Shown: piece by piece, positions 1-64,000 of the stretch
Numbering within the stretch: the first letter of the stretch is position 1
Layout of the letters: every line of letters starts with the position of its first letter
DNA from: Leptolyngbyaceae cyanobacterium
GTDB lineage: Bacteria; Cyanobacteriota; Cyanobacteriia; Phormidesmidales; Phormidesmidaceae
NCBI GenBank assembly: GCA_965263355.1
Contig: CBDHHL010000032.1
Coordinates: 1,472,001 to 1,536,000 of the forward strand
Reading direction: 5' to 3'
DNA: 64,000 nt
Notes under the pieces: model-generated
The model's input: the letters and a program-made list of their open reading frames with translations, nothing else
Databases searched by the model: none
What the model was told of the DNA's origin: nothing
Program-made: the position numbers and the translations under genes

Positions 1-287
1 GATCGCAATACAGTCTCTCAGCCCCTGTCCTGACATTAGTCGAAACCAAAAATGGTCGTGCCAGATTAGGTCAATGCATGGTAGAAATGATTGCCGCAGA
101 TCTGTTCAACCGCCAGGAAGAAAATGATCTTACAACAATCTTTGGCCGTGTTACCACAGGAGATCTGTGGCGGTTTCTAAAGCTTCAATGAGCAAATGAG
201 CAAAAAACCATTTTCATCGACACCAAACAATACTTTGCGACAGAGGTAGACGAACTACTAGGAATCTTGAAAAACATAGTCTTATAG
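1..287 (+). pseudogene. 3' part of a cyanobacterial conserved hypothetical gene (possible restriction-endonuclease-like fold) interrupted by an in-frame TGA
   Basis: Frame 3 reads APVLTLVETKNG..LGQCMVEMIAA..FN..TIFGRVTTGDLWRFLKLQ*ANEQKTIFID..LLGILK. TGA at 189-191 lies within a tandem AATGAGCA duplication; TAG at 285-287. The 5' end is outside the window. Confidence 0.55.
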
Positions 288-566
288 GGACATGCTCTTG
301 TGACTGTCTTTCCAGCTTAAAGCAACTGAAGCCATACATACAGAAGGTGTTGCTCAGGACTAAATAGAGCAGCAACAATTTCTGTGACAAAATCTTTTAG
401 AGGAATACTCCCTGTTTGAAAGCTGAACTGACTAATCTTTAAATTGCGATCGCCCGTTGCCCAACCCGATGAACGAATTAACAAAATCAGTGAATTTCGG
501 TCATTTTCCAGCCTACCCGTCATACTCAAAATGACCCAACGCAAACCCGACTGATCCCCCATTCCC

Positions 567-2087
567 ATGCAAGACTTCAACTGGAAAAAGCTCCAAAATG
601 GCTCGGACATCCGTGGTGTTGCCATCGACGGCGTCCCTAACGAACCCGTCAACCTCACCCCAGAGGTAGCCCAGCGCCTCGGCCAGGCCTTTACCACCTG
701 GCTCGCCACCAAACTCAGCAAACCTGCCACAGAACTCCAGCTCGCCGTCGGTCGTGATAGCCGCATCTCCGGTCCTACCCTGATGCAATGCGTCATGGAG
801 GGTATTATGTCCCTCGGCGCAAACGTTTACGACTTTGCCATGGCCTCCACCCCTGCCATGTTTATGAGCACCGTCACCCCCGGCTTTGAATGCGATGGTG
901 CCATCATGATGACCGCCAGCCACCTGCCCTACAACCGCAATGGCCTTAAGTTTTTTACGGCCCAAGGCGGCCTCGGTAAGTCAGATATCACCGAAATCCT
1001 TACCCTGGCTGAGCAAAATGACTTTACCCTAGTAGCCACAGCCGGGATCATTGAATCCCGAGACTTTATCTCCGTCTACGCCGACCAGCTAGTTGAGAAA
1101 ATCCGTACTGCCGTTAACCATCCCGACCACTTCGACCAGCCCTTAAAAGGACTCAACATCATCGTCGATGCCGGTAACGGCGCAGGGGGTTTCTATGCCA
1201 GTAAAGTTCTCGAACCCTTAGGCGCTGATACCACCGGCAGCCAGTTCCTAGAACCCGACGGCATGTTCCCTAACCATATTCCCAATCCCGAAAATCACGA
1301 TGCCATGGCCTCTATCTGCCAGGCCGTACTTACCCATAAAGCAGACTTCGGCATTATTTTCGACACCGATGTAGACCGCTCCGCCGCCGTCGATCACCAG
1401 GGTCAGGAACTCAATCGTAACCGCCTGATTGCCCTAATTTCTGCCATCGTACTACAAGAACACCCAGGCTCTACCATTGTTACCGACTCCATTACCTCCG
1501 ATGGACTGGCCCAGTTTATCGAACAAGACCTGAAGGGCAAACACCATCGCTTTAAGCGGGGCTACAAAAATGTTATTACTGAAGCCGTCCGTCTTAACCA
1601 AACCGGAGAAGACTCCTGGCTAGCCATCGAAACTTCAGGCCATGGAGCCATGCGGGAAAATTATTTTCTAGATGATGGCGCTTACCTGGTGAGTAAGCTG
1701 TTAATCGAGCTGGCCAAAACGAACCAGGTTGGCCGCTCGCTAACGGATTTAATCGCCACACTCAAAGAACCCAAGGAAAGTCGTGAGATCCGTATAAAGA
1801 TTGGTGTTAATGAGTTTAAGGCCTATGGCGAAAGTGTTATTGAACAATTAAAAACCTTTGTTGAAGCACAGGCTGGCTGGTCATTAGTGCCCAATAATTA
1901 TGAAGGTGTTCGTGTTGCCTGTTCATCCCCAGAAGAAGACGGTTGGTTTTTGTTGCGACTGTCTCTCCATGATCCTGTATTGCCCTTAAATATTGAATCA
2001 AATGTGGACGGCGGTGTGACTAAAATCATTGAACAATTGTTGACATTCTTTAATAATGTTGAATCTCTAGATTTAACCGCCTTCTAA
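567..2087 (+). CDS. Phosphomannomutase/phosphoglucomutase
   Basis: GSDIRG, TASHLP phosphoserine loop, FDTDVDR metal loop, ETSGH; 506 aa. Confidence 0.95.
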   Translation: MQDFNWKKLQNGSDIRGVAIDGVPNEPVNLTPEVAQRLGQAFTTWLATKLSKPATELQLAVGRDSRISGPTLMQCVMEGIMSLGANVYDFAMASTPAMFMSTVTPGFECDGAIMMTASHLPYNRNGLKFFTAQGGLGKSDITEILTLAEQNDFTLVATAGIIESRDFISVYADQLVEKIRTAVNHPDHFDQPLKGLNIIVDAGNGAGGFYASKVLEPLGADTTGSQFLEPDGMFPNHIPNPENHDAMASICQAVLTHKADFGIIFDTDVDRSAAVDHQGQELNRNRLIALISAIVLQEHPGSTIVTDSITSDGLAQFIEQDLKGKHHRFKRGYKNVITEAVRLNQTGEDSWLAIETSGHGAMRENYFLDDGAYLVSKLLIELAKTNQVGRSLTDLIATLKEPKESREIRIKIGVNEFKAYGESVIEQLKTFVEAQAGWSLVPNNYEGVRVACSSPEEDGWFLLRLSLHDPVLPLNIESNVDGGVTKIIEQLLTFFNNVESLDLTAF

Positions 2088-2132
2088 ACCATGGGATAAC
2101 TTTTCCCTTTTGGGAGGCTACAGTGTATACAC

Positions 2133-2160
2133 GTAGGGGTATTGGATGCAATACCCCTAC
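2133..2160. repeat. REP-like palindrome GTAGGGGTATTG-gatg-CAATACCCCTAC
   Basis: Perfect 12-bp inverted repeat after the PMM stop; related (G/A)TAGGGG..CCCCTA hairpins at about 32886-32905 and 34101-34126. Confidence 0.65.
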
Positions 2161-2469
2161 CGGGGTAAACTTTGAAACGAATTTAAGGAATTAGGATTTG
2201 GTATCAAAATATTTTTATAGTGCCCCTATGGACTTTAATTACAGCCTTTTAAGAATTGCTGCTCAATACCGGATTAAAAAGTATCTTATAGTACATTTTG
2301 AGGGCTAATATTCTAGATAACTTGCGAGATTATTTTTTTCTCTTTACTTATATGTTTGTCCATTACAAACTTCGACTAATTGTTAGTTAACACAGCTTAT
2401 ATCAGTTTAAGTATTGGTCGATGTTGCTACTATGGCTTACGGGAACCCTAAAGTAAAAATAGGAGGACT

Positions 2470-2610
2470 ATGATGAACTTAGATGGACTAGGCGAAGAGC
2501 AAATACATACGCTCTTAATGTTAATCACCTTAAATATGATTGTATTTGCGGCACTAATTGTAAAAGTTCAGGCTGAAGTTGCTGTTTCAGGTATATGTGC
2601 TTTGTTCTAG
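2470..2610 (+). CDS. Putative 46-aa small membrane protein
   Basis: AGGAGG at 2461 followed by ATG; hydrophobic stretch TLLMLITLNMIVFAALIV; below the ORF-track cutoff. Confidence 0.4.
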   Translation: MMNLDGLGEEQIHTLLMLITLNMIVFAALIVKVQAEVAVSGICALF

Positions 2611-2639
2611 CTCAATAGAAGAGTTGTGTCAGAGAAGAG

Positions 2640-3482
2640 TCACTGACTAACCTCCTGAGCCATTGTTGCTTGGGTATTGATGTGGTGGGTTGCAATTTCA
2701 CCACATGTGGTCAGCCAAACCTCTTCATAGGATTGAATATGATCAATCAGCCGCCCCAGCATTAACAATCGAGCCGGGCGGCCTATGATCTCAGGATGCA
2801 TGGTGAGAATAAACGCACTATTGTAGTGATAGAGACCTTCAAACTCTTCTTTCCAGAGTTGAAATGCTTTCTCACAGGTTTCGATCACCCCTCCACCAGT
2901 GGGCGGATCCACCGTGAACGCAAATTGTTCCCAATCATCATTGGTCCAGTGCACAGGAATCTCTACCAGACTGCCGCTATCGGTGGACAATGTGTAGGGC
3001 GCATCATCGTCCATTAAAGAAGAATCGTATTGCATTCCATGGCGCGCTAGTAAGGCCGGACTACTTTGCTTAAGATCCCACCAAGGCGCACGATAGCCAA
3101 CGGGCTTTTCACCCGTAATCTCCTTCAAAATTTGACAGGTCTTAACTAGAGCCGCTTCTTCTTCAAGATCATCTAAATCTGAAGGTTTATGATGTATGTA
3201 ACCATGTACACCAATCTCATGGCCTTCCTCATGGATACGCTTAACCAACTTTGGATATTGCTCTGCCGTATACCCTGGAACAAAGAAACTGGCCTTAACT
3301 TTCTTTTCCGCCAGCAAATCTAGAATGCGGGGCACGCCTACCTTAGGGCCATACCGTGCCCAGGATAGGGCCGATAGTCGCTCAGCATACTTTGGATTCA
3401 CCGCTAAGATTCCGGCTTCACCATCAACATCAAAGCTTAAAGCTGCTGCACATCGCTTTTCCGCAGGCCAAGGGTAAGACAT
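2640..3482 (-). CDS. Polysaccharide deacetylase (CE4, PuuE/HpPgdA-like)
   Basis: LSFDVD, YGPKVGVPRIL, HEIGVHGYIH, GYRAP, YDSS, TMHP motifs. Confidence 0.9.
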   Translation of the reverse strand: MSYPWPAEKRCAAALSFDVDGEAGILAVNPKYAERLSALSWARYGPKVGVPRILDLLAEKKVKASFFVPGYTAEQYPKLVKRIHEEGHEIGVHGYIHHKPSDLDDLEEEAALVKTCQILKEITGEKPVGYRAPWWDLKQSSPALLARHGMQYDSSLMDDDAPYTLSTDSGSLVEIPVHWTNDDWEQFAFTVDPPTGGGVIETCEKAFQLWKEEFEGLYHYNSAFILTMHPEIIGRPARLLMLGRLIDHIQSYEEVWLTTCGEIATHHINTQATMAQEVSQ

Positions 3483-4018
3483 TTGGCACCTTTTGTATCA
3501 TTCTAAGCTTTTTACTATAGTTCAGAAAGCTATGGCTGTAGTGTTCTTTTTGTTACAAAACTAGGGGGTAATACTGAAGCTATTTGGAAGATCAGAATGA
3601 GGGAATTTTGATTTTGTGTACAGATGTTACATGCGAGGTCTCTCGATAAAAAATTTAAGCCTAATGTAAGTAAGTGGTCACAATTAGCTATCAGATATCG
3701 AAGTTCCCTTCAATGGCTACCGTGTTACCCATTTAAAGGATTGAACTGAACCGTAGCTCCAAATCCTGCATTAGCCCACTCTGCGAGAATAGCAAAGCTC
3801 TATGTCCTAAGTCCTTGTCATCAGGGGAGAATGACTTTGAGGCTAGTTCTCCTGATGAGAAGGGTATATGTGCACTAATGCATGGATTGCAGACCATTCT
3901 ATTAAACTATGTCGTTTACCTAATTAATTTAATTACTCAGGTAAGCGACATAGCTTGTTTAAGCTGACCATTTTTAAGTCACTGGTATCATCTACCGTAG
4001 GATCTATCCGCACAGAGC

Positions 4019-4798
4019 ATGAGAGGGGGCAATCAAATGCGACTGGATGGCAAGGTGAGTTTGATTACTGGTGCTGCTTCTGGCATCGGTCGGGCCACAG
4101 CTGAATGTTTTGCACGGGAAGGGGCAACTGTCATAGCAGTCGATGTTAACGCCGATGCAGCCCAGGCTACGCAAGAGAGCATTACAGCTGCTGGGGGCCA
4201 TTGCCTAGGGGTAGGGGTAGATGTCAGTGATGAAGAACAGGTGATGGGTGCGATCGCAGAAACCGTCCAAACCTTTGGTCGTCTCGACATTCTCTTTAAC
4301 AATGCAGGCATTTCTATTCTAAAACCGATCACCGAAACCACCGAAGCTGACCTGGATAAACTCTTAGGCGTCAACCTTAAAGGCGTTTTCTTTGGTTGTA
4401 AACACGCCATCATTCAGATGCGCACCCAGGGCGGTGGCATCATTATCAACACAGCGTCAGAATTAGGACTAGTAGGACAACCCCTCTACAGCGCTTACTG
4501 TGCCACTAAAGGCGGCGTACTCGCCCTAACCCGAGCCTTAGCCACCGAATGGGCAGCTCAGAATATTCGCATCAACGCCATCTGCCCCGGCCCCATTGAT
4601 ACCCCTATGATTCACGCAGAGTTTCATATCGGCAGCGATCCCATTGCAGAGGAGAAAACAGTCATCTCTACCATCCCTGCCGGACGATTGGGTAAACCAG
4701 ACGACATCGCCCGAGTGGCTTTGTTTTTAGCCACCAGCGATGCCGAATTTGTGCATGGAGCCGCCATTGTGGCAGACGGCGGCAAAACCATTATTTAA
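4019..4798 (+). CDS. SDR family oxidoreductase (start may be 4037)
   Basis: TGAASGIG, NNAG, YCATK, NAICPG. Confidence 0.95.
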   Translation: MRGGNQMRLDGKVSLITGAASGIGRATAECFAREGATVIAVDVNADAAQATQESITAAGGHCLGVGVDVSDEEQVMGAIAETVQTFGRLDILFNNAGISILKPITETTEADLDKLLGVNLKGVFFGCKHAIIQMRTQGGGIIINTASELGLVGQPLYSAYCATKGGVLALTRALATEWAAQNIRINAICPGPIDTPMIHAEFHIGSDPIAEEKTVISTIPAGRLGKPDDIARVALFLATSDAEFVHGAAIVADGGKTII

Positions 4799-4808
4799 AT
4801 AGGTCAGT

Positions 4809-5408
4809 TCAACCCGCCATTGAGTCGTGCCGAAACTCGTAAAACTTAAGCTTGCTATGAATGTTTTTCACATGTTTTTTGACTGTATTGACAGTAATAA
4901 ACAACTCAGCTGAAATTTCCTTGTAGCTGCGATCTGCCCGTCTCAGCAACCAAATCTCAGCCTCACGAGACGTTAAACCATACTTTTCCGCCTCTGTAAC
5001 CGCCAAGCTTTGAATAGAACGATGCTGATCCTCTAAAAGAATCAACACCAGCGGATGTTCATAAGCATCTAACTGCAGCCACCGGGCTCGAATCCGTAGT
5101 ACACTTAATCGCTTGTCACCGATTTCAGACTCAATCACCACAGGATTTTCAGGATATAGCTCACAGCTATCCAAAACCGCCTGATAGATTCGCTCAATTT
5201 CTCGGCTTATGTTCTGAAACTGGGTTTCATTGTGCGTAAACTTTTCAAGAACTTTTCGAGCATTGCTATTGATGTGAACAAACTCGCTCTGTTGGTTCAG
5301 AATCAAAATACCATCCATAAACCCTTCCAGCACCCCCTGCACTAAAACACTATCGAAATGACCACTATGAGTATTTAAATTTTTAAGTGCTTCTACGAAA
5401 GTATCCAT
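4809..5408 (-). CDS. LuxR-type HTH regulator with PAS-like N-terminus
   Basis: LTSREAEI..SYKEISAELFITVNTVKKHVKNIHSKL; N-terminal LEGFMDGILILN; GGAG RBS before ATG 5408. Confidence 0.9.
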   Translation of the reverse strand: MDTFVEALKNLNTHSGHFDSVLVQGVLEGFMDGILILNQQSEFVHINSNARKVLEKFTHNETQFQNISREIERIYQAVLDSCELYPENPVVIESEIGDKRLSVLRIRARWLQLDAYEHPLVLILLEDQHRSIQSLAVTEAEKYGLTSREAEIWLLRRADRSYKEISAELFITVNTVKKHVKNIHSKLKFYEFRHDSMAG

Positions 5409-5631
5409 CAGGCAGACTTCTCCTTGTTTTAACCTTGACCACATCCAGGACCAGGGCATTGCCGCAGAGAAAACGACAGGTTGAAACTTGGACGTGGTTT
5501 ATAAATCTGCTGCAGAACAGCACCATTTATTGGTAGGTGCAGGGCATTTCAGGCTATGCAGTTTGATCAAAAAAGTCTTACACAAAATAAACCCAAGTTC
5601 ATTTAAAAAATGACACTATGGGTTTAGTCAG

Positions 5632-5670
5632 AAAAAACGGTTGGACAGTACAATTGCACTCCAACCGTTT
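5632..5670 (-). terminator. Intrinsic terminator after 5721-6224
   Basis: AAACGGTTGGA..TCCAACCGTTT stem followed by a T-run on the minus strand. Confidence 0.7.
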
Positions 5671-5720
5671 CCTAAAAGAATTTTTTAGGCACAGATTGTA
5701 CTAATTTATATAGCTAATAT

Positions 5721-6224
5721 TCAAGCATTATCCTCTACAGGGGTGCATTCAAAAATGCGGTAGTGCTCATTGTCGTCTTTAATGACGGTTACGAATACAT
5801 CCACTTCTGCCTGAGTATTATCTTCTGCCTTGAAGGTTACACAAACAACAGTGCCACCATTATTTGAACCTATCAGCTTTGATCCAATTCGCTGTTTTAA
5901 CCCACCTCGATCTTTAGTATATTTCTCCCATTTTTCTTTGATTGTAAGTGGGGTTATCTCTTTCTGCTTAGAATAATCCAGCATATCCCAGGCCAACCCA
6001 TAATGGTCTTTACTTAGTTCATAAAAAAACTTTTCAGCGACCAATCTAGTAATCCATGGTTTCTCATTATCATCATTGTTTGGAAGCGATAGCTGAAACA
6101 TGTCTTTTGTGTCTGCCAAAATATTAAGCGTATTTTCGTCAGGGATCAGTCGATTGATCCATGGCCGTTCACCATTACCATTTTGGGGCCTTCTTACTCT
6201 TTCTTTCTTAAATCGCTGAAGCAT
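5721..6224 (-). CDS. Hypothetical protein with DUF3887-like C-terminal domain
   Basis: AGGAGG RBS; AEKFF..L....Y..AW..L......IT...IKEKW pattern. Confidence 0.55.
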   Translation of the reverse strand: MLQRFKKERVRRPQNGNGERPWINRLIPDENTLNILADTKDMFQLSLPNNDDNEKPWITRLVAEKFFYELSKDHYGLAWDMLDYSKQKEITPLTIKEKWEKYTKDRGGLKQRIGSKLIGSNNGGTVVCVTFKAEDNTQAEVDVFVTVIKDDNEHYRIFECTPVEDNA

Positions 6225-6473
6225 TATCTGATTCCCTCCTGAGGATCTTAAAAAGAAGATGAGTGGTTATAGCCAAGGGGTGGTTTTCAAACCACTGCCT
6301 ATATATAGACTGAGACACTCAAAGCTTATGCAGTTCTCCGATGAGGTGACTTAGACGATTCTTAGCTAATTGTTTTGAGTCCATAACCGAATTCTAGAAA
6401 GAAATTTTGCTGAGGCTCAATGTTTTCAGAATCAATAGTATTTTCAAAATCTATTTGGATAGATCAGAGCATA

Positions 6474-8909
6474 TTATTGTTTCTTAATGGAATTCAGGAC
6501 ATACGTCCAAAATATGCACGACGGAAACAACCAGGGCAGTAAAATATTGGCCCAAATGTATGTTTGCAAACCAATTACCCCATAGGTAACTGTGGCTACA
6601 GCAAAGAGCCACATATATCGCTGATAATATGAAGCTTGCTGATGGTTTAATGTTAATGCCGTCCATTTTCCCAGGAGTGTTGCGGCGAAAATCATCCATA
6701 AATCTGGAATTCGGATAACTCGATGGGACGCTAATAAATGATGTGTTGTATAGGCGTGGAGTTCTCCCCCTGTAAGAGATTTAGGACAACTTTCCTGGGC
6801 ATACGCCCGCCCGTATTTCAAATCGCACCAATATTGTAATGCTGGTAGTATGGTACGTTTGTCCTGGGCGTCATAATACCCCCCAGCAGCGATGATGGCG
6901 ATTTGCTGATTAAACTCCTGCTGAGTACCTGCGTTATCTAACAATTGCCAAGCAGGAATACGTTTGTAAACGTAATCTGGTGGAATGGAATAATCAATAA
7001 CAACGGGCAAATTAAAGGGGGACTTAGCTTTTCTGAGAAAAGAATACGGAAGACCTTCTTGATTTATATCTAACCGATTAAGGAAAACATTTAATTGTTC
7101 TTGAAAGATACCTCGACTTTGCAAACTTGGCTGGGGAAGATCGGGCAATTCCTGCTGATTTAATATCTTTGCCAGTGACAGCATGTAGGCAAATGGACAG
7201 ACTTCAGGACATGTAGCATCAAAAGGTAGCTTTACTTGCCAATAATGGGCATAAACGTCCCCATTCAAGCTCCACATGGGACTGGCAATTTTCTCGTGTA
7301 CTCGCAGGTCATCCCGTTCCATTGAACCAAAAACCAACCACACCCCCTGCTGCTGAACCGACTGTTGAACAACAGTTGCCAGTTGCTCTTCTTTTGATTT
7401 TTCTTCATCCAAAAGGTAGTCTATACCAATGATTTGAATGCCGGAGTCTGAAAGCTGCTGAATTAAGTCAGCCAGATACCCACGATCCATGGGCTGATGT
7501 TGAAACCCTTCCAGCTCATTACGAGCCCGATTAATCGATTCTTGATCGATGGCAATTAATAGCACAGGGGAGATATCGTTCTGAGGAATTTGATTGGTTA
7601 TATTACGGTATAAAGCCTGTGACCAAATCCGTCTGTTTAAAAGTTCTAGCCCTAGATCCTTCAATGGTGACCATGGAGCAGAGCTGGAAAACGCAAGCAA
7701 TATTGCTGTTGTAAAGACAACGGCTTCTTGTCTTGTCGGCCACCATTGGTGAAGCTGCTTTTTCCAACCAAACGGGGTGATCCGATAAGCGATCGCACCA
7801 GAAGGACTAAAAAATGAAGGGATTAGGTGCGTGGAAGGATAGGTAAATTGTTCGACAAATTGGAGATGATGACTGGCTGTCAATAAGGCACTATGAATAT
7901 CTTGGTGCTTCGCTAATTGCTTGCAGAGAGGTTTTAGAAAACTCTGGGCGACATCGTTACGAATGGGCTCGCGCATAACCACCACCTGTAGTCCCAGGGC
8001 AACTAATGAGTTAGCAATGCTAAGACCACTGCAGGAGTTAAAAATCGCTAGCTGGAGACCATTTTCCCTGGCTTGGGTTAAATATTCTTCAATTTCACTA
8101 ATGGACAGGGAGACATTGGGGGTAATGGCTATGCGCCCCCCAGTTGCAGCTGTTTCGTCGCTGTGTCCCGCAAAAAATAGCACATCCCAGCCACGGCTAT
8201 CACAAATTGTGTTGGCAAACGTTTGTTTAATGGTGGTAACACTATCCTCCGGTTGCCAGGTAAATTGTTCAACATGGGCAATGGATCGGAGCGATCGCAC
8301 CGCCTTCCAATCTTCCTGCAGCGGCAGATTCGGATCATTGCCCAAAACCGCAAGAATTCGGGCCTTCGTCCCTCGAACTCTCTCCTTAGAACTCAAGGGA
8401 GCCTCGGGTTCATCCATCGCCGTGCGCACAATCCGCAACCTATCAGGCGGGAACATGTCTGCATTTAAAGCCAATAGCTCCCAAGGTAGCCTGGCTATTT
8501 CATCAGAATTGCAGGCCAAAAACACATCTACCCCCGGTTTTATAGCAGGGTTAGCATTCATCTGAGTGAGCTGGGCTAACTCGTCTTGAATGCGTTGCTG
8601 AATAGTACGCCCATCGTTGTCGCCTAACCAGCGTTGGAACCCCTTAACCAATTCTCTTTCGGCCTCTGTTAGATCATGAGCCAGATCACCTGAACCAGGG
8701 TTAAGCCGACCGCTATTACCAGGGGACTGGGGCGCAGAGAATTTATAAAACCTGTGATACCGTTGTCGCCAGAGTTGATAAGACTTTTGCAAATCGCTAG
8801 GATAGGGCAAACTAGCCGTCAATTTTTTGCTGCGATTATCCCAAAGCAACAAAAGAAAACATGATCGCTCATCTTGATGCCAAACTTTTAATTCAAAAAT
8901 TGTACGCAT
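6474..8909 (-). CDS. CHAT (caspase-family) + TM + CHASE2 + 3TM membrane receptor
   Basis: RLPWELL, FFAGHS, IFNSCSG (His/Cys dyad intact); TM near residue 400; CHASE2 motifs LIAIDQES, MDRGYLADLI, IGIDYLLD, GGELHA; C-terminal TMs. Confidence 0.9.
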   Translation of the reverse strand: MRTIFELKVWHQDERSCFLLLLWDNRSKKLTASLPYPSDLQKSYQLWRQRYHRFYKFSAPQSPGNSGRLNPGSGDLAHDLTEAERELVKGFQRWLGDNDGRTIQQRIQDELAQLTQMNANPAIKPGVDVFLACNSDEIARLPWELLALNADMFPPDRLRIVRTAMDEPEAPLSSKERVRGTKARILAVLGNDPNLPLQEDWKAVRSLRSIAHVEQFTWQPEDSVTTIKQTFANTICDSRGWDVLFFAGHSDETAATGGRIAITPNVSLSISEIEEYLTQARENGLQLAIFNSCSGLSIANSLVALGLQVVVMREPIRNDVAQSFLKPLCKQLAKHQDIHSALLTASHHLQFVEQFTYPSTHLIPSFFSPSGAIAYRITPFGWKKQLHQWWPTRQEAVVFTTAILLAFSSSAPWSPLKDLGLELLNRRIWSQALYRNITNQIPQNDISPVLLIAIDQESINRARNELEGFQHQPMDRGYLADLIQQLSDSGIQIIGIDYLLDEEKSKEEQLATVVQQSVQQQGVWLVFGSMERDDLRVHEKIASPMWSLNGDVYAHYWQVKLPFDATCPEVCPFAYMLSLAKILNQQELPDLPQPSLQSRGIFQEQLNVFLNRLDINQEGLPYSFLRKAKSPFNLPVVIDYSIPPDYVYKRIPAWQLLDNAGTQQEFNQQIAIIAAGGYYDAQDKRTILPALQYWCDLKYGRAYAQESCPKSLTGGELHAYTTHHLLASHRVIRIPDLWMIFAATLLGKWTALTLNHQQASYYQRYMWLFAVATVTYGVIGLQTYIWANILLPWLFPSCIFWTYVLNSIKKQ

Positions 8910-8965
8910 CTCACTGTAGTTAGAAATTCAGGAATTAATATCGTCTTTATGGCGTTGTTAGCATC

Positions 8966-10285
8966 TTATTCTAAGATAGCCGAGTCAAAACTATAGGGGT
9001 CTAATGGCAACACTTGCCCTGTCGGTGAAACGATAGTCGCGACAAGCTCTGTACCCTGCTTAGCCTCGGCGCGAACATACAGTAACTCCGTATCTAGGGA
9101 ATCTTCTTCTTCTTTTACACTACCCATGGGATCAACCACACGCAGTTTGAGACCATCCGGCAAGAACGTCCCCATCTGGTTCCTTAAAATTAGTAATAGG
9201 GACCAAACCGGAGCCGGTGAGGCCCAAGCAGCTGCATAAATTTGCAAAAGCTCCCCTTCGTATTCAATGGTTTTGAAGACAGGACTTAGCTGAGCAGGAA
9301 TATCCATGCCCTGATACCTGAGTTCTTCTATGGCAATGGTGAACCGATCGCTGGAGCGAAATTCTGGGGTGCCGGTCCCTAACATTGAGAGCGAATACCA
9401 GCCTAACTGCTGAGATACTTGGTCTAGCTCGGCCCGGAGCCACTGGGCGGTGTTAATGGTTTGTCGAGTTAATCGGGTAAAGATTTCTGCAATTCGGACC
9501 CGCAGGGATGTTGGCTGTTCTGACGATTGTTGCCACTGATAGAGCAGGTTTAGTAATTCAGAATTTTGCAGGAGTGCTGCGCCTTGTTCCCAAGGCAAGA
9601 TTTGCCAGAGTCGTTGTTCAGACGACTGTAGGTGAGACAAGAGGGCATTCAGGTCAGTCTGGGTTATTTGGCTGGAATCAGTCTGGGAGGTAACCCTGGG
9701 CAACGTAATCGCCGCAGTGTCTAAAAAGCGTAAATTAAACAATAGGTGATTGGGTTCAGCATCAAACAAAAAACAAGGAAACCCATAATTCCAGCTATCA
9801 TCAGCCGATAAATTCATCCGTTGTCGGTAGCTAACTAATTGATCATAACGTCCATAGCCCCGAATGATCACCTGTGATAGTTCCTCCTGCACTTCAACCA
9901 CCACATAGAAATGGGCGGCAAATTCAGGTAGATCAATGGCTGCCCTTGGTATGGTTATCTCTTCATTTAGCCAATTCTCAGTGGCAATCAAACATAGTTT
10001 GAAACCACCTATCCATAGATTAAAAACAGCCTCAATGGCATTAGCATAATGAGGTTGAGCGAGAGAACACTGTGCTTGATTGAGAGAAATGCGTGAATCT
10101 TGTTCAGACAACCACTGGGTAAATCCCTGCAGACCAAGGGTATTTAAGTAAGTTTGCCACTGACAGGCTTCCCCAAGTACCTGGTTACTTATGTGAGTTG
10201 CTTGCCCAAAGCTATCGGATTCTAGATCAATATACTCTGGTTCGAGCAGTCTCAAATCATCAAAATCAATCACAGCACATAGCAT
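8966..10285 (-). CDS. DUF1822 family protein
   Basis: WQTYLNTL, KLCLIA, IPRAAIDLPEFAAHFYVVVEVQEE, INTAQWL, LPDGLKLRV. Confidence 0.85.
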   Translation of the reverse strand: MLCAVIDFDDLRLLEPEYIDLESDSFGQATHISNQVLGEACQWQTYLNTLGLQGFTQWLSEQDSRISLNQAQCSLAQPHYANAIEAVFNLWIGGFKLCLIATENWLNEEITIPRAAIDLPEFAAHFYVVVEVQEELSQVIIRGYGRYDQLVSYRQRMNLSADDSWNYGFPCFLFDAEPNHLLFNLRFLDTAAITLPRVTSQTDSSQITQTDLNALLSHLQSSEQRLWQILPWEQGAALLQNSELLNLLYQWQQSSEQPTSLRVRIAEIFTRLTRQTINTAQWLRAELDQVSQQLGWYSLSMLGTGTPEFRSSDRFTIAIEELRYQGMDIPAQLSPVFKTIEYEGELLQIYAAAWASPAPVWSLLLILRNQMGTFLPDGLKLRVVDPMGSVKEEEDSLDTELLYVRAEAKQGTELVATIVSPTGQVLPLDPYSFDSAILE

Positions 10286-10299
10286 TTTCTGAACTCCTT

Positions 10300-11751
10300 T
10301 TATCTCTCTAAGTAGTAACGTAATCGTTGAGCATATAAACTATCCATGGAATGGCTTTTGGCTGTTTTTATTTCTGCGATCGCCGCCTGAAATGCCTCGG
10401 CATCCACAAAGGCTTCGATATGCTGCATCAAATTCGTTAAGTAATCTGGATCTGTGGATATCGTCGCCAGCTTAAGACTAGTTACCTTAGCCGAGAGAAT
10501 TTGAAAAAACTGCTCTACGGTCCAATAACGAACTCGTTTGAGTAATGTAGTTGGATTGAGCACACGACTCACCTGGGATTGATTGGTCATCCCCAATGTA
10601 TCAGCGATTTTACTTTGAGATTGCCTCTGAAAATAGACAAGCTTTAAGATTGCCTTCACCTTGGATGCAAACCTTGCATATCTTGGCCGTTGGTGCAGGC
10701 TATTAATATGTTCGCAGATGCCTTGGTTGATCCCCCAATCTAAACACTCAATTAACTGCCGATGACAAAATTCCTTGAGTTCTTGCTGGGCGATCTGCTC
10801 TAAATCATTAGTTGAATTGGGATCACAAAGCTCTCGTTGGGCACCAGAATCAGGATTGGCCAGGGGTTCGGCTTGGGGCATGCCATTACTACTCCAGATT
10901 GCATAATGACGCAAGAGCTGGCCAATTTGCTTAAGCTCTATGGGTAGCTGTGTCGGTGAATTAAATGTAATTCCCTCTGTCTGCAACTGTTGTTGCATTT
11001 CGTCAAGCTGGGCCAGGGTCGGTGCAGGGCACTTCAGATGGTTTTGCTGTTGCTGGCGTCGATCTCGACGGTAAACCGCATGAAACGCTTTGACAATGAG
11101 ACATTCGCGCAGTGAAAGCTTTTCTAACTGATGTTGCCGAGCCCGATTAAGCAGGGCCCAATCACTTACCTTATAAAATCCTCGTTCTGATAATACTTTT
11201 TTTAGCTCTTGATTTTGTCGAATTTGGAGATGAACCCAGTTATCTAGACTGGTTACACGTTGTCCATTTGGATTAAACTTGCGCAATACTTCCACCGAGA
11301 ACAGTTGATAAGAAGACGGCTCCCGTTCACCATTACGATTAATAACCCATTGTTGTTTATCATCTTGATCTAAGACAACTTGCGTCTCACCATCATCATT
11401 GAGCACGTAAGGGAGCAAATCTCGATAGGTAAGCTGCCCAGTGGCAGAAAATTTACTGGCAAGGATTTTGCACGCCGCCAAAATGGGATACGAAACATAT
11501 GCTCGCAAGCACAGTCCCGCTTTGGCTTGATGCTGTAAATCAACCACATCGGATTGAGCTGTAAATTGATTGTGAAGCAACTTCTGAACAATGCGATTTC
11601 GCTGAGCAGCAGGTATGCTCGCCTCCATCAGATCGGCAAACTCCGTCTGAAAGAATTGGGAGGCTAGGGGTGACGATTGCTTCCTATAACCGCATCCTTT
11701 ATCCCCAGGATCAATTCTCAAAATTTCCCAATATTTCGATAGAAGCCCCAT
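10300..11751 (-). CDS. Divergent sigma70-like / HTH DNA-binding protein
   Basis: sigma2-like FNP..SLDNW, sigma3-like PTLAQLDEM, sigma4-like ILKLVYFQRQSQSKIADTLGMTNQSQVSRVL. Confidence 0.6.
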   Translation of the reverse strand: MGLLSKYWEILRIDPGDKGCGYRKQSSPLASQFFQTEFADLMEASIPAAQRNRIVQKLLHNQFTAQSDVVDLQHQAKAGLCLRAYVSYPILAACKILASKFSATGQLTYRDLLPYVLNDDGETQVVLDQDDKQQWVINRNGEREPSSYQLFSVEVLRKFNPNGQRVTSLDNWVHLQIRQNQELKKVLSERGFYKVSDWALLNRARQHQLEKLSLRECLIVKAFHAVYRRDRRQQQQNHLKCPAPTLAQLDEMQQQLQTEGITFNSPTQLPIELKQIGQLLRHYAIWSSNGMPQAEPLANPDSGAQRELCDPNSTNDLEQIAQQELKEFCHRQLIECLDWGINQGICEHINSLHQRPRYARFASKVKAILKLVYFQRQSQSKIADTLGMTNQSQVSRVLNPTTLLKRVRYWTVEQFFQILSAKVTSLKLATISTDPDYLTNLMQHIEAFVDAEAFQAAIAEIKTAKSHSMDSLYAQRLRYYLER

Positions 11752-12167
11752 AATTCCACTATTCCTTCGGTGGACTTATTTTCTCAAACTCGACTGATTG
11801 TCTCTAGTACCCCAATGGGTACTATCTCTGGCTATGGCTATTCCACAGGCAGTCAACCTGCTTAACCCAGATAGTTGTATTCAAGCATACCTGCTGGGAT
11901 GGCTTCTATTTTCTGGAGTCAGGCTAGTTGAGTCTCTTTGCTGAAACGGCCATTAGCCATCAGTTATTGCCCACCTTGGCGATGGTACTGTTATAAACAC
12001 CATGAAATTATTGGGACTGGTTCCGCCTGATGGGATGATTCAGCCAAAATGCTTGTAATGCAAGGGATACAGCCGTTTTAGAAGAAGCTCGCTCAAATCG
12101 TTACTCTATAGGCCTTTCAGGCATTTTTCCCATTACACGGAACCAGTGCCCCTGCCTTTCCTTCGCT

Positions 12168-12800
12168 TTAATCCTCCAGCTGTTGACGTAAATTTCGAAT
12201 CGCCATCCCCGTTCCCTGCTCTGAGGCTATTTGGAACACACCTTCCACTAATACTGGTAGTTCTATATTAGGAAAATAACGGCTAAACGTCTGTTGTTGA
12301 TAGCTATCAGTTTGCAATGTATAAATTTTCAACCCTGTTTTTCTCAACAGCCAAACTTCTGGCACCTTGTAGGGTAAATAATCTGCTACTGCCGTATAGC
12401 TAGTCACATCAACCTCAAGCACCAAATCAGGGGGAAGACTGTTGCTCCAGTCAATGCGTTCCTTCCCAACAGCTACTCGCCAATTCTCAATATAGAAACA
12501 ATAATCAGGCTCGATCCCCCCTTCCTCCGGCAGCTCCATTGTAATCGGGGTAAATGCTTCGTAGTTGCGATTCTGGCTGTCCAATAGGGCTTTTACGATG
12601 TCAGCTAAAATATTAGCTTCCCGTCCATGTCTGGGCATTGGACTCATCAGCAAAATCTCATCGTTACAAAATTTGATGCGAGGAATAGAATTATCCCCCC
12701 GACTATCCCTGAGGAAGCAGTAATCTTGCCAGGTGCCCGGTACCCGCATCACAGTCCCCGTTGGCAGCTGTATTTCTTCTTTAGAAATGACCGCGTACAT
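12168..12800 (-). CDS. Uma2 family endonuclease (DUF820)
   Basis: LMSPMPRH, IEPDYCFYI, PPDLVLEVDVTS, VPEVW. Confidence 0.92.
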   Translation of the reverse strand: MYAVISKEEIQLPTGTVMRVPGTWQDYCFLRDSRGDNSIPRIKFCNDEILLMSPMPRHGREANILADIVKALLDSQNRNYEAFTPITMELPEEGGIEPDYCFYIENWRVAVGKERIDWSNSLPPDLVLEVDVTSYTAVADYLPYKVPEVWLLRKTGLKIYTLQTDSYQQQTFSRYFPNIELPVLVEGVFQIASEQGTGMAIRNLRQQLED

Positions 12801-13054
12801 GCCTTAACACCTAACCTAGTTTATCGCTAATGCTTCTATCATAATCCCTACGTTTTACCTCGGCTGCCTACCAATGCCTACTTAAAAAACTAGTATCTTC
12901 TCAAGTCCTCTTTGCTCCCCTGCTCCCTTCATAGTAGTACAGGTTTACTTGCAGGCAGATTGCCTTAGCTATACTATAGTCATGCTCAAAACCTTCTTTC
13001 TGGAAGGTGTCTTGGGCCTATCGGCTAGCTACCTAGCTATTATCGTGAGTAACC

Positions 13055-14662
13055 ATGCGCAAATTTCATTCCTATGAAGAAATAAACAAAAAACTGCATT
13101 ATTATGTTCCCCGCACTGCCCTGATTGAGCAGATTTATCAGGGGTTGTTAGGCGATGATCCCAACTATGGTGGGTCTTACATTACCGTATGGGGCCCCCG
13201 TCAGTCTGGAAAAACCTGGATTATGCGGGAAGTCATTGAGCGGTTTAGCAATCGAGATAATTCAGAGTCACCGTTTGACGTGGCCATGCTAACGATGCAG
13301 GCAGGCCAAACGATAACTACCGATACAGAAATTCTCAATCTATTTCGACAGAAGTTAAGCCAGTGGTTTGATCGACCCTTGCCTTCCCTGGACGAATGGT
13401 CAGCTCTAGAGACGTTTCTTTCACATAAATCTTTTAGCAAACCCTTAATTTTAATTCTGGATGAGTTTGACTCCATTGGAGATGATTTTATCAACAAATT
13501 TGCCAATCAATTTCGACATATTTATACGAGTCGTTTAAATCAACGAGATAAAAAAAGTGATGAGAAATATTGTTTGCTGCATGGTCTGGCGCTGATTGGT
13601 GTCCGCAGTGTGTTGGGTGTAGAAAATGTTGGCAGTGGTTCTCCATTTAACGTGCAACGCAGTTTATCCATTCCCAAACTAACCTTTAAAGAAGTGGACT
13701 CCATGTTTCACTGGTATGAACAAGAAAGTGAGCAACCTGTTGAGCAGGTCGTGATTGATCGTATTTTTTATGAGACTCAAGGACAACCAGGACTAGTGGG
13801 TTGGTTAGGAGAACTTCTTACGGAAAAGCCGCTTAATCCAGACCGTAGCCAGCCAATCACGGTCTCTCATTTTGAAAGGGTTTATGCATCTGCTATTTAT
13901 GACCTACCCAACAACAACATTTTGAACTTAATTAGTAAAGTTCGACAAACCCCATATCGCAATTTTGTTTTGAATCTATTTAATACGGAAACTGCGATCC
14001 CATTTTCCTACGATGATGAGATTATTAACTATCTATATATGAATGGTGTGGTTGATCGCCAGGTTACGGTAGATAACCGTCGCTATGTTAAATTTACTAG
14101 CCCATTGGTACAAAAACGGCTGTTTAACTATTTTTCCCGTAATTTGTTTCAAGACCCTCATCAACTCTATCCACCGTTTACTGACCTGTCGAACGTGATT
14201 ACGATAGATAGTTTGAACGTAAAGAATCTGCTGCGGCTGTATGAACGCTATCTGCAAACAAATCGCACCTGGCTCTTGGCAGATGCCCCCATGCGGAAAG
14301 ATCTACGTATCTACGAAGCGGTTTTTCATTTTAATTTGTACAGTTATCTGCAGGCATTTCTCCAACCTTGGCATGGTCACATTTATCCTGAGTTCCCTAC
14401 AGGCAATGGTCAAATCGATCTGCTAATTACCTATCAAGGACAACAATATGGTATCGAGGTAAAAAGCTTCCAAGATGAGCGCAGCTACCAGGTAGGCTTA
14501 GCCCAATCAGTTTGCTATGGTAAACGATTGGCCCTAAAAGAAGTAGTCCTGGTTGCCTTTATTGAACAGGTGCCTGATTCTATTCGTCAGAAATACGAAG
14601 CCCCTTATCTAGATAAGGAAACAAACATCACAGTATTGCCCATTTTTGTGGTGACGGGTTAG
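13055..14662 (+). CDS. AAA-like ATPase with C-terminal PD-(D/E)XK nuclease
   Basis: GPRQSGKT, LILDEFD, SPFN, TQGQPGLV; C-terminal PEFPTGNGQIDLLI..GIEVK. Confidence 0.85.
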   Translation: MRKFHSYEEINKKLHYYVPRTALIEQIYQGLLGDDPNYGGSYITVWGPRQSGKTWIMREVIERFSNRDNSESPFDVAMLTMQAGQTITTDTEILNLFRQKLSQWFDRPLPSLDEWSALETFLSHKSFSKPLILILDEFDSIGDDFINKFANQFRHIYTSRLNQRDKKSDEKYCLLHGLALIGVRSVLGVENVGSGSPFNVQRSLSIPKLTFKEVDSMFHWYEQESEQPVEQVVIDRIFYETQGQPGLVGWLGELLTEKPLNPDRSQPITVSHFERVYASAIYDLPNNNILNLISKVRQTPYRNFVLNLFNTETAIPFSYDDEIINYLYMNGVVDRQVTVDNRRYVKFTSPLVQKRLFNYFSRNLFQDPHQLYPPFTDLSNVITIDSLNVKNLLRLYERYLQTNRTWLLADAPMRKDLRIYEAVFHFNLYSYLQAFLQPWHGHIYPEFPTGNGQIDLLITYQGQQYGIEVKSFQDERSYQVGLAQSVCYGKRLALKEVVLVAFIEQVPDSIRQKYEAPYLDKETNITVLPIFVVTG

Positions 14663-17600
14663 ACTGCGTCCTCTTCACATAACGCCCGATCTTCTTCTGC
14701 AATCTCAGGACTGGTGCGTAGGTAATCAGCAAGCCAACTGCAGGCTAGCTCTAGTTCATCCAATGCCAGAATCCGATCTAAATGCCAGATAATCGCTGTT
14801 TGGTCAGCACTCCCCGACACTAAAAACGTACCGTCGGGGTTAAAGTCGGTAAACTCAATTTTACTGGTGTGACCATAGAGTGTGTTCAACAGCTTACCTT
14901 CGACAGACCAAAGCCTTACCGTTTGGTCAGCACCGCCCGAAGCGACAACATCGCCATTGGGGCTAAAGTCCACGTCGTATACTTCTCCCCCATGGCCTGT
15001 TAATGTAGTCAACAAATCGCCATTTGTCTGCCACAGCTGTACCGTACCATCCCAATTGGCAGTGCCAACGGTTTGCCCATTGGGGCTAAATGCAGGAATT
15101 ACTGCCCCTGCGTCCAAGGTGGCCAGCAGCGTATCATCCAATTGTTTTAGCGCGACCTGATTATTTTGTTGGGCAACGGCCAGTTGTTGACCATCATTAC
15201 TCAAATCCAACCCTAAAATGCCATAGGGTTGTTTTACTGTTTGCAATCTCTCACCAGCCATATCCCAAAGGCTGACATTGCCTTTGATACTACCAGAGAG
15301 CAGGGTTTCTCCATCCGGAAGGAAACGCACCGCCATGACTGAGCTAGTATGTCCACTGAGGGTTTTCTCTAGTTCACCCGTTTGAGTGTTCCAAAGCTTA
15401 ATGGTGCTATCGCTAGACCCCGATGCCAACCGCCGTCCATCGGGACTAAACGCTAGGGTAAAGGCCCGAGCCGTATGGCCGATCAACGTTCTAATGCGTT
15501 GACCATCAGGCTGCCATAGATTTATAACTCCATTTGTATGGGCAGACGCGATGGTTTGGCTATCGGGACTGACCACCACTTCAAAAACCGGTGATGATGA
15601 TGTCAATACGGTCTTGAGGGGATGCCTGAGCTGCCAAACCCGAATGGTTTTATCTTCACTGGCAGAGAAAAGCTGTTGTCCATTGGCACTAAAGACAACG
15701 TCGTATACCCCTCCCTGATGTCCTGCCAATACCTGTAGTAAACGTCCCTGGAGGTCCCAGAGTTTGATGGTGCCGTCAGCACTGGCCGAGGCAAAGATAT
15801 CTCCATCGGGACTAAACTGTAGATCCCTAACCCAGCTATCATGGGCCTCTAGGGTGATTTTTTCGGTAACCTGTTGAGTGTTTTGATCCTGTTGCCAGAT
15901 CTTGATTTTGCCATCGGCATCCCCAGAAACAAGAAATTGACCATTGGGGCTAAAGGCAATCCCATAGGTGGCACTTTGATGCCCTTTCAATGTGGTTAGC
16001 GGTGTGCCATCTGAGCGCCATAGGCGCACCGTTTTATCCTGGCTAGCGGAAACGAACCGTTGACCATCGTAGCTAAAGCTTATATTGACTGCAGTCGCCT
16101 CATGCTCCCTCAGGGTGGCGGTGAGCTGCCCCTGATGGTCCCATAGGCGAATGGTGCCATCTGAGCTGGTGGAGGCCAAGGTCTTACCATCGGGGCTAAA
16201 ATCAACCGAGTAAAGTTCGGCGGTATGACTTGCTAATGTAGTTTGCAGATTTCCATCTGGATCGTACAGGCGGATTTTACTATCTTGCCCACCCACGGCA
16301 ATACGCTGTCCATCGGGACTAAAGCTGACTTTGACATAGGGAGAGACATCCCCTTCGCGAGTACTCCATACCAAGGTGCCATCCCGTTTCCAAAGCTGAA
16401 TATCTGTGGTGCCCCCCACTGATACCAAGGTTTGTTCATTAGGCCCCCAGTCTAGACTCCAGAGACCGCTGGCCGCTTCTGAAAAGCGGTTGATTTCTTG
16501 TGCATCGTAGATGGCCTGGTTTAAGGTGTTTTTGGCTTGGGCTATGAGGGGAGGTGGAGCCGCCTGGTCAAGGGTTTGCAGTCGTCGGGTCGCTTTGATG
16601 CTATAGATCAATGCGTCCAGCGTTTGGTCAGAGGCCACATTGCCCTGGGCCGATGAAATCAGGGCCGTCACCTCACTGATTCTAGCCTGTTGTTCACTGG
16701 CCACCGCCCGACGGTATTGTCGCCAAGCAAACATCAATATTCCTAACAGTACAATTGAAAAGACGCCCAAACCGCCTAAAATTAGACGCTGCCAACGGGC
16801 TAAAATCTGTTCTTGCTGAAGTTTATCTTCTAAAGCCTGGACCCTCTCCGCTTTAAGTTTGGCTTCACTTTCGTTGCGATCGCAGGTTTGGCTAGCCGTC
16901 AAAAACTGATAATCAGCATCGCTCAAACGTTTGCCTTGGGCCCAGGCTTGGGCCTCTAGTAACGCCTGTCCTCGCAAAAGCCGTGACGTATCTGTCCACT
17001 CAGAAACCTGCCAACTGGTGAAGGACTGGGCATAGGGACGAAGATTGTGTAGTTGTTGTGTTACCCAGTTTGAGTCAAACACAGCCTGATAGATCGGATT
17101 TTTAACCCTTAATTGCCCCTGCTCGCTGACTACTAAACCAGATAACAACAGTTCTATATGTTCGATGGAATGATTGACAGTGACTGCTGGACCGGGATGC
17201 TCAGGCTCACAGGCCGCTAGGACTTGTTGATATTCACTCAGGAGACGACCAGCCAAATCATTTTGGCGTAGGATGCGATCGCAAATAGTTCTCAAATGCT
17301 CCGGTTCATCCTGGGTTTCCCAATGGTCAATAATCTGATCATAAACAATTTGAGCAACCCAATCAACATCAGGCAGTTCGGTATCTAGTGATATCTGACT
17401 GGTATTGACCACCAATTGACAGAGCTTTTGAGTCAAAAACGGTTGTCCCCCAGTCCAGTCCAAAATGGCATGGAGAATACTGTTGGGATCCCGTTCACCC
17501 ACGAGTAACCCCGTTGCCAGGTGTGAGGCTTCTACTCTAGAAAAGCCATTTAAGGTCACCGCAGTTCCAATATTAAAGGGGGTGCGCGTTTTATCTCGAA

Positions 17601-18189
17601 TGAGCGCAGCGGGGGTAACCACCCCAAACAGGGCAAATGTTATCCGTTGAAACTCAGGCACTAATGCCCGTTGGTTATAGCAATACCGCACCAGGGCAAA
17701 GAAATCATCCACCGCAAATGGCAAGGACAGGACACTGTCAATTTCATCCACCATGATGAACAAGTTTTGCTTTGGCAGTTGTTTGAGTAACACATCACTC
17801 AAAAATCGACTCAGACGTTGCAATAAGGGAATATCCCGCTGCTGTTGCCACCAAGCTTGAAAATCTTCTAGGGAAAAATTAAAGGGTGTATCGTCCAGCA
17901 ATCCACTAATAAGCTCTCCCAAGATGCCCTTATACCATTGTGACGGTGTGATGATCTCAGTACCTATCGTACTCATATCTAGGGTGAGACATTGATGACC
18001 GTCCTGATGCAGCCGTTTTTTAGTCCTGACTAACAGCGACGACTTCCCCATCTGTCGCGTATTGAACACATAGCAAAATTCTCCCGCTTGCAGTTGTCGA
18101 TAAAGATCTTCATCTGCCTGACGTACCACGTAGGTTGGATCATAGTTAGTTAGGGTGCCACCAATCTGGTAACGCATCGGGTATTGCAT
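14659..18189 (-). CDS. AAA_35-like ATPase + TM + WD40 repeat protein
   Basis: RQMGKSS, MVDEID, TPFNIG, WTGGQPFLTQKLC, TM ILGGLGVFSIVLLGILMFAW, about 14 WD40 repeats. Confidence 0.93.
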   Translation of the reverse strand: MQYPMRYQIGGTLTNYDPTYVVRQADEDLYRQLQAGEFCYVFNTRQMGKSSLLVRTKKRLHQDGHQCLTLDMSTIGTEIITPSQWYKGILGELISGLLDDTPFNFSLEDFQAWWQQQRDIPLLQRLSRFLSDVLLKQLPKQNLFIMVDEIDSVLSLPFAVDDFFALVRYCYNQRALVPEFQRITFALFGVVTPAALIRDKTRTPFNIGTAVTLNGFSRVEASHLATGLLVGERDPNSILHAILDWTGGQPFLTQKLCQLVVNTSQISLDTELPDVDWVAQIVYDQIIDHWETQDEPEHLRTICDRILRQNDLAGRLLSEYQQVLAACEPEHPGPAVTVNHSIEHIELLLSGLVVSEQGQLRVKNPIYQAVFDSNWVTQQLHNLRPYAQSFTSWQVSEWTDTSRLLRGQALLEAQAWAQGKRLSDADYQFLTASQTCDRNESEAKLKAERVQALEDKLQQEQILARWQRLILGGLGVFSIVLLGILMFAWRQYRRAVASEQQARISEVTALISSAQGNVASDQTLDALIYSIKATRRLQTLDQAAPPPLIAQAKNTLNQAIYDAQEINRFSEAASGLWSLDWGPNEQTLVSVGGTTDIQLWKRDGTLVWSTREGDVSPYVKVSFSPDGQRIAVGGQDSKIRLYDPDGNLQTTLASHTAELYSVDFSPDGKTLASTSSDGTIRLWDHQGQLTATLREHEATAVNISFSYDGQRFVSASQDKTVRLWRSDGTPLTTLKGHQSATYGIAFSPNGQFLVSGDADGKIKIWQQDQNTQQVTEKITLEAHDSWVRDLQFSPDGDIFASASADGTIKLWDLQGRLLQVLAGHQGGVYDVVFSANGQQLFSASEDKTIRVWQLRHPLKTVLTSSSPVFEVVVSPDSQTIASAHTNGVINLWQPDGQRIRTLIGHTARAFTLAFSPDGRRLASGSSDSTIKLWNTQTGELEKTLSGHTSSVMAVRFLPDGETLLSGSIKGNVSLWDMAGERLQTVKQPYGILGLDLSNDGQQLAVAQQNNQVALKQLDDTLLATLDAGAVIPAFSPNGQTVGTANWDGTVQLWQTNGDLLTTLTGHGGEVYDVDFSPNGDVVASGGADQTVRLWSVEGKLLNTLYGHTSKIEFTDFNPDGTFLVSGSADQTAIIWHLDRILALDELELACSWLADYLRTSPEIAEEDRALCEEDAV

Positions 18190-18350
18190 AGTATCTCCCT
18201 AACAAGCAATTATTCGCCGGTTGTCCGCTCACTGTCGTCAATCTCTAGATTAGTATGTAATTAAACTTAGGCCAACTAACGGGCACGATACTCACGCTGG
18301 TTTTCCTTTATTGAATAAGCTATGTTCAGAGAGCAATACACGAGGGTGTT

Positions 18351-19481
18351 GTGACAGGAGCCGATTACCTGCACAGGGGTCCTTACTGTATATCTGTTAT
18401 GAAGTCTGCAATATTTAATGCTTGTGATGCAGCTGAATTTGAGTCGATAACGCCTGCAACGATTCAATTGTCAACGGCGGTTATGGACAAAATAGTGGAA
18501 CAGTTTGCTGTAACCGTATCTGACGATGGCAAATGGCAAGCCTGGTTAAATGTCATTGCCAGGATGGCCGTTATCCAATGGTTGCAGACTGGGCTAATGC
18601 CCCCGACCCCCGTAGTCGATGTCGACAATACTCACAATACGATTCTCTATGTTGGTGAACATCGTCTGTGTGTGCTGGCGATAGGCACCATCAGTACTCC
18701 GTCCATAGAACTGCCCCTAACCACATCGACGGGCACGCCTGCCGCTCAGTTTTACCTGCTGGTGGAAGTTTATGAAGAGCTAGGCCAGGTGAACCTTATC
18801 GCCGGCATGCGTCACGATCAGTTGCTGGCTAAACATCCGGTATTAACAGAAAAGCGCCACACCATGCTTTTGTCCCAGACAGTGGTGGTGCCATTGAGCC
18901 ACTTTCAACTGACACCTGAGCAATTGTTGCTGTATTTAAGTTGTTTGTCTCCCCAGCCAGAACCTAAACTGTTGACAGCGCAACTGATTGATGCTAGCCA
19001 ATGGTTTCGTAAGCAATTGGATGCGGTATCCTGTCAACTTGCTTGGGCGTTGTTACCACCACCAGTGCTAGCAATGCGTTCTGTACAAATTATGGCTCAC
19101 AGTCTTTTGGAGAGATTGGCAACCCAAGGGATTACGCTACCTACCTGGGCCAAGGGTGCGGCGGGTCCCATGCAGATTGGGACGACTACCTGTGAATTGT
19201 ATACCTGGGTGTGGCCACTGATGGGCACTGATGAACCGGAGTGGAGTTTGTTTTTAGTGCTGGGACCGGCAGCAGGAGAGACTCTGGTGGAGGGGACAGA
19301 GCTGACTGTGTGGGATATGAGAAAGGTATTGGCTCGGACAACTGTGGGGTGCGATCGCACCTATTTATACACCCAGGTCATCGGCACCTGGCAGGAACGA
19401 TTTTGGGTACAGGTAACTATCCCTGGAGAAGCGCAAGTAATATTGCCTGGTTTTTGTTTTGGTGAATTGAATGATGATTGA
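18351..19481 (+). CDS. DUF1822 family protein (start possibly 18399)
   Basis: WQAWLN, HRLCVLA, AQFYLLVEVYEE, IDASQW, YLYTQVIGTWQERF. Confidence 0.8.
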   Translation: MTGADYLHRGPYCISVMKSAIFNACDAAEFESITPATIQLSTAVMDKIVEQFAVTVSDDGKWQAWLNVIARMAVIQWLQTGLMPPTPVVDVDNTHNTILYVGEHRLCVLAIGTISTPSIELPLTTSTGTPAAQFYLLVEVYEELGQVNLIAGMRHDQLLAKHPVLTEKRHTMLLSQTVVVPLSHFQLTPEQLLLYLSCLSPQPEPKLLTAQLIDASQWFRKQLDAVSCQLAWALLPPPVLAMRSVQIMAHSLLERLATQGITLPTWAKGAAGPMQIGTTTCELYTWVWPLMGTDEPEWSLFLVLGPAAGETLVEGTELTVWDMRKVLARTTVGCDRTYLYTQVIGTWQERFWVQVTIPGEAQVILPGFCFGELNDD

Positions 19482-19610
19482 ATAGAACTAGACTATGGGA
19501 GAGGACTTAACCGAAATCATTCGCCAGGAATAGCCAAAATTTTTCTAAATTTGAATAAGCTTATACGGACCAGCGCCATAGACTAGAAGCAGCCTTAGAT
19601 TGAAGCCTCT

Positions 19611-20495
19611 TTGTCTATGCGTTATCATCTTGTGAATAACTCCAAGCACCCTTGCACTGGCCTATTTAGCTTGATTACCACAGCTGTACTACTACCCACT
19701 AGTACGGTTACGGCAATGACTGCCGAGCGTCAGATCAGGACGTTCTCAGGAAATTTGAATTCAAATTTTAAGGTGGTACTGGCTGATTATCAGACGCAGC
19801 AAACTAGCCAGCAGCAAATTGTCAAAACTAACAAAGCAGAAAGTACGCAATCAGAGGAAGCTGAGCGACTGAATCAAGAGGGAATCAAGCTTGCTGATCA
19901 ATCTAGATATTTAGAAGCACTAGAGCGGTTTGAGCAATCACTATTAATTCGACAGGAGATTGATGATCAGCGTGGCATTGGAGAGTCAATTAATAATATC
20001 GGATTCATCCACTCTCGTCTGGGTGAGTATGAAAAGGCATTAGAGTTTTATGAGCAATCGTTAGTGATCTCAGAAGAGATTGATGATCAGCGTGGCATTG
20101 GAGAGTCACTTAATAATATCGGATTCATCCACTCTCGTCTGGGTGAGTATGAAAAGGCATTAGAGTTTTATGAGCAATCGTTAGCGATTCGGCAAGAACT
20201 TGACGACCGTCGTGGCATTGGGGAAGTACTCAACAATATCGGTGGTATCTACGATGAACTGGGTGAACATAGAAAAGCGCTAATTTTCTATGAGCAATCG
20301 TTAGCCATTCGGGAAGAGATTAATGATCGTCGTGGTACTAGCGAAGTACTCAATAATATTGGCAGTGTCTATTCTCGTTTAGGTGAGTACGAGAAAGCAT
20401 TGGAGTTTTATGGGCAATCGTTATCGGTCTACTATTCGCGATATTGCCGATTGGTCATTGGCAAATGTGGACTTGGTGGTGTTGAGTGCTTGTGA
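19611..20495 (+). pseudogene. TPR protein, apparently 3'-truncated
   Basis: 40-aa TPR units (GESLNNIG..YEKALEFYEQSL); the last repeat breaks into unrelated sequence (SVYYSRYCRL..). Confidence 0.65.
19956..20184 (+). repeat. 120-bp-period intragenic tandem repeat
   Basis: 19956-20064 and 20076-20184 are nearly identical; more diverged copies follow. Confidence 0.9.
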
Positions 20496-20779
20496 AACAG
20501 GTCTGGGGGGTTTTGACAATATTGGCTAGGTGGTGGACAGTCGTTAGTAGTCAGATCAATATCATTGTGATTACGGATACCGTTATTAAGCTGAGAAAAC
20601 TATAAGGAATAGTACAGTGCCACGATGGAGCTACAGGGAACTCCCCCCAGGAGCAGCTGGTCATAATTACATAAATAGCCTGCTTTGAGGGGTAGTAATC
20701 AAACAAACATAGTAGTCTGTCAAGTTCACAATTTTGAGTTAAGACGGTGAGTGGTGAGTATAGTTAAGAGGCGCGTAAG

Positions 20780-21622
20780 ATGAAGCGAATAGTTACACTT
20801 TTTGGCATCGTGATAGCCACAATGATGGGTTTCTCAATGCCTGCCGCAGCCCAAACCAGCGAACAACAGCACTCGGTGACTGCAACAGCTTGTACTGCAG
20901 CCACTCCAGCCGAACGGGTAGCCCTCAATGCAGCCAAAAATGAAGCACGGCAAATGGCAGAAACTATCAATGGCGGTCTGACTATGTATCGGGCTGAGGC
21001 AACTATGCACGGAGCCGCTACTCGTACCCCTTGTGCCATGATCGAACCAGGGGTTTGGCGCTTTACTTTTAGAGGTGGTGAACCGACAGCTGTTGCTTTA
21101 GGTGAAGGCTATACACTATTTACCGTTGTCACGGTTGATAATTCGGTTGGTTCTGAGCGTCGCATTGATTTGGAGTATAACGGCCCCATTGAAGATTATA
21201 CGGGCGTGATCTACGAGGCGTTTGGAGAAGAGGATTTTGCCCTGGTGCGCAGCCCGATAGCCCCTGTGCCAGGAAATGCTTGCATTGCCGGTACTCAGGC
21301 TGAGCAAAGGGCGGTAAATGCGGCTAAGAATATGGCTCGTCAGGCTGCTGAACGGGCCAATGGTGGATTGAGTGCTTATCGAGCTGAACCGGCTATGTAT
21401 GGAGCGGTAGTTAATTCGCCTTGCGAAAAAATCGGCGAAAATATGTGGCGGTTTACGTTTAGGGGCGGTAGCCCAACTGCTGTTTCTCTGCGCGCAGAAT
21501 ATTCCACGTTAAGCGTTGTCACCGTGGAAGGTATAGGCAATGAGAGCACATTTGCGGTGGAGTATAACGGCCCTATCGATGAATATGATGCTCAGGGTTT
21601 AACGGAGCAAACTGATACGTAG
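20780..21622 (+). CDS. Secreted protein with a duplicated domain of unknown function
   Basis: Signal peptide ending PAAA; two copies of AC..A.NAAKN.ARQ.AE..NGGL..YRAE..M.G....PC..WRFTFRGG..VVTV..EYNGPI. Confidence 0.8.
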   Translation: MKRIVTLFGIVIATMMGFSMPAAAQTSEQQHSVTATACTAATPAERVALNAAKNEARQMAETINGGLTMYRAEATMHGAATRTPCAMIEPGVWRFTFRGGEPTAVALGEGYTLFTVVTVDNSVGSERRIDLEYNGPIEDYTGVIYEAFGEEDFALVRSPIAPVPGNACIAGTQAEQRAVNAAKNMARQAAERANGGLSAYRAEPAMYGAVVNSPCEKIGENMWRFTFRGGSPTAVSLRAEYSTLSVVTVEGIGNESTFAVEYNGPIDEYDAQGLTEQTDT

Positions 21623-21992
21623 TAGGGAACCGAACAACATATGAGTCGTTTTTTCGGGTCTCAACTCTAGCCGGGAAACTTAGGCTGGGGCTAAAGTCGG
21701 AAGTCGGAAGAAGACCGGATTACAGGTTTTAATGACTGAACTGTAAATCCAGCAAAATTTCCCGCATTAAATTGGTACCCAGCCAACCGCTAAATCACTG
21801 CCGATACTCTACACAATCGGCCCGGACAAAACGTGCCCGACAACTAAAAAATACTCAATTATTTTGATTTTTCAGTAAAAGCACCGAAAAACTAGACTAA
21901 CGTCTAGAAAATCACCCAAAATAATCGTTATTCAAGATAAATAAAGAATAATCAAAGATATTTTATGTGTAGTAACGATTTGGCAATATGGC

Positions 21993-22343
21993 TCATGCAG
22001 ATACTTGGGTAAGTTGAGGTAAATTACCCGCTTTGAGCAAAACAATCAAATGTTCAATGTGTTCATATTCATCTAACGCCTGCTGCTCAGCACTGTTTAA
22101 TGCTTCAGCTTGACTTTGGGCTAGCAAATATTGCATTCGGGTTTGCATCTCTGCCGTTGGCCGAAAAGCAGCAATTTGCTCAGCCGTCGGTTGATTAGCA
22201 ATAAAGTCAAGCACATATCGATAGACCTGAGCGGGTAATGCCAGGGGATGTAAGCAACTTTGCAATAAGTTAGGCAGTTGATCACGAATTGGCGCAATCT
22301 GCTCCATTAGCTCATCAGGAATTTCAATGGTTAGCGTAGCCAT
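21993..22343 (-). CDS. Putative antitoxin-like protein
   Basis: N-terminal TLTIEIPDEL; PTAEQIAAFRP..Q.R...LL...L..AEQ..LDEY..IEH...LLKA pattern. Confidence 0.6.
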   Translation of the reverse strand: MATLTIEIPDELMEQIAPIRDQLPNLLQSCLHPLALPAQVYRYVLDFIANQPTAEQIAAFRPTAEMQTRMQYLLAQSQAEALNSAEQQALDEYEHIEHLIVLLKAGNLPQLTQVSA

Positions 22344-22445
22344 AGGACTAATATTCGGGCGACGGGTTTGTATAGATATGAATTGTATTTAGTTTAGCAA
22401 GCCACTATTTGGTCTTACCCTAGTATGTGGAATGGGTAGCTCTGT

Positions 22446-25400
22446 TTACATAGCTATGTGTTGAGATTCCATCACACCATAGCCACCGCCGCCGGGGGTC
22501 TCGATCACAAACACATCACTGGATTGCATCTGGGCAATGGCCTTACTGCCTAGCTTTTCTGTAGTACCGTCCTGACGTAGTACATAATTTTGCCCCACTT
22601 TGCCAGACTCACCCCCCTTTAAGCCAAAGGGAGCAACCTGGCGGTGATTAGCAAGAATGCCCGCAGTCATTGGTGCTCGAAACCTAATGCGACGGATTAC
22701 CCCATTGCCCCCTGAGTGTAACCCCTGACCACCGCTCCCCTGTCGAATTGCGAACCGCTCTAACAAAACCGGAAATCGCCATTCCAAGATCTCCGGATCC
22801 GTCAGACGAGAGTTCGTCATATGGGTCTGCACTGCATCAGTGCCATCATGATCAGCACCTGCACCAGAGCCACCACAAATGGTCTCGTAATACTGATGGT
22901 GCTCATTGCCAAAGGTAAAATTGTTCATAGTCCCCTGGGACCCCGCCATAATCCCCAAGGCCCCATAAATTGCATCCGTAATCACCTGGGACGTTTCCAC
23001 GTTACCAGCCACCACAGCAGCAGGATACTCGGGGTTGAGCATACATCCAGACGGAATAACAATGTCCAATGGCTTCAAACAGCCTGCATTAAGCGGAATC
23101 TTGTCCTCAACCAATGTGCGAAAAACATAGAGCACCGCTGCTTTACAAACGGCAGCTGGGGCATTGTAATTAGTAGCCTGCTGGGGGGAAGTACCCGAGA
23201 AGTCAATGCGGGCGATACGGCGGATGCGATCGCAACTAATCGCCACCTGCACCTGAGCCCCATCGTCCATTTTATAAGTAAACTCCCCTGAATTTAGCAC
23301 CTCAATCACCTGACGCACCGACTCTTCCGCATTATCTTGCACATGTTGCATATAGGCCTGCACTGTTTCCAGGCCATAGTGTTGCACCATTTTACCTAGC
23401 TCTTGCACCCCCTTCTCATTGGCCGCAATTTGGGCCTGGAGATCGGCAATATTCTGTTGCGAGTTTCTCACCGGATACTCTCCCTGGGTAAGCAACGCCA
23501 GCAGTTCCTGTTCACGAAAATGGCCCTGGTCCACTAGCTGAAAGTTGTCAATCAGGATGCCTTCTTCTGCCACCGTTGTACTGTTGGGGGGCATGGAACC
23601 GGGGGTGATGCCACCGATGTCGGCATGGTGGCCACGGGAGGCGACGTAGAAGAGGGGGACTTGGTCCACCCCATCAGTAGCATGACCCACCATGGCATTG
23701 GGGAGAAAAACGGGGGTGATGACGGTGATGTCAGGGAGGTGGGTGCCGCCGTTGTAGGGATTGTTTAGAATGTACACATCGCCGGGTTTGAGAGTATCAC
23801 CTTTGGCGGCAATCAGGCTTTTGACGCTTTCGCCCATGGACCCCAGGTGGACCGGAATATGGGGGGCATTGGCTACTAGCTGGCCTTGATGGTCAAAAAT
23901 AGCGCAGGAAAAGTCTAAACGCTCTTTTATATTGACCGAGTAGCTGGTCTTTTGTAGGGTAAATCCCATCTGTTCAGCGATGGCCATAAACAGATTGTTA
24001 AAAATCTCTAGCATCACTGGGTCAGGCGTATTTAAGCCCTGCGGAGAAGTATCTGTAGATGTTTTCTCGAAATCGTAATTAAGGTCTTTAGTCAGCAATA
24101 AATGATTGCGATCGCTAATCTCCACCTGCCACCCTGGCTCTACCACATTGGTTCCCGTGGCTTCCACAATAATGGCTGGACCTACAATCTGGTCTCCCGG
24201 TCGCAGGGCATTACGTTGAAAGAGAGGCGTCGATTGCCAGGTATTGGCGGTAAACATCGACACGGTGGTGACCGGCGTGGGGGGCTCAAAGCGAGGAGAC
24301 TCATAAACTGGCTCCGTTGGCATCGGCATTTTGCCCACCACTTCCACCGAAACCGCTTCTACGATTAATGGTTTTTCTGGCATGGTAAAGCCGTAGCGCT
24401 GGCGATAGTCTTGCTCAAACTGGGCCACCATGGAAGACACCTCTCCAAAGGTCACCCTTAATGGCGCATCAGTCCCGTCATAGCGTAAATGAACCTTGGG
24501 CAGAGATTCAATCCGCTCATCGGGAACGTTCTGTTGTTGCACCTCCGCAATGGCCACAGCCGTAATCTCGGTGAGAATCGCTTGAAGGTGTGGCAACAGA
24601 TCTACCGCCAAAGGTTGTTCTACCGTCATCTGGCGTAAGGCTCGCAAGTCCGCTAAACCCATGCCATAGGCCGACAATACCCCCGCCAATGGATGAATAA
24701 AGATCTGTTGCATACCCAGGGCATCGGCAATCATACAGGCATGTTGCCCCGCTGCTCCACCAAAGCACACCAGGGTGTACTCTGACACGTCATGACCCTG
24801 TTGTACAGAGATTTTTTTGATGGCATTGGCCATATTTTCAACGGCAATGGCCAGAAAACCAGCGGCTACCTGCTCGGGGGAGCGCACATCGTTAGTTGCC
24901 CGTTGAATCTGTTCAACCAGGGCCGTAAATTGTTGTCTAACAGTTTCAACATCAAGGGATTGGTTGCCGTCAGGGCCAAAGACTTGGGGAAAGAAATCTG
25001 GCTGGAGTTTACCCACCATGACATTACAGTCGGTGACGGTAAGTGGTCCTCCTTTGCAATAGGCTGCCGGGCCAGGGTGAGCACCAGCGGATTCGGGGCC
25101 CACCCGATAGCGTGCTCCATCAAACCTTAGGATAGAGCCACCGCCTGCCGCCACGGTATGGATCGCCATCATCGGTGCCTTAATACGCACCCCTGCTACC
25201 TCGGATTCAAACACCCGCTCGTACTCGCCGTTGTAGTGGGAGACATCGGTGGAGGTGCCACCCATGTCAAAGCCAATGATTTTGTGCAGGTTTGCGATCG
25301 CACTCGTCTGCACCATACCCACCACACCCCCCGCCGGTCCCGACAGAATGCTGTCTTTCCCGCGAAACAAATGGGCATCGGTCAACCCCCCATTGGACTG

Positions 25401-26186
25401 CATAAACATAAGTTGGGGCGGTTCTGGCGGAGCATCTGCTCGGGTGTCTGGCAAGGCCCTCTCCTTGCTAACTGCCCCCAGTTCTAACGCGATACGGTCG
25501 ATATAACGTTTTAGGATAGGTGACAAATAAGCATCCACCAGGGTGGTATCTCCCCGGCTGACCAGCTTTATTAGGGGACTGACTTCATGGGAAACCGAAA
25601 TCTGAGTAAAGCCTATCTCCTTAGCCAGGGTGGCCACCTGATTTTCATGGTCAGGGTAGCGGTAGCCATGCATAAGTACAATGGCGCAGGCGCGAATACC
25701 CGCATCATAGGCTTGTTGCAACTGCGGTCTGAGAGGCTGAATCTGGACCGGTAAAAGCTCTTCTCCCTGGGCGCTATAGCGTTCGTCTACCTCAATCACC
25801 TGCTCATAGAGCATATCTGGCAAGATAATCTGACGGGCAAAAATATCGGGGCGATTCTGGTAACCGATGCGCAGCGCATCACCCAAGCCCTGGGTAATAA
25901 CTAGAACGGTGCGATCTCCCTGACGCTCCAGCAGGGCATTAGTCGCAACAGTGGTACCCATTTTCACCAACCCGATTTGCTCCGTCGGCAGCGGCTGCCC
26001 CGATGCTACCCCCAAAATGTTGCGAATACCCTGCAGGGGCGCATCCCTGTAATGCTCAGGGTTTTCAGAAAGCAATTTATGGATAACAAGACTGCCGTCA
26101 GGACGCTGGGCAACTAAATCAGTAAACGTACCCCCTCGATCAATCCAAAATTGCCAACGATTTTCAAGGGTAGGCGATTGTTCCAT
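22446..26186 (-). CDS. 5-oxoprolinase (fused hydantoinase A/B)
   Basis: [60 protein letters not shown]. Confidence 0.96.
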
Positions 26187-26286
26187 TATGGCGAAATACT
26201 AGGTTAAAACCATTTGCTACAATAAAGCATAAGACAACTGAACTAGAAGTCGGACGTCGGAACGTGAAACTCCGAATTCCGAACTC

Positions 26287-26550
26287 TCAATAATGGTAAC
26301 GACACGAAATAATTGTTAAATAATTGTCATCGACAGCATAGACAAGGCGGTTGGTGTCATCAATGCGCCGTGACCAAAATCCTGATAGATTTTCTTTCAG
26401 GGGTTCTGGTTTACCAATTCCTTCGAAAGGAAGATTTTTAGTTGCTTGGATTAGCTTATTGATTCTTTTAAGTGTTTTTTTGTCTTGGCTTTGCCAGTAA
26501 ATATAATCTTTCCAAGCTTCGTTGGTCCAGGCTAGCTTGCGATCGCTCAT
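26287..26550 (-). CDS. yoeB: Txe/YoeB toxin
   Basis: GIGKPEPLK..LSGFWSRRI, C-terminal CRYHY. Confidence 0.95.
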   Translation of the reverse strand: MSDRKLAWTNEAWKDYIYWQSQDKKTLKRINKLIQATKNLPFEGIGKPEPLKENLSGFWSRRIDDTNRLVYAVDDNYLTIISCRYHY

Positions 26551-26805
26551 TTAATCATCCAATAGCTCCCGTTCGACAACCTGGCCTTTTTTATATTGCT
26601 CAATGGATCGCTCTAAATGGGCTACATTCGCTGGAGATTTTAGTAAATGAACAGTTTCAAGCAAACTATTAAAATACTCCAGGGACATAACAACAGCGTC
26701 ATCGGCGTCACGTCGGGTAATGACGGTAACGTCAGCATCATTGACGACTTGATCTAGGATGGCTTTGAATTTATTTCTGGCTTCACTAAAGGTGACAATA
26801 TTCAT
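26551..26805 (-). CDS. yefM: Phd/YefM antitoxin
   Basis: FSEARN, AVVMSLE..SLLETVHLLKSPAN; abuts yoeB. Confidence 0.95.
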   Translation of the reverse strand: MNIVTFSEARNKFKAILDQVVNDADVTVITRRDADDAVVMSLEYFNSLLETVHLLKSPANVAHLERSIEQYKKGQVVERELLDD

Positions 26806-26814
26806 TGGTTAAAT

Positions 26815-26832
26815 TGTACAGCTAGTTGTACA
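26815..26832. promoter_or_regulatory. yefM-yoeB operator: two TGTACA palindromes
   Basis: TGTACA at 26815 and 26827, 12 bp apart, just upstream of yefM. Confidence 0.8.
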
Positions 26833-27015
26833 AGTATAGCACAGGGAATGAATTCGGAATTCCATCGATACCCTCCATCGGTCCATCGGTCCTTGACTCT
26901 TTAAAGAATTGCCAACACTGGCAAAACTAACTATCTACATTTCCGCTAGCGGAAAGCATTGGCCTTATTCCGTAGCCATACTGTTATCAAAGTTAATTAG
27001 ATTGCAGGTAACGCT

Positions 27016-27285
27016 ATGACTATCAATCAACTGCAGACTCAGACAGTATGTTCTCCTCTATTATCAGTACAACAGCTTTGGCAACAAACCCAACGGTTGG
27101 CTAGCCAAATTGGAGAATCACTACTACAGCGCCTGACCATTGCTTCAGAGCCGCAAGTTGTTATGGATTGCGATCTCAACAACCAAATCACCATTCAAGT
27201 TAAAGACCCTCACCATGGCACCTTTCATACCTTTACCAATGAGGAAGATGCACGCATCTGGTTAGAAAAGGGACGTTTTATGTAA
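27016..27285 (+). CDS. Small cyanobacterial hypothetical protein
   Basis: EPQV..DP..G....F..EEDARIWLE pattern. Confidence 0.7.
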   Translation: MTINQLQTQTVCSPLLSVQQLWQQTQRLASQIGESLLQRLTIASEPQVVMDCDLNNQITIQVKDPHHGTFHTFTNEEDARIWLEKGRFM

Positions 27286-27379
27286 GTAGTGCCACTGAGT
27301 CAGTAATGCCCTGTTGAAACTGCTTTCAGTAAACGAGACACCATGCTAGGGTAAGCAGACACATTAACAGGGAAAGCAA

Positions 27380-27610
27380 ATGGTTCGGCTAAACCTGAAA
27401 ACTCTAATGGCACGCTACGCCATAACCCAGGAAGCGTTAGCCAAAGAATGTGGAGTGTCTTGCGGGTTGATCAACGAATGGGCCAACAATCGTAAATAGC
27501 CACAACGGAAAAATATGGGTGCTCTTTTGAAAGCGCTGAGAAAATTGGGAACCCCTGACGTGGTTGAGGCATTCCCAATCGCAGTTAAGGACTTGATTAT
27601 AGAATCGTAG
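27380..27610 (+). pseudogene. XRE-family HTH regulator with in-frame TAG
   Basis: MVRLNLKTLMARYAITQEALAKECGVSCGLINEWANNRK*PQRKNMGALLKALRKL; TAG at 27497-27499. Confidence 0.7.
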
Positions 27611-27635
27611 AGTATCCTCAGAACCAAGTCTGACT

Positions 27636-29423
27636 CTACACTAGGCGTCCTTTGGCCAGCCAAATCTGGGTGTTTACTGGAGACTTTGCCTGGGCCAACA
27701 TCTCTTTGAGCTGTTCTCCCTCCAGCACATCGTCTGTCAGTAATGTCTGGGCCATAGAATTTAGCAGATCTTGGTTCAGCGTCAATACGGCCTTGGCCAC
27801 CTCATGGGCCTGGTGAATCGACTGCTTTACTAGTCGATCAATCTCTGCAGCCACCTCACCACTCATGGGACGGCGAGTGGTGTTGCTGTTAAGAAACTCT
27901 GACTGGGTATCTGAAAAGGCAATGGGTCCCAGATCCGCAGACATGCCATACTGAGTAACTGCCCGCTCCGCCAGATCTGTTGCCTTTTGAATGTCGTCAC
28001 TGGCCCCCGATGACACCTTGCCAAACATCACTTCCTCAGCAGCACGACCCCCTAACAGCGTCGCTAACTGCCCCCGTAGTTCATCCTCTAACATCAGGTA
28101 GCGATCTTCCTCAGGGGTTTGCATAGTGTATCCAAGGGCTCCCTTCCCACGGGGCACAATGGAGATTTTGGCAACTTTGGTACCACCCGGCATCAGGGCA
28201 CCGACAATGGCATGGCCCACTTCATGGTATGCAACAGTTTTACGCTCGATGGGGGAGAGGATACGCGATTTTTTCTCTAACCCGGCAATGACTCGCTCCA
28301 TAGCTGCATAAAAGTCGGGCATCATTACGGCCTGACGGTCATTGCGGGCAGCGAGTAGGGCCGCTTCGTTAATCAAGTTGGCGAGATCGGCCCCGGCAAA
28401 CCCTGAGGTTTGGGTTGCGATCGCAGCCAAATCCACATCCTCCGCCATCAATACACCGCGAGCATGTACTTTCAGAATCTCCAGGCGACCACTACGGTCA
28501 GGACGATCCACCAGCACCTGTCGGTCAAACCGCCCAGCCCGCTTCAAGGCAGGGTCTAAAATCTCAGGCCGATTTGTCGCCCCGATCAGCATCACCCCGC
28601 TATTCTCATCAAAGCCATCCATTTCGGTTAGCAGTTGATTAAGGGTTTGTTCCCGCTCATCATTACCGCTGTGGGGACTGCCACCCCCACGAGACTTACC
28701 AATGGCATCCAGCTCATCAATAAACACAATACAGGGGGCCTGTTTTTTCGCCTTGTTAAACAGGTCTCGTACACGGGAGGCCCCCACCCCCACATAGAGT
28801 TCCACAAATTCTGACGCTGCCACATTCAAAAACGGCACATTAGCTTCGCCTGCAACAGCTTTAGCTAGCAAGGTTTTTCCCGTTCCCGGTGGCCCCACCA
28901 GCAGGACACCCTTGGGCAGTTTGGCACCAATCTTGCGATACTTGGCACCGTCCTTAAGAAAATCAACCACCTCTTTTAGCTCTTGCTTAGCCTCATCCAC
29001 ACCGGCCACATCGGCAAAGGTCACCGTTGTTGTACCACCACGCTTTGCCCTAGCTGGAGTAGCACTGTAGGGTTTGACTCTACTTTTACCCACTCCCACC
29101 ACATTGCCACCAGGACTGTTTTTGAGCAACCATGCCAGTGTCCCCATTAAGGCTCCACTGGAGAGCAGTAGGGCCATCAAGCCTGCTATCGCATTAGTAT
29201 TGTCAGACGGAGTCACCACATCAACCTGATACTGACGTAACAGATTAGGAATATCATCGGTATTGCCCACAGGCCGGGTAGTATAGAAGCGCTTAAACCC
29301 AAAAGCAGGCTTGAGAGTGTAGTCAATGCGATTGGGTCTGAGGGTCACTCGCTGAACCTTTTGGGCTTTTACCTGTTCAATAAAGGTACTGTAGGCTGCA
29401 TGGGCGATGGTTGCCGTCTTCAT
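27636..29423 (-). CDS. ftsH: ATP-dependent zinc metalloprotease FtsH (single TM)
   Basis: [34 protein letters not shown]. Confidence 0.95.
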
Positions 29424-29774
29424 GGTTGTTGTCTCTTGCTGCGCGTCTCAACAACCCGATTATGCAGGGAGATTTTTATGAAAAATAGATGAGATTACCT
29501 CACTTATTAAAATAGCTTTAGCATTGTGAAAACCTCTCTATACGGTTCTCTCTACCTACGTAGTCGGTTTGCCGAAGAGATTATCTAATTTTATTCACGA
29601 TGCACCATAGAAGCCTTGGCTAACCCGAACGTTAATGTCGGGTTACCCCCCAGCCAATTAGCGGATCTTAATGATTTATCCACGCTCCAATAACTAGCAA
29701 GCCATTTTTAATGGCGTAGTTGCCGAACCACTTTCGCTACTTTTTATTTTTCACTTTTTATTTTTTTCCTGGGC

Positions 29775-30002
29775 CTACGACACCGACCGCCGCTTCCGAT
29801 ACGCATACTGTCCATGGATATTGACAGAATAGGGAACAGCGTAGGTTAGCAATCCAGCCAACCACCGGGAAGGTGTCATTTTGCCATTGGCCAGGGCAGG
29901 CCCATGGTTGATGGTAAAGAGAAGAGTACCGACGACGAGGGCAACCTTTACAGCACTGGGTCTAAGGTCTTGGTCGATGAGGGCGGAAAAATAGCCTTTC
30001 AT
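29775..30002 (-). CDS. nrtS: Nitrate/nitrite transporter NrtS
   Basis: KVALVVGTLLFTINHG..RW...LTYAVPYSVNIHGQ; 75 aa. Confidence 0.85.
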   Translation of the reverse strand: MKGYFSALIDQDLRPSAVKVALVVGTLLFTINHGPALANGKMTPSRWLAGLLTYAVPYSVNIHGQYAYRKRRSVS

Positions 30003-30060
30003 TGCAAATTCTAATAGGGAACATTTAATTTCATATGTATGAATAAAAATTAACACAAAA

Positions 30061-30076
30061 TGTATCGAGTCGTACA
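30061..30076. promoter_or_regulatory. NtcA box TGTA-N8-TACA upstream of nrtS
   Basis: TGTATCGAGTCGTACA, about 60 bp upstream of the nrtS ATG. Confidence 0.75.
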
Positions 30077-30296
30077 GTTATCAGTGCACTGACTGCTCCT
30101 GTTTTTAGGCTGGGTAAGTTTAATTAGGGAAAAAAGACTGCCGATACCGCGTCTGGGTGATGCCTTGCACAGTGGCTATTAGTCAGTTTTTCCAAACTTG
30201 TAGGGAATCTTGAGCTGTTTTTGTGTAGTTCTTTTAGCCGTCTGTTATGGCAAGTTTTGGGGTGTTTGAGTTTTGAGTTAAAGCCCACAAAAATAT

Positions 30297-30872
30297 TTGG
30301 TTTGTATGCTCTCTACGCCCGCTTATCCGTTACTTGCGGTAATATCTTCCTGGGCTCAAATTGCGATAATTTTAGCGATCGCAACCATCCCCATCGCTGT
30401 GCTAATTATCCTGATTAAGGGGATGCAACAGCAGCGGCATTTGCGGGTGGCACTCCCCTGGTTTGTGCGCTCACTGGTCGCAGTCAGCGTTATATCCCTT
30501 GCCATACGAGGGGGGGCGGCTGTGATCGGCTACCTGATTTTTATAGTTCTCCCTGGTTCCGGCATAGTCGGCCTATTGCTAGGACTGATCGCTGCACCCA
30601 TAGTCAGTTTAGTGCGCAGGTCGTTCTGGACTGGGGGGCGCATCAGCTTAAGCATGGTCAAAGGTAGCGTGCTTGCAGCTGTGCTTATATTTGCCATTAG
30701 TTGCCATCTGATTGGGGCACCTATCTTTGAAGAACTTGCCAATCTGGAGGAAGCGGGCGACAGTATGTTGGGCATAACCCATCATACGTTAGTGCTATGC
30801 TTGGCCGTACTTCCCGCCAGTTTGATAGGTAGCCTTATGGGAGGCATTAGCAATGCAATGCTAGATGGTTAA
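30297..30872 (+). CDS. Hypothetical multi-pass membrane protein
   Basis: About 5 hydrophobic segments; start uncertain. Confidence 0.6.
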   Translation: MVCMLSTPAYPLLAVISSWAQIAIILAIATIPIAVLIILIKGMQQQRHLRVALPWFVRSLVAVSVISLAIRGGAAVIGYLIFIVLPGSGIVGLLLGLIAAPIVSLVRRSFWTGGRISLSMVKGSVLAAVLIFAISCHLIGAPIFEELANLEEAGDSMLGITHHTLVLCLAVLPASLIGSLMGGISNAMLDG

Positions 30873-30956
30873 ACGTGAAAAGCTCCAGTTAGCACCCAAT
30901 CTACAGTTAGTGCTAACCGGAGCTTATAAGGGAATGGAACTGTTTGAAGTCTACGC

Positions 30957-31808
30957 TCAGCTAACAGTCATGGTGATAACAGTTTCCACAGTCTCCTGGG
31001 GAAATGCGGTCAACAAAAAGTCTCCTGAATTGATGGCATTGCGAGGACCACTCCAGGGCTCTAGACAGTAAAAGTCTTTACCTTTCACAGTCCAGAAAAC
31101 AAGTGTTGAATAATTCTCGTCATAGGCAATAGTCAATGTACTGTCACCATCTTTAACCGTGGCGGTTTGACCTTCGAGATTGATAAAGGCAAAGTCAATC
31201 TCGTCCTGGTCAAAGTCAAACTGACCATTAAAGGCATAGACCTCTTTGCCACCTTTGACTTTGTAATCGGTAGACGGAATATCAAAGGTAAGCTTACTCT
31301 TATCAGCGATCGCAAAATAGGGATGGGTGCCAGTGGAGAATGGCATGGGTTCTTCCGACAGATTTGTATGGCGGAAGCGCTGTTCTAACGTGTTGCCTTT
31401 GAGGGTATAGACATAATCAAGCTGGAACTCAAAGGGATATACGGCGCGAGTTTCCTCACTGCTGGTAAGAGTGACCGTTAGGCTAGCACCATCGTCAGTG
31501 GACTGCTGAGTCACTTCCCATGGCAATGTACGAGCAAAACCATGTTGCTTCATCTTGAAGGTTTCGTCATCCAGGGTGTATGTGTCGTCCACCAGGTTGC
31601 CGCAGATGGGAAATAGCAGAGGAATGCCGCCCCGTACGGATAGGTTAGGATCCTTAAAGCGTTCTGCATCTAGATAGAACACCTCGTTGCCATTGACTTG
31701 CCAACTAATAACGATGCCGCCCCGTTCTGGTACCACAGCGACCTTAGAATCGCCATCAGCCAAGATATAGGTCAAATATTGTTCGTTTTCAGTAGTAATT
31801 GTGCTCAT
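30957..31808 (-). CDS. Aldose 1-epimerase family protein
   Basis: RGGIPLLFP, QHGFAR, HPYF, CLEPW. Confidence 0.92.
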   Translation of the reverse strand: MSTITTENEQYLTYILADGDSKVAVVPERGGIVISWQVNGNEVFYLDAERFKDPNLSVRGGIPLLFPICGNLVDDTYTLDDETFKMKQHGFARTLPWEVTQQSTDDGASLTVTLTSSEETRAVYPFEFQLDYVYTLKGNTLEQRFRHTNLSEEPMPFSTGTHPYFAIADKSKLTFDIPSTDYKVKGGKEVYAFNGQFDFDQDEIDFAFINLEGQTATVKDGDSTLTIAYDENYSTLVFWTVKGKDFYCLEPWSGPRNAINSGDFLLTAFPQETVETVITMTVS

Positions 31809-31980
31809 AGGAATTTCCTCGGGGCGTGGAAAGTATTTAATAACCGTGCCATATCACGGTCACTTCGCCATGCAATCTGCAACACTGCTAAGTAATCTTT
31901 ATAGCTTTCTACAGCAGTTTTCTTGGGAGCCTTACGTTAATATTCTGGCTGACCTTGATTGACTGTGGAGGTTTAGCCCC

Positions 31981-32889
31981 ATGTCCACTGCCTATCCTCG
32001 TGACCTAGTTGGCTATGGTCAACATCCGCCCCACCCGCAATGGCCCAATAATGCTCGCTTAGCGCTACAGTTTGTGATCAACTATGAGGAAGGTGGCGAA
32101 AACTGTATCCTCCATGGTGATCCAGCATCTGAGGCGTTTCTGTCTGAAACCGTTGGCGCGACGCCACTACCAGGGGTGCGCAATATCAATATGGAGTCCA
32201 TGTATGAGTACGGTAGCCGAGCGGGTTTTTGGCGATTGCATCGGCTCTTTACCCAGCGTAACCTACCAGTCACAGTCTATGCGGTGGCCATGGCCCTGGA
32301 GCGTAATCCTGACGCTGGTAAAGCCATGGTAGCGGCTGGTTGGGAAGTCGCCAGCCATGGCTATCGTTGGATTGATTATCAATATGTGGGCGAAGATACT
32401 GAACGGGAGCATATTCGTAAAGCGATTGAGATTCACACCCAGGTAATTGGCAGTCGACCCCTGGGGTTTTACCAGGGACGCCTGAGCCCTAACACCCGCC
32501 GTCTTGTGGTTGAAGAAGGGGGCTTTCTCTACGATGCCGATAGCTATGCTGATGACCTGCCCTACTGGAATACAGACTATGGCCGTTCCCATTTGGTGAT
32601 TCCTTACACCCTGGACAATAACGATATGCGGTTTGCCACCTATCAGGGGTTTAACTCAGGCGATCAGTTTTTTACCTATCTAAAGGATGCCTTTGATATG
32701 CTTTATACCGAGGGAGAAACGGCTCCGAAGATGATGAGTGTCGGTTTGCATTGTCGACTTTCGGGGCGGCCCGGACGAGCGGCGTCATTAGGTCGATTTT
32801 TGGATTATGTGATGGGCCATGAGGATGTGTGGGTCTGTCGACGGGTGGAGATTGCGCGGCATTGGTATGACCATCATCACCCCCTGTAG
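31981..32889 (+). CDS. puuE: Allantoinase PuuE
   Basis: YPRDLVGYG, NYEEGGE, YEYGSRAGFWR, SHGYRW, GLHCR..GRPGR. Confidence 0.93.
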   Translation: MSTAYPRDLVGYGQHPPHPQWPNNARLALQFVINYEEGGENCILHGDPASEAFLSETVGATPLPGVRNINMESMYEYGSRAGFWRLHRLFTQRNLPVTVYAVAMALERNPDAGKAMVAAGWEVASHGYRWIDYQYVGEDTEREHIRKAIEIHTQVIGSRPLGFYQGRLSPNTRRLVVEEGGFLYDADSYADDLPYWNTDYGRSHLVIPYTLDNNDMRFATYQGFNSGDQFFTYLKDAFDMLYTEGETAPKMMSVGLHCRLSGRPGRAASLGRFLDYVMGHEDVWVCRRVEIARHWYDHHHPL

Positions 32890-32984
32890 GGGCGTTGCCC
32901 CCTACGTTTTGTAACGTAGGATCTATCCATTGCTTGAAATCAAAATAGTATATTTGTATTGTCTTGATTTTGGAGACGACACCT

Positions 32985-33767
32985 ATGGGAATTCGAGATA
33001 GCTACGAAAATGGTGTGTTCAGCTGGGTGGATTTGATCACCAGTGAACAGGAATCTGCAAAGCAGTTCTATGCAGAACTCTTTGGTTGGACCTTTCAGGA
33101 TATGCCAACGGATATGGGTGGGGTGTATTCGATGGCGTTTAAGAGCGATCGCAGCGTAGCCGCTATCTCTGCCATACCGCCCAATGTAGAAAGGCCCCCC
33201 TGCTGGCAAAGCTATATCACTGTCAAAGATTTAGATGCCACAGTTCAAAGCTGGCAGGATCATGGCGGAACGGTTGAAATGGCTCCCTATGATGTAATGG
33301 ATGCAGGGCGCATGGCAGTGGTACAGGATCCCACAGGGGCGGTTGTCAGTCTCTGGCAGGCCAAAGGCCATATTGGGGCAGGGCTGGTCAATGAAGTGAA
33401 TACATTCTGTTGGACAGAACTGCAAACCCGAGGCGCGGATAAGGCGGCGGACTTTTATAGGGCTGTTTTTGGTTGGGAACTGGAGGTGGATGAGAAACCA
33501 CCGAATTATATCTCAACTAAAGTAAAGGGACGCTACAACTGTGGCATGTTCGATATGGATAAGGCGAATTTGCCTGCAGAGATTCCGTCTACCTGGGCGG
33601 TGTATTTTAATGTGGCTGATTTAGATGCATCTCTGGCAACGGTGAATCGCCTTGGTGGCAAGGCATTGATGGAACCGATAGAGATTGAGCCGGGGCGGTT
33701 TACAACAATTATGGATCCTCAAGGCGCAACCGTTGCCTTGATGCAGGTAAATAATCCGGACGATTGA
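32985..33767 (+). CDS. Two-domain VOC/glyoxalase protein
   Basis: WVDL..AKQFY..LFGW; GRMAVVQDPTGA; duplicated second domain. Confidence 0.9.
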   Translation: MGIRDSYENGVFSWVDLITSEQESAKQFYAELFGWTFQDMPTDMGGVYSMAFKSDRSVAAISAIPPNVERPPCWQSYITVKDLDATVQSWQDHGGTVEMAPYDVMDAGRMAVVQDPTGAVVSLWQAKGHIGAGLVNEVNTFCWTELQTRGADKAADFYRAVFGWELEVDEKPPNYISTKVKGRYNCGMFDMDKANLPAEIPSTWAVYFNVADLDASLATVNRLGGKALMEPIEIEPGRFTTIMDPQGATVALMQVNNPDD

Positions 33768-34192
33768 AACTTCCTTGTCTCATAAACAATATTTGGTTGG
33801 AATTTGTTCTCGATAACTGTTCCGGTTGAGCGATTGCAGACTATCTGTGCCGCATCACCAAAAACTTAAATCAGTCCGCTCCAACCGGATTGGAGACAGC
33901 AATTGAGGTTTCTATTAAAGAATCTCCTCACTTTAACGACTATTGTTTGAGATACCAAATTTGCCTTGTGATCAGCCATTCTTCCGAGTTCTCTCTATGG
34001 AGAAGCCAGATCTTTGTGGTTTTGAACGAAATTGATCGTCGATTTGTAAAGCATCAAGCATATAAATCTGCTTGAAAACTTAAAGAACAATTCTAGCTTT
34101 CTATAGGGGCAGCATTGCCCCTATAGAAAGCTATGCTGTTGAGCGCCATCTGTATCTGGGTTTACTGAAGTCTGTACGACACAGAGCCGCTT

Positions 34193-35179
34193 ATGTCTGT
34201 TACACTCCGTTCCCTGGCTTCTGATATCGGATTTCAAGTCGGTGGTGCTATCAGTGTTAGTCACCTTGATATTCCAGAATACCAGGCCATTGCTAGCAAG
34301 TACTTCAATTTGCTGGTGTCGATGGGCGATTTCAAAATCCATAATATCCGTCCTACCTTAACCGACTGGACTTTTGAAAAAGCAGATCGATTAGTTGCCT
34401 TTGCTGAAGCCAATGACCAAGCCATACGGGGTCACACCCTATGCTGGCACTTGGCCTGTAGCGACTGGATGAAGACCTTGGAAGGCCCAGATCTGGAGCG
34501 AACTCTGCGAGAGTTCATCATGGAGATGGTGGGCCGCTACCGTGGTCGGGTAGCTACCTGGGATGTAGTCAATGAAGCTATTAATGATCACGGACGTCCT
34601 CGCCCATCGGTATGGAGGAAGATTGAAAACTTTATTCCTAAATGCTTCCAGTGGGCCCATGAAGCTGATCCAGATGCTGAATTGTTGTACCTGGACTATC
34701 GGGTCCACACCGTAGGCCGCTGGAAAGCCATTGCCAAAATGGTTCGAGAACTCAAATCAATCGGTATTCCCATCCATGGTGTCGGCATGCAGCTGCATCA
34801 TGATGTTATGCGCTCCCTGGCCATTAGTACCCTGCGATTAGAAGGGGCCATCCGCGACCTTAAAGCCTTAGGTGTCAATGTTCACCTGTGTGAAATTACT
34901 GTAGGTTTAGATCCTAAAGCTCAGGTACTGCCTACGGTTATGGCATCTCAACTCCATGCCCAGGCCTATCGACAAATTGCCCAAGCGGCTCTAAACAGTG
35001 GGGCTAATAGCATGACCATCTGGAATCCTTACGACAAACATATTAAACACGTATTTTGTGAGACGATGCCTGGACTTTTTGATGATGCCTATCAACCTAA
35101 GCCTGCTTACCATGCCCTGGTTGACGTTTTCTCCCAACGTTCAGTAGCAGTGCATCGTCAAGATAAAAATGCGGATTAG
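34193..35179 (+). CDS. GH10 endo-1,4-beta-xylanase-like protein
   Basis: RGHTLCWH, WDVVNEA, AHEADPDAEL, GVGMQLH, HLCE, GLFD..YQPKPAY. Confidence 0.88.
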   Translation: MSVTLRSLASDIGFQVGGAISVSHLDIPEYQAIASKYFNLLVSMGDFKIHNIRPTLTDWTFEKADRLVAFAEANDQAIRGHTLCWHLACSDWMKTLEGPDLERTLREFIMEMVGRYRGRVATWDVVNEAINDHGRPRPSVWRKIENFIPKCFQWAHEADPDAELLYLDYRVHTVGRWKAIAKMVRELKSIGIPIHGVGMQLHHDVMRSLAISTLRLEGAIRDLKALGVNVHLCEITVGLDPKAQVLPTVMASQLHAQAYRQIAQAALNSGANSMTIWNPYDKHIKHVFCETMPGLFDDAYQPKPAYHALVDVFSQRSVAVHRQDKNAD

Positions 35180-35315
35180 CGAGAGCGTTCCGACAGGCTG
35201 TGTAAAGGGTTCTGTTAATCTTCCCGAATTCTTCCCGAATTTTTCCTAAAAAACTTCATGTGTTTGCTCTAACCTGCTGCCAATTACACATCCTTATCAG
35301 CGAAGGAGTCAGGCA

Positions 35316-37004
35316 ATGCGGCGACGAGACCTACTAAAACGCGGTACAGCATTTACCGGGGGCGTATCCCTGGCAGCCCTTATTAATGCCTGTGGTTCAC
35401 CGAAGCCCACCGCTGAGTCAACTGAAGAAAAACCTGTTGTTGAGGCTGAAAAAAGTTCTGAACCTGCCGTACTGACAGTAGTCCAAGGTGGTGGTTTCCC
35501 CAATGGCCTGGACCTTCACCAGGTCGGTACCAACCGCCCCTCTTACGGTATCTCCTGGTGCCTCTACGATCGCCTCGTCACCTTTGGCACCAAAACCCTG
35601 GATGATGGCTCCCTCTCCTATGACTACACCGTCATCGAACCAGAGCTGGCCGAATCCTGGACCGTCGCTGACGATGGCCTATCAGTCACCTTTAACCTGC
35701 GTAAGGACGCCACTTTCCACGATGGCACTCCCGTCACTGCCAAGGACGTGAAATGGTCCTACGACCGGGCCGTGTCCGTCGGCGGGTTTCCCTCATTCCA
35801 AATGAAAGCTGGAGCCCTGGAAAATCCAGAACAGTTTGAGGTGGTAGATGACAATACCTTTAAGGTGAACTTCCTACGTAAGGATAAGCTCACTCTGATG
35901 GATATGGCGGTACCGATTCCCGCCATTATGAACTCTGCTCTGATTGAACCCAACGTTACTGAAGAAGACCCTTGGGGCCTGGAATGGACTAATGCCAACC
36001 CCACTGGCAGTGGAGCCTACAAGCTGGATACCTTTAAGCCAGAAGAAAGGGTGGTCTTGGTGCGCAACGATGATTGGAAATCAGGCCCTGTCCCCGCCAT
36101 TGAAAAGATTATTTGGCTAAATGTGCCTGAAGCAGGCAACCGCCGTGCCCTGCTAGAAAAGGGTGACGTGGACATTAACTATGTAGTATCTGAGAAAGAC
36201 ATTAGTGAACTCAAGGCCACGGGCAAGTATACGGTTGTTTCCACACCGATTGAGAACTGTCTCTACACTGTTGACCTCAATAGTCAGCCAGAACTGGACG
36301 GTACCCCCAACCCCTTTAGTGATGTGAAGGTGCGGCAGGCAGTGGCCTACGCCATGCCCTACGATGCCATTGTGGATACTGCTCTTTATGGCGAGTGTGT
36401 CAAAATGTATGGGGGGGAGAGTTTTGAGCCAAAAACCATTGATTGGCCTCAGCCATACCCTTACAGTACTGACATGGCCAAGGCGAAGGAACTTATGGCC
36501 GAGTCAGGCTACCCCGATGGCTTTGATACGACGTTGGCGTTTAATTTGGGGACTCAAGAATGGGCAGAACCGTTCTGTGTATTAGTGAAAGAGTCTCTGG
36601 CAGAGATTGGTATTAATGCCACCTTGGAGAAAGTACCGGGATCTAATTTCCGGGCAGTGCTGGTGGAAAAGAATCGCCCGATGATTGTGAACAACTTTGG
36701 CGGTTGGCTTAATTATCCTGATTATTTCTTCTTCTATTCTTACCATGGGCAAAATGCCACCTTTAATGGTAGCTCCTATCAGAATCCGGAGTTAGATACG
36801 TTGGTGGATAAGGCGTTGGCTACAGAGCCAGGAGATCCAGACTATGAGAAGAGTGTCAAAGGGTTCTTGAAGATTGCGTTTGAAGAGATGCCCCGGATTG
36901 TGGTGGCACAGCCCTATTTGTCGGTGGCGATGCAACCTGGGGTGAGTGGGTATCAGTATTGGTTCCACCGACAGTTGGATTATCGACAGTTGAAGAAGGC
37001 TTAG
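35316..37004 (+). CDS. Dpp/Opp-type ABC substrate-binding lipoprotein (Tat)
   Basis: RRDLLK twin-arginine, LINAC lipobox, PELAESW..FHDGTPVTAKDVKWS. Confidence 0.93.
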   Translation: MRRRDLLKRGTAFTGGVSLAALINACGSPKPTAESTEEKPVVEAEKSSEPAVLTVVQGGGFPNGLDLHQVGTNRPSYGISWCLYDRLVTFGTKTLDDGSLSYDYTVIEPELAESWTVADDGLSVTFNLRKDATFHDGTPVTAKDVKWSYDRAVSVGGFPSFQMKAGALENPEQFEVVDDNTFKVNFLRKDKLTLMDMAVPIPAIMNSALIEPNVTEEDPWGLEWTNANPTGSGAYKLDTFKPEERVVLVRNDDWKSGPVPAIEKIIWLNVPEAGNRRALLEKGDVDINYVVSEKDISELKATGKYTVVSTPIENCLYTVDLNSQPELDGTPNPFSDVKVRQAVAYAMPYDAIVDTALYGECVKMYGGESFEPKTIDWPQPYPYSTDMAKAKELMAESGYPDGFDTTLAFNLGTQEWAEPFCVLVKESLAEIGINATLEKVPGSNFRAVLVEKNRPMIVNNFGGWLNYPDYFFFYSYHGQNATFNGSSYQNPELDTLVDKALATEPGDPDYEKSVKGFLKIAFEEMPRIVVAQPYLSVAMQPGVSGYQYWFHRQLDYRQLKKA

Positions 37005-37032
37005 GCCGAGTATATTGAGCCATTGTCCTGCA

Positions 37033-37125
37033 CTCCCCTCTCGGGAGGGGTGCCCTTTGGGCGGGGTGGGTTTCGGTAACTTGCGCCAGTGGTCACCCAC
37101 CCCTGCGCCCCTCCCAAGAGGGGAA
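37033..37125. repeat. GC-rich intergenic inverted-repeat element
   Basis: CCCCTCTCGGGAGGGG..CCCCTCCCAAGAGGGG arms with internal GGGTGGGT/ACCCACCC arms. Confidence 0.65.
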
Positions 37126-37189
37126 GTTGAAGCAGTAATTCTTTTAAGTCAGAAGAATATATGAAGCTTGATTTCAAATTCCTCGTATT

Positions 37190-38214
37190 ATGTCTCGTCC
37201 TTCCACACTCTCCGTCGTCATCCGTCGAATCATCGCTGCGATTCCTAGCATTCTCGGCGTGATTATCGTCACGTTTGTGCTTACCCGTGCCCTGCCTGGT
37301 GACCCGGCAGCCTACTTTGCTGGACCGGCGGCTACACAAGAAGCGATTGATCAGATTCGAGAAACCTTGGGTCTAAATCGTAGTTTGCCTGCGCAGTTTT
37401 TTATCTATGTAGGAGAACTGCTTCGGGGGGACTTGGGTAATTCTTTGACCACAGGTCAAACCGTTGTCTCTGATTTACTTACGCGGCTGCCTGCTTCTCT
37501 GGAATTGACCCTCGCAGGGTTAATCTTCTCACTCACACTAGCCTTACCTTTAGGCATTCTGGCGGCTACTCGTCCTGGCTCATGGATAGATCATGGGGTA
37601 AGGGTCCTGGCTACTGCCGGGGTGTCACTGCCTACATTTTTTACGGGGTTGTTGCTAATCTATGTGTTTTATTTTCGTCTGGGTGTTGCGCCAGCGCCCC
37701 TGGGCAGGTTAGCGATTCTCTATTCTTCGCCTGATCAACTAACAGGGTTGTTTTTGGTGGATAGTTTGCTGGCTGGAGAATGGGAAACGTTTTGGGCGGC
37801 ATTGGGTCAGTTGATATTGCCTGCCGTTACCTTAGGACTGTTTGCCCTGGCTCCGTTAACGCGGGTTACGCGGGCATCTATGCTGAGTGTCTTGTCCAGT
37901 GATTTTATTCGTACTGCGAGGGCCAGTGGATTAGCACCCCATACGATTTTGTTTGGCTATGCGTTTCGTAATGCCATGTTGCCGGTGGTGACTACATTGG
38001 GGGTGGTGTTTTCTTTTTTGTTGGGGGCCAATGTGCTAGTAGAAAAGGTATTTGCTTGGCCAGGGATCGGTTCCTACGCGGTGTCTGCCCTAATTGCGTC
38101 AGACTATGCTGCAGTGCAGGGGTTTGTGCTGACCATGGCGCTGCTCTATGTGGTGCTCAATTTGTTGATTGATTTACTTTATACCGTGATTGATCCGCGT
38201 GCGGGAGTGGAGTC

Positions 38215-38218
<4 letters not shown>
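37190..38218 (+). CDS. ABC permease (DppB-like)
   Basis: LPGDPA, GDLGNS, TRASML..FIRTARASG, EKVFAWPGIG. Confidence 0.94.
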
Positions 38219-39081
<863 letters not shown>

Positions 39082-39325
39082 AAATGAGATTTCTCCTATG
39101 CTTTAGGGATACCCTAGTACGCTGGGTCTTAGGGCGGCGTTCCGGCCCTAACCATGGGAAACCCCAGTATGCCTAATTGGGATAACGTGATTACTTCCGG
39201 AAAGGGAACTCGGAGGGACCCCAATCAGCCCACTCTCACTCCCCACTAAACCTTTAGGCTAACTTTCCATACAAAATTCTAACCAACAGTCTCTAGCCAG
39301 CAGTGGACTCGATGAAAACCAACTC

Positions 39326-40369
39326 ATGATCTCACCACTCACCACCACTACTACACCCGTCCAAACCTCCCTCCTGTCAGTACGCGATCTGTCAGTCGAA
39401 TTTCGCACCCGCACCGGTACTGTCAAAGCCCTAGAAAACATCAGTTTCCACATTGAAAAGGGTGAAACCCTTGGCATTGTTGGTGAGAGTGGTTCAGGTA
39501 AGTCTGTTCTTGCCCTGGCCATCCTGGGTATCCTCGACCGCGCAGGCCATGTGACCAACGGAGAAGTCCTCTGGAGTCAAAATTCAGAAACCTATAATCT
39601 CCTGAAGATGCCTGAAAAGAAACTACGACAGTTGCGAGGTAAGGAGCTGTCAATGATTTTTCAGAATCCTCGGGTGGCACTAAATCCCATTCGTAAAGTG
39701 GGTAAACAGCTGGTGGATGTGCTGCGCTGTCACTCAGATCTGCCCCGAAACCAGCTAAAGAAACGGGCTCTAGAATTACTGACCAGTGTGAAGATCCCTG
39801 ACCCGCAACAAAGATATGATGCCTACCCCTATGAGCTATCTGGTGGTCTGTGTCAGCGGATAATGATTGCTCTAGGGTTAGCCTGTTCACCCCAGTTACT
39901 AATTGCTGATGAGCCGACAACGGGGCTGGATGTAACTACCCAGGCGACTGTCATGAATCTGTTAAAAGACCTAGCAACAGAGCAACAGATGGCAACAGTG
40001 GTGATTACCCATGATTTGGCATTGGCATCGGAATATTGCGATCGCATTATCGTCATGCATGCTGGCCATGTGGTCGAAAGTGCCCCCACCCATCCCTTGT
40101 TTACACAGCCGCGTCATCCCTATACGGCGAAGTTAATTGCGGCAACCCCTGAACCACATAAAGGATTTGATGATTTGATTCCAATTTTGGGCAGTTTGCC
40201 TGATTTGCGACGGGAGGATTTGCCGCCTTGTCGGTTTATTGGTCGGTGTGATCGGGCGACTGAAAAATGTCGAAAGGAGGATCTTGCTTATCAGCAGGTT
40301 GGTGAGGACCATTGGGTGGGATGTTGGTATCCGTTAGAAAGAAAAATTAAAAATGCTGCAAGTTACTAA
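39326..40369 (+). CDS. ABC ATPase (DppD-like)
   Basis: GESGSGKS, LSGG, IADEPTTGLD, HPYT. Confidence 0.94.
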   Translation: MISPLTTTTTPVQTSLLSVRDLSVEFRTRTGTVKALENISFHIEKGETLGIVGESGSGKSVLALAILGILDRAGHVTNGEVLWSQNSETYNLLKMPEKKLRQLRGKELSMIFQNPRVALNPIRKVGKQLVDVLRCHSDLPRNQLKKRALELLTSVKIPDPQQRYDAYPYELSGGLCQRIMIALGLACSPQLLIADEPTTGLDVTTQATVMNLLKDLATEQQMATVVITHDLALASEYCDRIIVMHAGHVVESAPTHPLFTQPRHPYTAKLIAATPEPHKGFDDLIPILGSLPDLRREDLPPCRFIGRCDRATEKCRKEDLAYQQVGEDHWVGCWYPLERKIKNAASY

Positions 40370-41339
40370 TCTGACGAAACATTTTCCGGTTGCTGCTAAA
40401 ACACCTCATTGGTTTTCTAGCGGTAATCAAACGCAATATCTTCATGCGGTGGATGGTCTGGATTTAATGATTCAGCCGGGAGAGAGTGTGGGGTTGGTGG
40501 GGGAGTCGGGCTGTGGTAAATCTACCCTGATTCGGTTGATTTCGAGGTTGTTGGAGCCGACCAGCGGGTCAATTTTGTTTAATGGTACGGATATTGGCCA
40601 GGTATCTGTAGGAGACTTTGCCCACAGTACCCATCGGGCCAAACTGCAGATGGTGTTTCAGGATCCGAGCGATAGTTTGAATCCACGCTTTACGGCGTTT
40701 GATGCGATTACAGAGCCGATTCGGCGGTTGGGGTCTGGGCAGGATCGTCAAAGATTACAACAGAGAGCAACAGAATTAGCTCAACAGGTAGGACTGCCTC
40801 AGGAATTGCTTAGCCGATTTCCCCATCAGCTTTCGGGGGGACAAAAGGCACGGGTAGGAATTGCACGGGCGATTGCCCTAAATCCTACACTACTGATTTT
40901 GGATGAGCCGACGTCAGCCCTGGATGTGTCGGTGCAGGCAGTAATCTTACACCTGCTGGCGGATCTACGGGAGCAGATGAATATGAGCTATTTGTTTATT
41001 TCCCATGATTTGAATGTGGTCAGGCTGTTGTGCGATCGCATCCTGGTCATGTACTTGGGCAAACTCGTAGAAACAGGTCCCACGGATGATATTTTTAATC
41101 GTCCCAGACATCCCTATACCCAGGCGTTGATTTCTGCTATTCCTGCCTTTGAGGCCAATCCCCACCGGATTCCGCTGACGGGAGAACCGCGCAGTCCAAT
41201 TAATCCATCGCCCCACATTTGTCGTCTGTATGGCCGCTGTCCCCAGGGAGATGAGCGCTGCCAGCAAACGGCACCGACACTAGCCCCCGTTAACGACTAT
41301 CATCAGGTGGCCTGTCATTATCCTAATCCACCTAAATGA
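40353..41339 (+). CDS. ABC ATPase (DppF-like)
   Basis: GESGCGKS, LSGGQ, LDEPTSALD, HPYT. Confidence 0.94.
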   Translation: MLQVTNLTKHFPVAAKTPHWFSSGNQTQYLHAVDGLDLMIQPGESVGLVGESGCGKSTLIRLISRLLEPTSGSILFNGTDIGQVSVGDFAHSTHRAKLQMVFQDPSDSLNPRFTAFDAITEPIRRLGSGQDRQRLQQRATELAQQVGLPQELLSRFPHQLSGGQKARVGIARAIALNPTLLILDEPTSALDVSVQAVILHLLADLREQMNMSYLFISHDLNVVRLLCDRILVMYLGKLVETGPTDDIFNRPRHPYTQALISAIPAFEANPHRIPLTGEPRSPINPSPHICRLYGRCPQGDERCQQTAPTLAPVNDYHQVACHYPNPPK

Positions 41340-42310
41340 CACCACTCCGCTCTGCCAAATTTCTGGGCATTGGCCTAGTACTGTTAAGCACCCTGGGTCT
41401 ATCTGTTCAAAATGTAGTTTTACGTCTGTTTTTTACACCAAGCCGGTTATTTGGTCAGATTCCCTTTGGTGGATTTGTGACGCCCTGGTTTAGTAATGTG
41501 GTACTACTGATGGCCATGCGCATGGCGGTGATGGCATTACTGCTGGCTGGGCTAACGCCCTGGTTATATCCGAAGACGGCTAGGGTATTGGGAGCATTGC
41601 CAAAGACACCTAAGCTGTTGGGCTCTGTTGTGGCCAGTGGGGTGTGTTTGTTTTTTGGGCTGATTTTGCTCTACACAGCCCTGAGTCAGGTGCCAGCGGG
41701 GATTGCGATCGCCACATTCTTTATTTATCCGGCCATTACAGTTTTGTTGGCTTGGCTATTTTTTCGTCAGGTTCCCCGTGCCTATCAGCTTTGGCTGATG
41801 GTGGTTATTTTTATGGGGGTAGCACTCACCTCGCTGACCACATCTACTGAACCTACAGCCAATCCATTGCTTGGGGGCATTTGTGCCCTTGGAGCTGGGC
41901 TGGGTTTCGGTCTATACGGCATTGTCGCTGAACTGTCGCTTAAGGGGCAGCCGGGCCTGCATCCAGTGCCTTTTTCATTGTGTGTATTTACAGTGGTAGC
42001 ACTTTTGGCTAGCCTAACGTTACCAGTCCTTCCGGAAATAACCATTGAACCAACAGTATGGCCGCAAGTCCTTGGGATGACGCTGTTTTCAGCCATACTT
42101 ACTCTGATTGCCTATATTTTGAATAACTCTGGCATTAGCTTAATTGGGGCATCATTAACAGCATTACTGAGTGCTAGTACACCTGCGTTAACGACGTTAT
42201 TTGCCTGGTGGATATTACAAGAGACATTGCAACAACAACAGATTGTTGGGATTGGGTTAGTGACAATCGGCGTGTCTATGCTGAGTTTAAAGTCTCGTCA
42301 TGCTGATTAA
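41336..42310 (+). CDS. EamA/DMT transporter
   Basis: About 10 TMs, FFIYPAIT.LLAW, P..T.LFAWWILQE. Confidence 0.88.
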   Translation: MTPLRSAKFLGIGLVLLSTLGLSVQNVVLRLFFTPSRLFGQIPFGGFVTPWFSNVVLLMAMRMAVMALLLAGLTPWLYPKTARVLGALPKTPKLLGSVVASGVCLFFGLILLYTALSQVPAGIAIATFFIYPAITVLLAWLFFRQVPRAYQLWLMVVIFMGVALTSLTTSTEPTANPLLGGICALGAGLGFGLYGIVAELSLKGQPGLHPVPFSLCVFTVVALLASLTLPVLPEITIEPTVWPQVLGMTLFSAILTLIAYILNNSGISLIGASLTALLSASTPALTTLFAWWILQETLQQQQIVGIGLVTIGVSMLSLKSRHAD

Positions 42311-43544
42311 TATGGTACATCAGACTCCCCGCTATGATTTGGTTGTTTTTGGTGCAACGGGTTTTGTTGGTCGTATTCTCTGTCAGTATTTGATAGCTCA
42401 AGTTGGGGTAAATGGCTCTGTGAAGTGGGCGATCGCAAGTCGTTCCCAGGCTAAGCTAGATGCCCTGGTGTCTACGTTGGAGACCAGCAGCAGTCTGCCC
42501 CAGATCATTGCAGACGTTTCTGATGAGGCTAGCCTACGGGACCTGTGCGTCCAAACCCAGGTTGTTATCTCCACCGTTGGTCCCTACGCTCTGTATGGTG
42601 AACCGCTGGTTAAGGTTTGTGCGGAGACTGGCACCGACTATTGTGATCTGACCGGGGAACCTCAGTGGATTCGCCAGATGATTCAGCGGTACAGTGCCAC
42701 TGCTGAGCAATCCGGGGCACGGATTATCCATTGCTGTGGATTTGACTCGATTCCATCTGACCTGGGGGTTTATTATTTGCAGCAGCAGGCAAAACAAACG
42801 TTTGGGCAATGGTGCGATCGCATCAAAATGCGGGTAAACGCTGTTCAAGGTGGCCTCTCGGGGGGGACCGCTGCCAGTGGCATTAATTTGGTGAAAGAAG
42901 CCAGTGTCGATCCGGCCCTGCGCCAGGAATTGGATAATCCCTATTCCCTTTGCCCAGATAGCAGTCAGTTTGTGGAGCATCCCCCGACGCTGGTTCCCGT
43001 GCAGTACGATCCAGACTTTCAAGGGTGGGTGTCATCCTTTGTGATGGCAGGTATTAATACCCGCATAGTGCTGCGGTCCAATGCCCTGCTGGATTATCCT
43101 TACGGCAAACAGTTTCAGTATGACGAGGCCGTATTGACCGGGCCTAATGCTACAGGCTGGCTGGCAGCCCAGGGCTCTAATATCAGTTTAGGTGGTATAG
43201 CGGCAGCCATAGCGTTCCCACCGACACGCTGGCTATTGGAGAATACGCTACTTCCTAAGCCGGGGGAAGGACCGAGTCAGGCAGCCCAGGAGCAGGGATT
43301 TTATGATTTACGCTTCTGGGGTACGACTGCCGAGGGACAAACTATTCGGGTTAAGGTGACAGGAGATCGCGACCCAGGCTATGGATCAACTGCCAAGATT
43401 TTGGGCCAGGCAGGGCTGTGTTTGGCTGAGGATTTTCCCTTGTCTGTTAAAGCAGGGGGATTTTGGACCCCCGCGACAATGTTTGGTGAGGTTTTGATTG
43501 ACCGTTTGAGAAAAGCAGCCGGATTGACGTTTGAATTGTACTGA
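42300..43544 (+). CDS. Saccharopine dehydrogenase-like oxidoreductase
   Basis: FGATGFVG, VGPYALYG, YCDLTGE, CGFDSIPSD, DPGYGST. Confidence 0.92.
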   Translation: MLINMVHQTPRYDLVVFGATGFVGRILCQYLIAQVGVNGSVKWAIASRSQAKLDALVSTLETSSSLPQIIADVSDEASLRDLCVQTQVVISTVGPYALYGEPLVKVCAETGTDYCDLTGEPQWIRQMIQRYSATAEQSGARIIHCCGFDSIPSDLGVYYLQQQAKQTFGQWCDRIKMRVNAVQGGLSGGTAASGINLVKEASVDPALRQELDNPYSLCPDSSQFVEHPPTLVPVQYDPDFQGWVSSFVMAGINTRIVLRSNALLDYPYGKQFQYDEAVLTGPNATGWLAAQGSNISLGGIAAAIAFPPTRWLLENTLLPKPGEGPSQAAQEQGFYDLRFWGTTAEGQTIRVKVTGDRDPGYGSTAKILGQAGLCLAEDFPLSVKAGGFWTPATMFGEVLIDRLRKAAGLTFELY

Positions 43545-43626
43545 CTCGTATGGTCAAGCAAAGCCTAGGAGTAGCTTGCTATCTAAGTAAATCCAGAGAT
43601 CCCCCAAAGAAATCGCCCTAACCACT

Positions 43627-43746
43627 ATGCAAACGGTAGCCAATGGGATTCTACAAACCCAAGCTGAAGAAATCGCTCAAATGGAACAATGGCAATGCGA
43701 TTGGTACGGAAAACAGGTCAGCCAACCCAAGACTACTAAGGGATAA
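43627..43746 (+). pseudogene. C-terminal remnant of a DUF305-like gene
   Basis: VANGILQTQAEEIAQMEQWQCDWY resembles the DUF305 C-terminal helix. Confidence 0.55.
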
Positions 43747-45114
43747 TGCGCTCTAATATGCTACGAACTGTCTTCACGCACCGAAGACAGATTGGTCTTT
43801 GGAGTGCTGCATTGTTAACCGCACTCATGGGTGTGATCAATCTGCTTTCAACAGATGCTCCAACCTTGCCTGAACGGGTTGTCTGGCTAAGGTCAGTTGT
43901 TTCCTTTGAGGTGCAAGCAGGCGGACGCATCTTTTCGGCTGTCAGTGGTTTTTTTCTATTGACGCTGGCAGCCAATCTATTGCATCGTAAACGCCTAGCC
44001 TGGTCTATCGTAACAGGATTGTTATTGATTTCAATCATCGGTCATCTGATTAAGGGAGTTGATTTTGAGGAAAGCATTGTTGCCATTATTCTGCTGGTTC
44101 AGCTCGTGCTTATGCGGACATGGTTTACGGCTCAAAGTGATCGTCCGTCCATAGCCCAGGGCATTCGTACCCTAGTGATTGCGTTACTGTTCACACTGGT
44201 TTACGGCACTTTGGGCTTTTTCTGGCGTGAGCGTCAGTATGTCCAAACATTTGATATTGGCAAAGCGTTGGTACAGACACTGGCCATGTTTTTTACAGCA
44301 GATAATGCCGGTCTGGAGCCTGTGACACCTGCTGGAAGATATTTCGCCCACTCTATCTATATTGTGGGTGCTGTTTCCATGGCCTACAGTTTGTGGATGC
44401 TGCTGCGGCCAGTGCTCTTTTGGGAGGCAGCTTCTGAGGAAGAACGTGCCAAAGCTCATGGTATAAGGCAAAGGCGGGAAAAATTTACGCACTTCTCTCA
44501 ACAAATTTACAAAACAAGGAACTCGAGTAGTTTTCTACACACCTCCCATTGCCGTTGATTTACTTCAAGATCTTCAAGAAATCAGTAATGAATGGCTTCA
44601 ACATATGAGCGGTTCAGAAAAACAGTTCTCTCTAGGTTGGTTTGATGATGATTATCTAGGCAGTTGTGAAATTGCCGTAGTAGAGACCACTACAGGGCAA
44701 CGTATTGCTTTTGCTAATCTGATTCCAGAATATCAGTTAAATGAAATTACTATTGATTTAATGCGCCATCGATTAGAGGTAGAGCGTGGTGTTATGGATT
44801 TTCTGTTTATATCTCTGTTCCAGCACTTTAAAGAGAAGGGGTACGCTAGCTTTAATCTGGGTTTAGCAGCTTTATCTGGTCTAAATAATAGACAAGAAAC
44901 AAATCGATTGGAAAAAGGGTTGAATTATCTGTATCAGCACCTGGAAAGATTCTATGGTTTTCAAGGACTTCATGCTTACAAGGAAAAGTATCATCCTCAT
45001 TGGGAGCCAAGATATCTGGTTTATCCTAAACTCATTGCTTTACCCGATGTTGTCGTTGCTCTGATTCGCGCAGACTCAGGCGACCATATCTTAGATTATT
45101 TTAGACCGGGATGA
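43746..45114 (+). pseudogene. Phosphatidylglycerol lysyltransferase (MprF/LysX-like, DUF2156) with internal deletion and frameshift
   Basis: TM region to EEERAKA (about 44455), then a jump to another frame: GKGGKNLRTSLNKF..EKQFSLG..IDLMRH..FNLGLA..KEKYHPHWEPRYL. Confidence 0.85.
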
Positions 45115-45162
45115 TGGTTTACTCACCTGAGTGAAACCTCGTTAATTCTGAAGTAAGGGCAA

Positions 45163-45675
45163 ATGAGAATGACCTCATCAGTGACAAACAGTACGGTTGA
45201 TCCTATGGCTGGCCAGGCTCTGAGATTACGGCGAGATGTTACGCTACAGGTCTGTTACCAATTGGGGAATGGTCCCCCACTGGTGTTTCTCCATGGGGGA
45301 TTGGGCAATCGCTATAATTGGCGATCGCAGTATGAATTTTTTCTGACTCAGCATCGAGCGGTGCTTACTTACGACTTGGCTGGTCACGGTCAGTCGTCTG
45401 ACTATCAGCGCTATTCCATTGGTCGGCACTGCCGAGACCTGACACGGTTACTACATCGATTACATATTCATAAACCCGTGCTGTGCTGCCATAGCTACGG
45501 TGTACCCATTGGCCTAGAGTGGGCGCAGCGTCACCTGGCCAGTGGGCTGATTTTAATCGCCGGAGGCACCCATGATCTGGCACCCTGGTGGGAAGAATTC
45601 CCTCTGATTAAAGGACTTGCCTGGGGCGGCCGCAAGCTGTTTCACTGGCGTCCTTTTGCTGAGTCTCAGTGCTGA
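45163..45675 (+). pseudogene. Alpha/beta hydrolase, C-terminally truncated
   Basis: VFLHGG, YDLAGHGQS, CHSYG nucleophile; only 170 aa, with no acid/His region. Confidence 0.7.
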
Positions 45676-45714
45676 TGTTCAAATGTAATCTCTTTCCTCA
45701 GACTACCTACAAAG

Positions 45715-45792
45715 TCATCCTTGCGGATGATGATAATCTTCTCTAATTTATCCGTAGGGTAGACTTCCCAAAAGCAGGTTTTTATTTAAATA
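45715..45792 (+). promoter_or_regulatory. Bipartite palindromic operator, copy 1 (rimB-rimK)
   Basis: TCATCC-ttgc-GGATGA, N17, TTATCC-gtag-GGTAGA, N24, AAATA. Confidence 0.7.
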
Positions 45793-45854
45793 GTTGGTGA
45801 CATGCATTTCATCCCAAAGTTTCAAAACACTTTCATTAGAATGTAATCACCTAG

Positions 45855-46361
45855 ATGACAACAGTTGCTCAATCTACTGACCTCTCAAAAATTGGCTGGC
45901 GAGAGTGGATTTCTCTACCTGACTTAAGCCTGACTGGTATCAAAGTCAAGATTGATACAGGGGCACGATCATCAGCATTACATGCCTTCGATATCGAATT
46001 CTTTAAGCACAACAACCTGGATTTTGTTCGCTTTAAGGTTCACCCCTACCAGTTCAACGACACTGATACCGTCACCGCTGAAGCAGAGTTGTTAGATATC
46101 CGAAATGTTCGCAACTCTGGTGGACAGTCCCAATCCCGCCCCGTCATCAAAACCAATGTGATGCTGGGAGAACAACTATGGCCGATTGAATTAACCCTCA
46201 CCAATCGAGATGTAATGGGCTTTCGTATGCTCCTGGGCCGACAGGCTGTGCGCCGTCGCTTCCTGGTTGATTCAGGTCGATCCTACCTCCGCAGTTCTAA
46301 ACGAAATCGTAAGTTCAAAAAGTTGGAAACTCAGAATCATGAAAATTGCCATTCTATCTAG
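45855..46361 (+). CDS. rimB: RimK-associated retropepsin-like protein (RimB type)
   Basis: [34 protein letters not shown]. Confidence 0.88.
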
Positions 46362-47244
46362 AGATGCTTCCCTTTACTCAACTCGTCGTCTAATGGAATC
46401 AAGTACAGAGCGCGGACACACTGTTCAGGTAATCGACTATCTTCGTTGTTATATGAACATCATGCCCCATCATCCCAAGGTCATCTATCAGGGGGCTCCT
46501 TTAGAAGGCTTTGATGCTGTTATTCCACGGATTGGCGCTTCCCATACATTTTATGGGACTGCGACCGTGCGTCAGTTTGAGATGATGGGTGTGTTTGTTG
46601 CCAATGAGTCCCAGGCCATTTCACGGTCACGCGACAAATTACGATGCTTACAGTTGCTATCCAAACGCGGCATAGGGCTACCGGTAACCGGATTTGCCCA
46701 CTCAACCAAAGACATTGAGGGGTTAATCAATATTGTGGGAGGGGCTCCACTGGTAATTAAGTTACTGGAAGGCACCCAGGGAATTGGTGTAGTGCTAACA
46801 GAAACAGATCAAGCTGCTAAGTCTGTGATTGAAGCTTTCCGAGGGCTAGATGCGAACATTTTGGTGCAAGAGTTTATTGCTGAAGCCAAGGGTGCAGACC
46901 TGAGATGTTTTGTGATTGGGGATAAAGTGGTTGCCTCCATGAAGCGCCAAGGAGCCCCTGGGGAATTTCGCTCTAATCTCCATCGTGGTGGCAATGCTGA
47001 AAAAATCAGACTCACCCCTGAAGAACGGAAGACTGCAGTCAGCGCAGCCAAAGCCATGGGTCTTAAAATTGCTGGGGTTGATTTACTCCGCTCAAATCAT
47101 GGCCCAGTGGTCATGGAAGTCAACTCTTCTCCAGGTCTGGAAGGTATCGAGAAAGCTACTGGCGTAGACGTTGCTGGCAAGATCATTGAATTTCTTGAAA
47201 AGAATGCGGCCCCTAATAAGACTCTCGACCGTATCAAATACTGA
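46339..47244 (+). CDS. rimK: Ribosomal protein S6--L-glutamate ligase
   Basis: [45 protein letters not shown]. Confidence 0.96.
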
Positions 47245-47255
47245 AGGCAGACATT

Positions 47256-47831
47256 ATGAATGACTCTCAGGTCAATTTTGAGATCAATGATCTTGTTGTT
47301 GCCCCCGGACAACGACAGCGCTTAGCTAACTTAGATGACGCCGAAACCCTTCGCTGTGCTCAAGCCTTTGGAACTCCTTTAATTATTCATGCAGCCACTC
47401 GCGATGGTTCCCTAAGACAGGCTGCCGCTCAGCGCGGGATTCCCACATTACTCTATGAAGCCGGTGAAGCTCTACGCTTTGATCAACAGGCAATACAGAC
47501 GGGTATAGCAGGCATTGTGCGGATGATGTCATCGTTAGATATGATTCCTGACGAGGTTCCACCGCCAGTATCTGCACCTGTGACTGTAACCCAGATAAAA
47601 TGGGTAAGAACACCTGCCAGCGGCATTTTGCACACGAATATTACCTTAGGGCAACAGGTCGGTAAGAAACAAATACTTGGGTTTGTGTCCGATGCCTTTG
47701 GTGAAAAAGCGACTAAAGTGACAGCTCCTGCTGATGGGATTGTTATTGGGTCAACCCAAAATCCTCTAGTCAACCAGGGAGATGCTATTTTCCATCTGGC
47801 CACCTGTTCTAACAAGGGTCTATGCCCCTAA
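47256..47831 (+). pseudogene. Succinylglutamate desuccinylase/aspartoacylase with in-frame deletion of the catalytic N-half
   Basis: VAPGQRQR joined directly to LANLDD..AFG..RDGSLR..YEAGEALRFD; no HGDE or DLH Zn motifs. Confidence 0.82.
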
Positions 47832-47882
47832 GCATCAGTCTTTAGAACTTTCAGAGTTTTTCAAAAAATATAGGAGGTTATC

Positions 47883-48119
47883 ATGATTCCTTTTCACTCA
47901 TCATATTTACCATCCTCTTCAGAAACTTGTGATCAAGTTCTGGAGCTGATTAACAACTGTGTACTGGGTTCAGAGAATTCTGTTTTAGTACTACAAAGTG
48001 TCTTGTCTTCTCAATCATTAATGGTTCTTGAACTTGAGTATGAAGAAGAGTACCTTGGCCCTATTGACACCCTTAGCATTAGTGAATTACTCGACAACGA
48101 AGCTATAACGTTTGAATAG
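47883..48119 (+). CDS. Small acidic hypothetical protein
   Basis: AGGAGG RBS; 78 aa. Confidence 0.5.
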   Translation: MIPFHSSYLPSSSETCDQVLELINNCVLGSENSVLVLQSVLSSQSLMVLELEYEEEYLGPIDTLSISELLDNEAITFE

Positions 48120-48236
48120 AAAGCCTTTTCAAACAATTCGACGTCCATGGATCGTTGGCTTGCTAAAGTTGTTTACATTGATTGAGCAGATTACTGATTC
48201 TGCTTAGTTACACTGCTGCTGTTTCCTGGCAATGCG

Positions 48237-49829
48237 ATGTTTCAGCAAAGGCTCCTTGACTTATCAACTCGTTATCTCAAAAAATGGTCTCATCAAAAGT
48301 TCAATGCATTTGCTAGGTTCCTATTCGTAGCGATGTTAATAGCAAGCTTGCTAACTTTACCCGTTGCGGGTAACGCCCAAGATACAACCAATATTAATGA
48401 GGCACCTGCTGCTGCAGAAACAACGTCTGCTCCAGCCTCAACGCCATCGCCCCCTTCGTCCATAATTCTCAGTTTGTTCCAGCAAACTCCCCAACTGCAA
48501 ACCAAATGGGTCCGTCTAAACGGGACACGGGTTTTCCAAATAGCTGGCTCTGATGCTGCCCTGTCAGAACGTCGTCAGTGGATTCAAAGCAATTTACAAA
48601 GGATCAGCCGTGCCTATGTGGCAGATCCAAACACCCCGCTGAAGGTTGAAATTTCGGAATCTAACCAGCAACCCGTCATCTATCTGAATAATCAATATTT
48701 ATTGACAGTCACTGATTTAGACGCTCAAATCTACGGGTTAGATACTCAATTAAGAGCAGAGCAACTCAAAGATACCCTAACCCAGAGTATGGAAAATGCT
48801 CGGATTCAGCATCAGCCCCCCTATCTCATTGCTCAAGCAAGGCTCCTGATAGTTGTTCTAATAGGATGCAGCCTTACCTCATTTCTTCTGTCTTGTTGGC
48901 AACATTGGGGCAAACGTCAGCCCGTCACCCTATTAGACCTCGATACAAATCCAGCAATCAAAAAACGCTCTCGATTACATCAAACTCGTGTTCGAGAAAT
49001 CAAAAGACTACTACTACAGCTAGGGCAATTTTTGCTTTGGATCGGTAGTGCTATCTTTGGGCTATCTAGATTTCCTCAAACCCGTAATCTGGCTGTTTAT
49101 ACTATCAGTTTACTCAAAGTACCTTTGGTACTGAGTTTGATCATCATTGGTAGTTATATACTTACGCGGTTAAGCCATATTTTGGTTGATCGTGTTAGTC
49201 TTGCGGCCAGTACTAACCCTCTAATGCCCACGGTAACAATAGATCGTGCTCAGCAACGCATTGGGACGCTTTCTCAGGTTATTAAAAGCCTGAGTTTTCT
49301 GGTGATTAGTCTTATGGGGCTAATTTCAGCCTTGCTACTTTTAGGAGTTAATGTTGGCCCTTACTTAGCAATTCCTAATGGTGAAATCAAAGCCGGTGTA
49401 GGAGATATTGTCCAAATCGGTGAATGGACAGGGCTTGTCGAAGCACTCAACTTACGGATAACTCAATTGCGTAGCTCAGAAGGTCAGCTTGTGAGCATTC
49501 CTAATGGTGAAATCAAAGCCGTTGCAAATCTATCCAGCCAGTGGTCCCGTGTGGATCTGAATATTCCAGTTCCCTACGACGCTAATTTGGAAGACATGAT
49601 GGAGTTGATTCGATCAACGGCTTTGGCCATGCAGGCAGATGAGCATTGGCAGGAGCTAATTCTAGAAACACCACAACTTATGGGAGTTGAAGATTTTAGT
49701 GCTCAAGGGCTCATTCTGAAACTGTGGATCAAAACTCAACCTTTGAAGCAATGGGATGTCGCTCGCGAATATCGAAAACGCTTAAAGATGGCCTTCGATT
49801 CAGCAGAAATCAAAATTTCAGCTTCATAG
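48237..49829 (+). pseudogene. MscS-family channel with the TM3 region replaced by a duplicated segment
   Basis: GVGDIVQIG..GLVE..NLRITQLR..IPNG..NLS is present, but the AGAG..G..Q..D..G TM3 segment is missing and IPNGEIKA occurs twice. Confidence 0.75.
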
Positions 49830-49846
49830 TTTGCTATGACGTTGCC

Positions 49847-49876
49847 TAAAAATCGTCCGCTCGGACGATTTTTTTA
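49847..49876. terminator. Intrinsic terminator
   Basis: AAAAATCGTCCG-ct-CGGACGATTTTTTT. Confidence 0.7.
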
Positions 49877-49978
49877 GTTGTAGGAATAGTCACAGGACTG
49901 AGTGAAAAAGAGCAATCCTTGCGATGTAATAAAAGCAGTCAGGTCATTTCTGTAATACCCAGTTACGGAGGTAACGTC

Positions 49979-50218
49979 ATGAGCCAAGATCTCCAACAAA
50001 GCTTTCTCAAGCTCTATGGACGCTACTATGGGCCATTTACTCCCGGTCAACTAGCTTTCAATGCAAATTTACAAGACTTTGCTAGTGAAGTTGGCACGAT
50101 TTGCGCACTGCAAACAAATGGAAAGCTTTCTGCAGAAGACGCCTATCGAAAGATTCTTACTCTGTGGGAAGTCCTTAAAGAGAGTAAGGATAATTTGCTG
50201 GATAGCGAGTCTGAATAA
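49979..50218 (+). CDS. Small conserved cyanobacterial protein
   Basis: RYYG.FTP..LAFNANLQ.FA..GKLS.E.AY..I..LW..LK.SK; GGAGG RBS. Confidence 0.8.
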   Translation: MSQDLQQSFLKLYGRYYGPFTPGQLAFNANLQDFASEVGTICALQTNGKLSAEDAYRKILTLWEVLKESKDNLLDSESE

Positions 50219-50259
50219 CAAGTAGTCGAAAATACTTGAGATACGATAGTGGTCTATTC

Positions 50260-51423
50260 TTATAAGAAGTTTCTAAACCAGCCTCGTCGCCAAAAAAAGT
50301 AGATGAGGCTGAGTGCGATCGCAACCATTACAAACCAGACCAATGGATACCCCCAGTACCAGTTCAATTCTGGCATATTTAGTGGTGATGTAGCTGAGTT
50401 GAAGTTCATCCCATAAATGCCCGCGATAAAGGTCAGGGGAATAAAAATGGTCGAAATCACTGTCAGTGTTTTCATTACTTCATTCATCCGATTGCTGACC
50501 ACCGATAAATGAATATCCATTAAACCCGCACAGGCATCTCGATAACTCTCAACAATATCGAGTAGTTGCACCGCATGGTCATAGCAGTCGCGCAAATAAA
50601 TCTCCAATTCGCGAGAAACAAAGTCGCTATGCTCCCGCGACAGAGTGGCTAATGTGTCCCGCTGCAGCCAAATAAAATGTCGTAGTGCCGACATTTCTCG
50701 TTTCAGTCGGTAAATATCTCGCAGTACCTGTTGATTGGGCTGGATCAGCACTTCATCCTCCAGGTCTTCTAATCGTTCACCATAGGCTTCCAGCACAGGG
50801 AAAAAACCATCCACAATGGCATCTAATAGTGCATAGGCAAGATAATCTGCTTTCATCTGCCGGATAGTCCCCTTATCCAACTGGATGCGTGAACGAATCG
50901 ACTCAAAACAATCAAACTCTGGCTCTTCTTGAACTGTTAGCAAATAATTGGGACCTAACACCAAACTAATCTGCTCACTTGCATAGCACTGTGTCCCAGT
51001 CATTAGGGTTACCATCTGGGTAATGATAACAAGCTGGTTACCATAGCGCTCCACTTTAGGACGCTGGGGCACATTGACCACATCTTCTAAAATCAGTGGA
51101 TGTAGTTGAAAGACCTCACCAACCTGCTGCAGCACGTCAAGATTACCCAAACCTTGAACATCAAGCCAGGAAATAGACTCCTGATCTAAATACGATTGAG
51201 CTTCATGGGGTGTGGAAATGAACGTTCGCATCGCTGTATCAGCATTGTAGTCAATTAGAATTAGCTTTGGGCTAGGTTGACTACTAGAAGTACTTAACGT
51301 ACCCGGTGCAGTACCTGGTAAATCGTAGAAGTAATCTAAACGGGTGTGGGATGTTTCTTGGCTAAGCGAGTCTTGCATAAAAATTGGTCGGTTATAAAGA
51401 CATGATTGGCTCGTCATGACCAA
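50260..51423 (-). CDS. corA: Mg/Co transporter CorA
   Basis: LHPLILEDV, QRPKVE, MNEVMKTLT, YGMNF, MPEL. Confidence 0.95.
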   Translation of the reverse strand: MVMTSQSCLYNRPIFMQDSLSQETSHTRLDYFYDLPGTAPGTLSTSSSQPSPKLILIDYNADTAMRTFISTPHEAQSYLDQESISWLDVQGLGNLDVLQQVGEVFQLHPLILEDVVNVPQRPKVERYGNQLVIITQMVTLMTGTQCYASEQISLVLGPNYLLTVQEEPEFDCFESIRSRIQLDKGTIRQMKADYLAYALLDAIVDGFFPVLEAYGERLEDLEDEVLIQPNQQVLRDIYRLKREMSALRHFIWLQRDTLATLSREHSDFVSRELEIYLRDCYDHAVQLLDIVESYRDACAGLMDIHLSVVSNRMNEVMKTLTVISTIFIPLTFIAGIYGMNFNSATSPLNMPELNWYWGYPLVWFVMVAIALSLIYFFWRRGWFRNFL

Positions 51424-51442
51424 GGCTTGTCAGGGAAATAAA

Positions 51443-51830
51443 CTACACCGTAGATATGGGTTCCATAGTTGAGACTGATAACCTACTAGCATAGCGGTGC
51501 GTTAATAATGGCCCTAACGTTGAGGTGACGAGCATAAGTACAATGATGCTGTTAAAAATAACCTCTGACAATAGTCCTACTTGATAGCCTACTAGGGCGG
51601 CTGCCAGAGTAGCTGCGACCTGTGGCAAGGAGAGAGACCACATCGTCAATGTCTCAGTTCGTTGTAACACCGGATAGGCCAACAGGGTGTGGGATGCTAA
51701 TAAAGAGCCAATTAAAATAGACGTATTCCAGTCCAGCCTAAGGAACAATCCCAAAGCTGTTCCCGTGATTAATGGAATTGCAAACGTCAAAATACCAAAG
51801 GTAAGAGAGCGTCGCGAGTTCTGCGAAAGG
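51443..51830 (-). pseudogene. Cation:proton antiporter remnant with internal deletion
   Basis: GSLLASHTLLAYPVLQR fused to ETLTMWSLSLPQVAATLAA; 5' end lost next to the IS remnant. Confidence 0.8.
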
Positions 51831-51864
51831 CCAGCATGTCGATTTAAAGACCGGCAACAAACAT

Positions 51865-52147
51865 CAGATTGAACATCGGTTGTTTCCTCATGTGTCTCGG
51901 GTCTGTGAAGGGGTCTTCTTTGACTCTATCGAAATGGTGAGTGACTTCATGGCTAAAGCCACGACTCAGACAGCCCTCAAGGTGGTCACAACTATCATTG
52001 ATGCTGTGTACGAGACCGGCAGAAAAGCGACCAAGGCATTTCTAGGGCAAATGCCTATCATTTTCGACGAGTTTCTGCCTCAATGGAACTATGTCGCTCG
52101 TCCTCAACAACTCTAAATCAGGACCTTATTTAATCCTCGTTCCTAAG
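51865..52147 (+). mobile_element. ISAzo13-family transposase 3' remnant with probable right end
   Basis: IEHRLFPHVSR..TTQTALKV..YETGRK..FDEFLPQWNY; ends near ..GTTCCTAAG. Confidence 0.8.
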
Positions 52148-52199
52148 AGTAAACCAACTAACCCTGGAAGTCGAAGGCGTTCCACTATGGGTGGCACAG

Positions 52200-52496
52200 T
52201 TAAACTTGCCAGTCCAGCAACGCAGAGACCATCGCCACCACCATCAGCATCACCAGCATGATGTTGGTAAACTGATCCCTGAAGATGGCCCACTGACTAC
52301 GACCTGCCTTTTCCTGGAGTTCATTTAGACCAAACCGTTGGCCCCTTATCGCAGCTTGTTCTGCTGTTAAGCCATGGTCTAGACTGACGCTTTGTTGCGA
52401 CAATGCCGACGCCTGGTTTAGAACGTGATACGAAATCTCCGCTGACTCAGGACTGTCAGACTTTTGAGTTACCTGATGAGCCCATGAAATCATCAT
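52200..52496 (-). pseudogene. N-terminal fragment of a P-type II cation ATPase
   Basis: [27 protein letters not shown], then stop. Confidence 0.85.
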
Positions 52497-52603
52497 ATTT
52501 ATTCTCCTTCAAGAAATATCCCGCACCTGGATATAGGTACGGGAAGCTCGTAGGCATAGACTTTGAAATAACTTGGGGGATGCCTGGAAAGGCAATCACG
52601 GAA

Positions 52604-52810
52604 TTAGGCCACTTGATTTATCCCTGCTGCTCGACTCCCGACTAATTGCAACTGAGATAGGTGGGTACTTATGAATGTATGGGCTTGCGATCGCATCACA
52701 TCTCTAAAGTTAGGCATCTCTGCTCGACATTGAATGCAGAACCAATAGATGCCACCACGTCGAATATGCTGTAACAGGGACGCTGAGCAACAAGGGCAAC
52801 CATTCATCAC
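52604..52810 (-). CDS. Small Zn-ribbon protein
   Basis: CPCC..LL.HIR...YWFC..C..EMP. Confidence 0.75.
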   Translation of the reverse strand: MMNGCPCCSASLLQHIRRGGIYWFCIQCRAEMPNFRDVMRSQAHTFISTHLSQLQLVGSRAAGINQVA

Positions 52811-52838
52811 TGACCTACCTCATAAATCGGTATAGCCC

Positions 52839-52915
52839 TATTTCAATGTAGATAATTAGAATTAACCTCTACCCTGAGGATACAGCTATGTTGCTCACAT
52901 CATCCGAATGGATGA
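52839..52915 (-). promoter_or_regulatory. Bipartite palindromic operator, copy 2
   Basis: Minus strand: TCATCC-attc-GGATGA, N16, GTATCC-tcag-GGTAGA, N24, AAATA. Confidence 0.7.
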
Positions 52916-53170
52916 TATCCATCAAACACACATTTCGCTCACATTCATTTGTTAGAGCTTGCAAGGTACCAAAACATAATATTTCCTTGTGGTTCCCCCA
53001 CAGCTCTAACTAGATCGGGGCATGTTTGAACGTTACCGAGACATCCAGCTTTTGGCTAGCCTGACAACAGTCACTAAACGCTACCCATAAAAGAGCAAAG
53101 CAGCTGTCATGGGAGTGTAAAGCTATTCCAATAAGTAGAGGAGATTTTCAGTCGTTGGCAAGGGCTTATA

Positions 53171-53647
53171 TCAAGCCGACAACAAAGCCGAAAGCTCCAA
53201 TTCAATCACATACTTTCCTTGCATTCTTGCCAGATAAACCTCATGAAGAGATTGTTTACTTCCCCCAATGCGAATCAAGACATCGATCATGTCAAGAAAA
53301 GTAGCACTTTCATCCCCCCAATTAATACCAACGATGATGCGCTCATCGACAGGAAAACAAGGATATTCAAATGCTCTAATACAAGCAATCCCCACCGTCT
53401 TCCAGCCCCGTTGAACTGCCTCCATGTGGGCAAGTGCGGGAACACCTTTATGCATCAGTCCAGACACAACCTCAACATTAGCTGTTTGACTAAGAGAGTC
53501 AAACGCCTGTCGAAGCAACGATAAAGCGGATGTTTGATTAAAACAGTGGTCTGAATAACCTACAACACCAACGCGTAACGTATCAGCTATAGTACAACCT
53601 TCATGAAGGAGTGCAGCATTGATATCAATCTGAGTCCAAAGTTCCAT
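53171..53647 (-). CDS. SLOG (SMF/DprA-LOG) superfamily protein
   Basis: VGVVGYS, VVSGL..GVPALA..A...G.KTVGI, DVLIRIGG..QS..E. Confidence 0.65.
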   Translation of the reverse strand: MELWTQIDINAALLHEGCTIADTLRVGVVGYSDHCFNQTSALSLLRQAFDSLSQTANVEVVSGLMHKGVPALAHMEAVQRGWKTVGIACIRAFEYPCFPVDERIIVGINWGDESATFLDMIDVLIRIGGSKQSLHEVYLARMQGKYVIELELSALLSA

Positions 53648-53719
53648 TTGACCTCTTTGTGAAGAGTAAGGGTAAATTACAAGCTAAGCATAAACACTCA
53701 AAAATCTTAGAAATGGCTC

Positions 53720-54103
53720 TTAAAACTCATCCAGGTCATCTGTTAAGCAGTCAATGCTTAGTGGCACCAACTCATAATCTGTTGTCAACGCTAACCACAT
53801 TTCCTCTTCAGGTTCAATAATGTCACCTGTTAAAGCACAGCGCTCAAGACGTTGAGCCTCCGCCGCCATAATTGCTCTAATTTGCTGACGCTGTATTTGG
53901 AAACCAGGATCATCCGAATGCTGATGCACGTAATCCCAAAGCACGTCTCGGACGAGTGACTGATATCCACGATTACCCGCTAGAGTTTTTAGCTTATCGA
54001 TCAGCTCCCGCTCAAAACGGATACTAGTAACCTGCATATCAGTCGTTGATAATTTAGCCGTTAGACTCATAATGCTCCTAAAATTTTTCGTTGGTATTGA
54101 CAT
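53720..54103 (-). CDS. RHH/CopG-like DNA-binding protein
   Basis: VTSIRFERELIDKLKTLA..GYQSLVRDVL. Confidence 0.7.
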   Translation of the reverse strand: MSIPTKNFRSIMSLTAKLSTTDMQVTSIRFERELIDKLKTLAGNRGYQSLVRDVLWDYVHQHSDDPGFQIQRQQIRAIMAAEAQRLERCALTGDIIEPEEEMWLALTTDYELVPLSIDCLTDDLDEF

Positions 54104-54274
54104 TGTTAAATTTCAAAATATCTATTCAATTGAATAAGGTTTCGTACTGGTTTGTCTACCTTATAGCTAGTGCTTTTAGTGAATAGGCTAGATGATTGAA
54201 TCCTTTTGCATATGCTTTATCGGTCAAGTTATCCAGCCATGTCCACTTTTCGATTCCAGTAGAAACTAAACTTA

Positions 54275-54556
54275 TCACTTCTTTTTCTGATTGCCTTTAG
54301 AAGATTCCCCTTGCTTACGAGGTTTTGCCTTATTGATTTTTATATTTCGTCCCATTAACTCACAATCATTCATAGCCTCTATAGCTGCGGTTTCTTCTGC
54401 GTCGGTTTCCATTTCTACAAACGCAAATCCACGCAGCCGACCTGTTTCTTTGTCTGTGGGTAAATAAACGCTTTCGACTGTACCGTATTCCTCAAAAAGT
54501 TGAGTCAGGTCATCCTGTGTAACTTCATTGGTTAAATTGCCAATATAAATCGACAT
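54275..54556 (-). CDS. RRM RNA-binding protein (cyanobacterial Rbp)
   Basis: RNP2 IYIGNL, RNP1 RGFAFVEM, KINKAKPR. Confidence 0.93.
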   Translation of the reverse strand: MSIYIGNLTNEVTQDDLTQLFEEYGTVESVYLPTDKETGRLRGFAFVEMETDAEETAAIEAMNDCELMGRNIKINKAKPRKQGESSKGNQKKK

Positions 54557-54664
54557 AGAAAAAGTCTCCAAGACCAAAAGTGTTGAGGGTAAACCATAGT
54601 TTTTTGATTTTGAGAGATGATCAAAAAAATCATTTTGATCATCTTCTCATCCGCCAGGAACAGA

Positions 54665-54868
54665 TTACTCAGCAGAAGAATCTTCTGGAGTATTGGTACT
54701 CTCATCAGGCTCATCAGGATCTAAGACTGAATCATCTGGTGACTCTGGAAGTACTTCCTCTGTCTCCGCAGTGGTATCTAAATCATCCTGACTTGATGAA
54801 TTACAAGCTGCTACTGGCAATAGAAACATTGTGAGCAGCAAGATTACAAGAACGAGTGAGCGTTTCAT
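54665..54868 (-). CDS. Small acidic lipoprotein
   Basis: Signal peptide with VAAC lipobox; acidic low-complexity tail. Confidence 0.7.
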   Translation of the reverse strand: MKRSLVLVILLLTMFLLPVAACNSSSQDDLDTTAETEEVLPESPDDSVLDPDEPDESTNTPEDSSAE

Positions 54869-54949
54869 AATTTCTCAGTACCAAAATAAAAAATGAAATT
54901 GAGTTGGACAACATTATAGAAAAAATGTTGTTGCACAAGGTTTTTTCTT

Positions 54950-55150
54950 TTACTTGAAAGATGACAGCTGTCTCAAGTTGTCAGGATCTACGTAATGACA
55001 AGTGGCATTATCTTGACAAATCAAAGCCCAACCAGACGTTTCCATATCAATCAGTTGATAAATCCCGTACGGAACAAAATAGCCTTTATGGTTTCGAGTA
55101 CCCGTCTGAACTCCAAAGCTATGATCAACTTCAACATTAGCGCTAATCAT
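54950..55150 (-). CDS. Small hypothetical protein
   Basis: AAGGAG RBS; 66 aa. Confidence 0.55.
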   Translation of the reverse strand: MISANVEVDHSFGVQTGTRNHKGYFVPYGIYQLIDMETSGWALICQDNATCHYVDPDNLRQLSSFK

Positions 55151-55386
55151 CGCATTTCTCCTTTACAGAAATGTAAATCGCCAATATCCGCAGAAATCCA
55201 GTCAAACCATCAAATAGAGACTCATTAGGCTTGGGTTGAACCAAACTTACTGATAAGGAAGCCAATAACAACTCCTCCTGTAAGCCATCTGGACCTACAA
55301 TCATGCAATAATCACTCAATTATTAGCAGCTACGGTAATCCATTTTGAAGTCGTGAATGACTTTTCTGTCTCTGTCTGAGAATATT

Positions 55387-55464
55387 TATTTAACTACCTA
55401 CAGCTTTAAGTTCCGTCTACCGTAAGGACGAATTAGAGATATGACATATCATCCGAACGGATGA
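55387..55464 (-). promoter_or_regulatory. Bipartite palindromic operator, copy 3
   Basis: Minus strand: TCATCC-gttc-GGATGA, N17, TCGTCC-ttac-GGTAGA, N24, AAATA. Confidence 0.7.
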
Positions 55465-55531
55465 TTACCCAGGAGAGGGACAATGTATTCTCGGTGGTGA
55501 TGGTTTGCTAAATCAACTGATAGTTAACGGT

Positions 55532-56239
55532 CTATTTGACTAGACCTGAGCGCAGGGCTTTCACAGCAGCCTGGGTGCGATCGCTGGCTGCTAGTTTGCT
55601 CAAAATATTACGTACATGGGTTTTGACCGTCCCCAGGCTTAAAAATAGCTTTTCCCCAATTTCAATATTGCTATACCCAGCCACAATTAGCTCCAGTACA
55701 TCCAATTCCCGCTTGGTCAGCTTATTCTCGCCAATAGAAACTACCTCATCCTCTGTCAGACCATGGATACTGACATCCGTTGCCACCAGAGTAGAACCAC
55801 TTTGCCGTACCTGGCTTAAAACAATTTCAGCAATCGTTGGGTCAATCCAACCATGGCCCTCAAACGTCGTGTGAATCGCTTCCACGAGCATAGGCGTTTT
55901 AATCGTTTTCACACAGTAGGAATCAGCCCCTGCCGCAAACGCCGCCAGTACCCGTTCTGGATTTTCGTGCATCGTCAAAATTAGCACTCGCGTAGCAAAT
56001 GCTGGATTCTCTGCCTGAACCTGCCGCAGCTGCTGTGTGACAGAAATCCCATCCGCATCGGGCAGATCAATATCCACAATCGCCACATCGGGCTTTAGCT
56101 CCCGCAAAAGCTTCAGACCAGTCCTGGCATTTGCCGCTTCACCGATTACTTCCAAACCTGCCTGCTGCTGCAGCGTTGTACGCAAACCAATGCGGGTCAA
56201 GTCATGGTCTTCAATAATGGCAATCCGAATGGGTGGCAT
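55532..56239 (-). CDS. NarL/FixJ-family response regulator
   Basis: IIEDH, IVDIDLPDADG, ILT, K; LTKRELDVL..G.SN.EI..LFLS.GTVKTHV. Confidence 0.95.
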   Translation of the reverse strand: MPPIRIAIIEDHDLTRIGLRTTLQQQAGLEVIGEAANARTGLKLLRELKPDVAIVDIDLPDADGISVTQQLRQVQAENPAFATRVLILTMHENPERVLAAFAAGADSYCVKTIKTPMLVEAIHTTFEGHGWIDPTIAEIVLSQVRQSGSTLVATDVSIHGLTEDEVVSIGENKLTKRELDVLELIVAGYSNIEIGEKLFLSLGTVKTHVRNILSKLAASDRTQAAVKALRSGLVK

Positions 56240-56435
56240 AGCAGATATCCTTTCGCTGAGCCCAGAGCTGGAATGTGGAAAATAGACCTTACGGTCGATG
56301 CACAAATAATTACACTAAGCCATAGTTTATAGGAAGTTCTAATGCTGAACCACGTCTGCCTATTTTTAACAAACTGTAGCTTTGGACGTGGATAAGGTTG
56401 ATTCAACGATAAGCAGCTACAGGAGAGAACAATCA

Positions 56436-57161
56436 ATGGCATCGGTTTTAGCAACTAGCAGCATAGAGAAAGAGAGCCCTTCAGACGATAGGACGCTTCA
56501 ACAAGCCGATCTTTCAGGCTTGTTATCCACGTTATCCGATGAACTTAGACAACCTTTGAGTATTGCCATTCAGCTATCTCAGCTATTACAGCGCCAATAT
56601 TCTGGGTCGCTATCACCCAAGCAAATGGCATTGGTGGAAACTATTTTGCAACAAAATAAGTATTTACTAAATCGTGTCGATACTTGTTTGCAGGTGGCCC
56701 AGTTAGAAACGACTAAACAGTCTCTTTTTCTTTCACCTATCGATCTCAAACAGCTACTTCCAGAAGTTGTGTCCAAGGTACGCTCCAAGTTGGAAAGTCA
56801 ATCTAATTTATTTTTTATCAATTGGAGGATGGAGCGGATGGATGTGGTTTGCGATCGCAACTACCTCGACCAATTACTGACCAAGTTATTACTTCAAATT
56901 CCTCAGCTTTCCCCAGGTACTTACCCCCTGATGGTTTTAGAGCAAACCCACAGTTGGTCCCTACGCATTTTGCTACCAGCAGCCTATCCTATTGACCAAT
57001 TACCTCTTTTAGAGATATCTGAGACAGATAACCCATGCACCTTGGAATTAGCGGCAATTAAAGCTCTGTTGACTACTTTAGCAGGCAGTATTCTAGTGCA
57101 AGCTGATGGGTCAGCCAGGTTTGTTCAACTGACATTGCCTAAAACCTTATGTATTCATTGA
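56436..57161 (+). CDS. Degenerate histidine kinase (H-box His replaced by Asp)
   Basis: LSTLSDELRQPL, L.PKQ, CDRNYLDQLL; no recognisable N/G1/G2 boxes. Confidence 0.65.
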   Translation: MASVLATSSIEKESPSDDRTLQQADLSGLLSTLSDELRQPLSIAIQLSQLLQRQYSGSLSPKQMALVETILQQNKYLLNRVDTCLQVAQLETTKQSLFLSPIDLKQLLPEVVSKVRSKLESQSNLFFINWRMERMDVVCDRNYLDQLLTKLLLQIPQLSPGTYPLMVLEQTHSWSLRILLPAAYPIDQLPLLEISETDNPCTLELAAIKALLTTLAGSILVQADGSARFVQLTLPKTLCIH

Positions 57162-57168
57162 GATACTG

Positions 57169-57318
57169 ATGCAAACGCCTCATCATCTCGTGATCTCAGA
57201 TGTCATGATACCCGTCATGGATAGTGTTGAACTGACCCATCAAATTGCTAACACACTTGGATCCAAACATCTCAATGAAAATGTGCATTTGTTTGTACAG
57301 GTCTGTAATGGTTTTTGA
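57169..57318 (+). pseudogene. Receiver-domain fragment
   Basis: HLVISDVMIPVMDSVELTHQI. Confidence 0.65.
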
Positions 57319-57925
57319 ACAACTTTTATCAACTGCTGCTGGTAGCAACTGTTAGCAATTGCCAGAGATAGCATTGCTGAACGACTGGAAAACTATTATC
57401 TAGCCTTCAAGATGGAAAAGCCTATCATTTCTACTATTTATGTGGGCTCCCGTATTACCCTATAGTGCTTTTGGCTCAATACATTCAGCGAGTGGTTGCA
57501 AAAAATCATCCGTCGCATACCATTGTTCTTGGTAGGATACCGACTATGAACCTGAACCGATTCTTCTTCCTCACACAATGGACACCGATGCGATAATAGT
57601 AGAGCCATAACACCTCAGATAGACACATTGGTTTTAGCTAGTCTATTATCCCCTAAGCTATGTATAAAGGGGCTTTACGGAATCCCGCCATGCGGAACCA
57701 GTGCCGCAAGCACTAACTTGTCAGTACCTGATGACTAATTAGGAGTACTTACTTAGCAGCTTAAACCCGCTTGTTATGGCGTGGTGGATAAAAAATAAAG
57801 TAATCAGTGACGATAGTTAGAACAGTTGCTTGATAAGCAATTGTTATTTTTTAGATAGAAGATTATAAACGATTGAAATTGGGAACACCTGATTGCGTTA
57901 TTGTCGCTCACATCATTGGTTTACA

Positions 57926-58216
57926 TCATGGCTGGGAAGAATTGTCTGATCCCTGTTGCCAAAGGCGTTCTAGCTGTCTTAATGTGCGATATTGGTAAGA
58001 TTCACTATTTTTTCCAAAGGCATAAAAGTCATTAGAGGTTTCTATTGCATCTCTACTAGGCTGATCTGAGGATTCCGACGGCGCTGTAGAGCGAGAGGCT
58101 GTTTCGGTTGAAATAACATCTAACATGTCTACCTCGATGTATTTCAAATCAGTTGAAGAGTACATCATGGGATAAGCGGTAGCTATCGTAAATTTAGGAG
58201 AAAATTTAGAACTCAT
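57926..58216 (-). CDS. Hypothetical protein
   Basis: 96-aa ORF; no recognisable motif. Confidence 0.4.
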   Translation of the reverse strand: MSSKFSPKFTIATAYPMMYSSTDLKYIEVDMLDVISTETASRSTAPSESSDQPSRDAIETSNDFYAFGKNSESYQYRTLRQLERLWQQGSDNSSQP

Positions 58217-58528
58217 CGTTATTTAGCGTATTACGTGATGCAACAGACTCACTGTTGCAGCTTTTTTGACAGAAGAAATCCGGAAAAGTTCATATTTATT
58301 CAGTTTTCATCAACAGTTTATTTACTTTAAATTTTGGCGTTGACAACGTTCAAGGACTAGAAGTAGCTATCGCTGAGTTAAGAGAAAATAAATTTCAAAA
58401 AACCGGGACTATGTCCATTTCAGCTGATATTTTATAACCCTTTCAACATAAAGTTTTCAGCATTCCTGACACGGTAGTGGCTGCAGTAACGATGGACAGG
58501 TACTTATTCTTAAACGTTATATCTTGCA

Positions 58529-58738
58529 GTGACTGTTGTCTTTGATCCCCATGACATCTGTCACTATTGTTAGTTTTATAAAATTGTTAGTGGGCTTTAC
58601 ATCTAAAAACAATATTTTGCAGTGACTGATCTTTTTAGACAGTATGATACTCGTCACTTTATACCCTTGATTGACTTAACTCAAAAAGTGTGAATTTTTA
58701 CGGTGACTGTTGTCTTTGAATCTGGTGATCTCTGTCAC
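58529..58738. repeat. Three 36-bp GTGAC-N26-GTCAC units
   Basis: Units at 58529, 58622 and 58703; units 1 and 3 share GTGACTGTTGTCTTTGA. Confidence 0.8.
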
Positions 58739-58990
58739 TTTAGTATGACTGGTTTATAGGTACCGAATATAGTTAATAACCCCTGATGCGCAGGGCACCA
58801 GGGGTGGGTTTGTTATATTAATTCGGTCTAGTGTAGAGGAGCAGTATGTCTGCTCTTTAGATATCTACAAGACCGTAAATCGGGTTTTCGGAAAAAATGA
58901 CAAACTAAACTTCGTTCACGCTCAGAACTTTAGTTTTGCCGTCAAGGAAACTCCAGGTTTCAACTTGGGCATGGTTTGGTCCACAGAATT

Positions 58991-61489
58991 TTAAGCTTGT
59001 ACCCTTATTTCTATCCTTAAGGGAGCGGTTAGGGGTTGTGGACAATGCCAGACGATTAGTGCTCGGCGAATTTGCTCGACCACATTAGGGGGCTGAGGGT
59101 CTGACGCTTTTGCATCGATCATGACTCGTTTTATTCGACCTGCTTTGATCACGAGTTCAAAGACGAGTTTTCCTGGTTGAGGGGCAACAAGTTGGAGCGT
59201 TTGGAGATACTGGTTGAGTTGTTCACGCACGTCGTCCTTAAGACCGTTTGCTTGCAGAAGATTAATTTGCACAGGTGGCAGTGGCGGCTGACTTGCACCT
59301 TCTGGAGTCCCCCTTGTGACAGTTATTGGTTTGGCAGGTGTGATCGGGAAAAATTCATCGCTGCCCTTGAGTTCCTCCATATCGTCGGCAAAACTGTCTG
59401 CATCGGCGGGTGGTTGTGCGGGCGCGATCGCATCTGCTGACATGGGGGCAACGGTCTCTAGCTCCTTAGATTTATCGACAACGCTGCGGCTAAACAGTCC
59501 GCCTAACCGACGCCCCTTTGGCGCAGCTCCTTTTTTCGCCATGGGTTTTGCCATTCGTGCTCTCATTGGCTGGATTGTACTAGCGGCAGCGCCAAACACT
59601 CCTTCATGACTGATCGCGTCCGGCATCAGCACTGGCACATTAACCGATACAGCCTCCTGAGGTTGTTCCACTCGGACCTCATCACTAACGGCAATAAAGG
59701 CGGTGTACTGTGACAATAATTGGTACGCCAGAGCGGTTTCTGTGACGGCCTCTACCCCATGGGTGGTTTCACCACTGACCATCTGATTCATCAATTCTTT
59801 GATCCATGAGCGTCCCCAAAGCTGGGCAATAGCCGGATTGCCAGTGGGTCCAAACGTGAGGTTCAAGGATTGTTCAAAGGGTGCACCACCAGCCTGAATA
59901 CCTTTAATTTTCAGTATTCCTGATTGTTTATCGAGTTTACGACCAAACAAAACTAACGGCTGTTCTGCAAATAGATCGGGAATCGCAAGGGGATAAAAAC
60001 TAGGGGATTCTCCAGGTCCCTCCCAATGGAGTGAGAGATTACCTAATACTGGATTGTTGATCTGGCTAAAGAATTTATCCACTACCTGGTCAATGGCTTC
60101 ATCATGGCGAACGATATGGCTGATGCCCCGTCCGATTTCAGCGACCCGGTTGAGTAAAAACCGATTGACTGAGCTACCGGCCCCAAAACTGTGAAGTCGG
60201 GCTGATGGATTAAGGGAACGCTGCACCTCAGCAAAAATCTGGGTTTCATTGCCAATGTATCCATCGGTTAGCAGTACGATATTGCGAATTCGTTCGGTAT
60301 CTAACTGGGGTAAGTTGAGCACCGTCTTAAAGCCTCGCAACATCTCAGTGCCACCCCCTGCCTGTAAGCGATCCACATAGGCCAGCGCCTGTTTACGATG
60401 GCGGGGGGTATTCTCCAGGGAGACTTTGGCCAACTGTTGGGTGGTATTGGCAAAGTTGACAATATTAAATGTGTCTTGGGGATGGAGCCCTGCAATAAAC
60501 CGGCGCATTAGTGCCTGACATTGGGCCAGGGGTGCCCCTGACTGGGACCCAGAGGTGTCGATTAAAAACACCATATCTTTAGGAATATAGGCAGTGGTGT
60601 CATAGTCGATGGCAGGCAGCATATAGAGGGCAAAGTGGCCACCTCGCTCATCGGCCTGGGTCAATAGGGAGGTTTGGGTGGTGGCCCCAGCCACTTGATA
60701 GCGCAGAATCAGGTCTTTATTGGGGATGGTGTCCCCAGGGGCAAGGGTAATCCGGGTTACGGTTTCCTCAGTATCGATGACGATTTGGTGGGAGGGCGAT
60801 CGCAACTGTGCCCTATGGATAGGGCCTTGCCCGATGCCTGTTTCAATCTCCACCGTTACTTGGATATCATGGCCCGACCGCATACCGGCAGGCAAAATTG
60901 GCCCATTCAGACGACTGGCATCAGGGACTAAATCTGTGTCTTGATTTAGGCTCATGGGAGCTGATGCTGACCCATGGGTGGCCTCTGTTGCAGCCGCGAT
61001 GGGATGCCCCGGAATATAGCGTGGTCCCACCACCATGGGAAAGACAAATTCGTAGGCTCCTTGTTTGTAGGGCAGTTGGTCGCTGTAGGTGATCCGGACT
61101 TCGATCTGCTCCCCTGGCAGAATATTGGCCAGGGACTGGGTAAAGATATTGGCCCGTTCCTGCTCTAGTAGGCCAGCCGTTTGCCCCATTTCTTTGGCCC
61201 GCTCATAGATGGCTTGGGCTTTTTCGCGTTTTTCGATGCGGCCTTCAATGGTGCGATCGCCCAACCGTATGACCATCGTATCGACCGCTGCTTCATCGGG
61301 TAAAGGAAACACATAGGTGGCTTCTAGCGCAGTGGTAAACGGGTTCTCAAAGGTATGGGTGATCTCAACACGGGAAATATTGCCACTGACGTTGGCCTTA
61401 ACATCCGTGTGCTTGAGGGGAAACGCCATGGGCTGCTCTACGTCTTGTACGTACAGACCGGCGGTTTTAGGAAGGGGTGTTTGAACCAT
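58991..61489 (-). CDS. VIT + vWA domain protein (inter-alpha-trypsin-inhibitor-like)
   Basis: FENP..LEATYVFPLP, DTSGSQSG MIDAS, GGTE, LLTDG, LLSQYTAF; GGAGG RBS. Confidence 0.92.
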   Translation of the reverse strand: MVQTPLPKTAGLYVQDVEQPMAFPLKHTDVKANVSGNISRVEITHTFENPFTTALEATYVFPLPDEAAVDTMVIRLGDRTIEGRIEKREKAQAIYERAKEMGQTAGLLEQERANIFTQSLANILPGEQIEVRITYSDQLPYKQGAYEFVFPMVVGPRYIPGHPIAAATEATHGSASAPMSLNQDTDLVPDASRLNGPILPAGMRSGHDIQVTVEIETGIGQGPIHRAQLRSPSHQIVIDTEETVTRITLAPGDTIPNKDLILRYQVAGATTQTSLLTQADERGGHFALYMLPAIDYDTTAYIPKDMVFLIDTSGSQSGAPLAQCQALMRRFIAGLHPQDTFNIVNFANTTQQLAKVSLENTPRHRKQALAYVDRLQAGGGTEMLRGFKTVLNLPQLDTERIRNIVLLTDGYIGNETQIFAEVQRSLNPSARLHSFGAGSSVNRFLLNRVAEIGRGISHIVRHDEAIDQVVDKFFSQINNPVLGNLSLHWEGPGESPSFYPLAIPDLFAEQPLVLFGRKLDKQSGILKIKGIQAGGAPFEQSLNLTFGPTGNPAIAQLWGRSWIKELMNQMVSGETTHGVEAVTETALAYQLLSQYTAFIAVSDEVRVEQPQEAVSVNVPVLMPDAISHEGVFGAAASTIQPMRARMAKPMAKKGAAPKGRRLGGLFSRSVVDKSKELETVAPMSADAIAPAQPPADADSFADDMEELKGSDEFFPITPAKPITVTRGTPEGASQPPLPPVQINLLQANGLKDDVREQLNQYLQTLQLVAPQPGKLVFELVIKAGRIKRVMIDAKASDPQPPNVVEQIRRALIVWHCPQPLTAPLRIEIRVQA

Positions 61490-61680
61490 GGGTGAGACCT
61501 CCAGGGGGTGAACTGATTCAAGCGTAGGCTTGCCAGCCAGCAAAATGTGTTCAGTTTTAGGCTCAGTAAATTGATTCAGTTTAAGAATGGGGAATGGGCT
61601 GTAGGGTGAGCACATTCCTTGGGTAATGCTTAATGCTCGATGGATAATATCCTGTGCCCACCCTAGTTAGGTAAATCACA

Positions 61681-63159
61681 ATGGGGCAATCCGTAAGAGC
61701 GTCAGAAAAGGGGCTTGCGATCGCAAACCAGGCCCGTCAACGCCGAGGCTGGACCAAAACCAGCACTGCCCGCTGGTGGCAAGATGCCCATACATCCAGG
61801 GCTACCCTACGACGCTTTTGGCGGGGTGAACGGATCCAACAAGACACCTTTATTGCCATTTGTCACACCGTCGGTCTTGATGATTGGCAAGCCATAGCCG
61901 AGCTATCCGCTGATGAATTTAAGCATGAGCCAGGGTTGCAACCAGTTCAAATTGATTGGGGAGAGGCTCCCGACATTGAACAATTTTATGGTCGTGGGCA
62001 AGAGCTGCAACAACTACAGACCTGGATACTGACAGAAGCAGCAAAGTTGATCACCATTAGCGGTTTAGGAGGGAACGGTAAAACCACCCTGGCCTTAGCC
62101 CTAGCCGAACAACTACAACCAGAATTTGAAGGCATCATCTGGCGTTCATTGAGTACGCTGTCGTCTCTCCATAGACTACTCACTGACTTAATTGATGCAC
62201 CGGTAGAAACTGTTGATCAAGGCGTGCGGCAGCTGCTGCAAAAGATGCAGAACCGCTGGCTAATTGTTTTAGACGATATCGATGTCGATCAGCCTGAACC
62301 TTACTTAGAGTTTCTCCATCGAATTTCTCATTCTCGTCATCGAAGTTGTGTACTGGTTATTAGTCGCCAGCCCTTACCCGCTCAATTTCAAGTCTTAAAT
62401 CGAGCCCAACAGTTATCACTCTCTGGGTTATCTGCCGATGCTGCAGCTCAGCTGTTGCAAGCCTATGGATGTAGTGGTCAACTCTATCAGCTGAAAACCC
62501 TGGCCCGCATCTACGGCTATAGCCCCCTGGCACTAAAGTTAGTGGCTGCTACAATTCAAACGGTTTTTGGAGGGCAGATAGCCACCTTTTTAGCGCAAGA
62601 AACCGTTATTCTGCCAGATCCCATAGGCGCACTCTTCAAACAACAGTTTGAGCAGCTTGAGCCCTTCGAAACAACCTTGATTTTTTGGTTAGCTATTTGG
62701 CAAGAACCCATCTCTTTATGTCGGTTAAAAACTCACTTGCTCAATGCCAATTCGGCGGAGATAATGGCTGGCATCTCTAGACTAGTACACTGTTCTTTAG
62801 TCACCCGACATTTTCTATCAGATCAGCCATCGTTTAGTCTTCAACCCATGGTGATGGCTTGGGCAGTTGATGAGCTAGTTGCCCTGATTATGCACGAGCT
62901 AGCTCAGGGGCAAGAACACCAAACGATTCAGAATTTTCACCTGCTGAGAAGTCACTGTCTGATCCGCCCTGGTACGGATGATATTCTGGGTGATCGAATC
63001 CTAACTACTTTGCGAGAAAGCTATCAGACAAAAGATTTTCAGCCGTTGTCAAGTTTTATGGATAGCTGGCTTCAGCAAGCTAAACAAGAGCCGCCAAACA
63101 GGCTGGGTTATCTGGCGTTTAATTTAACAATCCTCAAAAATATGCTAGTAAATAGCTAA
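61681..63159 (+). CDS. N-terminal HTH + NB-ARC (STAND) protein without C-terminal repeats
   Basis: SRATLRRFWRG, DWGEAP..FYGR, GLGGNGKT, LIVLDD, PLALK. Confidence 0.88.
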   Translation: MGQSVRASEKGLAIANQARQRRGWTKTSTARWWQDAHTSRATLRRFWRGERIQQDTFIAICHTVGLDDWQAIAELSADEFKHEPGLQPVQIDWGEAPDIEQFYGRGQELQQLQTWILTEAAKLITISGLGGNGKTTLALALAEQLQPEFEGIIWRSLSTLSSLHRLLTDLIDAPVETVDQGVRQLLQKMQNRWLIVLDDIDVDQPEPYLEFLHRISHSRHRSCVLVISRQPLPAQFQVLNRAQQLSLSGLSADAAAQLLQAYGCSGQLYQLKTLARIYGYSPLALKLVAATIQTVFGGQIATFLAQETVILPDPIGALFKQQFEQLEPFETTLIFWLAIWQEPISLCRLKTHLLNANSAEIMAGISRLVHCSLVTRHFLSDQPSFSLQPMVMAWAVDELVALIMHELAQGQEHQTIQNFHLLRSHCLIRPGTDDILGDRILTTLRESYQTKDFQPLSSFMDSWLQQAKQEPPNRLGYLAFNLTILKNMLVNS

Positions 63160-63269
63160 TAATGCCAAATCCGAATTCATTAAACCCGATTAAAAATGGA
63201 CAATCCTGTAGGGGCACTCCCTTGTGGTTGCTCTGCGATATGCTAGCAGCTGCAAGTCCCTAAGATTTA

Positions 63270-63309
63270 AATAACCCCCTATGCACAACATATGCACAGG
63301 GGGCTATTT
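63270..63309. terminator. Probable terminator hairpin between convergent genes
   Basis: CCCCCTATGCA..TGCACAGGGGG flanked by AT-rich runs. Confidence 0.55.
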
Positions 63310-63346
63310 ACAGGCTAAATATGATGATTTGGCCTTAAACGTGAAA

Positions 63347-63907
63347 CTAAGCAGCGTGCTTTTGGCGCTTAGCTACAGCTACAGTGCCAGCTAGAGTCAA
63401 AAGACCTAGCAGAGTAGCAGGCTCAGGAACGGGAATCGGCTCAGCTACTGCAACACCATCAGAAACAGCTACATCACCAGTAGTAGAACCGGTAACGAAA
63501 CCAGATGCGAAGGTATCAACAAACAGGAAGTCAAGGTCGATAACAGCAGAATCAGAACCGTAAACGCCTTCAGAAGCATCATCGCCAGGGACGTTAGCAG
63601 TACCATCAACGAAGAAACCAGCGGGACCAAAAAATGTTTGAATCTCACCACCTTCATCAGAGGAGATAGACACAGCGTCTACTTCGCTGTTACCGCTCCA
63701 GTTCCATGCCCAATCTTCAAATTCATCAGTGGATACATAACCGTCAGCAGCGGCAGCAGCATCAGCGATGAAAAAACCATCGATGGAAGCACCATCAGCA
63801 AAGAAATCAGTATAGTTAACGTTCCACTGGAATAGTGCGGCTTGAGCAGGGGCTGCAAAAGCGGCTACCCCAAGTGCTGCACCTGCAGCCAAAAGAATCT
63901 GTTTCAT
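63347..63907 (-). CDS. PEP-CTERM sorting domain protein
   Basis: Signal APAQA; C-terminal VPEPATLLGLLTLAG..KRQK. Confidence 0.92.
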   Translation of the reverse strand: MKQILLAAGAALGVAAFAAPAQAALFQWNVNYTDFFADGASIDGFFIADAAAAADGYVSTDEFEDWAWNWSGNSEVDAVSISSDEGGEIQTFFGPAGFFVDGTANVPGDDASEGVYGSDSAVIDLDFLFVDTFASGFVTGSTTGDVAVSDGVAVAEPIPVPEPATLLGLLTLAGTVAVAKRQKHAA

Positions 63908-64000
63908 AACTCTACGCTATTGATGAAAGGAAATAAATGATGAAAAAAACCTGCGTCATGCCCCCCAAGAAATGCCCCACTGCGGCTTGAAATTGCTGAG

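Follow-up and report, generated by a model that had tools for sequence, protein, structure and literature searches.

Control of transcription by a CHAT protease that acts on the inhibitor of a sigma factor has been demonstrated at the bench, free of any CRISPR component, for heterocyst development in Anabaena PCC 7120, where PatU3 inhibits the sigma factor HetZ and is cut by the protease HetF at R117/S118 (PMC9457339; PMC13342950). Neighborhoods combining EACC2 and caspase domains with genes for an ECF sigma factor and DUF1822 were catalogued by Kaur, Iyer, Burroughs, and Aravind (eLife 2021, PMC8195603). The parts of that paper concerned with these neighborhoods describe the same three genes as are considered here, including a receptor built of caspase, TM, and CHASE2 elements, and name the sigma factor as the output; they propose self-cleavage (section 9) and describe DUF1822 as a protein of TPRs, with no mention of a substrate or a site.

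Here, we analyze such a trio in a 64,000-nucleotide stretch of DNA (the window) from a Leptolyngbyaceae cyanobacterium. A first-pass annotation had proposed it as a candidate CRISPR-independent transmembrane cascade in which CHAT cleaves DUF1822 and thereby frees a sigma-like protein. The novelty of this proposal was overstated: the three-gene combination is already known from the 2021 catalog, and for HetF-PatU3-HetZ it is established that a membrane CHAT protease acts through an inhibitor on a sigma factor independently of CRISPR. With gene set and type of mechanism both known, what is added here is a sharper mechanism. We propose, with a probability of roughly 60%, that the trio is a protease-gated transcription switch, in which the N-terminal domain of DUF1822 holds the sigma-like protein and CHAT cuts DUF1822 after Arg310.

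Results

Gene set and conservation

All three open reading frames are on the minus strand, with gaps of 14 bp (sigma-like/DUF1822) and 56 bp (DUF1822/receptor), confirming the co-oriented arrangement described at first.

10300..11751, minus strand: divergent sigma-70-type protein, 483 aa (ORF with profile and fold comparison)
8966..10285, minus strand: DUF1822 protein, 439 aa, with a predicted role as inhibitor and adaptor (Pfam PF08852, E 5.4e-48)
6474..8909, minus strand: membrane protease-receptor, 811 aa, in the order conserved N-terminal domain (EACC2 position), CHAT, TM, CHASE2, three TM

In a neighborhood survey of 79 loci of the sigma-like gene, DUF1822 lies downstream of it in 75 by a fixed rule (76 with one missed locus added); the synteny is kept, and the linkage is therefore not due to chance. 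A CHAT gene is present in 51 of the 79 loci, and in 44 of the 53 for which at least 6 kb of downstream sequence exists. DUF1822 was detected in 127 of 201 genomes sampled across the phylum, and ten genomes searched closely hold 2 to 16 matches each. Some of the weak matches in the phylum sample are proteins consisting of the N-domain only. No Cas7-11 was recognized by eye in the ORF lists of the window.

The sigma-like protein

11179..11610, minus strand: sigma-2-like domain with a beta insertion, residues 48-191
10885..11166, minus strand: middle helix-turn-helix domain, residues 196-289, main predicted DUF1822 contact (fold search and complex model)
10513..10788, minus strand: sigma-4-like domain, residues 322-413, followed by a helical tail (profile and fold searches)

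The sigma2/3/4-like motifs annotated initially are only partly reflected at the sequence level, where the 483-aa protein shows a weak match to region 4 only (Pfam E 0.027; SigBFG E 7.7e-5), and the sigma assignment rests on profile and fold tests. HHalign pairs the protein with a paralogous clade (97.5%, E 4.9e-12, 255 columns) whose members score 99 to 105 bits on TIGR02937, and in a Foldseek search with its structure model (pLDDT 85.8, pTM 0.53) the top 16 rows are all sigma factors, though none at E 1e-3. A sigma-70 ancestry and fold, as predicted by these comparisons, are thus supported by computation. HetZ was rejected as a close relative, its best HHalign match being 40.7% over the sigma-4 region only, and the HetZ family model NF037963 gave no match to the protein in an NCBIfam scan.

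The protein could alternatively be a sigma descendant without sigma function, serving as a DNA-binding regulator or decoy under the same cut. Its score on TIGR02937 (13.3 bits against a cutoff of 42.9), its large insertions, the pTM of its model, and a sequence search of solved structures that returned nothing useful (best E 0.039) would all suit such a role. We nevertheless regard it as quite improbable, as sigma-2 and sigma-4 are both kept, HetZ is equally unrecognizable and yet a true sigma factor, and the sister clade has a conserved bipartite upstream motif.

DUF1822 and its predicted contact with the sigma-like protein

9701..10237, minus strand: DUF1822 N-domain, residues 17-195, restriction-endonuclease-like fold, predicted sigma-binding end
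8978..9292, minus strand: DUF1822 C-domain, residues 332-436, Ig-like beta-sandwich, putative protease-docking end

The structure model of DUF1822 (pLDDT 89.6, pTM 0.86) comprises an N-domain with the core fold of PD-(D/E)xK nucleases, a flexible loop, and the C-domain. Foldseek with this model returned nothing at E 1e-3, and a sequence search of solved structures nothing useful. TPRs are absent from the model, and we rejected the designation of DUF1822 as a TPR protein.

The predicted complex of DUF1822 and the sigma-like protein reached an ipSAE of 0.74, versus 0.35 for the best of three controls, with runs sharing at least 57% of contacts and a partner pLDDT of at least 80. Among solved complexes, 116 of 157 attain the ipSAE mark, as do 2 of 215 mismatched pairs; it is only roughly valid for the alignments of our own used here. 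The suspected binding of the two proteins is thus recovered as a predicted contact through the N-domain, and it is this contact and the sigma fold that form the predicted parts of the switch; its observed parts are the order of the genes, their domains, the invariant dyad, the conserved Arg, and the patterns in the trees.

The predicted interface covers only residues 7-193 of DUF1822, entirely N-terminal to the cut, and the sigma-4 recognition helix (residues 391-398) is absent from the listed interface residues. Together with the fold of the N-domain, which is that of DNA-binding nucleases, this would also suit a helper, whose N-domain stays in the active sigma factor, perhaps touching DNA, while the cut removes a blocking or tethering C-domain. 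Such a role is unlikely, given that PatU3 and Csx30, its analogues, both act as inhibitors and that the interface touches residues 95-109 of the sigma-like protein, beside what is, by an inferred region assignment, the likely polymerase-binding helix of sigma-2. The nuclease-like fold could also be read as the mark of a defense module, in which the cut sets free a toxic N-domain, with the sigma factor as an accessory; protease-activated effectors are common in defense, and such neighborhoods are classed as conflict systems in the relevant part of the 2021 paper (PMC8195603). This is highly improbable, since the alignment shows no conserved acidic pair at residues 85-103, the expected PD-(D/E)xK site (an indirect indication, based on aligned positions), and the conserved acids at residues 131-135 fall within the predicted sigma interface.

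The membrane protease-receptor

7860..8579, minus strand: CHAT domain, residues 111-350 (Pfam PF12770, E 5.1e-9)
8163..8165 and 8031..8033, minus strand: codons of His249 and Cys293 (AGHS from residue 247, NSC from residue 291)
6681..7649, minus strand: CHASE2 sensor domain, residues 421-743 (Pfam PF05226, E 1.7e-15)

The Pfam matches of DUF1822, CHAT, and CHASE2 are all above their cutoffs. The AGHS/NSC dyad is intact, as annotated, and every one of the 72 sequences aligned, including 5 of HetF, retains both His249 and Cys293. In HHalign, the CHAT protease matches HetF at 99.2% (E 1.7e-19, 309 columns); the receptor has no NCBIfam match at E 0.1, the HetF model NF045509 included, on which true HetF scores more than 1359 bits in five genomes. 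Among its Pfam matches there is no kinase or cyclase family, in keeping with the lack of such an output that had been pointed out, and no TPR family. A stretch of about 110 residues before CHAT can be aligned among 67 relatives and also to HetF; our scans gave no EACC2 profile.

The topology of one TM, CHASE2, and three TM is borne out by the CHASE2 match and by hydrophobic peaks located where CHASE2 receptors have membrane helices, with the reservation that these helices are moderately hydrophobic: the Kyte-Doolittle means over 19 residues peak at 1.38 (residue 396), 1.15 (residue 736), 1.35 (residue 768), and 1.42 (residue 787), none reaching 1.5. Averaged over 16 receptors, hydrophobicity peaks at 1.56, 1.42, and 1.73.

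A candidate cut site at Arg310

9353..9358, minus strand: codons of Arg310-Ser311, predicted cut site, at the end of a loop modeled with low confidence (conservation and model)

Position 310 of DUF1822 is Arg in 107 of 119 sequences (96 of 103 after deduplication), the frequency of Arg in the linker overall being 8%, and residues 301-310 have a pLDDT of 59. A median of 133 residues follows the conserved Arg, versus 142 in PatU, where 141 of 144 sequences gathered via hetZ loci retain the linker Arg. We consider it probable that the protease cuts DUF1822 after Arg310 and that the sigma-like protein is freed. The original idea thereby gains a candidate site, but it must be amended in one respect: between the sigma-binding domain of DUF1822 and the predicted cut there are about 115 residues, so that a single cut would not be enough to take the inhibitor away, and a second step would be needed, as discussed for Csx30 (PMC10028731).

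Under the autoproteolysis proposed by Kaur et al. (2021), the receptor would instead cut itself, and uncut DUF1822 would tether the sigma factor to the membrane until a receptor fragment is released. Of 67 receptors, 53 retain Arg108, directly N-terminal of CHAT, which fits self-cleavage, and a two-ended DUF1822 fits a tether as well. Autoproteolysis is still rather unlikely to be the mechanism, as it leaves unexplained why the otherwise variable loop of DUF1822 has an Arg that is nearly invariant, and HetF, a homolog of the receptor, cuts a separate protein.

Partner matching across trios

We compared identity matrices and trees for the sigma factor, DUF1822 N-domain, DUF1822 C-domain, and CHAT of 24 trios. 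Spearman correlations were 0.89 for N-domain and sigma factor, 0.79 for C-domain and CHAT, and 0.27 to 0.37 for the cross pairs. The sigma and N-domain trees have a common split (100/100), and the C-domain (94/93) and CHAT (100/100) trees have another split in common. One lineage is chimeric in its N-domain/sigma versus C-domain/protease grouping.

The upstream palindrome

11806..11823, no strand assigned: perfect 18-bp palindrome (7-4-7), candidate operator/promoter element, 54 bp upstream of the sigma-like gene
4809..5459, minus strand: LuxR/GerE-type regulator, downstream of the trio (Pfam GerE, E 8.5e-9)

The palindrome is the sole such site in the window at two or fewer mismatches. It occurs upstream of the sigma gene at 13 of 15 loci of its own clade and at none of 71 other loci, and a text search of the literature gave no match. 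The LuxR/GerE regulator accompanies 11 of 11 palindrome-bearing loci, all from one clade, versus 0 of 49 loci lacking the palindrome, and could possibly bind it; as the palindrome is found beside other LuxR paralogues at only 1 of 16 loci, this link is a weak lead. We also took the palindrome to resemble a CsoR/InrS operator, an identity that was rejected on finding all five CsoR-family loci without the site. Likewise rejected was an argument for autoregulation from an upstream motif that tracks the sigma-4 recognition helix, since the TGCAT-type motif is common to clades whose helices differ.

Discussion

In the protease-gated switch that we favor, CHASE2 would sense a signal outside the cell and switch on the cytoplasmic CHAT protease, while the Ig-like C-domain of DUF1822 would dock on the protease and present the Arg loop. 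The cut would take off about 130 residues, after which the sigma-bound N-fragment would be degraded or loosened, and the freed sigma-like protein would join RNA polymerase and transcribe its own set of promoters. Because each end of DUF1822 matches its own partner, paralogous trios within one genome would act as separate channels.

To a broader and more tentative proposal we give somewhat less than even odds. DUF1822 and PatU may be versions of one cyanobacterial, swappable two-ended adaptor, with a sigma grip, an Arg loop, and an Ig-like dock, and HetF-PatU-HetZ may be one specialized branch of a set of insulated receptor-protease-sigma channels that crossover within the gene of the adaptor has rewired. 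If the protease-gated switch itself is right, DUF1822 acquires both a function and a defined site of cleavage, and many cyanobacteria would hold several unrecognized sigma factors governed by caspase-like receptors. Testing the switch would cost little, as two existing systems, the assay for HetF-PatU3 and transcription in E. coli (Hu et al. 2026), can serve unchanged.

Among the systems already described, DdvS/DdvA of Myxococcus xanthus (PMC6061681) likewise places an ECF sigma factor under a CHAT-bearing membrane protein, but there, unlike in the trio, CHAT lies outside the cytoplasm and belongs to the anti-sigma factor itself. In the type III-E CRISPR system Csx29-Csx30-CASP-sigma (PMC10028731), the inhibitor of a sigma factor has a flexible loop in which a CHAT protease cuts it; the N-domain of Csx30 binds the sigma factor and its C-terminal part is required for cleavage, which is the layout predicted for DUF1822. 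Csx30 is absent among the fold matches listed for the DUF1822 model, and Csx29 is a soluble TPR-CHAT protein triggered by target RNA through Cas7-11, whereas the receptor here lacks TPRs. With the neighborhoods of Kaur et al. (2021), the locus shares the N-terminal caspase-fold domain, the C-terminal TM and CHASE2 sensor, and the adjacent DUF1822 and sigma genes; in contrast to that account, DUF1822 is modeled here as a nuclease-like and an Ig-like fold with a candidate site.

The comparison with HetF-PatU3-HetZ shows both differences and likenesses. The receptor and the sigma-like protein are not orthologues of HetF and HetZ, as neither matches the NCBIfam model, and HetF has periplasmic TPRs, no CHASE2, and a gene that is not adjacent to hetZ-patU in the loci examined. 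No region of PatU aligned with the DUF1822 N-domain. A relation of PatU to the C-domain, and with it homology of the two proteins, is only a lead: HHalign gave 0.3 to 6.3% (a score reached by 1 and 3 of 60 shuffles), HHalign and HMMER were nonsignificant in each of several setups, and Atlas matches in both directions (0.84 and 0.79) are leads as well. The PatU profile search yielded 239 proteins, and the 150 matches listed served only to deepen the profile. The octapeptide pattern of the PCC 7120 PatU3 cut site matched in 0 of 121 genomes.

Even so, HetF, like the receptor, is a membrane CHAT protease, homologous to it over 309 columns. PatU/PatU3 is encoded directly after its sigma factor, and its Arg-Ser cut site has about 140 residues between it and the end of the protein; DUF1822 resembles it in position and in its conserved linker Arg, at which the cut is predicted. 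HetZ, like the 483-aa protein, is an unusual sigma factor with insertions, and its system works without CRISPR, of which inspection of the ORF lists of the window by eye gave no sign. HetF-PatU3-HetZ is the closer model for the trio than type III-E CRISPR.

Conservation of the module

The sigma/DUF1822/CHAT-CHASE2 module is real and conserved. The first-pass annotation had proposed three co-oriented genes with gaps of 14 and 56 bp, all of which we reproduced:

10300..11751, minus strand, sigma-like protein, 483 aa
8966..10285, minus strand, DUF1822 protein, 439 aa
6474..8909, minus strand, CHAT-CHASE2 protease-receptor, 811 aa

Pfam bears out DUF1822 in the middle gene and, in the last, CHAT (residues 111 to 350) and CHASE2 (residues 421 to 743), with no kinase or cyclase family, as had been stated; the dyad described as intact is His249/Cys293. 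Two descriptions hold in part: the transmembrane helices of the CHAT-CHASE2 protein are present with just moderate hydrophobicity, and the sigma2/3/4-like motifs attributed to the first gene reduce, at the sequence level, to a weak sigma-4 signal.

A GTDB genome scan for relatives of the sigma-like protein yielded 351 coding stretches, 79 loci of which were analysed. By a fixed rule, DUF1822 is the next gene downstream in 75/79; among the four loci without a call, two lie at a contig edge, L060 is a scripting miss and L059 is a genuine absence. CHAT genes are present in 51 of the 79 loci, and in 44 of the 53 that have at least 6 kb of downstream sequence, at some loci several kb away or on the opposite strand. 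At the 14 closest loci, a CHAT-CHASE2 gene lies immediately 3' of DUF1822 in 11 and a contig edge intervenes in 2; L007 is without the gene. The nearest genomes are Leptolyngbya/Adonisia-like, multiple paralogous trios occur per genome, and the named relatives of the sigma-like and DUF1822 proteins are all cyanobacterial bar one entry, apparently mislabelled. The dyad His and Cys are retained in 72/72 aligned proteases (five rows being HetF), a set picked by similarity to the window protein, from which inactive distant copies could escape.

Departures from this architecture were also seen. At L242, L244, L081 and L225, a compact ECF-like sigma or helix-turn-helix protein takes the sigma position; L242 and L244 have a replaced DUF1822 N-domain and keep the C-domain and CHAT gene. 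In small genomes of the phylum (~2 Mb; L240, L241 and L243), DUF1822 is represented by its N-domain alone, joined to long acidic tails, and the 1.5 kb examined upstream contains neither a sigma nor a CHAT gene.

Other genes in the window

Further features of the window
5721..6224, minus strand, small DUF3887-like ORF, flanked by the receptor gene and a LuxR-type gene
13055..14662, plus strand, AAA_35-like ATPase gene, adjoining the module
14659..18189, minus strand, gene with a large N-terminal domain and WD40, near the module and convergent with the AAA_35-like gene
18351..19481, plus strand, second DUF1822 gene (Pfam E 1.2e-15)
19611..20600, plus strand, TPR gene 3' of the second DUF1822
61681..63159, HTH and NB-ARC gene

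The second DUF1822 retains the Arg-Ser motif in its linker and has no sigma-like gene upstream. A CHAT-like remnant follows the TPR gene in a different frame, so that the two together look like a broken TPR-CHAT gene. A homologue of the DUF3887-like ORF, above the Pfam cut-off, occupies the same position at L002, and the ORFs found at this point in other relatives are unrelated.

Upstream DNA

An 18-bp palindrome lies 54 bp 5' of the window's sigma gene and upstream of the sigma gene at 13/15 loci of the window's clade, versus 0/71 others. A LuxR-type gene (4809..5459 in the window) accompanies it in 11/11 loci, all of one clade, and in 0/49 others. Since the palindrome pattern recurs at further intergenic sites in 10/10 genomes searched, including, in 3/5 Nostocales (L122, L123 and L124, in genomes G002, G001 and G004; not found at the two remaining loci), a position 470 to 850 bp 5' of a gene distantly related to HetZ, it is probably bound by a regulator of broader scope. 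Genome G355, which carries L009, has ~29 such sites, some of them in closely spaced runs, and possibly a repeat element; the remaining nine genomes have 2 to 7 each. Sister clades have a different, bipartite motif, TGCAT-A-A-G followed after ~12 bp by CATCTATT, 5' of sigma-like genes (L014-L079 and L084-L096); by our pattern it occurs in 47/86 upstream regions and is a candidate promoter.

DUF1822 as a possible two-ended adaptor

Among 24 trios chosen by hand, each having a co-oriented downstream protease, identity of the DUF1822 N-domain (residues 17 to 195) follows sigma identity (Spearman 0.89), and that of the C-domain (residues 332 to 436) follows protease identity (0.79), with cross pairs at 0.27 to 0.37. 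The sigma and N-domain trees set one group, clade B, apart from all others (100/100), and the C-domain (94/93) and CHAT (100/100) trees group a "WDQ" clade with clade B. The switch point of this chimera lies at approximately residues 216 to 275, and the domain-swap pattern comes from one chimeric lineage. These patterns are compatible with DUF1822 ends matched to their respective partners, and are supporting rather than decisive because linkage by itself would yield the same picture.

Candidate cut site

HetF cleavage of PatU3 has been mapped between R117 and S118 (Xing et al. 2022). HHalign finds homology between the window protease and HetF across 309 columns (99.2%, with just five similar rows on the HetF side). 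In DUF1822, the predicted cut site, Arg310-Ser311, closes a loop; its column is Arg in 107/119 close homologues and in 96/103 de-duplicated sequences from several clades. The linker around it varies in length, and Arg makes up 8% of its residues overall. The PatU counterpart is kept in 141/144, and the median number of residues after the Arg is 133 in DUF1822 and 142 in PatU. The Arg is absent from 7 of the 103 sequences; L008 and L012 have Leu there though their dyads are intact, and L244 also lacks it. Self-cleavage is the mechanism put forward by Kaur et al. 2021 (PMC8195603); in the protease itself, beyond structural Args, Arg108 alone stands out as conserved (53/67).

Possible relationship of DUF1822 to PatU

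HHalign gave just 0.3 to 6.3% for DUF1822-PatU homology. With a deeper PatU profile, the final 50 residues align with DUF1822 in a stable register, and in a block-shuffle control the observed scores were reached by 1 and 3 of 60. Of the best 19 sub-threshold matches to the PatU profile in a local set, 13, read by eye and mutually related, are DUF1822. In the ESM Atlas, DUF1822 is the first family-bearing match to PatU (0.84), and, with DUF1822 clusters set aside, the top matches to DUF1822 residues 300 to 439 are PatU clusters (0.79); both values fall below the tool's 0.9 line, and the two results count as one source. On balance, we lean toward shared ancestry of the two C-domains. A second hetZ copy (hetZ') occurs in five Nostocales genomes; the four hetZ' loci read (L117-L120) gave no PatU match.

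Comparison with known systems

The arrangement of the module is already catalogued: Kaur et al. 2021 (PMC8195603) describe EACC2-caspase proteins with CHASE2 and a transmembrane segment beside an ECF sigma and DUF1822. Within the literature searched, outside of which most subscription papers fall, we found no study testing the sigma/DUF1822/CHAT module or tying DUF1822 to PatU. For the Anabaena pathway, two studies establish that HetF cuts PatU3 (Xing et al. 2022) and that PatU3 inhibits sigma-HetZ (Hu et al. 2026, the text of which has 0 occurrences of the word "HetF"). What our analysis adds is a named candidate cut site in DUF1822, a putative domain-level division of labour within that protein and a lead toward PatU as its relative. 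The window's module is not an orthologue of HetF-PatU3-HetZ, yet it most likely works like it.
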